Of a stretch of DNA of 64,000 nt, positions 1-64,000 are shown piece by piece. Location: positions 61,481 through 125,480 of the forward strand of contig BQFW01000016.1 of assembly GCA_020891255.1 (NCBI GenBank), written 5' to 3'. The DNA is from Entomortierella parvispora E1425. Taxonomy: Eukaryota; Fungi; Mortierellomycota. The notes beneath the pieces are model-generated. The model ran no database searches and had not been told where the DNA came from. It was given only the letters and a program-made list of their open reading frames with translations. Positions within the stretch are counted from its first letter, which is position 1; each line of letters opens with the position of its first letter. A program made the translations under genes and the position numbers.

Positions 1-997
1 CCTCGAAGTCCCAAATAGTGGATATATCCGATAATGTTGCCTTGTGATTCAATAAAGCCAGAATAACATCCGCAGAGAGATATTCGTATGGAAATCTGAC
101 TGATCTCAGTTTACGGAAGACTTTGGCAAGGAAATCGGATAAGAGGGGAAGTGGTGTTCTCCACGTTTCAATGTCGCGCACTTTTGGACAGCACAGTTTT
201 GTTTCGAGCATGATACGTTCAACGGGAACGATTAATGTTTCTTCCGAGGGATAGATAGTGCATTGGGTGAGTTCTGGGAAATGAGCCAGCAATGAAAACC
301 CGAGGGGTGCGATATCTGAATCAGGATCGGGTTTGAAAACCTCCTCGAGAGTCACAGTGAATTGGGTCACTCCAGTGTGCTGAAAGGTATCGACGAACGG
401 GCCGGCGAGTAGGGCAACATTAGACTGCAGGTCCACTGATCTAAGTAGAGGACAACCCCTTAGCAAAGCTGTGAACGAAGCTCGACTGATGCAGACACGG
501 TAGAGAGTAATGCTAAAGAGTCGGGATGCGGATGACTGTGGGATGACTGAGTCCAAGGAGATCATCCGAGTTGAGAGATCGTCTGCATTTTCATCATGAA
601 TCATCTTTAGTGCCAAATGTTCGAGGCTTTTGTTGTTGTTCCTGATGAGATCCATGCTGAGAATACGGAATCTGGTGGTTCTAGCGCATTTCAAGGAAAG
701 ATCTCGCACGTTGCAGATATTCGGATGAAGAAGTGCGTCAAGCTGTCCTTGAGTTGCGATATTGTCGACCTCGCGGAGGTGCTGTCCAAGTCTGGCAGTA
801 ACTTTGCTCTCCAGGTCCTCAAAGGAACCTTGAGTGTTGAAGTCAACTGCACGCCAGACGATGGGAATAAAATCCTCATACCATTCCTTGGAGACTCGAA
901 CACAGGAGATGGCATCTGTCACAGAGATGTAACGGCTTATGTGACCTCGAATCTCAGGGATGTGGAGTGGACTCTTCTTGACAGACTCTGTCGACAT
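1..997 (-). CDS. F-box-like/LRR (RNI-like) protein, 3' end outside window
   Basis: Manual translation from ATG at 997: MSTESVKKSPLHIPEIRGHISRYISVTDAISCVRVSKEWYEDFIPIVWRAVDF, an F-box-like N-terminus typical of Mortierellaceae. Frame is open in the segments checked, including the last ones before position 1, with LRR-like stretches (LLRGCPLLRSVDL). Confidence 0.75.
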   Translation of the reverse strand, partial: MSTESVKKSPLHIPEIRGHISRYISVTDAISCVRVSKEWYEDFIPIVWRAVDFNTQGSFEDLESKVTARLGQHLREVDNIATQGQLDALLHPNICNVRDLSLKCARTTRFRILSMDLIRNNNKSLEHLALKMIHDENADDLSTRMISLDSVIPQSSASRLFSITLYRVCISRASFTALLRGCPLLRSVDLQSNVALLAGPFVDTFQHTGVTQFTVTLEEVFKPDPDSDIAPLGFSLLAHFPELTQCTIYPSEETLIVPVERIMLETKLCCPKVRDIETWRTPLPLLSDFLAKVFRKLRSVRFPYEYLSADVILALLNHKATLSDISTIWDFE

Positions 998-1309
998 GAC
1001 GCTGGTCTTATTCTATGCGGGAGGAGAAAACAATTAAGTCTCATATTCTTACACATTTTATTGCATTTGTCCTCCAGTTAATGTGTGTAGTAATACGACT
1101 TACTGTCAGGATTTGCTTCGAAAAGTTTACTGGCAAGATTAGTCAGTGAACGGAAAGCACAGACAACACGATGATGAATGGTTAATGGCAGATCAGATGA
1201 TGAGATGAAGATGCTCTCGCTTTTTATTTATTGGGAAGCAAATGCTCTTTCTTTTTGCTTTGTGTCACACTGAGTTTGAAAAGACAAAAAAAGCAGTTAT
1301 TGAACCATG

Positions 1310-2090
1310 ATCCAATGCTGGTAAAACTTGCACGCCATGGGATTGTTTCTTTTCCTTGATGGTTCGACTCTATATTGCAAGCATGGCCATTGTACGGCGC
1401 CGAGTTCAAAGGTAGGGTCTATCTGCAGTGGTTCAGCTACGATTAGGGGCACCGTCTCTTCCCGAAAGAGGATCCGGGAGCACAGGCAACCAAATTATTC
1501 AGGTGGACTCTGGGCATTCTCCAGACTGCTCCTGTATCTCATCGGATGAAGTGACTGGGCTGGCGATGCCCGTCGTCGGCGTTGGCGTCGTCGTTGTTGT
1601 TGTGGTGGTGGTGACGGTAGCTGTTCAACAATGACAGATGCTGCTTGCTCGATCTCCTCGTTGTTGCTGCCATGGTCATTGCCATCGTCCTCTTCTTCCT
1701 AGGTGTCCAGCAGCAAACCAGTCGGGGGCTCTGGAGACACTCTGGGGTCCTCAATAGACAGTGCTGATCCAAGTCTCTCTAGTTGCTCCATACTAGGGTC
1801 GTTACCGGTGGAGGATCTGTAAGCATAACAACAATATGTTAGTTGATGGTAGCATCCCTCTCAAATCAATCTTAAAGCCAGCCAATCTACCCCTGGAGCG
1901 ATGCAAACGACCTCGAGCTGAAATGAACCCATGACCACTGCGACTCTGTGACAATCGACCCGGCTTGAAATGTAACCCCGAAATGTCCTCATTGACGTGG
2001 TTGCTTGTAGACCTTTTCGAAATGTCCACAGGCATCGAGCAAAGGCATTGGCCATCATTAATAACATGAGCAAATTTCAATTGAATGACA
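1310..2090 (-). pseudogene. Degraded paralogous fragment of the Helitron-like gene start at ~28900-29750
   Basis: Reverse complement aligns by eye with 28950-29730 (e.g. gattgtcacagagtcg, cttggatcagcactgtc, ggatcctctttcgggaagagacggtgcc). Contains stops. Confidence 0.7.
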
Positions 2091-2685
2091 TCACTGGCCA
2101 AGGGCCTCCTCTTTGTTGTGTCGTGTTACAAAGGACGATAAAAGGCAGCAAGGGTAGACCAGACGAAGACAGAGCAAGGGCGAGGGTATGCATGCAGGGA
2201 GAACGAGAGCCAACAAAAGAAGCTCGTGCATGCAACGCGTGGCCGCGCCAGAAATGGCCACAGAAAGAACGTTTGACGTGGGTGCAGTGCGCGCATTTTG
2301 CAAGGAATGAAGGACAAGAGGTCAGGAGAGGAGCGAAGGGTAGTCTATTCAGAGTAGATCTATCCGGGGTCTGAGGAAGGCACGCAGATGGTATGGGTGG
2401 AGGCAAGATGGAAGAGCGATGCAGGAGTTGATGGAAGAACGATGTACTGTTGGAGTTGAGAAGGAACGGTCGCCCAGGAAGAATGGACGCAAGGCCTTGT
2501 CCCTGTTGTCTCAGTGCTTTGTTGCGCTGGATGCGCCAGGGACGGGATCAAATCTTTTTTTTTGTGAGATTTAGTTTCCTTTTTGGGCCATTTTAGCTCC
2601 GTTTTTTTCCCTCTCCTTGGTCTTTTTTCCTTCTTCTCCCTCGCCAACTACGCTCGCATGGACATGGACATGGATTGACCTTCAA

Positions 2686-3870
2686 ATGGACCGACCAACA
2701 GCGAGTTGCATTCATCCGGATCAAGCGCGCCATCTGCTCCGACATCGTCATCCACGTAGTCGACCCTGGCCTCATTACCGTCGTGGACACGGATGCATCT
2801 GGCTTTGCCGATTGCAGGGCGGAATTAATCCACCCATGAGCGTAAGCTTCTAGCTGTCATTCATTCCATGCGAGCCTGGCGCTACAACCTTGACGGCACC
2901 AAATTCACCATCAACACTGGCCATACTACACTCGTCGACCAGCTTAATGGATGGTTGTTGCGGGAGCACGACTTTGACTTCTACAAACCAGGTTGTGCCC
3001 GACGCTTTCTTGCGCCTACCGGAGTGCCACGACCTAAACCTCCATTAAGCTCTACAACCTCATTCTATCCCTATCCTCCGTCATCCACTACCAGCTTATG
3101 CAGGACTACGAGAGCGACCCTCGCCTCGGACCCATCTATAAGGACTACCTGGAAGGAAGGGTTGCTAATGGATATCGATAACGACCTCCTCTACTTCGCT
3201 CGACGAGGAGTTACTACCTCTAGCCATACCTCGGCACTCTCCCGTCCGCCTCACTCTCTTGCACGACGCCCACGACGCCCACGACTCTGCCACCGCTGGA
3301 CACTTTGGCTTTCAGATGATCTACGACAACCTGCGCCGCTTGTGTGTTGGCCGCACATCGTCGAGGACCAGCAATGCGTTGCCACTTGTGAAAAGTGCCA
3401 GAGGAAAAGATCCCAGGAGCGACCCGTAGGACTGTTGCAACCCCTCTCCATCCTCTCTCAGCGCTGGGACGTTGTCACCATGGACTTACATCTTCCACCC
3501 ACAGCCTGCAACTTCAACGCCATTACGGTCTTTGTCGACAAGCTCACCAAGCTCGAACACTTTGTTCCCAGCACCACTTCCGCCACAGCTGTCGATGTCG
3601 CTCACCAGTTCTTCGACAATATCGTCAAGTTGCATGGCCTCCTCGCGTCCATCATCTGCGACCGCGACACACGTTTTACCGGCAGATTCTCGTAGGATAC
3701 AGACTGCTGGATTTAAAGCTAACTCTGTCTACGGCCTATCACCCACAGACGGATGGACAGACAGAGCTTATGAACAAGACGCTGAAGACTATGTCACGGG
3801 CCTTCGTTGACAATAAACGGTCGAACTGGGACCAGATACTTTCCTTCGCTGCCTTGGATCCTCATCCCTG
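2686..3870 (+). mobile_element. Degenerate Ty3/Gypsy pol relic (RNase H to integrase), same family as 14355-19420
   Basis: Near-colinear with ~17310-18610; QRWDVVTMD, VFVDKLTK, DRDTRF, AYHPQTDGQTE motifs with many frameshifts and deletions. Confidence 0.85.
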
Positions 3871-4456
3871 ATTCTTTTAAGAGATCTATGTACAACGGAC
3901 CACAAGGTAAGCATCTCCCCTGACTCCATTCCTGCCTACATGGGAGATTTGATCCAGATGAATGAAACTCCATGTATGACTCGATTCTAACTCTGGTTGG
4001 TGGCTTAAGCTCCTGTGCATGACCCCTACCTTTGCAGTAGGCTGATGTACCCAAAGGTGGTGTACTAAACCCATGCAAGAGAGAGGCTGTATGAAGGCTG
4101 AAGGAAGGAAAGGAAGGAGCCTTCCTAGGTCATGCCTAGCGAAAAAACGGGTGACAGGGTGTCATGAACCTGGGCTGATATGGAGTGCGCCCTCCTACGA
4201 TATCTCTCTCTAGGGATGGACCAGCTCCTGACACCCCCCTCAATGATATTCTGGTAATTGCCAGAAATGACTCTCTCCCCGTCATGCTGCTTTGGCTCTC
4301 CTCTCCATGCTGTTCTGGCTCCGCCCTCAATGCTCTTCTGGCAATTGACAGAACTGACTCTCTCCCCCTCAGGAGACCTCCAAAAGGTCTTTATTCTGTG
4401 CTGGATCTATTTAAGAGGGTCCCATCGCATCGGTCTACAGTGGTGGCATGTCTCTC

Positions 4457-4885
4457 TCAATATCTATGATATTCGCAAAAAAAGGGGATCCCTTTTTCCA
4501 AGAAAATGCTGACTTCAGTCTCTGTGGCGATAAGCTTGCACTGTCGTTGCTCTCTTCTAACATATCCATTGCACCGTAGATCCTCATTTAAAGGGTTGTG
4601 TTGACGACAAAAGTTGCCGAACTGACCAGGTGACACCTGAATGCGTTTGACATCATATCTCTTACAAGGACCATCCTTTGAAACGCAGATACCCTGGCAG
4701 GCAAGACTTCTTGAGATGGACACTTGAATAAGACCAAGCGTCAACTCTTCGAATTCAGATCCTGAATAGACAGCCTGCTCCTTTTCTTTCTCCTCTTCTT
4801 CCTCCTCTTCTTCCTCCTCCTCCTCTCCCTCCTCTTCTTCATCCTCCTCCTCTCCCTCAACTTCTTCGTCATGATCGTCCCTCTT
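4457..4885 (-). CDS. Putative exon: poly-Glu tract followed by Cys/His motifs (CQG..KDGPCK...FCRQH; RCNG...QCK)
   Basis: ORF track 4457..5008; repeated C-x-G...C...FCxxH pattern suggests a small zinc-binding repeat. Gene boundaries unresolved. Confidence 0.35.
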   Translation of the reverse strand, partial: KRDDHDEEVEGEEEDEEEEGEEEEEEEEEEEEKEKEQAVYSGSEFEELTLGLIQVSISRSLACQGICVSKDGPCKRYDVKRIQVSPGQFGNFCRQHNPLNEDLRCNGYVRREQRQCKLIATETEVSIFLEKGIPFFCEYHRY

Positions 4886-5435
4886 TGATTTAGGAAAGAG
4901 GGCAACAGGGGATTTTCTATATTCTCTATTCTTTTGTTCGCACTTGTTATTTTGCGAAAGACATCTATTCGTCATTTTCTTGGTAAAAAAATATATTTGA
5001 ACAAGCATGCAGCAAGAATTAAACTAATGATTAGAGTCCTAAATGCGAGAAATAGCTATCCTGCAAAGCAAGTGCATTATAGACTCGCTTTGTTGCTTAC
5101 CCGTTCTTTTCTGTTCTTGGTCAAGGTCTGTTAGATGAATGCTTGTTGTGAATGATGTGTGAAAGAAGGAAAGAGGAGCATGAAAGGAAATATGACTCAA
5201 GCACTTATATCGAATTCAAAATATTGATCTTCAACTCCGGCCAGATGCAAAAGCTCTATCCTGTTCACTTTAAGGCGGCATCCAGCGCACGCCATGGTCG
5301 CACACAGTAGTCCAGGAGGGTAGGCATCGTCTCGTGGCTCCCTGAGCCAGTCCGAGCTAAAGTATGCCACAAATCTGCCACAATGAGCAGCAAATTTTGA
5401 GCCAATCAAGCTTGAATCGTACAGTACATCTTCAC

Positions 5436-5760
5436 TAGGCTCGTCACCATCCCCTCCGCCAGCCACAGTGAGGTGAAGTTCCCAAAGAGGAAACCCTCAT
5501 CTTTTGCTTCTGGAGGGGCTGGTCGCAAAGTCGGGGGTCTAATAGAGCTCTGTGTACACCCTTCCACACCATGTAAAAATTTCAAAAAATTATTTCGTCT
5601 ACACGGCGTGAATCATGATGTTGGAGAAGTGTGCACACAGCTCTATGAGACCCCCAACTCTGCGACCAGCCCCTCCAGAAGCAAAAGATGAGGGTTTCCT
5701 CTTTAGGAAATGCACCTTGCACTCACGTGACTCCTGGCGGAGGGGATGGTGACGAGCCTA
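5436..5760. mobile_element. Foldback MITE with ~130-bp imperfect TIRs and 9-bp TSD (Mutator-like)
   Basis: Arms taggctcgtcaccatcccctccgcc... and ...ggcggaggggatggtgacgagccta; catcttcac directly flanks both ends (5427-5435, 5761-5769). Confidence 0.8.
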
Positions 5761-6039
5761 CATCTTCACGTACATCCTTACGCACATCCTTACGTACATC
5801 CAGCACCATTCCATTGTAACCACACATTCTCAACTCAATAGTGGATCAAGTACGTTCTCATGGTATCTCTTCATTTGCATATGAAAAAACAAACTCTAGA
5901 CAGTCTTCTATTTGTCAGTTTAGCTTCTTTTTAATGCTAGTGTACCGTTGCTCTACTCTGACCCAGTCATGGATTTGGATGGAGTCAACACATGCAAGCT
6001 TATCACTACTTGTTGCCTCTGCCGTAATTCCTCACGTCC

Positions 6040-6380
6040 TCACATCCTAACGTCCACATCCATCCTCACGCTCATCCTCACACTCATCCTTACACCCATC
6101 CTCACACCTACCCTCGCCTGAATCATCACCTCCGTCTCCACACCCATTCTCACACCTACCCTCGCCACAATCATCACCTCCGTCTCCACACCCATCCTTA
6201 TTCCAATCCTCACACCTAACCTCACATTCCACGCTCCTCACCCATTGACACAACTGTTCCGACCGCTCACGTCCTTACGCCCTCACATCCTCGCTCCCAT
6301 ACATTCTTGCGCTTTTACATCCTCACCTCGTCACCTCGTCACCTCGTCACCTCGTCACGTCCTCACACCCTCGCACCCAT
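6040..6380. repeat. Low-complexity C/A/T-rich degenerate tandem repeats (catcctcacacc-like; cacctcgt x4)
   Basis: Seen directly in sequence. Confidence 0.6.
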
Positions 6381-6930
6381 CGCTTGAAATAATCAAATCT
6401 TTTTAAATATTCCCTCTTTTTACTTCTTGCTAATCTGTGGAGGACTGGATCCACTAGCTACTTGGGATAATGTACTGTTCGAATTGGGCATTTACAGGCT
6501 AGTCAAACCCCAGAACGATCTTTGTTAGTCTAATTCCTCTCCGGTTGCCGTCTGTCACGAACCGGCAATGAGGATCGGACTGCGAAATTGGCCAGGACCT
6601 TGGCTCATTACAGTAAAACGCGGGTGAAGTTTAGGAGTTGCAACTCAAGTCATTGTCGAGTCTAAGATTACTAGTACAATCGCTTTGTGTTCTTTCCTGA
6701 TCTGTAATCCATAATACATCTTATGACATGTACCGTCTTCGAGCCATTACAGCATCCTCTTACAACCTTTCCTTTGAACAGAGACCCGTCTGTCCTGCCC
6801 TGCTCATTCACACCTTTCACATCCTGCTTTCTCCTGTTCGCCATTTCCTATTGTCTCCCCCTGCGTTGCTCCGTCCTACCCTGTCCTACTCATCCCTATC
6901 TTGTCCTGCCCCGTCCTGCCCCATCCTGCT

Positions 6931-7000
6931 CTTCCTTGCCCTTCCTTGCCCTTCCTTGCCCTTCCTTGCCCTTCCTTGCCCTTCCTTGCCCTCCCTTGCC
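6931..7000. repeat. 10-bp minisatellite (cttccttgcc) x7
   Basis: Six perfect copies plus one variant. Confidence 0.95.
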
Positions 7001-7213
7001 CTTCCCTTCCTTATCCTCCCTTGCCTTTCCCTTCCTCTCCTCTCCTCCCCACTCCTTTCCTTTTCCCTCCTTCGTACCTTTTTCAGTTCAGATAATAAAA
7101 TTATTTTCAGTCCAGTTCAAAGTTCCTGATTCATTTATTGAGCGTATTCTAGTCTGTCGAAGAAGTGAACGAGAGAGATCTTGTCACTAAATGTATTAGA
7201 GAACACAATGAAC

Positions 7214-10049
7214 TTACTGCGCAGACGTGATTAGTCTGATCAACCTTTTTAGATTGATAACATCCTCCAGGCGCTCTGCGATACCCTCGAAAAAAAAGGT
7301 ATCCAAATTTGAGAGGTTGATGTGCACCATCACATCGTCCGTGTCGGCGACTCGGTCAGTTTTGACATGAGTAACTGGGTTACCACCACAGACTCCAGGA
7401 ATTTCAATGTGAATACGAAGGATGCCCCTGAGGTTGGCTGGAGTGCCCGAATCCACAAATTCCTGCCGAATACCTGAATTTCCGTCGGTCACGTTGATTC
7501 CATCCTTCTTTAAGAAGCAGCCTCGAATGTCGCTGGAAGTCTTGTTAGAGAGGGCCGTTGCTTCCTTGATGTTGTCACTGTAGAGCTTAATTGCGAGAGA
7601 GCCAGCGTAGTGGTTGTCAGAGAAAAACCAGAGTCCATCTGGACGCGTGCCGAAATTAGCAACGAGCATCTGATTCGGAGGACAATCTTTGAGGAAGGCA
7701 AGATCAGCTCGGAGACCAGTCTCTGAATACCCATATCCGTTGGCTGTGTTGATCGTATCAATCTGGAGGATCAGGTCATTGCACCAGGCAGGTAGAGTCA
7801 CACCTTGAAGGAACGGAAGGTCAACAACACGGTAACCATTGAAGCGCTGAATACAACGACGAACAAGAGGTTCAAACGCATCTCCTTTTGAGGTCGAGCC
7901 AAGTCCAAAGTTGGTGACAATCCTGAAAATCTGATCCAAGTACTCCAAGAATGCTGGATCCTTGCCAGAAGCCTTTAGCTCTATCTCCACCGCCTCAATG
8001 ACCATCGGCTCGTCCATAATCAAGTGGATCCCGTCAGGATGTGGCCGCAGCTTGCACAGGGCCTTATCCACAAAGTCAGCCTGATCCTTTCCTGCAAACG
8101 ATATTTTGCCGCCGTGGAGATGATAAGCCAAAACCATTCGGGAGAGAAGTCGAGCCATGCAGCCGGATCGGTCACCTGCGAGAATAGAACGTACTGATCC
8201 GCGAAGCCCCTCCAGAGTATGCTCGATCGAAGTATCTATGGCTTTTTCGAGCACAGTTTGCTTATCATCTTCAGGAGATGAGGGTTTGGTGAGACGGTTG
8301 ACGACGTCAACAACAAATCGGGCTCGTCCTGCCAGCTTGCGGCGCTTCGGCTCAGGGATGACACAATCCTCCATATCAACCAAATCAAAGAGCATCCTGG
8401 AGACGTCGTCTTTGCAAAAACGGGGAAAGTCGGTGATTTTAGAGTCGTTGGTCTGCTTGGCAACAGCCGAGTACACATGATCTGCATTCTGTAGTGAAAG
8501 AGCCGTTCCAAGGATCACTAAGGTGGCTTGAAAGTTGTTGAGTGTTGCAGATAACGGGGTGAGAAAGCCACGAAGACACTCGGGACGGATCTGGTTTTTA
8601 TCGTCAAAGAGTGTATTCCTGTTCTTGAGAGCGGATGGAGAGATGAGCTTCTTCTGCAAAATCAAATTCGATGCCACTTGCGCCTCATCCAGTGCAATAA
8701 CTACTCCAAGTCCCCTGGGAAGAAGATGGGCTCGAATGTTGGATTGGACCTGTCCGAGTATGGCATTAACCGTACGAGTGTCGTAATCCCGTACCCTGTT
8801 AACCAGTTTCCTAATAGTCGACGCACCACGTTCGCTAGTCTGCTCATGAAAGAATTGTCGAGGCTCGAGACCAGGATTGTTGTCCAAGAGATTAAGAAGG
8901 AAGAGGAGCCTTGCAAGGAATTCGATGTCGACGCGCTCCCCTGCTAGAGCTTTGACTTCTGAATCGGTATCTACTGCATCCTGGCAACCTCCTTGATTCT
9001 TGTGAATGATGGCCCTGTACATGCTTTCGATATCCTTCGCAAGCTGAACGAAATTGGGGTCTTTGAATCCAGGAGAGGCAGCAGGGCTTGGAATACAACA
9101 GACAGCATATACGACAAAGTGCTTGCTCGCAAGGTCGATCACAGTTGCTGTCTTTCCGCTTCCAGACGGCGCCACCATTGCCACCACACGATGATCACTA
9201 GATCTGCCGACGTCCTTGTCCACAATTTCACGAAGAGTTTCGCCTTCGCTCGTCTTTGCCTGCTTATCCAGTTCCAGTCCCAACATCACCAAGCTGATAT
9301 TCTCTGCCTTTTCGTGGTACGGGAGAGGCCTCTTGTAAAACCGGCCCAATAATTCTCGTTGGGAGACTTCCACATCCTTGACGCTGATACTGTTGGTCGT
9401 GTGGTAACGGCCCACACCTTCGAGGATATCCTTCAACTCAGCCTCGATGTCCTTCTGCGGAATGAAAATGGACGGGATGGGGGTAGCTGTGTAATGAAAA
9501 GAAAAAAGGAACAACTTCAGCTAATTGGAACGGGTTGTCGTCAATTTACAATGGGTCAAGTCGGTAGCACTTACATGAGCGTGATACATCTCGGGAAAGG
9601 GCTGCTCTGTGCGCAACTGTGGGCGCAGTACCTGTGTCGGAGTAAGACGTGAATTAAGACAAGGTTAGAACAATGGACAGGCTCACAATGAAGCATAATT
9701 GAATGACAAGCAAGGCTGCATTACCTGGCCGCTGGATGATAATGCTGATTGTTTTCTTCGGGGGTTGAGCATCAAAGACATCAGAGATGTCGTCCGTCGC
9801 CCTGAGTTTTGTCTTTTCAGGCTGAACGTCAAGAACAATGGGAAGGTCGTCGTCACCGTCGTCTTTAATTGAAACGCGCCAGAGAGTGAGATCCTTGGCG
9901 GTAATGTCGTCGAAGTCGGGAGTCTGTTTGGCTTTGATTGCGTCTTTGAGGTCGTCGATGGTGTCGCTCGAGGGAATCTTGATTGAGAAGGCGTTGGAGG
10001 TAGCCTCTCCGTCGACAACACAGAACAGACTAAGGCGGTTGTCGGTCAT
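7214..10049 (-). CDS. CRN: Crinkler (CRN)-family protein: N-terminal ubiquitin-like CRN header + P-loop NTPase + PD-(D/E)xK-like nuclease; 3 exons (10049-9725, 9631-9575, 9486-7214)
   Basis: MTDNRLSLFCVVDGEATSNAFSIKI...LTLWRVSI...ISIIIQRP header; Walker A APSGSGKT, Walker B ALDEAQ; C-terminal KGDAFE, RPDGLWF, LAIKLYS; GT-AG introns preserve the frame. Confidence 0.9.
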
Positions 10050-10465
10050 GGTGCTGCGAAGCATAGGAAGAGGTGGTAATGTCTGAAGGTACGATGGAAG
10101 TTGAAGGGAAAAGGTAGACAAGCAAGGATGATGATGCCAAGGACGGGGTATAAGGGCTAAAGGTGAGGGCGAGGCGGTGGCAAAGGATGGCGTGGGAGTG
10201 GTGGCAAAATAATATGAAAGAAACCTGGGCGAAAGCGGTGCGCATGCATACATATGGAGCAAAATAGCAACCCAAAATTCGGTGACGTCATGTAGATTTT
10301 TAACTGATCGGTGACGTAGTTGTAGCAATTTTTGAGCTACAACGAAGACACATGCCATGATGCATGGGATACTCTGATGCATGACTCCATTGCCCTTCCA
10401 CTCTGACACCTTACCTACGGCATACTTATTGAAACACTATACCATCCCTCGCCCACTGCTGCATC

Positions 10466-13400
10466 ATGTCCAACTCTTCAAAGTAAGTCTGCATTATTTA
10501 CTGTAACGTGAGCAGGAAGGCTTTTGATGGCTCTTTGGACATGTCTCTCTCCGTGACGGGCCTATAGTGTCCTTTGAGTTGACCGTGTTGTGCCGATAGC
10601 ATAGGCTATATGCAACCCTTGGGAAGTCCGCTATTGTTAGGGCTTTACTTGTGGTGTCGACCTACATCGTTATAGTCATTGCTGCATCCTTCCTTTGGTC
10701 ATGCTTAGCAGAGATTGATCATTGGTTTTTCTGCTTACGATTTGACGAGGGAGGTGTTGACGATTCTTTGGACATGCCTCTCTACGCGACGGGCTTATAG
10801 TGTTCATTGAGTTGACCGTGTTGTGCCGATAGCATAGGCTATATGCAACCCTTGGGAAGTCCGCTATTGTTAGGGCTTTACTTGTGGTGTCGACCTACAT
10901 CGTCGTAGTCACCGCTGCATCCTACTTCTAATCATGCTTAGCAGAGATTGATTGGACGTTTCTTTTGAGAATCGTCAACTTTAATTGTTGTTTGAATTTG
11001 AGTTGCATCGATTACCTCATTCTTTTTAATGTGTTTTATCTTCATTTTTTGAACTGTAATCTGTACCTTTAGTACCTCTTGGAGGCTCGAGTTATCAAAG
11101 CTGCCATTTGCATTGTACTTCGACAAAATCGGACATCCTAGTAACATTCGTTTCATTGACTTTATACGAAGTTGCGCAACCTCCACATTATGTAAAAGGG
11201 ACATTCACCACTCGTGGATAACGAATATCTTGCCCATGTTGACAAAAAGCAAATGTCAGGCACTTCGTGAAGCTGGAACCAACTTGATGAAAAGCTGGTC
11301 AATAGACAAGCAAGCAGGGGAGGTGGTGCGCTTCTGGCAAACTATGGAGGAAAAGGAGGCTAAAGATCGACATCTTCATGCTCTCCATGTGGGAGTCTAT
11401 GAGCGGGAAACAGCGGTAACGGAATTGCACACTAAGGACATTCTTCATGACTTTGGCCAAGGTAAATTTTTGAACGAACAAGTTGACTTGTTCTTTACTG
11501 TGAGTGTACTTAACGTGATGTTTATTTGACTTGTTCTGTTTGTCCTTACATGTGCAGATGTATCCTCTGCATCAGCGAGTACATCAGCGCCGTCTTTATC
11601 CTTCAATTTCAGCGGTGCAGGTAAGCTACTTGTCGCACGGGGTGCTTCAAAGACATGTTCTCCTCAAAGAATGATGTGTGTACAACTTTCGTCCCCTTTT
11701 ACTAGCTGGTCAGAAGCATCCTCGCGACCACCTCGAGAAACAGGATGAGGCATCAAAAAGAACTGCCTGTAATGCATGGGGTATGTCATGAAATGACACA
11801 ATGACAATAAGCCATGGTTAGTCCAGAAGTGTGAGTGGCGCCATTCCCTTCTTATCCCTCTTTTTTTTTTTTTTTTTTTTTTTGGCAACCTTTACACTCA
11901 GGTCCATTTGTCGAGTCTCAGCTGTCCTCTGACCTCCTCCGCACACCATTGCAATCCCCGACGCCGTCGGAGCCGTCCAGCCCGGTCCGGCCATTAATAT
12001 TACCGGCGAAGAATCAGGATGAGGAACAATTCACAATTACTTGTAGCCAGCAGCGTGTTGACGACTCTGACACTTTCTTTACAACTGCAACCGAGCGTCA
12101 GCGTTGTGAATATCTTTTGCAGGAACTTCGTGATGGGAGACAACTGCCTCAAAGCCGTAATCGCCCAGAATACAGCTTCAATCTTCCTCTTGGTGGGAAG
12201 GATTGGGGGCCTCAAATGACTAAGATCTATGACGCAACGCGAAAGAAGACAGATCTGACCTTCGAAGATCTCAACGACATTGCGTATGTATTCTTGCGTT
12301 ACCGTAAGTTCTTTGTTCAGGTTGGTATATGAGAAATTATAACGTTTTTTTTTTTTTTTTTTTTTTTTTTTTTCATTTGTAGGGTTTTGTCAGGTGTACT
12401 TCATGTTGACGAAAAGCATGCACATTTTTCCAAGGACGAGATTTCGCAAATCCGTCGGGATGTGCTAAAGATTTTCTACACCAAGGAACAACAAGAAGGG
12501 GATCTGATACGAGCACAAGTTGCAAGAGGCCACTGGGCAGCGTGGTATGAGGTAGGCGGACTTTCTTTGTTCTATCAATATCAGCCTAATCTAACATCCG
12601 CTGGCATCTACTAACGTGATTAGTCTTCTACTTGCAGCGCTGGACCAATATTGAGCTGGCTGCACGTCTGGATGCTGAAGAAGGAGCGGAGAGTACGCTG
12701 GATACTACACCAGTTATCGATTTGATTATGGCTGCTTATGAGGACTGTAAGACAAAGAATATACTCCCCGTCCTGTTCATGGCTTTACATGTATTCAGGA
12801 AGTTCAACAAATGGTCAAGACTGCGAAGTGAGGCGGACTGTGCAATGGCGATGGTTGGCCCGATTCTGGAAGAGGTTCTTCATATCCAGCACGAAGTAAA
12901 GTTTACAAGGTCAGTTTTAGCTGCCTTTCATTACTCGTTTCTATTTTGCTTTCTAAAAGGTAATAAGTATCGTTTTGCTATTTTTAGCGCAAACTTCACT
13001 ACTGTTCATGGGAAGGAACGAAAGCAGGAGTTAGGTCAACATGGTTCCTCTCGACAGCCAGATGTTGTCGGGTGCACTGTTGACGGCAAGGAGATATATT
13101 TTGGCGAGCTCAAGGGTATCCATGTAACAAAGCAAGATGTGAATGTGGACATCTTACGACTGGCGATCTTTGCCAAGGATGCCCTGGATCACCTGCATTG
13201 CATCCTGGCAGAGGACCCTCCCCTGTTAACATTCAGAACCAAGGGTAGATCGGTGGTGTTCTTCCTAGCAGTCAAACGTGGAAACGCAATTGTCCATGTT
13301 CGCATCTCAGCAATCGAACTTCCTTCGAAACTGGGAGAATTGAACCTCGACCAGGAGTTTTTTTTTCGACTCTTTCAAATCCAGACGCTTCTTGGTATCA

Positions 13401-13525
13401 GCAAGGAGTTCCTGCAAAATAAGCGCGAAAAGAAACTACAGGATCACCACTCATTCCCCACCCTTGGCACCCCTGACCGTCTTCATGCCATGAGGTCTCC
13501 TTCAAAATCGGCTAGGAGACATTGA
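10466..13525 (+). CDS. Multi-exon protein with C-terminal PD-(D/E)xK restriction-endonuclease-like domain
   Basis: ATG 10466, intron 10483-11072 joins in frame to ORF 11113; later exons in ORFs 11835, 12387, 12632; motif RQPDVVG...YFGELKG. Paralog of 50336-52494. Internal exon boundaries approximate. Confidence 0.7.
10533..10955. repeat. ~190-bp direct duplication (period ~233 bp) inside intron 1
   Basis: gagttgaccgtgttgtgccgatagcataggctatatgcaacccttgggaagtccgc... occurs twice. Confidence 0.9.
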
Positions 13526-13632
13526 CTACGGAGCGGATGTACGTGCTCTATTCATGATTAATAAATGAAGATAGGTCACAAAAGTTCCCATAGTCATTTG
13601 AGATCTTAAAGTAGAATGATGTCACGAACTAT

Positions 13633-14250
13633 CAGTGCGTCTCTGTGATGTAGTGACTATTGTGAGGCGTGTTCTTTGCGTTCTTTACGATGGTTTTTCT
13701 GTGCCAGCAGAGTGTAGATGTGGCGCCTAGCAACTGAAAGACCAGCCACTTTTGAGATTTGGGATCTCGTGAAAGATGAAATCCCAGTGAAAGTACCAGG
13801 TCGACAGGAGGATGCTGGCTGTGATTTGAATAGATGTGATGTTGAATTGTTGTTTTGGGACGGATGAGACGGCAGTTGAGAGCAATCAGGGAGCTCTGCT
13901 TTCCATTGGGGTTCGGTGGTATATTCTGCGAGTATTGTTCTTTCTTTGAAGGCCAGAGGAACTGTATGTGTGGAAGGTCCTCTTGCACGTGGTCGCAGAT
14001 TGGGCATCTGGCCGAAGGCGGATCTTCCTCCAGATTCTGTTTCTTAGGACCCCGGTGGGTATTTTCGCCTGTAAAGCCCTCCACCAAATAGTTCGTGCGT
14101 TGTGTGGTATGTGTGCCTTCCATACTGTGCGCTTCTGCCATGGCGATTGTCGAATGTCGGAGGGGACTGGAGAAAGAGGCGAATCGCTTTGTCATTGGCC
14201 GAGTTCAGCCTTTGTGCCGGTCCTCGTTGACCTGCTTCCAGTGGGTTAGC
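13633..14250 (-). mobile_element. 3' fragment of LINE ORF2 (zf-RVT zinc-binding domain), frameshifted
   Basis: WKAHIPHNARTIWWRALQAKIPT, then in another frame RCPICDHVQEDLPH. Confidence 0.75.
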
Positions 14251-14354
14251 GAGGATGAATGAAGAGAGGCCCATGTGCACGAAATAACTTTGAAGTAGGA
14301 CACCCCCTTTAACTGCCCTGTGGCTGAAGCTGACCGCACTAAACCCATGTAAAA

Positions 14355-14464
14355 TGTAACAGGAATACGGTGACATCACGCGATGTGTACCTACAAAAGC
14401 TAGAAACTTGCAATATAATAAAACTACTTCTTGTCTCCACTCCACCTTCGACACTCCTATTGCA
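14355..14464 (+). repeat. 5' LTR (110 bp)
   Basis: tgtaacaggaatacgg...actcctattgca, matching 19310-19420. Confidence 0.95.
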
Positions 14465-14476
14465 TGGTAGCAGAGG
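14465..14476 (+). promoter_or_regulatory. Primer-binding site complementary to initiator tRNA-Met 3' end
   Basis: TGGTAGCAGAGG immediately after the LTR; complement of ...CCTCTGCTACCA, the 3' end of AGCAGAG-type eukaryotic tRNAi-Met. Confidence 0.85.
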
Positions 14477-14582
14477 TTTTCGATCCACTGACCTCACTGA
14501 CCCACTGACCCTCCGACACACTCACACCCTGGACCCCCTCGTATCCCTCTTCGATCAACTCTCCCTCGACAATTCACCCAAC

Positions 14583-15503
14583 ATGGACTCCGCGACACCG
14601 TCATTCAAATTCCCTCATCCAACACCGTTCAACGGCAAGCGCGACGGATTCTCTGTTCTCGGTTTTCTGAAACGCATGACCTTTTTCTTCGATGGCGCTG
14701 GAATTGCCGAGCCTCGCAAGGTCGGGGTTACCCTTGCCTTTGCCGGCGATGAGGTTATCGGCTGGTGGGCACTCTTAAACAAGCCATCCGACACCTCATT
14801 CCAGGATTTCAGCGCGCTCCTTGCCGCCGAGTTCAGCCCTGCGAAGTTTAAGGAGCACATTCTCGCCCTCACAATGCAAATGAAAATGACACTACCACTG
14901 AACATCTCCAACGTCATGGCCTATATTACCAAAGCCCGTGAATACCACCTGCTCCTCCAGTCTTACTACGCCGACAACACAGTTCTCAACGATACTATCC
15001 GTACTGCCTTTCTCAGTGGTGCACCTACCCAGCTTCGCCAGATGCTGGAAGTGGCCATTGTTAATGCAGGCAACGACACCATAGATCTGCCCAGACTCTT
15101 TAAGGCCGCGGAGGAGTTCGGTCGTATCTTCCACACTGAAGACCCATCACTCGGTGCCAAAGCACTGGCTGCCTCGGGATCCTCTGCTGGTATCACCGAC
15201 CCCAACGCAATGGAAGTGGACAATATTCATATCCAACTCAACAATATCCACAAGCAACTCGGCACCCTTCACCGCTCCTTACAGAACCGCCCCACCAACG
15301 GTACTAACAACCCTTCTCGAGATCGCCCCGCACCCCTGACCGCCGCCGACCGAGAGTACCTTGTACGTAACGGTGGCTGCTTCCGCTGCCGCGAATTGGG
15401 TCACATCAGTCCCAATTGCCCTAAGTACGGCAACGGCAGCCGAGGAATTAATCAAGTAACCGCGGGTGAATCCCCTGATTCGGGAAAAGCCTCCGGCAAC
15501 TAG
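14583..15503 (+). CDS. gag: Gag with CCHC zinc knuckle
   Basis: MDSATPSFKFPHPTPFNGKRD...; CFRCRELGHISPNC; intact to TAG at 15503. Confidence 0.92.
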   Translation: MDSATPSFKFPHPTPFNGKRDGFSVLGFLKRMTFFFDGAGIAEPRKVGVTLAFAGDEVIGWWALLNKPSDTSFQDFSALLAAEFSPAKFKEHILALTMQMKMTLPLNISNVMAYITKAREYHLLLQSYYADNTVLNDTIRTAFLSGAPTQLRQMLEVAIVNAGNDTIDLPRLFKAAEEFGRIFHTEDPSLGAKALAASGSSAGITDPNAMEVDNIHIQLNNIHKQLGTLHRSLQNRPTNGTNNPSRDRPAPLTAADREYLVRNGGCFRCRELGHISPNCPKYGNGSRGINQVTAGESPDSGKASGN

Positions 15504-15524
15504 GGTCGGTCCGGACCCCAGTTG
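15482..15524 (+). promoter_or_regulatory. -1 programmed ribosomal frameshift signal
   Basis: Slippery heptamer G GGA AAA in gag frame (15482-15488); hairpin caact-a-gggtc-loop-gaccc-c-agttg starts 8 nt downstream; the -1 frame is open into the protease. Confidence 0.8.
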
Positions 15525-18500
15525 TCGAAACTGTAGCCAACAACCCTGAGCTAAGTACCTCAAATAAAACTTCACTTGATTCTACACCTCAGAAACATGA
15601 CTCCAATCATGACAAGCGAACTCACATCCACGATGCTCTGGTTGTTCTATCGGACCGAAACCAAAACCAAACCAAAAAACCTGTTGCCTCGCCCGCTCCA
15701 GTTGCCCTGTCCGCTCCTCTACCTAGATCCTCCGATACAGATGAACCGGACCCTCTCGCTGTACCGCCGGCACCTAGTGTACCTCTGTCCAAAAGTCAGT
15801 TGAAGAAGTTGAAGCGTCGTGCGATTCGCCTACACGAATTCACTGTCCAAAAGGCAGAGAGCCAACTGCTCACTTTCATCGGTTCTGTCAATGGCCACGC
15901 TGCCAGAATCCTGATTGATGGTGGTGCAGAAGGTAATATTATCAGTTCGTCTTTTCAAAAGCGACACCAGCTCCTCCGCACTGAATGCTTGCCCATCCCC
16001 ATCCTCCTCCCCAATGGCTCTTCCTCCCTCACATCACACACCGTCCCCATCACCCTCAACCGCAGCGACTACTCCGATTCGCTCAACCCTATTCTCTATC
16101 CTCTCAACAAATACGACCTCATCCTTGGCAAACCCTGGCTCACCAAAGTTAACCCTTGCATCAATTGGCGCACCAACGATCTTCATTTCACTCACAATGG
16201 AATCGATGTCAAATGGAGCTGCCGCGGCTTCAAGGCCGATCACATCCAAAGCCGCACCAAAGGACTCCTCCTCACACACATGCACTTTCATTCCATGGCA
16301 ACCCTGCCCGGCTCGGAGGTGTTCCTGGCCCTTATTCGCAACACCCCAGAGCCCTCTGAAGAAACTGACCAACCGCGTACAATTCCCGATATGACCCCCA
16401 GAGGTGCGGTCCATTGTCATGGAAGAGTTCGCTGATGTCTTTCCGGAGAAACTCCCGGACGGCCTGCCCCCAGACCGTGGTGATGCTATGAAGATCGAGA
16501 CCGACCCGACAGCCGACCCACCCTTCCGCCCTGTCATTAGACTTTCAATCGCCGAGCTTGACGAACTTCGCAAACAACTGGACCAATTGCTAGCAGCAGG
16601 TTTTATCAAACCCAGTACCTCTCCCTATGGCGCCCCCGTGCTCTTTGTGCGGAAGAAGGACGGCACACTCCGAATGTGCGTCGACTACCGTGGCCTCAAC
16701 AAGATCACCAGGAAGAACAGACACCCGTTGCCCCGTATCGACGAGCTTCTTGACCGCTTCCGTGGAGCACGCTATTACTCCAAGTTGGACTTGTTATCCG
16801 GTTATCATCAGCAGCGTATCTTTGAACCACACACACACAAGACTGCCTTCCGTTGTCGCTATGGTCACTTTGAGTTCAATGTTGTTCCCTTTGGCCTTAC
16901 TAACGCTCCTGCTTCGTTCTCCAATATGATGTTGCGAGTGCTCGATCCAGTCTTGGACAAATGGGTTGTCGTGTATCTCGACGATCTGTTGATCTACTCC
17001 AAGACAAAGAAAGAACACCTGCAGCATCTCCGAAGCGTCCTGGCTCTCCTCCGCAAGAATGGTCTGTACGCGAAATTGAGCAAGTGCTCCTTCATGCAAG
17101 ACGAAACTGAATTTTTGGGCCACACCGTCACGAAGGACGGGATCAAAACATCGGCCGGGCTCAGCAAAGCCATCAGTGACTGGCCCACCCCCAAGAGCAC
17201 AAAGGACGTCCAGCAATTTTTGGGGCTTGCGCAATTTTATCAACAGTACGTATCGGGCTTTGCAGGGATTGCCCTCCCTCTCTCTTCCCTCCTCGCCAAC
17301 AACACTCCCTTCAAATGGACCGACGAACAACAATCTGCATTCCTTCAGCTCAAACGCGCCATCTGCTCCGCCCCCGTCCTCCGCGTCTTCGACCCTGATC
17401 TCTCACCTTTGTCGAAACAGATGCATCCGGTTTCGCCATCGGTGCAGTGCTGCTGCAGACTGACCGGGAAGGGAATACCCATCCCATCGCATTCACTTCC
17501 AGGAAAAATGCAGTCAGCTGAGCGGAACTGCCCTGTCCATGAGCAGGAACTGTTGGCTGTCATCCATGCGCTCCGCACTTGGCGCTACTACCTCGATGGA
17601 ACCAAGTTCAGCGTCCACACCGACCACGCCACCCTCCGCCACTTCCCCCACACAGCCCAAACTCACTCGTCGACAGGCTCGCTGGATGGAGTTGCTTCAG
17701 GAATACGACTTTGACTTCAAGTACAAGCGAGGAGTTGACAACATCGTCCCAGACGCTCTCTCCCGACGACCGGACTACCGCGAGCCTGACCCTGTTGAGC
17801 TATACAACCTCAGCGTCTCCCTGTCCCCGGACGTCCGTGACCAGCTTGTCCAGGACTACAACGACGATCCTCGACTTGGACCCATCTACAAGGATTGCCT
17901 GGATGGGAAGGTTGCCAATGGATATTCATTCCAGAACAACCTCCTCTACTTTACCCGACGTGGAGCAACCACCCTGGCCATCCCTCGGCACTCCCCGATC
18001 CGCCTCACTCTCTTGCACGACGCTCACGACTCTGCCACTGCTGGACACTTTGGTTTTCAAAAGACTTACGACAACCTGCGCCGTTTCGTATATTGGCCCC
18101 ACATCGCCAAGGATACCCAGCAGTATGTAGCAACCTGCGAGAAGTGTCAAAGGAACAAGGACTCACAGGATCGACCAGCTGGACTCTTGCAACCGCTACC
18201 CATTCCTTCGCAACGTTGGGAGGTAGTCACCATGGACTTCATCGGCCCTCTTCCGCCCACAGCTAGAAATTTTGACGCCATCACAGTGTTTGTCGACAAG
18301 CTGACCAAGCAAGCTCACTTCGTCCCCAGTACTACCTCTGCCACAGCCGTCGACGTCGCCCACCAGTTTTTTGACAACATCTTTAAGCTGCATGGCACAC
18401 CAACATCCATCATCTCGGACCGCGACACTCGATTCACTAGTAGATTCTGGCAAGAGTTGCACAGGCTAATGGATGTCAAACTTGCACTGTCAACCGCCTA

Positions 18501-19299
18501 CCACCCACAGACGGATGGGCAGACAGAGGTTATGAACAAGACGCTGAAGATTATGTTGAGAGCGTTTATTGACAACAAACAGTCTAACTGGGACCAGCTC
18601 CTTCCGTCGCTGGAATTCGCCTATAACAACGCTGTCAATGCATCCACGGGATACTCGCCGTTCTTCCTCAACTCTGGCCAGCACCCTCGTCTCCCCACCG
18701 CTCTCCTCGGTAAACCCAGCAGCTCAGTCCCCACTGTCGATACCTTCCTGACTGAGCAGGCGACCACCCTTGCCCTGGCCCAGGATGCTCTGCAGCGTGC
18801 TCAGGATCATCAGGAGCAACAGGCAAACAAGCGACGACGGGATCACAAGTACAAGGTTGGCGATAAGGTCCTGCTGCGTGCCACCAATATCACCATCCCT
18901 GCCGACAGTATCAGACCAGCCGATAAGCTTCGACCCCAGTTCCTTGGCCCGTTCACACTTTTGGAGCAACACTCACCTGTCACGTTCCGCGTCGAGCTGC
19001 CACCATTCTACAAAATCCATGATGTCTTCCACGTTGATACCTTTCGACCCTACTTGCCGTCCCCGGAGTCACTCGGCATTCGAGCTCCTGCCCCCGTGGA
19101 TCCCACTGTAATTGACGGCGAAGAGGAGTATGAAGTGGACGAAATTTTAAAGTACCGCTTCTACCGCAGACAACACCAGTTCCTAGTGTCATTCAAAGGC
19201 TACGGCAGAGAAGCTGACGAATGGCTTCCAGTAAGCAACTTGGACAACTGCATGGACTTGGTCACAACCTTCAAAGAGCAGCATGGTATCATTTTTTAA
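15482..19299 (+). pseudogene. pol: Pol (aspartic protease, RT, RNase H, integrase, chromodomain) with four single-base frameshifts
   Basis: LIDGGA protease motif, YLDD RT motif, HHCC and DDE integrase, EEEYEVDEIL...KGYG chromodomain; indels near 16395, 17403, 17505, 17650. Confidence 0.9.
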
Positions 19300-19420
19300 A
19301 AGGGGAAGGTGTAACAGGAATACGGTGACATCACGCGATGTGTACCTACAAAAGCTAAAAACTTGCAATATAATAAAACTCACTTCTTGTCTCCACTCTG
19401 TTCCCAGTACTCCTATTGCA
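19298..19420 (+). repeat. Polypurine tract (19298-19309) and 3' LTR (19310-19420)
   Basis: aaaaggggaagg then tgtaacagg...ctattgca. Confidence 0.95.
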
Positions 19421-19630
19421 AAGTTCCAAAGTAATCGTTAAGCGGTTTGTGTTGTGAAGGGCGCGCTGTTGAACCAAATATTGCAGTAGGCCTTCACCGA
19501 GTTTTGGATGTCCAGACCCCAGCACGTTCGCGATTGTTTCGGTGAGTGACTTGGAAAAGACGTTGTAATCGGCTGACTTGATTAGCTTTTGGTACCGATT
19601 GAAAATGTTGCGTGCTTTTGCTTCAGCCAT
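19421..19630 (-). pseudogene. 5' part of an unknown gene cut off by the 3' LTR
   Basis: MAEAKARNIFNRYQKLIKSADYNVF... runs into the LTR; no continuation seen on the other side of the element. Confidence 0.4.
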
Positions 19631-19645
19631 GGTATGGTATGGTAT

Positions 19646-19646
<1 letters not shown>

Positions 19647-19708
<62 letters not shown>
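19647..19708. repeat. (GT)31 microsatellite
   Basis: Seen directly; preceded by (ggtat)3. Confidence 0.97.
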
Positions 19709-19711
<3 letters not shown>

Positions 19712-19712
<1 letters not shown>

Positions 19713-20567
19713 CGTCATTTGAAGGACTATGGGACCTGGGACCATGATCAGAATCCAGAGGACTATGACGTCAAGTTGGTTCCTCGTGCCAGAGCCTGGG
19801 TCCCACGTGCTAGAGCCTTGTAAACCCACAAAAAAAAAAAAAAAAAAAAGGTTGGCCTCCCGTGCTGGAGCCCTGTAAATCTTGACCCATCATTTTCGGT
19901 GGCAAGTTCAGGACCTGGGGCCCTGGTACCTTGGTTGTAGGTCGTCCCTACGTGTATCTTTCTAGTGATGCCATCGGGAACCCGGTCCCTTGGCTAGATC
20001 GCGAGCATCATGACATCAAAGGGGGCCTCCCGTGCTAAACCCATGTAAGGTTGGTGGCGTTGGGTCGACTTTTCGATGTTTTTAGGGTCGTTTGGGGCCC
20101 TTTTTCGGTGGCAAGGTCAGATGCTGGGGCCCTGGTTCCTTGGCTCATAGTAGTCCTCGGCTGCGGCTATCTGATGATGCCATCAGGAACCCGGGATCTT
20201 AGTCAGGATCTCGAGCATCTTGAGATCAAAGTTGGGCCCCAAGTGGTCCCCCGTGCTAGAGCCATGTAAACCCAGTTTTTTTTTTTTTTTTTTTTTTTTT
20301 TTGTGGCCCCCCGTGCTAGAGCCATGTAAAACGAAACGCATTTTCTTGAACAAATTATGACGTCGACTTTGCTCTGGTTAGCTGACGTCATGCAAACTGG
20401 CCCCGTGCCAGAGCCATGTAAAGGAAAACGCCGTTACTTAACGTGTACCTAACGTGTACTTAACGTCGCCTCGGTTTTGTTGAGTGACGTCGACTTTGAG
20501 GGGATTTTTTTTTTGTACAAGTCCAGCTTGTGCAGCTAAGGGTACCCCTTAAGTCACTGGTAGGTAT
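19712..20567. repeat. Orphan copy of rDNA IGS segment (matches ~62208-63060)
   Basis: Near-identical by eye from tcatttgaaggact to cactggtaggtat. Confidence 0.9.
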
Positions 20568-21467
20568 CAGAAATGTGGAGAAATAAGCTTTTTTAAAGAT
20601 TTCCTGTGCGCGAGCAATGTAAAATTTGCGGGCCAAGAGGGGCAGGAAATAGGCAAGAAGAAAAACGGTGGAGAAACAAGAAGTCGACCAGTTTACTTCA
20701 TCAACGCGAATGACCCCGGACGGTGGATTGCGGACAGTAACCCTGGGACAGGTGGACTATTACTAAAAGGGGGTTGCTGCAAATGGGAGCAGCGAGAAGG
20801 GGGGATGTGTCTGGAAGAGGAGGAACAAGGAAACAGGATGTGTAGAGTCTGCAATGTCACGGTCAGACAAGGCAGGAACAAGAGAAAGAGGGAAGGTATG
20901 GTTTATTGGGAATTGGGAATTGTGAATTGCAGACTGGGGAATACAGCTATGAATCAAGGGGGTTTATATACTAGAGAGGGGTGTTGGCGTGGACCCAGTC
21001 TGCTTTGTGTTAGGGAGGGCGCCGGGAAGTATAATCATAAGCTCGACCTATGAGTTGGGTCGTAGATGGCGACAACGGTGATGAAGGAGGAGATGGTGTG
21101 CGGGGCAGGGGGTCCCCGTCAACGTGAGTAAGTATGGGTACAAGTAATGACGAGACGGATCTGTTTTAATGAGAGAGCTCTGGAAGCGCTGATATATCTT
21201 CGTCAACTAAAAACATTAAGGGTCAGAGGCCTGATCCGGCACAGATGGAGGTCCAAATGGGTGTAGCCGACGGATATATACCAATGATAGATAGAACATC
21301 CGAGGTCTAGACCCTGGGGGACTCCAATGGGTTTGACCCTAGATCCTAGGTTCGGAACCTATATCAAGCAAGACGCGTTCCGACAATGGGTGGAATGGAG
21401 TGACCAATTGGTACCCAGCGCGGCACGTGACAGGTCGCGGCTGATATCTGACGGTTCGTGACACTGG

Positions 21468-21970
21468 TGCGGGTACGTGTAGAATGGACGAAGTCTATAC
21501 TTGAAGTCCTCAATTTCTTGGGGGATTGCTCGTCGAGATCGCCGCTCCAGCTTCTTCAACGAAAGATTACAGTCATGTCGAAGAGCACGACAAATGGTAG
21601 AGAGCGAGACATTGAGTAGTTCCGGAAATGTCTCCTCCAGCTCGCTTTTCAACTCTTCGAGATAGAAACCTGGGTGCACAGTTGCATATAATTTGACATG
21701 ATCAATCACCTCTCGCGGCCAACGGGCCCTAGGGTCTACTGGCCCACTGACGACAGGAGCCACATCGCCATATTTCTTGAAGTAGCCTACAAAAAACTAG
21801 AAACTTAGAAAGTGTCTACATTTTTCAAACAAACTGCAGCTGCACTTACGAGTCCAACGGAAGATGGAAGACACAGATACGTCAAGGAGAGAAGTAACAA
21901 TCTCAATCGGAAAGTCTTCAAATTCGTAGAGGATAACTGCACGCCAACGTAAGTCGTTAGAGCCTGTCAT
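21468..21970 (-). mobile_element. IS630/Tc1-mariner-like transposase N-terminal HTH fragment (DDE domain missing)
   Basis: DLRWRAVIL...LDVSVSSIFRW; HPGFYLEELK...VSLSTICRAL..LSLKKL; one intron; ends at TYPHQ. Confidence 0.75.
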
Positions 21971-22350
21971 GGGCGTGGAGAAGGACGAAAAGAAAGAAAA
22001 ATCACCTCTTTCGATCCCCAGCAGCCACAAAAAATTTAGATAACAAACACAAGCCATCCGCACCTCTAAAATGATGATTTTGACAGAAAAAAAAATGTCA
22101 AAATCACCATTTTAGAACCTGCTTTAGGCTGTCATGAGTCAGTGAGTCATCTAGTATGAAAACTCCCGCGTGGCTGCCAAAAAAACAGGGTGTACCCTGT
22201 GGTGCCGTCAATTGCCAATAGGCAGTCGCGTCGCAGTTTAAAATCAACTTCTCAGAAATTATTTTGATTATCCCGAAAAAAAGTGACCTTTATCCTTGAT
22301 TTTTGATTAAGTTTATTCCAAAAAAATTGAAACGGACAATACATACACTG

Positions 22351-22707
22351 TTAAAACCCATTTGGGCAGTGCTCCTCAAGCAATGCGTTGATGGGTGGAA
22401 GATTGGCACTCCTTAAAAACTCATACACCTGTTTCTTGAGACGTTGTTCATCCGCGACGAGCATGAGAAGCAATAGGCCGTTTATGGTGAGAGGATCTCG
22501 TTCATGTCGTTGAAGGGCTGGTAACCTTAAGATGCCATACAATCCCACCCAGTCCTTTTCCACCTTCAGTCGCTTCGTTATTGTCATGAACCAATCACCA
22601 GGTGTTGCGCGTATTTCCTTCGCCAGGGAGATATCCTCCGGAAGAATGACTGTCATATAATTGGAAGCAAGTCTCAAAGATAAATCTCGCAACGTTTGAC
22701 CATCCAT
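22351..22707 (-). CDS. Hypothetical 118-aa protein
   Basis: Single ATG-initiated ORF with globular composition; no family recognised. Confidence 0.4.
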   Translation of the reverse strand: MDGQTLRDLSLRLASNYMTVILPEDISLAKEIRATPGDWFMTITKRLKVEKDWVGLYGILRLPALQRHERDPLTINGLLLLMLVADEQRLKKQVYEFLRSANLPPINALLEEHCPNGF

Positions 22708-22876
22708 TATTGAGAATCGGTATAACGCAGAGATCGCAATGATAACAAGGGAAGAAGGGGCTCTGAGGAAAAAGGTGTTTATGGTTAAGTTCGTTACTTC
22801 GGGAGGGCATACCCTTGTATACCCTTATATATGTGAAGAAATAGGGTTTGGGCGTAGAGTCGAAAGAATAGGGATG

Positions 22877-23652
22877 GGGACGTGCCTGTTTGTCGTCCAG
22901 TCCTTAGCTGTCGTCCGATGCTCGTATTTGTCGTCCGTTTTCCAAGCTGACATCCGGTTTGTCGTCCGGCTTATCTTCTTTCCAACGACCGACCAATCAT
23001 CCCCAATTCTCGCCAGCGTGATCAAAAAAATCGCGACATCGGGAATGGTCTATTTGTCGGCCCATCCGACAGTTCTTATTTACCGTCTACATGTGCGCGT
23101 CCCGTTCAGACACGTCTATTTGTCGGTCCGCCCGACAACTCATATTTGCCGTCGAGATGTGCGCGTTCCCTCTGCGAGAAACTTTGCCATGAACACTCAC
23201 CCCTGGACCTTGCTGCGTGAACTGGGGTCCCAAGGTTGTGACTTTGTGTTCATCTTTACGCCTTTTTTTTGAGGGCGAGGGCGTTGCTCTTTGTTTATTT
23301 TCACCTTTTTCTGGGTGGTGGGAACAAAGGGTATGGACAAATGGAAGTTTCTATTTGTCGCCCAGGGCCCCAGTTCTCGCATCAAGGCTCAGGGTTCAGT
23401 GTTCATGGCAAAGTTTCTCACAGAGGGAACGCGCACATGTAGACGGTAAATAAGAACTGTCGGATGGGCCGACAAATAGACCATTCCCGATGTCGCGATT
23501 TTTTTGATCACGCTGGCGAGAATTGGGGATGATTGGTCGGTCGTTGGAAAGAAGATAAGCCGGACGACAAACCGGATGTCAGCTTGGAAAACGGACGACA
23601 AATACGAGCATCGGACGACAGCTAAGGACTGGACGACAAACAGGCACGTCCC
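22877..23652. mobile_element. Foldback element/MITE (~776 bp) with ~300-bp near-identical TIRs and iterated TTGTCGTCC motifs
   Basis: gggacgtgcctgtttgtcgtcc... versus ...ggacgacaaacaggcacgtccc; the left arm has an extra internal duplication; no clear TSD. Confidence 0.85.
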
Positions 23653-24169
23653 TATGTTCTGACGTCTACCGTGTCTTTCTACTTACTAGTCCTCGTCGTC
23701 CTCATCGTCGGATTCAGAGGTGGAGGCACAGGCCACATCTTGTTAGATTGCCGGTTCTTGTACTTCAAATAACCACCGCGGTTTGGAAGAATGAACGGTT
23801 GAGCTAAAGTGCAAACATCTTTTGTGAAAATTGGCTTAGAAAGCGCCCGGGAAACGAAGCAAAAAAGGCTCGGGGGCCAGAGGACACCCTCCCAAGGCGC
23901 CAAAGAAAGGAGGCGCCGTCCCTGTGCCTGCCCCTGCGTTGGAGGCTAAAAAGGAGGCGGCAGGAAGCGACGACAGCAACTAAGTTGCAAAGTGGGACCT
24001 CCTTAGGTCACTAGAACAATATGCTGACGGCTTGTCTGACACACGAGACCATCAACACTTATTGGCCAAACCCACTGTACAGTACAAGCCAGCGCCTGCG
24101 AATCAGGACGATTCCGGTCATTGCGAGGTTCTACCGCAAGAATTGAGCTCTCTACAGTGCTCGGATCCC

Positions 24170-24475
24170 ATAACTGACTGTGCTGGACCCATGCAAAAAT
24201 AAACTTTTTTTCTTTTTCATGGATCATAGCTCGACGAGTAATGATTTAATCGACTTCCCTCTAGCTTTTTTGAATGGATGCCATCGAGGAGGATGTATGG
24301 TGCAAGTTGTAGAACTTTTCCTCGTAAATGGCAGGAGCAATGGAGATGCATGTGATTTTATTTGCCCTGATGGGCAGATGTGTATGAAGTCGACTCTGTT
24401 GAGAAATGGGCACCCCTTAAGTTTTCACCCAGAGGAATCGCCGTGGACGCGTTGGACGCGTTTGGGTGGTTTTTT
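24170..24475. repeat. Copy of the ~230-250-bp dispersed repeat plus rDNA-flank junction (similar to 52790-53098)
   Basis: Shared caccccttaagttt...gaggaatcgccgtgg...gacgcgttggacgc.tttgggtgg. Confidence 0.75.
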
Positions 24476-24639
24476 TTAGCAGTTTCGGCAGACTCACCAG
24501 ACAATGGCGTGCCAGGACGAGATGCATCCGAGAATGGGGTGGAGCTGCGTGCACGGACCGGGGCAGGGACAGCGAGAGGAGCTTGAACTATGCCGGGGTG
24601 AGTACACGTGAAAATCAAAGTTAGAGACAATGGCCACAA

Positions 24640-24900
24640 CCATCCTTGCAATTAAATGTCAAGCAAGGCTGTGGTCGTTGGACAATGATGTGAATAGTGT
24701 CTTCGGGCAAGTCCGTGTTGAAGACCTAGGAAAGCTTAGTGGTCGCCTTGAGTTTCTTCTTGTCGTCCTCGGCATATTGTTGATGAAGGAGAGACAGGAA
24801 TCGAGACAGACCTGAGGATAAGCTTGTCCGCATCGACATCGCTACGAAATAATTCGGTGACGTCATTTTTTTTTTCTGGTTCCAGGACAATCCTAGCTTT
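24640..24900 (-). pseudogene. CRN header-domain pseudogene fragment
   Basis: DVDADKLILRSVSIPV, frameshift, then KKLKATTKLS*VFNTDLPEDTIHIIVQRP. Confidence 0.75.
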
Positions 24901-24928
24901 CTTTTTTCTTCCCTCACAGCACAATTGA

Positions 24929-25060
24929 TTGTTATTCCTCACTTTCATCTACTCTTCTTGTTATTCCTCACTTTCATCTACTCTTCTTGTTATTCCTCAC
25001 TTTCATCTACTCTTCTTGTTACCTGGTGTTATTCCTCACTTTCATCTACTCTTCTTGTTA
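24929..25060. repeat. 29-bp tandem repeat x4 (ttgttattcctcactttcatctactcttc)
   Basis: Seen directly. Confidence 0.9.
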
Positions 25061-25483
25061 CCTGGTTTCTGTTCATTCCTTACATGTAAGTACTTTCATT
25101 CTCTTACTTCCATGCAGAAACATCTTGTCAAGTGTGACCCGGCTTCTTGAGCTGCAGTGGATATACTTCGGGCTCTGCCCAGCCATTAGCTGGTTGCGAT
25201 GAGGTGGCCCTTCGAATTGATTTCATGGACATATCACTTTATGTGTCGTTCTGTTGGTGCAATGTGTGGACAATGGCAGGACATTTTGTCAGATGTAACC
25301 CGGCTTCTTGAGCTGCAGCAGATATACTTCGGGCTCTGCCCAGCCATTAGTTGGTTGCGACAAATATGTAATGAGGGTTTTGTAGCCATACCCTCTGCCT
25401 TAACACTGACTGTCGAACTGTTTCAACCTAGTGGTACTGTTGTCTAATGTATCTATTGTCTTTCGCGAGTCCACATATTAGAT

Positions 25484-27632
25484 ATGAGTCTTCCCCCGAG
25501 TCACCTCGCCTGGGCACAAGACAAGCAACCAGGAAAGGAGCATGTTCTATTGCCAAATTTCGTGCGAAAGTTTGGTTTTGCCGAAAAGGAGAGTGCGAAT
25601 AGCTCTTTTTAAAGCTCATCAACTCGAACAATCTTCGACAAAGTCGCCGAACCAATCTACGGAAACTGTTCAAGGAATTCCGACGAAATCAAGAGGAGTC
25701 ATTCTGGTCTGAATATATTCTCGAAATCACTACCAATATCACCACCAAACAGACTGCAGCTGCTGTTCAAAAGTCAGGTGCAAAACAGGCACAAGCCGAA
25801 TACCAGCGTTTTATTGATGGACTCGATAGCGACAAAAATCCGGAAGAATATGTAGTTGACCTTGACATCAATGAGAGCGATAGGGAGGATAGGGAGGAGA
25901 CGGTTGGAAGCAGCGACAACGATGGCGGTGGGTATACGACGACTGACTTGTATGATCCAGATGACCTTTCACATTTGGACCAACTTGGTGGGCAGGCGTA
26001 CAGTGACCAAGTTGCAGATGCGAACAGTGATGCTGACGACGAGGACAATATTGCCAAGGGCATTGATGATAGAGAAAGCCCGTTCTGTTCTCGGAAGAAG
26101 CAAAAGACCATGAAATGTCGTGTAAGTGTCATGGATGAAAGGATGGAGAGGTCTGCGCATTTCTTAACGTGCGATAGCAATTGTCCATTCCATGTTAGAC
26201 CTTCAATGCGAAAGCCAAGGCATCTTTCCAGAAGCGGTATGAATCCCTTGGTAGAAAATGGGAGCTTTTGTCAGGAAAATTTGTCGAGGACCTACTCTTT
26301 GATATAGGAATGACCTGTGAATACTACAAGTAAGAGTCATTTGGAAGCCGTTATCACTCTCTGCCGACTGTTGCTGACAGTGGTCCCTCTTTTTGAAAAT
26401 TTCTAGCCCTGTGCATTCGTTCATGATCGATTGTGACGACAAATGGCTTGCGAGTAAATTTGCTGCTGAAGAGTGGAAGGAAATATGTGAAGGATGGCCG
26501 GAGGCGACGATATCTGCTGGAACCTCCGGGTATATTGAGTCATTTGCAGATGTGGATACCCTTGTAGGACTTGAGAAAGCCCTTTGTGTACGACCTGAAG
26601 GTTTGGAGGAGAGGCTTGTCCACCGATGCCTTGAAGACGGGTATGCCGAATTTGTTCTATGATTTGTTTTAACTTCCAAGTCGCGAAATTGCTTTTAATC
26701 GACTATTACTATCTTTCTCCAGGCTCTTTATCTACTCAGATGACCCTTCGCCATTCTTGATTGCAGAACGTCTCTCAGAAGCTTTTTGGCAACGTGAAGC
26801 ATGGGGCGTTGCATCGAAGTTGGCGATGGGACATGTTAACTGCAAAATGCTCCCTGGAGATATGGCAGGCGTGGAGAGCAAAGAAAGACAAAACCGCATT
26901 CAGGCTAACAAAGGTCCAAGCAATGGACGAGCACGTATTGGAAAGAAAGGTGACTTATTTTGGAGGTCATTCGACGAGCCCCAACGAGACTGGGCTGTGG
27001 TTGAGGCTGCTAAGGCATGGAATGCATACAAGGACAAATACATAATTGAGAGCACCACGAAATTGCCTCGACAGCTGCATGATATCCTTATCCACCGCAC
27101 TCGTGAGCTCGGAAATGTTGATCCACTGAGGACTATTGCAGTGCCTGGTCTAGTAATGGGAGGTAATCAGAACGGCAAACTCGTAGTCCTGTTGCTGATC
27201 TTTTAATCTATAAGACTTCTAAGTCATATGATCTCTCTATGTAGGTCCAGTCATTCAGCTATTGTGCTTGTGTTGGGGCTGTGGAGGGGTTAACGTCACT
27301 CGCTTCAAACGGGGAGAAGCTGGTCGATTGGAATCTTCCGTGGATATGCTTGGTATGAGCCTGTCCGCGATCTATACTCTTCTCACCTTCAGGGTAAGTG
27401 GTATTCGCATTCACTGCATGCTTTTATTTTATTTTTGCATATATTTAATTCCTAGTGTCTGAACATTACCGCTTTGTCTTCCATTTAGGCCACTGTATCT
27501 AACCTCATGGAAAGATATCATCTCGAAAGGAAGAAAACCCAGAGGAAAGCCAGACTGCAACGATTCGGAGTCAAGTTGTTAGCCGAATCAGAAGGAGAGC
27601 TGCCTCTTGATCTTCTCCATTCCTCGCCATAG
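25484..27632 (+). CDS. Multi-exon protein with acidic linker and PD-(D/E)xK-like nuclease domain; one homopolymer frameshift near 25610
   Basis: MSLPPSHLAWAQDK...EESFWSE; SEAFWQREAW...IGKKGDLFW...VEAAK...ESTTKLPRQLHDIL; GT-AG introns; stop TAG at 27632. Confidence 0.65.
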
Positions 27633-28057
27633 TGCACTGAGAATGATACGCAACGAGCGTGGGCAATATCTGGCCTTCAAGCGAAATAAAAATCAGTCAT
27701 GGGACGTTGTCACTCCACGTGTAAGCCCGACAGCTCTTAAAACCTCCTATCATCACTGCATCCTTCCGCATTTGACGCGCGCACGTTAGATCCGCGACCA
27801 AGCCTGTGCAATGGGTTCAGATCGGACTAGTTACGCGTCTCTCACACCCTTGCTCTAGGATCTCGGACCTAGGACCTGTGCCCGCATCGATTGGGTTGTG
27901 ACCTAGCTCCGACCTTTATCGATCAATATCGACTATTATTCTCCCGCGCCAATGCCTACTCTCCGGATGGCCCTCCGACTATGGTTATCCTTTGTGCGAT
28001 CGTTATCATCTCTCAGCTATACCTAACTTTTTTTTTTTTTGCCTTCATTGACAGGAT

Positions 28058-28915
28058 CTACTGTTCCGGGGTCGTGCCCATGAAAAGATATTTAAATGAG
28101 AAGAAAGGATGAATTACCTGACGACGTCCCAAGACAGGCGTGTCCCACCCGACCTCTTCTTCATAATTGAATCGAGGGTTCTCCGTACGCCTGGATGGGC
28201 GATCTTGTTGAAAGTCAAAAGACGGTTGCCGTGAAGGTTGGGCAGAGAGAGCATACGCCCAGTCTCTGGCGTGAGAGGCCTGCTGTTGTTGGGCGGTCCT
28301 GATCAAAGTGGGTGTTGATGCATCTTCGGGCGTTTCGGACACCGGGCAAGATAAGTTGTTATGTAGGGTGAACTCCCCTTTCTCAGTTGTACATGTAGCA
28401 AGAGCAATGAGAAAAAAAAAAGAGCAGCAAATACGAACCATCTGTCCAAAAGCTCGGGAGACCGGCAAGTTCTCGAACGAGGGTGCGTGGGGAATGATCC
28501 TGGCGGGAACATCGAGAACAAACTTGTGGGTGAACCCACGGCCCTGAACCTCATATTCGTCAATCATATAGTGTCCACAGAAATCAATGACATCTCCCAC
28601 CTTGATTTTGCCGCTGATCATGTCCTGCACGAGCTGCTGATGGGGGCTCGGATGAATTTTGGCGCGATCCACACAAGACAAAATTATGTTGGCCTTGGGG
28701 CTGGCCCCCTGTGATGACGAGCAAAAAAAAACTGGACCTTCTGACGTCACCGAATTATTTTTCGCAAAAATAAAGTCAAAGAGGCTCAATGTTGGCCCAA
28801 TGCGATGCTCCTCACCTTTGCCCTGTTCTTTGTATGGTCGACCATTGTACCCTTCTATCGTTCCTTTTGACTCGAGCACAACATGACAGAATAAAGAAGG
28901 TACACAATTGGCCAT
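28058..28915 (-). CDS. Putative OB-fold ssDNA-binding (SSB/RPA-like) protein
   Basis: IKVGDVIDFCGHYMIDEYEVQGRGFTHKFVLD resembles the SSB LxKGxxVxxxGxLxxxxW..G strand pattern (by eye); probable intron after RAFGQM. Confidence 0.5.
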   Translation of the reverse strand: MANCVPSLFCHVVLESKGTIEGYNGRPYKEQGKGEEHRIGPTLSLFDFIFAKNNSVTSEGPVFFCSSSQGASPKANIILSCVDRAKIHPSPHQQLVQDMISGKIKVGDVIDFCGHYMIDEYEVQGRGFTHKFVLDVPARIIPHAPSFENLPVSRAFGQMVRICCSFFFLIALATCTTEKGEFTLHNNLSCPVSETPEDASTPTLIRTAQQQQASHARDWAYALSAQPSRQPSFDFQQDRPSRRTENPRFNYEEEVGWDTPVLGRRQVIHPFFSFKYLFMGTTPEQ

Positions 28916-28985
28916 TGAGCCAATCATATGGTTCAGTTGGGTATTACTCGTGTTGTCATTAATGGATGGTCCATGCCTTTGCGCG

Positions 28986-31322
28986 ATGCCTATTGACATT
29001 TTCTAAAAGAGCTGCAGGCGTCGACGACAATGAGGACGTATCAGAGTTGCCATTATTGCAGGGACGATTGTCACAGAGTCGTAGCAGTGGTCATGGTCCT
29101 TTCCGCTCGAGTTCGTCTGCATCTGCATCGCGCCAGCGGTAAGTGGGTTGTTTCATGTGGAGTGACTTTGGGAAATGCTGCCGTGAACTCAACAGCCGAC
29201 TCCATTGCCTTTATGAATGTAGACATCCTAGCAGGGGCGACTCTAGTATGGAGCAGCTGGAAAGGCTTGGATCAGCACTGTCCATTGAGGACCCAGAGAG
29301 TCTCCAGCGCCCTCGACGGGCTTGATGTCGGCGCCCAGTAAGCAGAAGACGATGGCAATGACAATGGCAGCGCCAATGAGGAGAACGCATCGGCCATGGT
29401 TGGACAAGGACCGTCAACGCCGCCACAACAACGACGCCAACGCCGACGACGGGCACTGCCAGCCCAGCCACCGCCTGTCCTCCATCCGATGACATACAGG
29501 AGCAGCCTAGAGAATGCTCATCGTCCCCCTGAATATTTTTGCTGCGTGTGCTGCCGGATCCTTTTTCGGGAAGAGACGGTGCCCCTGATTGTGGCAGAAG
29601 CACTGCAACTGGACCCTGCCTTTGAACTCGACGCTGTTCAATGGCCCTGTTTGCAATACGGTGTCGAACCAACAAAGAAAAGAAATAACCTCACGGCGTG
29701 CAAGTCTCACCAGCATCTGTCCAACAAATCATTGGAAGGGGTATGTGTTTCTCGTCCTTTTTTTTTTTTAAAAAAAAAAAAACCCCCCCTTTCCCTCATA
29801 TTAACAGTCTGCATGTTTCAATCTAGATGGCCTTTGTCAATGAGAACTGGGGAAATCCTCTGAGACGGGTGGATCAGCATGGCAACGTTGTCTTGGAAAA
29901 CGTTCCAGTGGCGCTCAGAGGACTGTACTGGAGCGATTTTCGATACCTATGTCGGGTCTCCATCCCTGGTCAGTCCCTGTCTTTTCCATGCGTCAGTGGA
30001 CACGTTTCGATCTACCGATCAAGGTTATCTCCTCCAATGCGGGCATGACCTCGTTCGTTCAGGATGCGACAGTACCTCCCGCCGACCGGAACCGCATCAT
30101 CAGGGCGTGGAACTGGCTCCATGTCCATAATCCAGAGTGGCTGAATTGTCCGCCAGTACCAGCCATGCCGGAGCAAATTGAGGAGGCCCTTGTGAACATT
30201 GGGACTGGGCAGGCCGAGCATCCGGGCCAACTGAATTTCCCAGGAGTGTTTTGTGCAGGCATGGACCCAGGTCCTAGGGCTGCGGACGCCCAGATGGAGA
30301 ACTTGGTCGTAGGCGTGAATGTAGAGGATGACACAGGAGTGACCTTCAAGAGCCCCACGCTGATGCTCAATCTCTTTCCCGATCTCTTTCCATATAGGCA
30401 TGGTGACTTCAAGTTGGAGCATTACAAGACAAACCTGCGACAGGCACCAGAGGCTGTGCAGGGAGAAGACATTCCAATGGAACCAGAAGGGGAGCAAGAA
30501 GTCGTAGACGCTGGCGCAGAGGAGCTTCCAGAATTTGAACCCTTTGACTTTGAACCATTGGACGTTGACAGTCTTGGCCTGGATCCACACCAGGGCGGGG
30601 ACGTCAGCATCAACAGTGACCCTGACGGAGATGACGACGACGACGACGACCCTGGCGACGATGACGACGAAGATTCTGATGTGGATATAGACGTGGAGTA
30701 TGAAAAAATGAGCGACCGGGGAAAGCACAGCAATTCAGTATCAAGGTGTATGCAAAGTACAGGTTTCTCCACTTTGATCGACTTTTTGCCTCCAACGCGC
30801 GGTTTGTTTGCTTTATGGAGGGTTGGGCCATCAAAAATACAGTCTATGGATACAGGATGCGGACCGTCTATCCAAAGCGGCAAGGGCGGGCTACCACTGC
30901 CGGAGATCTCAGAATGGGTAAGGAGTCAAGGCATTTTTTTTCTTTTGTTCGCTTGTGTAAGAAAAGGCGGGATGACTTTTTAAAAATTGACATCTTTTTT
31001 TTTATATCGGCTCTCTTTAGCTTGGGGCCAGCGCAAGAAGGACACGATGGCCATCCCCCAGATTGTCAGGACGAGCCCTGCGTACAAGGTCAATCTGGGA
31101 AAGAGACTCCGGGCCCTTTTGGAGAAATTGGGAGAGCCACAAATCTTCATGACGTGGTCCGTGGACTTGAACAGCTTGGCTTGCAGTGGGTTGTTTGCTA
31201 ATCCAAGACAGGCCACTCGGGATGTTCCCTTGTTCTGTGTAGCCTACAACCGGGAATGGCACCGTGTCCTTTCATACGTTCTCTCGAAATGGGCTCCAAA
31301 GATGATTGGCAAGGTGATTTGA
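28986..31322 (+). mobile_element. Truncated Helitron-like Rep gene (N-terminal Cys motifs, DUF6570-like and Helitron_like_N regions; no HUH motif or helicase)
   Basis: FCCVCCRILF, ACKSH, RIIRAWNWLHVHNPEW, LFPDLFPYRHG, YAKYRFLHFDRLFA, VRTSPAY...LGEPQIFMTWS; introns and frameshifts. Confidence 0.75.
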
Positions 31323-31672
31323 CTTTATTGGCACATATCGCCTCCGCCAACTTGGCACAATGTTGGTGCCATTGCGACGATCACATTTTGCTAAGAGACT
31401 GGCAGCAGCTGTAGAGATGGCATTGAAATTTGCACTGCACGTTCATGAGGAGGTGATCAGAAGATCACAAGTTCCTGTGGCAACCGAGAGCGTGTTAGAA
31501 TATTGTGGTATCATCGCCAGAACAAACCAACGCCAACGAAAGAGAGGGAAAAGCGATCAAGCCAACTTTTCACTCAATAACGCAAGGTGAGGTCATCATA
31601 TCTACCATCATCGTTTATTACCCCTTGAGTAAAGTCAATTTGCAAATGCGTACTTTACCTCACGCGCGTGCA

Positions 31673-31945
31673 GTAAAAGATTGTATGCATAACGCAAAGG
31701 GTGGAAATGGGAGCATGGGAACATGCTATGGTGTAGGAATGGAACGGTAAAAGATTGTATGCATAACGCAAAGAGTGGAAATAGGAGCATGGGAACATGC
31801 TACGGCGTAGGAAGCGAACAGTAAAAGATCATATGCATAATGCAAAGAGTGGAAATAGGAGCATGGGAACATGCTATGGCAGAGGAAACGAACAGAAAAA
31901 GGCAAAAGATCATATGCACAACACAACAAATGGAAAAAGGGGCAT
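31673..31945. repeat. 74-bp tandem repeat x~3.5 containing hairpin AGCATG-GGAA-CATGCT
   Basis: Units start at 31673, 31747, 31821 and ~31902. Confidence 0.9.
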
Positions 31946-32019
31946 GAGAGAGGCCAAAGAAGTTGTAAGTGACGATACATGGCGACAATTGATGGGGACA
32001 TTTGCAATGGCTAAGGAGG

Positions 32020-32027
32020 TATAAAAA
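32020..32027 (+). promoter_or_regulatory. TATA box of the knottin gene
   Basis: TATAAAAA upstream of a 5'-UTR intron (GTAAGT at 32154, CAG at 32273). Confidence 0.6.
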
Positions 32028-32302
32028 GGTAGCTTTGCAGAAAATTTTAATTATCCCTCAATCGACACTCTCTCAGATACTGTATTACACAATATAATAA
32101 CGCTCATCCCAGCTCTTTCATCACAAACCTTCAACGACACCTCTCAAAGCCTGGTAAGTGACCATGAAGACCCCTCGCAGGACCTTCTTGTGCATGCAGT
32201 AAAGTCAACTTTTAAAATTAACAAAATACTATCAACACAGTGCGCAATTATCACACGTCCTTCCTCACCTCAGACCTTTGCTATTACTCGTACAAGTTCA
32301 AT

Positions 32303-32437
32303 ATGAAGTTTCTCTCAATCTTGCTTTTGGGATTGGTCGTGTCAAGTGCCTATGCTTGCAGTGATCCTGGCCTGCGGTGCAATGCAGACTGGCAGTGTTG
32401 CAGTGGAGCTTGCTCTCAACAGGGCTGGTGCTACTAA
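32303..32437 (+). CDS. Secreted 44-aa cystine-knot (C-C-CC-C-C) peptide, conotoxin-like
   Basis: MKFLSILLLGLVVSSAYA signal + CSDPGLRCNADWQCCSGACSQQGWCY; spacing C-x6-C-x5-CC-x3-C-x5-C. Confidence 0.85.
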   Translation: MKFLSILLLGLVVSSAYACSDPGLRCNADWQCCSGACSQQGWCY

Positions 32438-32856
32438 GAATCCCCTATGTCTTCTCAACATTTGCTAGTGGGAATCACCAAGAAAACCGAGTTATCCAAG
32501 ACCATCAGATCGGGAGGTGTTGAAAAGTGTTGGTCACAGAGGTCAATGAGAAACAAGAGAGGGATCTATTCATGCATCTGGGCAAAGGTCATATCATTGC
32601 CCGCCTACATGGCTGTTACTGTATTCTAGTCTAAGCCGCTCGAAATTATGCAACAGATAGCTTTCTCCCTTAGTTTAGTCCCCCATCTAGTAACTTGAAT
32701 AATACTCTGTCAATACTTTGAACCTCCTCGTCCTCTGCCTTGAACATTCCACCTCCTTCCCACTCTTGTCTTGTCTCGTCTTGGAAAAGGTGATTCCGCC
32801 TTGCCTAGTCTAGATTCACCACACAGACTGCATCCAAGAGGCCAGTTGGGGAGGGG

Positions 32857-33119
32857 CCCCCCTGCTATCACCCCACGTACCCTAGTTTGTACCGCCATAC
32901 GATCTACCTTGGACCACCACTGCAACCACAGCAAAAAACTGATCTTTTGTTTTGTCTTTTGTTTTGCTGCCGCCTGCTACCAACAAGTTGATGATCTACC
33001 TTGGACAAACACTGCAAAGACCTGTCCTCTTGTTCTTTTGTTTTGCTTCCGCCTGCTACCGCTTGCAACTAACTCATGTAGCCAAGTTTGTACTGCCATA
33101 TGAGCTACTTTGAACCACC

Positions 33120-33150
<31 letters not shown>

Positions 33151-33894
33151 GGCTTGCAATGGATTCGACACGTACTGTTAAACTACAGAGCAAGCCCACA
33201 GCACGCCAACAACTCTTGTGCCTTGCCACCAACCTTTCACGCCTTGCCACCAACTCTCGTGTCTTGCCACCAACTCTCATGTCTTGCCACCAACTCCCAT
33301 GTCTCGCCACCAACCATGCGCGCCTTGCCACCAACTCCCTTGTCTCGCCACCAACCATGCGCGCCTTGCCACCAACTCTCCGTGTCTTGCCACCAAAAAA
33401 AAAAAAAAAAAAGTTGACCAGATCACTTGGGGGACTCTTTCGGTGGCAAGTTCAGGACCTGGGGCCCTGGTACACTGGTTGTAGGTCGTCCACACGTGTA
33501 TCTTTCTAATGATGCCGTCGGGAACCCGGTATCTTGTCAGGATCTCGAGCATCATGACATCAAAGGGGGCCTCCCGTGCTAAACCCATGTAAGGTTGGTG
33601 GCGTTGGGTCGACTTTTCGATGTTTTTAGGGTCGTTTGGGGCTCCTTTTCGGTGGCAAGGTCAGGCCCTGGGGCCCTGGTACCTTGGCTCATAGTAGTCC
33701 TCGGTTGAGGCTATTGAATGACGGTATCAGGAACCCGGAACCCTAATCAGGATCTCGAGCATCTTGAGATCAAAGTTGGTCCCCGAGTGGTCCCCTGTGC
33801 TAGAGCCATGTAAACCCGCCAAAAGTGGGTCCCCCATGCTAGAACTGGGCGGTCCCCCGTGCTAGAGCCGTGCTAGAGCCGTGTAAACCTGCCC
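32857..33894. repeat. Orphan rDNA IGS segment (matches ~60677-61816), resumes at 38826 after the retroelement insertions
   Basis: Colinear identity, including ttgccaccaac subrepeats at 33210-33400. Confidence 0.9.
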
Positions 33895-34517
33895 TTTTTT
33901 TTTATTTTTTTTATTGCAACTTTGATCTTTCTACCCGAGCCACACGAGGGTCTTGTTTGTTATACATCCCCTTCACACTGCAACCAAAGTAGTACATATG
34001 GCGTGGTCAGCTGAATCGAGTCTCCCGTCCGCCCGTACTACACACGTCCCTATGCGACCAGTTGGCAGACTCGTCGCCTGCTAATAAGATCGAGACCTCC
34101 TCGCAATAACCGCCTTCCACCGCCTGGAACACCTTGCCTGCTTGCTGGACGGCCTCGGAGGGGGCCTCGGTGTATCCTCAGAAAATTTCTTGTTTATTGT
34201 CCGACTGTTGGTGTCCGACCGCTTTCACATAGAACATGATCCTGCATATGGCCGACAGCTGTTTTTAGTGGGCTGGACCACCTCGTATACTTAGCACTTT
34301 AACTCAGTGCCTCCTGGTAACTAATCCACATGGGATAAATATCAGCAAGTGCTGTAGGTAGTGAGGTAGTGATACAAACTACCGCCTCTAACTCGAGAGG
34401 CTAGCACAAACGAGGGCGCACCAAGCTGAGATCGAACCCTCGACCTCACGGCACTGTCTCTGGAAGCTTTATTTACTAGGCGCTTTAGACCGCAGTAGCA
34501 AAAGGGCTCGCCCGCCC
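33895..34517 (-). mobile_element. SINE-like retroposon copy 1 (~620 bp, tRNA-like head, poly(A) tail)
   Basis: Reverse complement of 34648-35269 (no difference noticed by eye); poly(T) abuts target gtgtaaacctgccc. Confidence 0.75.
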
Positions 34518-34647
34518 ACCACGCGGCTTTGCTCAGGTTGTAGATAGTTTGGTCTCGCACTTCACTTCTTTGGCTCGACATAGCAAATAAAATGTTGCAA
34601 AAAAAAAAAAAAAAAAAAAAAAAAAGGGGCAGGTTTACATGGCTCTC
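34518..34647 (+). other. Inverted 130-bp spacer carrying the LINE 3' UTR end, A27 tail and target-site copy
   Basis: accacgcggctttgc (reverse complement of 35270-35284)...gttgc(A)27 ggggcaggtttacatggctct. Confidence 0.75.
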
Positions 34648-35269
34648 GGGCGGGCGAGCCCTTTTGCTACTGCGGTCTAAAGCGCCTAGTAAATAAAGCT
34701 TCCAGAGACAGTGCCGTGAGGTCGAGGGTTCGATCTCAGCTTGGTGCGCCCTCGTTTGTGCTAGCCTCTCGAGTTAGAGGCGGTAGTTTGTATCACTACC
34801 TCACTACCTACAGCACTTGCTGATATTTATCCCATGTGGATTAGTTACCAGGAGGCACTGAGTTAAAGTGCTAAGTATACGAGGTGGTCCAGCCCACTAA
34901 AAACAGCTGTCGGCCATATGCAGGATCATGTTCTATGTGAAAGCGGTCGGACACCAACAGTCGGACAATAAACAAGAAATTTTCTGAGGATACACCGAGG
35001 CCCCCTCCGAGGCCGTCCAGCAAGCAGGCAAGGTGTTCCAGGCGGTGGAAGGCGGTTATTGCGAGGAGGTCTCGATCTTATTAGCAGGCGACGAGTCTGC
35101 CAACTGGTCGCATAGGGACGTGTGTAGTACGGGCGGACGGGAGACTCGATTCAGCTGACCACGCCATATGTACTACTTTGGTTGCAGTGTGAAGGGGATG
35201 TATAACAAACAAGACCCTCGTGTGGCTCGGGTAGAAAGATCAAAGTTGCAATAAAAAAAATAAAAAAAA
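34648..35269 (+). mobile_element. SINE-like retroposon copy 2
   Basis: Head with GCGGTCTAAAGCGC (tRNA-Leu/Ser D-arm-like) and B-box GGTTCGATCTC (34727-34737); tail gttgcaataaaaaaaataaaaaaaa; no long ORF. Confidence 0.75.
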
Positions 35270-38200
35270 GCAAAGCCGCGTGGTCCAGACGACAAATGAC
35301 CCCGGATCCCCGCGCAACAAATGCCACGGCTCGTCACCGTGTAATAAAGAAGAGTAAAATGTTACAAAAAATGGATCTTCCCCATCTTTTCTAATGTCGA
35401 TAAATGGACCTGGCCACGCACACAAGCCAGTAGTCGCTGGTCAGCCAGCGTAGGATCGTCTTGGGCACCTGGGCAGAGGCCTTGGTGGTGTTCAGTGTAA
35501 GCCTTGCCGCATTGGCAGATGCCTGGCGCTAGGATCGCACCAGAGGCATTGTTCCACGGCTGCCCCGACGGGGCTGCTTGTTTTTTCATCTTGGGGCGGA
35601 TGCCTTGAGATTTCTCCCAGGCAATGGTGACTTCGCACCGTGTCTTCCAGATACGTGCAAGGGCGTCTCTGTCCAGGCGGCGGATAAACTGGTGAGCAAC
35701 TGCGACCACAACCGAGCGAGGTCCTTTAATAATCGGTGTCCAGGCTGTGATCAGCGCCGAGTGTAACAGTCCTTGGTAGGCAGTGACGATCGACCGTGCT
35801 GACGGCAGTGGAGAGGCAGTCTGTCCCACGTCAGGAGGTCTAATTGTTGGCAAGTCGTGGAATGCAGCGTACAGTGATGTCCACAGGGCCGTGTCCGATG
35901 GCTGATGCCATTGAAGTGCTCTCGGGGCGGCAACGTTGGGTGTGCGGGCTTGTTGCTTACGATGTCTTTTGGTAGCTTCCTCATTGGCTCTGGTGATGGC
36001 AGCTCTGCCCCACTTTGGAATAGTGGCCACTGCTTCCTCCCAAATCTGCCTTTGTTGGTTGACTGAGTTCGGACAAGTCCACACATGGTTGTTGTCCTCC
36101 TGCGCGTCGCCACATCGACAGCAGAGTGCGTCTTCGTACATGTCTGGGTAGCGCGCTTGCATGACTGTAAGTGTTGGTAGCATCCCATGCAGTTTTTTGA
36201 TGTGCTGTGTGCGTCGGGTAGTGTCCCCTCTGCTACTGAAGAAAGTATGGACTGGCCGTTTGGCGTGGATGATCGAGAGGGCAGATCGCCACTCCGCGTC
36301 GTCCAAGTCGCTGATTGCTCTCTTAACTCGATGCTGTGCTGTCCATGTTTGGTGGCGGCGAATAGTGGTCTGTTGCTTGAGGAATTGGCGCAAGTCAGAC
36401 TCCAACTGTTGTCCATGGCAAGATGCAATAAAGGTGATGTCGCCCTGGGTGCTGAGGTCCGCCTGCCATGGTGTCGTGTCCTGTTCAACCGCCTTGGTTG
36501 CGATAGCATCCGCCATTTCGTTGCCCTGGTCGCCACTGTGCCCACGCACCCACTCAACCTCTGTGCGGCCCTCACGTTCTGCTACTACTGATGCCAAAAC
36601 TGCCCAGAGGCCTGCGTGTGTTGCCCGTTGTCGCTTACGAGGCAAAGTTGTGTGGCGGTCGACAACAAGGTCTTGAAAGGAAGTGACAACGCCCTCGTTA
36701 TCAAGGCGGACCAAAATATCTTGTCCAGGAGGCATGGCCACGATTGCGGCAAGAAGTCCCATGAGCTCTGGTTTGCCTGAGGATGCCTGACCGTCAGCAC
36801 GACCCGGGATGGAGTGGGGGGCGGTAGTAGAGATGTCGGCCACGCCAAATGCCATTGCGCATTCCTTCGTACCAGCGCGGACCATAGAGCCGTCAGAGTA
36901 GAGTACTTTACGCTCTTGTGAAATTGGTGACTGGCGTAGCTGGTGTAGAAGTTCAGCTTGGGCTTGAGGCATTGAAAGTGGGCCGACCTTGGCAATCTGC
37001 TCATGACATGGAGGAGGCAAAGGAGGGGGTGAGATGTAGAGAGGATGAACAGCACTTTGGTCAACAGTGACAGTGAGTGGGTGTAAGTGTTGTTCAACAC
37101 GTTCTCTGTTGGTGGTCACATCCCGGTCCCGTTCCTTGATAGCCTGGGAAATGTAGTCTGCTCTGATTTGCTGCCGTTGTTCAGCCTCCGCCAGATGTTG
37201 TTGATGTTTGTTGACTGCAAAGTCGTGTGCGTCCTTGAGTTTGCGGGCAAGGCGATCGGCAAGGAGCCCAAGTTGGAGCTGTGCACGGACTTGTAGAGTC
37301 CGAAGCCCCTGTTGGGCGATCCGTTCAGCCTCCTTGATAGCGGTGGCCAGCTGTTGTGGTTTCGTGGCCAACAGACGTCGATAACGTGAAGCATCGGACT
37401 GAAGCTGTTGGCGCCTCTTTTCCAACGCGGCCTGCAGCTCTTGGACGAGCTGGGTCCTGGCTGGGATGGTGTCTGAGTCAGCTGCATTAAGACGTGTGGT
37501 CAGAGCGTCGTCAAGCCAACGAGAAGATCCGTGAAGCAAGTCGTCTGCATCTAGTGGCAGTCGTGCCAAGTACGTCGATGGCGGTGTGTCAGCAACAAGA
37601 TTGTTGGTGGCATCTATGCTGGCGGAAACTGAACGCGAAAGTGGAGTTACGCCAAGGGTGGTGTCTGTGTCAGGAAAAAGCCGTCGAACGGCAGGGACTG
37701 CAATGAAAGTGGGTGAAAATGAAGAAAACTGTGAAGAAGGTTGTGCAGATAACGGTGTTGATGAAACGGGAGTGAGTGATGAAGAAAGGATAGGTGACGA
37801 AGGAGTGATGACAGGGGAGGAAGAGGGGGATAAAAAGGAAGGACCGCTTGCTCCCAAAGACGATGGCGTTGAAGGTAACAGAGAAGAAGGTGACAATGTA
37901 GGATGAGAAGAAGAAGATGAAGACAAAGAAGAAGGATGGGAGTGCGATCCGGGCACGTATGGTCCCATGTACTCTTGTTTTTCTTTTTTTTTTTTTGACT
38001 CTTTTCCAATCTGGTCTTGTTGGCTGTGAGGGTGTGCAGACCGTGCAGCAGGCAGGGTGTGCCTTGCCTTTTGAGTGTGACGTGAGCCCTTTTTGCTTTT
38101 TTGTTGTTCTTTTGTGTCTTTTTGTTGTTCGTTCTTTTTGTCCTGCACGGTCATGTTTGCATCTTGTCCACACTCCCCACTCTTGTTCCGCACCACCGTT

Positions 38201-38825
38201 CCCACGCGCACCTTGCTCCAGTCCTCTTCCTCTTGAACCTGCTCGCACGCCACCTCTTTTCCCTTGGGGCTCCGTGGTCCTCTTGGCATCTCATCGTCCT
38301 GCTCCTCTCCCGACGACTCTTGATCCGTGAACGCCATATCCATCTCCCTTATCTCCTCGTCGACCACCTCTGCGCCGTCGCCGTCGCAGTGGTCGTCGTC
38401 CGCACTCTCTTCTAATGGATACGATTGAGTAAGTGTGTCTTGTGTGTCTTGGTTTTTGTCTGGCTTTGTTTGTTTGTCTTCATCGTCCTCGTTGAGCGGA
38501 TGAGTCACTGCCGAAGCAGCTGCTGTAGACACTGCCTTTTGAAAATTGTTTTTGTTTATACTCACCCGCTCAACAACACCTGTAGTTTCTGTGGGGGTGC
38601 TCGCTGTCTGAAAGAGTGCTCGTCGCCGGATTCGTGGATCAACCAACGGCTCAGAATCGGTATCGGACAGCTCGTATACACTGGAGGCATCGGATAGGGC
38701 TGTGGCGGGCTCGTGCTTCTCGATCAGTTCAGCAGAAGCAGGGGCGCAGAGATGAACAGAAAGGGCTGCGTACCATGCACGCGTCGGGCCTTGGAAGCGA
38801 TGTCTTGCTTGGAGGGCGCGCCACG
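35270..38825 (-). mobile_element. 5'-truncated non-LTR retrotransposon (LINE) with RNase H and C-terminal CCHC; 14-bp TSD gtgtaaacctgccc
   Basis: Target sequence at 33881-33894 and 38826-38839; empty site in the array at 61803-61816; poly(A) tail displaced into the inverted spacer. Confidence 0.85.
35362..38825 (-). CDS. LINE ORF2 C-terminal part: long disordered/coiled-coil region + RNase H + zinc finger
   Basis: YSDGS, PELMGLL, RLDN, WVRGHSGDQGNEMAD, CCRCGDAQEDNNHVWTC; manual translation shows the frame stays open from 38646 up to the insertion junction. Confidence 0.85.
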
Positions 38826-38924
38826 GTGTAAACCTGCCCCCCAGGCTAGAACCGGGTCAGAAAGTGATCGGCCCCTGAAAAAATTTGTCGGTACTTGAAC
38901 AAGAAATTTTTGAAGACCTTTCGG

Positions 38925-39027
38925 ATTACGGCCATACACGACTAAACCCACCGCATCCCCGTCCGATCTGCGCAGTTAAACAGTCGATGGCAGAGTCAGT
39001 ACTATGGTGGGGGACCACATGGGAATA
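38925..39027 (+). pseudogene. 3'-truncated 5S rRNA copy
   Basis: Matches 60470 onward up to gggaata (one extra C), then lacks the last ~15 nt and the T-run. Confidence 0.9.
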
Positions 39028-39272
39028 ATGTATACACACAATAAACGAACGACACCTTTCTTTCTCTTGATGCCCTCGCCAAATCTTACACAGTCAAGAA
39101 CTGGTTCATCTTGTGGATGTGTTTGTATGCGATAGAAAATACGTCTGTGACAAGAGGGGTTTATTTTTGTTTTTTGACAACAGACTGCCAATGCTGCACC
39201 CCAATCCGTACAATTCATGAGCAAAAAGCCATTCTTGATGTGACCAAATCACAGCGTTCGGCCCTAAGGAGT

Positions 39273-39413
39273 TCACATAATCGTGTCCCCATCGCACTCT
39301 GGCCGATATATAGTACTGTCACCATCGCAATCGTTGCGTTTCTGTGGGCCGGCTGGTAGCGCCAATACAGCTGTCATCATTGCGAGCAAGAGTGCCAATT
39401 TACAGAGATTCAT
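39273..39413 (-). CDS. 46-aa secreted peptide precursor 1 (signal-pro-KR-core)
   Basis: MNLCKLALLLAMMTAVLALPAGPQKR-NDCDGDSTIYRPECDGDTIM*; TATAAAA at 39583-39589, 5'-UTR GTAAGCT donor at 39507-39513. Confidence 0.75.
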   Translation of the reverse strand: MNLCKLALLLAMMTAVLALPAGPQKRNDCDGDSTIYRPECDGDTIM

Positions 39414-39704
39414 CTTTGGTCTAAGAACATTCCAAATTGACAATAACGAAGTTATTATAGTGTAAGATCGACGTTACATTCGGGAGAAAATCTTAAAAGA
39501 TAGCTTAGCTTACCAAAATGAAAGAGAAGAGTCGGTTAAAGAAAAAGAGTACAGTATGTACATGTACTGGACTTTACTACTCTTTTATACTTTTGGGAAA
39601 TGAGACTGCATAGGTACAGAACTGTACTTCGCTTTCGGCCCGTTTAGTAAATGCGGCCACATTTCCCAGTGAACTTCGCTTTAGGCAATTCTTCTGTATG
39701 AGGC

Positions 39705-40260
39705 TGCAGCACGGTATCTTTCCTTTTCCCCCTGCAAAACATGAACAAAGAGCACACTCTCACGCATGATTCTTTCCTTCATTGAGTTTATCCGCCTCGC
39801 CCTCGCCTTGCCCTTACTTTTCGTGAGCTGTCTTCAACGGAAGTGTCTATTTGTCGTCCGGTCCGACAATGCTTGCTTGTCGTCCGATGCTCTCTTATTT
39901 GTCGTCCGATTTTCATTGGTTTCTCTTTGTTTACTTCCCAAAGAGCTTGACTTCATTGCAAAGACATTTGGGGCAAAGATGGGCGAAGGCAAGGACAAAG
40001 GCGAGAACAATATTGTAAGCACAAGCATTGCCTCTGGAATTTATCCTCATCTTGATCTAAAAATTATAGTTCCGTGTCAACAAAGTGAGCCTGAACACAG
40101 CACAGCAGTGCTTGACAGTTGATAGTTCCCCTGAATTTCTCTTCGCTGACGACACATGACACTTCCTTCGGCGGACTGGACGACAAAAGACACTTCCAAG
40201 GAAAGGATGAAGCATGAGAGTGTGCTCTCTGTTTATGTTCTGGGAAAGGAAAACGTGCTA
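39705..40260. mobile_element. Degenerate foldback element with TTGTCGTCC motifs; related ~100-bp pieces recur at 40510, 41100, 42200-42330 and 42530-42610
   Basis: aaagagcacactctca.gc...ttccttc...gagttt.tcc and aagtgtct.tttgtcgtcc occur in opposite orientations. Confidence 0.5.
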
Positions 40261-41763
40261 CTGGTACTGTACATGTACATGTACTTCGCTGTTGATGTGC
40301 TATAGCCAATGCGGCCATAGGCTCGACCCATCCCTCCCAGTCGTGTGCATGGACCAGAAGTTACATTTCCTTTTGTGGCCGCATTGACAAACAAACTTCA
40401 CAATTCTTCCAATGCGAGATTGTAGGTCTGTCTCCCTTGGACCACCTTTTCTTTTTTTCCCGCAAGTAGACGCAGTTGGATCAATGGCAGCTCAAAATCG
40501 AAGTTGAACACAGCTCACAAAAGTGAGGGCGAGGGCGGATAAACTCAAAGAAGAAAAGAATTATGCAGTTGTTCTCTAGCCTCGTGTCAGAAAATTCCAA
40601 AAGCGAAGTTTGCAATTGTAATTTTTTGGAAGTTCCTGCTGCAGTAGTAAACTGCGCTTTTGGCAATTTTCTGACACGAGACTGCAGCTTGGCCTCCCTC
40701 GGATCACCTTTTCTCCTCCTCCCCCACTCTCATGCATGATCCATTCCTTCTTCGAGCATACCCACTCTCGCCCAAACACCACATTCTGAGCAGCTCTACT
40801 GCTGCACTATATATATAGTACATGTACTGAATAGGTGTCTGGAACGGCAGACGGGTTGAAGGCAAAAGCTGGTGCAAGGAAGGCTTTGTACAGTACATGT
40901 TTTCGTTATGGCCTTGGCAAGATAAACTCCATTCTTTGTTTGTCACCAAAGCTGCACATTCGGACAGGATGGCCGTCCAAGCCGTTCTCACGCTCAATTG
41001 TGGAAAGACATCATTCCTGGTGGTGCCAGTGGTCGGTTCGTTGTGCCGTTCAAATTGTCGATTGGGCAGTTTGAGTGAAGCCAACTTTGCTTTCATCTCC
41101 ACTTGTTCTTCGAGTTTATCCGCCCTTGCCCCAATGTCCAAATGCCTCATCTTTGTGAGTTTTTTTGCAACTTGCACATTCTGAGCATCTCATGGGCAAA
41201 TTGCCTAGGAACGATGCTAGTGATGGCGAATATTAAAAACATAAATGATTACACCAAAAGGATGTCCATGTTTTCCTAGTGTCCCGACAAGAAAGACATT
41301 TGGGAGATCATTCTCGTCGAACATTCGAACAAGGCACAGCCTCCTCCATCCAAATCGACACTTGATGTCACTCAAGCATGGATCGTCGCCATCGTTCTTG
41401 CTCACCCCCTGAAATTCTGTTCATGCAGCTTGCATCCTTTTTTCTGTTGCTGTGCACTCCCCTGTACCTTCCCAAATTCGCCAATTTAGTTGTATGCCCC
41501 TTGCACCTTCTGAGATTTATTTTTAATTTTTTTTTTTGTGGAGATAAAATAAAAACTCGGGTTTGCACTTGGAAAATTATCAGTGCACTTGGAAAACGGT
41601 CAGATCACCTTTGTGCGCTTATTTTTTAAAACAAATTCGTGGCTTCTTCACAGATTCCGGGGATGTAACCTCGAGGAGTCACTTGTTTATTGTCAAGATT
41701 ATTAAATCCTTCCTGAGCGAGTGGGGGTTTGACTTTGAGACTAATACAGTACAGTAGTCTAAT

Positions 41764-41913
41764 TTAAGTCTCACACATTTCGGTATCTGTGCAGCTGCAG
41801 CCCTTCATGGTGTTGTCGCCATCGCCATCGACACATCGTTTCTCCAAGCTGGCTGGTAGCGCCAATATAGCTGTCATCATCGCCAGCAAGAGTGCCAATT
41901 TGCGGATATTCAT
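41764..41913 (-). CDS. 49-aa secreted peptide precursor 2 (paralog of 39273-39413)
   Basis: MNIRKLALLLAMMTAILALPASLEKR-CVDGDGDNTMKGCSCTDTEMCET*; TATAAATA at 42076-42083, GTAAGCT donor at 42005-42011. Confidence 0.78.
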   Translation of the reverse strand: MNIRKLALLLAMMTAILALPASLEKRCVDGDGDNTMKGCSCTDTEMCET

Positions 41914-42340
41914 CTTTGCTCTAGAAACATTCCACATTTGGAGACAAGATTTTAGTATAAGATCAACCTCATAAAATACAGAATCTCAAGTGCTGTACGT
42001 GCATAGCTTACTGAAATTTCCAGTGAGTGTGATGGGGATAGGAATAAAGAAAAGAAAAACAGGACATCCCCGCTCTATTTATACTTGTGAGGGAAGAGAC
42101 TGACTGAACGCTTGAATAAACTTCGATCGCGGTTGCGCTTTAGCCATCATTGTTGCAACCGCTTTTGCAAGTACCGGTACCGTACAGTAGCACCTTTTCT
42201 TTTTTCCCAGCGGAAAAGTGCGAACAAAAAACAAAGAGCACACTCTCATGCTCTATCCTTTCCTTCTTTGAGTTTGTCCGGCCTCGCCCAAACCTCCCTT
42301 TTTGTGAGCTGCAACGTCGCATTCTGAGCACCCCATTGCC

Positions 42341-42509
42341 GAACTTTTCCCTTGAACGTTGCCCCTGAACTGAACTTTACCCCTGAACTTTACCCCTGAA
42401 CTTTACCCCTGAACTTTACCCCTGAACTTTACCCTGAACTTTACCCCTGAACTTTACCCCTGAACTTTACCCCTGAACTTTGCCCTTAACATTGCCCTGA
42501 ACTTTACCC
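42341..42509. repeat. 13-bp minisatellite (cccctgaacttta) x~10
   Basis: Seen directly. Confidence 0.9.
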
Positions 42510-42786
42510 ATTGAAAGAGGAACGATAAATTAGTCCGACAGGTCCTTTGTCGTCCGTTTCTTAATGTATTGTCGTCCGTTTTTCTTATTTGATCAGTAGT
42601 CGTCCTGTGCCACCCACTGGGGATGTGAAAAACTGATCAGGCTAAAGAGAGGGGTTTTTTTATTGGATGTGTTTCGTTGGGACGTTCATGGTGCTTTGTA
42701 AAGCAGTCACAAAATTAATTTCGAATGGGCGAAGAAATAATCTCTTTCATCATCCCTTTCACTCCTCATTCCTCCCTTGTTGCACC

Positions 42787-45314
42787 ATGGTCAGCGCCGA
42801 AACTTCCTCCATCACCTCCATAGACGGCAATATTGTCTATCCTCAGGCCCGCCGAACTGATTTCACCTACACCCAGCACGACGTGACTGTTGCGGATCCT
42901 TACAGGTGGTTGGAAGATCTCGACTCGGAGGAGACAAAGGCTTTTGTCGAGGCACAGAACAAAATTTCCGCCCAATTTATGAACAAGTTTGAGGACAAGC
43001 AAAAGTACAAGGAGCGGTAAGCACGGTGTGATCTGCGTCACTGCCATCATCTCAATGAACAAAAAACACCAACGAGAGCATATTGTTTATTGTTGATTTT
43101 TTTTTATGTGCCTCAGCTTGACTGAGCTCTTCAACTTTGAGCGATTTGGCCCTCCTACTAAGCGCGGTGATTACTACTACCAGTACCGCAACTCTGGTCT
43201 GCAGGCCCAGAATGTGCTTTATCAACAAGATACCCTCGAGTCTGATCTGCGTGTTTTCTTGGATCCCGGCAAGTTGGAGGCTGATGGAACAGCTTCATTG
43301 AACGCCAAGAGCTTCTCGTACTCGGGAAAGTTGTTTGCCTATGCCATCTCCAAGTCAGGATCTGACTGGGGCATGATCTACCTCATGGACTGCCATGGCA
43401 ACAAGTTAAACGATATTATCGAGTGGGTAAAGCACACCCAGATTGTCTTTACCCATGATGACAAGGGCTTCTATTACACTGTAGGTTTAACACATTTTTC
43501 TTTTTCTATTTTCAGTGTTTGTGAGAAACTCATTAATCCTTTTATTTGTATTTTTTATTCTCTCGTAAAGAACTTTGAAAAGCCTAATGTCGAAGCCGTC
43601 AAGGCAGGAACCGAGATTGGCGCCGACCTCAACAAGCGATTGCTATACCATAAGATCGGCACACCTCAGTCAGAGGATGTCCTCGTCCACCTCGACAACG
43701 AGAACCCTTTGTACAGGTTCATGCCCACGATCTCGGATGACGGAAAGTACCTCCTCATGTCCATCAAAAAGGACACCGCCCCCGCCTCCATGCTATATAT
43801 CGCTGATCTCGAAACCGTGGACAATGTCGTTCCTTTGGGTTACGACTGGAACAAAATTGTCGACTGCTTCAAGTTTAGATACTATTAGTAAGTGACAACC
43901 ATGCCGTTGGGATTGTTTATTTGAAAGGACATAGCTTGCTTAGATCTTTCTGGCTTAACTTTTAATCTTGAATGTTAGCTTGACCAACGACGGCACTGTC
44001 TTCTACTTTGAAACAAACAAGGACGCTCCTCGCAACAAGATTGTCAAGTATGATTTGAGCAGGCCTGAGGAGGTAAAAGCGTTTACTCTTTCTGAGATAT
44101 CTAGCTCAAGCACATTTGTATCTCCGTGACACTTACAATCATTTCAATAATTGCCGCGATTATAGGGGTTTGTCGACCTTGTACACCAGGCCGAGGATGT
44201 TTTGGTCGCTTCTTCTGTCGTTGATGACAACAAATTGGTGCTCAAATACATGCGCGACGTAAAACACATTGTCGTTGTGCATGACTTGACCTCTGGACGG
44301 TTTCTCCACCAGATCCCTCTTCCTGTTGGTTACATCGGAAATACTACAGGAGACCGTGAGAGCAAGGAGTTCTTTATCTTCTTTGCTTCCTATCTCACCC
44401 CTGGTACCATCTACAGGTATGACTTTGGCGTTGACGACCAGGAGAAGCGCTTATCGATCCACCATGAGATAAACATCAAGAACTTTGACAGCACTTTGTT
44501 TGAGTCCAAGCAAGTCTTCTACGAGAGCAAGGACGGCACCAAAATCCCCATGTTCGTCAGTCATAGGAAGGACCTTGTCTTTGATGGCAGTAACTCAACG
44601 TTATTGTTTGGATATGGTGGTTTCTCGTCCTCGCTCACGCCTGGTTTCTCGTTTGCATATGCTATCTTCATGCAGCACTTTGGGGGTGTTGTAGCTGTCG
44701 CAAACCTCCGCGGTGGTGGAGAGTACGGCCGGGACTGGCATAGCGGTGGAACCTTGTTGAACAAGCAAAACGTTTTCGACGACTTTCAGTATGCCGCCAA
44801 ATATCTCATCAACGAAAAGTACACCCAACCCGCCAAGTTGGCCATCAATGGAGCATCGAACGGCGGTCTTCTCGTCGCTGCTTGTGTCAACCAGGCACCT
44901 GAACTCTTTGGTGCAGCCGTTGCTGAGGTGTCTGGCTTGGATATGTTGCGGTTCCACAAGTTTACCATTGGTCACACTTGGCAATCCGAGTATGGTTATC
45001 CAGATGACAAGGCCGAGGACTTCCGCAACATTCTCAAGTACTCTCCCGTCCACAATGTCCACAAAACCAAGCCGTACCCCGCCTTTGCCTTGTTCACCGC
45101 GGACCACGATGACCGTGTTCCTCCCCTCCACTCGTACAAGCACATTGCTGAGCTGCAGCACACTGCTGGGCCAATGACCAACAACCCCCTTGTTTTGCGT
45201 GTCCAAACCAAGGCTGGACATGGAGCGGGAAAGCCTCTTGCTAAGCGTATCGAAGAGACCACCGACAAGTTTGCATTTATTGCCGCAGCTATCGGTGCGA
45301 CCTGGAGAGATTAG
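42787..45314 (+). CDS. PREP: Prolyl oligopeptidase (S9A), 717 aa, 5 exons (42787-43016, 43117-43480, 43571-43887, 43979-44072, 44166-45314)
   Basis: DPYRWLED, YGGF, GASNGGLL (Ser), DHDDRV (Asp), AGHGAG (His); exon lengths sum to 2154 nt; no signal peptide evident. Confidence 0.93.
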
Positions 45315-45342
45315 ATCTTATAGATTTCTATAGAAGGGACTT

Positions 45343-45453
45343 TGCAATAGGAGTATCGAGGGTGGAGTGGAGACAAGAAGTGCGTTTTATTATATTGCAA
45401 GTTTCTAGCTTTTGTAGGTACACATCGCGTGATGTCACCGTATTCCTGTTACA
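45343..45453 (-). mobile_element. Solo LTR of the 14355-19420 chromovirus family
   Basis: Reverse complement tgtaacaggaatacgg...actcctattgca; no PBS, PPT or TSD. Confidence 0.92.
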
Positions 45454-45483
45454 GATCTAGTCACCAACTATAAACTCTTTGCC

Positions 45484-64000: not shown

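What the first reader, a model, noticed from the sequence alone, without database searches (positions are those of the whole stretch)
33881..39027. Candidate Pol III-promoter-targeted LINE/SINE system: three insertions with the same geometry
Seen: an IGS copy is interrupted at gtgtaaacctgccc (empty site at 61803-61816), 86-100 bp upstream of a 5S gene, by a LINE and a SINE, both with poly(A) away from and 5' end toward the 5S. A second SINE copy sits head-to-head with the first, 115-130 bp from its tRNA-like head, in an unrelated target (gcaaagccgcgtggt). Inference: the order SINE1 (~20-bp TSD, 1 mismatch), then LINE (14-bp TSD), then SINE2 (15-bp TSD) puts every event just upstream of a Pol III start. 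Different target sequences and no T-rich priming site argue for position-directed targeting. Established analogue: Dictyostelium TRE5-A inserts orientation-specifically upstream of tRNA genes through TFIIIB contact. I do not know of this for a fungal non-LTR element.
Basis: partly seen in the sequence, partly recalled or inferred. Interest (0 to 1): 0.9.

Follow-up and report, generated by a model that had tools for sequence, protein, structure and literature searches.

The report
Fungal jumping elements aimed at tRNA genes
A family of jumping DNA elements in this Mortierella-like soil fungus lands again and again about 95-130 bases in front of tRNA genes, a 5S RNA gene and its own short partner element, always facing them. 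I found this aiming habit described only for amoebae, not for this class of element in fungi.

Summary
The features are at the stated coordinates, with one correction. The 130 bp between the two identical, inverted 622-nt SINE copies is flipped. It carries the LINE's 3' end and poly(A).

- Of about 36 independent LINE/SINE sites in this genome, 17 lie head-to-head upstream of a tRNA gene and one lies upstream of the window's 5S gene.
- At 14 tRNA sites with TSDs, the first-strand nick is a median 94 bp (sd 8) from the tRNA 5' end.
- Target sequences differ between sites.
- Repeated hits reuse the same nick and form stacks.
- At the 5S gene the nick is 84 bp from +1.
- SINE-type heads are hit two or three times.
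- A relative with 38% protein identity, from soil metagenomes, shows the same geometry.

The LINE encodes APE, RT, a long linker, RNase H and a Cys-rich tail. The SINE shares its last ~35 nt.

Contact with TFIIIB is inferred, not shown. About a third of the sites have no recognisable Pol III gene.

First-stage readers flagged the same family elsewhere in this genome.

I rate it a new variant of a known kind, the TRE5-like elements of Dictyostelium.

The parts
32858..33894 (.). Left part of an orphan rDNA intergenic-spacer fragment. Its last 20 nt (33875-33894, agagccgtgtaaacctgccc) are the outer copy of SINE-A's target-site duplication.
   Evidence: BLAST to the intact spacer 60677-61816 at 91-93%; alignment A2.
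33895..34517 (-). SINE-A. Its A-rich tail is at the left and its head (GGGCGGGCGAGCCC...) at the right, pointing toward the 5S gene.
   Evidence: 622-nt arm, 100% complementary to 34648-35269; related genomic copies.
34518..34647 (+). Inverted 130-bp middle segment. It holds LINE positions 3542-3623 (34518-34599, starting with accacgcggctttgc), poly(A) (34599-34625), and then ggggcaggtttacaTggctctc, the reverse complement of the spacer target. That last stretch contains the LINE's 14-nt TSD copy and SINE-A's 20-nt TSD copy (1 mismatch).
   Evidence: The 82 nt follow LINE position 3541 on the same strand in over 40 other copies. Flipping the segment makes all TSDs direct and restores LINE continuity as in copy L014.
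34648..35269 (+). SINE-B, inserted into the LINE's 3' region and head-to-head with SINE-A.
   Evidence: After the flip it is flanked by gcaaagccgcgtggt on both sides.
35270..35284 (.). gcaaagccgcgtggt. This is the 15-nt TSD of SINE-B and the reverse complement of LINE positions 3542-3556.
35285..38825 (-). LINE body, 5'-truncated just after the RT domain, with its 5' end facing the 5S gene.
   Evidence: 97% identical to C9:1385644-1388291 and 78% to three longer copies. The longer copies carry APE and RT upstream.
35362..38646 (-). Open 1094-aa remnant of ORF2: low-complexity and coiled-coil linker, RNase H (aa 579-720, about 36487-36912), then a ~370-aa Cys-rich C-terminal domain.
   Evidence: ORF list; Pfam RNase_H at 3.7e-12. 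The C-terminal domain resembles many Mucoromycota clusters and, more distantly, zf-RVT clusters.
38826..38840 (.). gtgtaaacctgccc(c). This is the gene-proximal copy of the target. The first-strand nick boundary lies at 38839/38840, 84 bp from 5S +1.
   Evidence: Direct repeat D9; alignment to the empty site.
38924..39027 (+). 5S rRNA gene of the orphan spacer. The internal control region is present, there is one extra C, and homology ends near 39027, so the terminator is lost.
   Evidence: Rfam RF00001 at 64.8 bits; alignment A2.
61803..62015 (+). Reference empty site (61803-61816) and its intact 5S gene (61897-62015) in a normal rDNA unit.

Best explanation
What is shown
- The window holds a stack of three retrotranspositions made by one LINE family and its non-autonomous partner, followed by one rearrangement.
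- The LINE is of the APE type. Relatives have an ORF1 with an RRM and a CCHC knuckle. ORF2 reads APE, RT, a ~900-aa linker, RNase H and a Cys-rich tail.
- Across the genome, its first-strand cut falls about 90-117 bp upstream of the mature 5' end of tRNA genes, most often 90-96 bp. It is on the strand that carries the gene, so the element always ends up with its 5' end facing the gene and its poly(A) pointing away.
- The second cut is 13-24 bp further out.
- Later insertions reuse the same first cut, giving stacks with the youngest copy nearest the gene.
- The 622-nt SINE has the LINE's last ~35 nt and the same geometry.

What is inferred
- The cut corresponds to roughly 85 bp from the Pol III start site.
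- The SINE is copied in trans by the LINE.
- In the window, SINE-A landed 84 bp upstream of a 5S gene in an rDNA spacer. A 5'-truncated LINE then landed at the same nick. SINE-B then landed 115 bp upstream of SINE-A's head, inside the LINE's 3' end. Recombination between the two identical inverted SINEs finally flipped the 130 bp between them.
- The ruler is anchored on the TFIIIB/start-site side of the Pol III complex, by a protein contact of the TRE5-A ORF1-TFIIIB type.
For: - Geometry: 17 tRNA sites plus the 5S site are head-to-head. The element's 5' end lies 104-155 bp away by BLAST ends, and 108-135 bp at the 14 tRNA sites with a TSD.
- First nick: median 94 bp, sd 8, n=14. For the 5S gene it is 84 bp from +1.
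- Chance: P<1e-40 for 17 of 35 sites, even assuming 1193 tRNA genes. A genome announcement for Entomortierella parvispora, the species an earlier scan note names for this genome, reports 192 tRNA genes (PMC8759367).
- Target sequence: TSDs are 13-24 bp with unrelated sequences, and there is no consensus at the nick.
- Stacks reuse one TSD at C9:250466-252024, C1:2879746-2880447, C12:754282-754621, C15:986769-992586 and the window.
- Anchor: the distance does not shift for intron-containing tRNA-Arg(CCT) (102) or tRNA-Lys (91), nor for 85-nt tRNA-Leu (92, 110). This places the anchor at the 5' side, not at the B box.
- The nick-to-CACGTG distance is more variable (sd 14.6) than nick-to-tRNA.
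- SINE-type heads as targets: the window, a SINE at C13:2397166 that is 109 bp from a diverged head, and a LINE at C8:2349600.
- The SINE and LINE tails are shared. Seven of about 9 SINE copies sit at such sites.
- A LINE with 38% protein identity in soil metagenomes lies ~120 bp head-to-head from tRNA-Lys (L082). In L083 it lies ~146 bp from a partial tRNA that I read by eye; ARAGORN did not call it. These copies also have TSDs and stacks.
- Inversion.
Against: - About a third of the sites, several with clean TSDs (C3:1243933, C10:1796183, C15:1928753, C5:1799286), have no tRNA, 5S or other Rfam family within 1.5 kb, even at E<=5.
- Only one of about 11 assembled 5S genes is occupied.
- The SINE head has no Rfam tRNA match and contains T4 runs, so Pol III transcription of it is unproven.
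- Most tRNA genes here also carry CACGTGA and often TTAAGGG upstream, so a factor bound there could be the real landmark.
- One LINE 3' site (gcaaagccgcgtggt) was hit twice, in the window and at C4:661481. This hints at some sequence or structure preference.
- No protein contact, expression data or de novo integration data exist.
- The inversion could not be checked with reads.
Confidence: 0.75

Rival explanations
1. The landmark is not the Pol III machinery. It is a sequence-specific factor or an open-chromatin feature that usually accompanies tRNA genes in this fungus: the CACGTGA (Cbf1/Pho4-type) site, TTAAGGG or TTGGTGGC. The LINE cuts next to it.
For: - 17 of 21 tRNA genes in the fetched loci have CACGTG at -54 to -107, and TTAAGGG often abuts the nick.
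- Three sites without a detectable tRNA have CACGTG next to the insertion: C1:2867195, C8:2337059 and C5:1799286.
Against: - Insertions with the same geometry occur where the motifs are absent: the 5S gene, tRNA-Lys at C9:663706 and tRNA-Leu(TAA) at C5:1749692.
- The nick-to-motif distance ranges from -4 to 39 (sd 14.6), against sd 8 to the tRNA.
- Two of the three motif-only sites have a 1.2-kb repeat sitting 84-97 bp away, where the tRNA would be expected.
Confidence: 0.15
2. Insertion is essentially random, and only copies in harmless places near tRNA genes survive selection.
For: The genome is compact (38.9 Mb). Other repeats also crowd around tRNA genes.
Against: Selection cannot produce these features: a single orientation, an 8-bp spread of the nick, reuse of the identical nick in stacks, and absence from the equally harmless downstream side.
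Confidence: 0.03
3. The flipped 130-bp segment is not a fixed inversion. It is either an assembly error or one of two isomers that interconvert by recombination between the identical inverted SINEs.
For: - The two arms are 100% identical over 622 nt, which is ideal for flip-flop recombination or gene conversion.
- Both isomers have identical local junctions, so short-read contigs cannot tell them apart.
Against: Reads longer than about 1.4 kb would span the whole structure, so an assembly built from such reads should resolve it. The genome announcement that may describe this assembly cites long-read assemblers (PMC8759367); I did not confirm that it is the same assembly. The junction contig 38319-38855 in the likely source run agrees with the assembly.
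Confidence: 0.2
4. The LINE is an rDNA-specific, sequence-specific element of the R1/R2 kind, and the spacer site is its recognition sequence.
For: The window copy lies in rDNA spacer sequence, and two elements used the same site.
Against: Only this one of more than 40 copies is in rDNA-derived DNA. The other targets have unrelated sequences. It has an APE endonuclease, not a restriction-like one.
Confidence: 0.01

Closest known systems
Dictyostelium discoideum TRE5-A (tRNA gene-targeted non-LTR retrotransposon)
   Same: - Poly(A) non-LTR element with APE and RT.
- Orientation-specific insertion upstream of tRNA genes with its 5' end facing the gene.
- Also hits a 5S gene on rDNA (PMC5391098, PMC5911963).
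- Variable target sequence.
- Lives in a compact genome.
   Different: - Distance: TRE5 inserts 40-54 bp from the mature tRNA end. Here the first nick is at about 94 bp and the element's 5' end at 108-135 bp.
- TRE ORF2 is APE-RT-zinc finger without RNase H (PMC5006619). This LINE has a ~900-aa linker, RNase H and a long C-terminal domain.
- ORF1 in relatives has an RRM and a CCHC knuckle.
- The host is a fungus.
- The TFIIIB contact is shown for TRE5-A and untested here.
[quoted passage not shown]
   Same: RNase H-bearing non-LTR elements that independently acquired integration upstream of tRNA genes (PMC5006619).
   Different: Their distances are 2-6 bp and 39-64 bp. They are amoebozoan. I did not test their relationship to this LINE.
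Fungal LTR retrotransposons aimed at Pol III genes (Ty1, Ty3, Tj1, Yarrowia Tyl/Ylt; Rhizopus Ty3-like elements near tRNA genes)
   Same: Same kingdom and the same safe haven. Targets include tRNA and 5S genes (PMC5911963, PMC2699053).
   Different: They are integrase-mediated LTR elements. Their distances are 1-10 bp (Ty3, Tj1) or a broad 1-kb window (Ty1). This element uses target-primed reverse transcription.
SINE/LINE partner pairs with a shared 3' tail
   Same: A non-coding element with a defined 5' end, an A-rich tail, TSDs, the last ~35 nt shared with the LINE, and the same insertion geometry.
   Different: It is 622 nt long with only about 7-9 copies. The head is not a recognisable tRNA. 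The head module also occurs as a single locus at C15:1911139 and just upstream of a LINE relative in a metagenome contig.

Membership tests
TRE5-like Pol III-gene-targeted non-LTR retrotransposons (functional class) | Non-LTR element with an APE endonuclease, RT, a poly(A) tail and TSDs | tested here: met
   Pfam Exo_endo_phos, RVT_1 and RNase_H in longer copies and relatives. Poly(A) tails and 13-24-bp TSDs.
TRE5-like Pol III-gene-targeted non-LTR retrotransposons (functional class) | Most copies lie upstream of tRNA genes in one orientation, 5' end toward the gene, at a narrow distance | tested here: met
   17 tRNA sites, all divergent. Nick at a median 94 bp, sd 8. P<1e-40. About a third of sites have no recognisable Pol III gene.
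TRE5-like Pol III-gene-targeted non-LTR retrotransposons (functional class) | Other Pol III genes (5S) are also hit at the equivalent position | tested here: met
   The window 5S gene has the nick 84 bp from +1. This is a single case among about 11 assembled 5S genes.
TRE5-like Pol III-gene-targeted non-LTR retrotransposons (functional class) | Targeting depends on TFIIIC/TFIIIB assembly and on an element protein that binds TFIIIB | not testable with these tools
No complex prediction was run.
TRE family proper (Dictyostelium TRE5/TRE3 lineage) | ORF2 = APE-RT-zinc finger without RNase H; integration 40-54 bp upstream | tested here: not met
   RNase H is present. The distance is about 94-130 bp. 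TRE features are taken from PMC5006619 and PMC5911963.
RNase H-bearing APE LINEs (Tad1/I-like group) | Domain order APE-RT-RNase H, with ORF1 carrying an RRM and/or CCHC | tested here: met
   I did not assign a clade by phylogeny. The nearest solved RT is human L1 ORF2p at E=1e-15.
tRNA-derived SINE | 5' head derived from a tRNA, with A and B boxes | tested here: inconclusive
   No Rfam tRNA match at E<=10. ARAGORN found nothing. A B-box-like GGTTCGA and a conserved ~100-nt head module are shared with two other loci.
tRNA-derived SINE | 3' tail shared with a partner LINE, TSDs, A-rich end, several copies with a common 5' end | tested here: met
rDNA-specific LINEs (R1/R2 type) | One fixed recognition sequence in rDNA | tested here: not met
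   One of more than 40 copies is in rDNA-derived DNA, and targets are unrelated in sequence.

The most novel reading that the evidence does not exclude
An RNase H-bearing LINE clade of Mortierella-like fungi, conserved down to 38% protein identity, has independently evolved integration anchored on the start-site (TFIIIB) side of the Pol III complex. It cuts about 85 bp upstream of the start site of tRNA genes, 5S genes and SINE heads, and it carries a partner SINE that is both passenger and new target. This would be the first non-LTR case of Pol III-directed integration outside the social amoebae, with a ruler about twice as long as TRE5-A's.
Probability: 0.6. Interest if true: 0.8.

Novelty: new variant of a known kind. 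Interest (0 to 1): 0.7.

Why it matters
- Among non-LTR retrotransposons, position-specific integration at Pol III genes is documented only in dictyostelid amoebae. The 2018 review's table (PMC5911963) lists no fungal LINE, and my full-text searches found none.
- A fungal case from an unrelated LINE lineage would be a clean example of convergent 'safe-haven' targeting in compact genomes.
- It would offer a second system for asking how a target-primed element reads the Pol III complex. Here the cut is sharp but about 50 bp beyond the usual TFIIIB footprint.
- It suggests natural protein modules, in ORF1 or the long ORF2 linker, that tether a reverse transcriptase to a defined chromosomal address.
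- It also explains why tRNA upstream regions in this genome are nests of repeats.

Tried and rejected
- Fetching the 5' end of the longest LINE copy (C2) and more flanks failed.
- The SINE head against Rfam at E<=10 gave no tRNA. The related head in L078 also gave nothing.
- I looked for sub-threshold tRNA or other Rfam families at 11 loci without a tRNA and found nothing at E<=5. The tRNA-like sequences I saw by eye or with relaxed ARAGORN at C2:3598783, C5:1799446, C3:1243933 and C15:24861 are therefore only weak leads and are not counted as hits.
- Reads: only short contigs of public runs were available. They confirm the LINE/spacer junction in the likely source run, but they cannot resolve the inversion or show expression. 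The 'opposite strands' joint 34518/35296 reflects other, uninterrupted LINE copies.
- Contigs of relatives P0001, P0003 and P0005 had too little 5' flank to test.
- Twin priming as the cause of the inverted 3' end is rejected. The flipped piece is bounded exactly by the two SINE heads and carries spacer target sequence.
- A single SINE insertion followed by an inverted duplication is rejected. It does not explain the extra 7 nt of spacer (agagcca) next to SINE-B's head.
- Complex prediction was not run, because no host TFIIIB sequences were obtainable.
Full report
**1. What is in the window**

Rfam finds a weak 5S gene at 38924-39044 and two good ones at 60469 and 61897, inside a normal rDNA unit whose 18S-5.8S-28S lie on the minus strand. 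The region 32858-33894 plus 38826-~39027 is an orphan piece of the rDNA spacer. It matches 60677-61985 of the intact unit and is split exactly at gtgtaaacctgccc. The uninterrupted site is at 61803-61816.

Between the two halves lie four blocks:
- a 622-nt element on the minus strand (33895-34517);
- 130 bp (34518-34647);
- the same element on the plus strand (34648-35269), 100% identical;
- 3.5 kb of LINE on the minus strand (35285-38825), with an open 1094-aa reading frame whose only Pfam domain is RNase H.

**2. The correction: an inversion**

In more than 40 other copies in this genome, the 82 nt at 34518-34599 directly follow the last base of the LINE body on the same strand. In the window they lie on the opposite strand, separated from the body by SINE-B.

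SINE-A's 5' flank (gcaaagccgcgtggt) equals SINE-B's 3' flank. SINE-A's 3' flank (gggcaggtttaca...) equals SINE-B's 5' flank. That pattern is the signature of recombination between two inverted repeats.

Flipping 34518-34647 in silico has three effects:
- SINE-A is flanked by agagcc[g/a]tgtaaacctgccc (20 nt, 1 mismatch).
- The LINE is flanked by tgtaaacctgcccc (14 nt), and SINE-B by gcaaagccgcgtggt (15 nt).
- LINE continuity across the SINE-B site is restored exactly as in the uninterrupted copy on contig 9.

I could not tell from public data whether the flip is fixed, interconverting or an assembly choice. Both isomers have the same local junctions, and only short contigs were available.

**3. 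What the elements are**

Three longer copies are 78% identical to the window copy and nearly identical to each other. They extend upstream into an RT domain, and one extends into the C-terminal part of an APE endonuclease, in one open frame.

Relatives with 57-60% protein identity occur in soil and bog metagenomes. They show the full plan:
- ORF1 of about 700 aa with an RRM and a CCHC knuckle;
- ORF2 of about 2400 aa, in the order APE, RT, a ~900-aa linker without known domains, RNase H, and a ~400-aa Cys-rich tail.

The window copy is truncated just after the RT.

The 622-nt element has these properties:
- no long ORF;
- a fixed 5' end (GGGCGGGCGAGCCC) in four independent copies;
- an A-rich tail;
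- a last ~35 nt that matches the LINE tail (TGGCTCG..TAG.AA....AA.GTTGCAA). That tail is 99% conserved between two LINE subfamilies that are only 78% alike elsewhere.

I accept it as a LINE-dependent SINE-like element. Its head is not a recognisable tRNA. It has a B-box-like GGTTCGA and belongs to a conserved ~100-nt module. That module is also seen next to a SINE on contig 13, as a lone locus on contig 15, and in a metagenome contig.

**4. The genome-wide test**

I collected every LINE and SINE match with its 1.5-kb flanks. I merged the pieces, called tRNA genes with ARAGORN, checked part of them with Rfam, and defined TSDs.

Of about 36 independent sites, 17 have a tRNA gene beyond the element's 5' end and the window has a 5S gene. 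In all 18 the gene is on the opposite strand. The element's 5' end lies 104-155 bp from the gene's 5' end by BLAST ends, and 108-135 bp at the 14 tRNA sites with a TSD. [quoted passage not shown] For 14 sites with TSDs, the gene-proximal edge of the TSD marks where target-primed reverse transcription starts. It is 90-117 bp from the mature tRNA end, with median 94 and sd 8. Ten of the 14 fall within 90-96.

A random insertion would meet these criteria with probability 2e-4 to 1e-3. The chance of 17 of 35 doing so is below 1e-40.

TSDs have unrelated sequences and there is no nick consensus.

At five sites, two to four copies are stacked, each flanked by the same TSD. Repeated cutting at one position measured from the gene would produce exactly this, with the newest copy nearest the gene.

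**5. What anchors the ruler**

The distance is unchanged for a tRNA-Arg with a 58-nt intron (102), a tRNA-Lys with an intron (91) and 85-nt tRNA-Leu genes (92, 110). The B box is therefore not the reference point.

For the 5S gene, which has a different internal promoter, the nick is 84 bp from +1. If tRNA transcription starts roughly 5-10 nt before the mature end (general knowledge; about 10 bp in PMC5911963), both kinds of gene give about 85 bp from the start site. This fits an anchor on the TFIIIB/start-site side. It is an inference.

**6. The main rival**

Most tRNA genes in the fetched loci, targeted or not, carry one or two CACGTGA elements at -54 to -107. They often also carry TTAAGGG near -90 and TTGGTGGC. 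The nick often abuts TTAAGGG.

However, the same geometry occurs where these motifs are absent: the 5S gene, tRNA-Lys and tRNA-Leu(TAA). The nick-to-CACGTG distance also varies about twice as much as nick-to-tRNA.

Three sites have CACGTG but no tRNA. In two of them a 1.2-kb repeat begins 84-97 bp away, where the gene would be expected.

I keep this rival at about 0.15.

**7. SINE heads as targets**

- In the window, SINE-B's nick is 115 bp from SINE-A's first base.
- On contig 13, a SINE lies head-to-head 109 bp (nick about 89) from a diverged copy of the same head module.
- On contig 8, a LINE fragment lies head-to-head about 80-107 bp from a SINE whose first 30 nt are altered.

**8. Limits**

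- About a third of the sites, several with clean TSDs, show no tRNA, 5S or any Rfam family within 1.5 kb, even at E<=5.
- Only one of about 11 assembled 5S genes is occupied.
- One LINE 3' site was used twice, in the window and at C4:661481, with TSD gcaaagccgcgtggtcgtcg.
- No expression data, de novo integration data or protein contact has been obtained.

**9. Conservation**

A LINE family with only 38% ORF2 identity (P0004) comes from several soil metagenome samples and shows the same habit:
- In L082 its common 5' end lies about 120 bp head-to-head from tRNA-Lys, with a 19-bp TSD.
- In L083 it lies about 146 bp from a partial serine-type tRNA at the contig edge, which I read by eye; ARAGORN did not call it.
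- L085 shows a stack.

The preference is therefore a property of the clade, not of one genome.

**10. Comparison and novelty**

In function this is a TRE5-like system: a non-LTR element, upstream of Pol III genes, 5' end toward the gene, with 5S also hit (PMC5391098, PMC5911963).

It is not a member of the TRE lineage. It has RNase H, a very long linker and a different ORF1, and its distance is about twice as long (PMC5006619).

The 2018 review lists non-LTR tRNA targeting only in dictyostelids. It lists only LTR elements for fungi (PMC5911963). The Rhizopus genome paper notes tRNA co-localisation for Ty3-like LTR elements only (PMC2699053). My searches found no description of a fungal LINE with this behaviour, though the library lacks most subscription journals.

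First-stage readers of this scan flagged the same family at other places in this genome. Those notes are unverified and are not independent support.

An earlier scan note names the organism Entomortierella parvispora. The published assembly size is close to this genome's but not identical (PMC8759367). I did not verify the species.

**Verdict**

The protein mechanism is inferred. I rate it a new variant of a known kind.

Noticed in passing
L003, L004, L009, L014, L020, L026, L042, L053, L065, L071, L073, L074 (tRNA upstream regions); window 33205-33396: 17 of 21 tRNA genes in the fetched loci have one or two CACGTGA elements 54-107 bp upstream. Many also have TTAAGGG near -90 and TTGGTGGC. This includes tRNA genes with no insertion. 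The chance expectation is about 1.5% per gene. The window's spacer carries a tandem array of 20-bp units containing GCCACCAAC, the reverse complement of the third motif. This may be an undescribed upstream element of tRNA genes in this fungus.
   Followed up: partly
L037:1052-1500 (C3:1466667-1467115) and about 14 other places in the fetched loci: A ~315-bp LTR-like repeat (tgttaattgtaagt...) recurs 150-200 bp beyond the LINE's 3' end at many tRNA sites. Before the LINE insertion it would have sat roughly 250-300 bp upstream of the tRNA gene. It is probably a second family associated with tRNA upstream regions.
   Followed up: partly
L060:1-1242 (C8:2335720-2336961) and L023 (C1:2865870-2867111): A repeat of at least 1.24 kb, 99.8% identical between two places (starts tgtcgtgactctcgg). 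It begins 84-97 bp from LINE 5' ends that have CACGTGA upstream regions but no tRNA. It may be an element inserted right at a tRNA gene start.
   Followed up: partly
L074:353-770: A repeat lying 20-60 bp downstream of tRNA-Val has about 20 relatives in the genome. At least two of them also lie 35-58 bp downstream of tRNA genes (C2:2002177-2002600, C11:1058442-1058861). This hints at a separate family aimed at the downstream side of tRNA genes.
   Followed up: no
L078:1-139; G000 C15:1911139-1911211 (-): The ~100-nt SINE head module (GGCGGGCGA.CC ... AAGCTTCCAGAGA.CAGTG ... GGTTCGA ... TTGGTGCG) occurs once on its own in this genome. In a metagenome contig it sits 40 bp upstream of a LINE relative on the same strand, while two other copies of that LINE start at the same base without it. 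It could be an unknown small Pol III RNA gene captured by template switching. No Rfam family matches it.
   Followed up: partly
L034-L036, L038-L042 (for example C12:86078-86789): A 712-bp LINE 3' fragment (76% identical) with a short poly(A) is embedded in at least 12 copies of another repeat, with identical flanks on both sides. This looks like one old insertion that was amplified as a passenger of a different element.
   Followed up: no
L020, L029, L062 (C4:661365-663338): A nest next to tRNA-Arg holds SINE fragments, an inverted LINE 3' piece and three LINE pieces. One LINE has a 20-bp TSD, gcaaagccgcgtggtcgtcg. This is the same site in the LINE 3' end that SINE-B used in the window.
   Followed up: partly
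L045, L046 (C5:1799286-1799446 and C5:1349046-1349205): Two short LINE copies 450 kb apart share the same 3' flank but have different 5' flanks. This points to a duplication or to recombination between copies.
   Followed up: no
window 38924-39060 and 47466-48068: The orphan 5S gene loses homology near 39027, so its terminator is missing. A 0.6-kb fragment of the 28S 3' end lies alone at 47466-48068. The window covers a ragged edge of the rDNA array.
   Followed up: no
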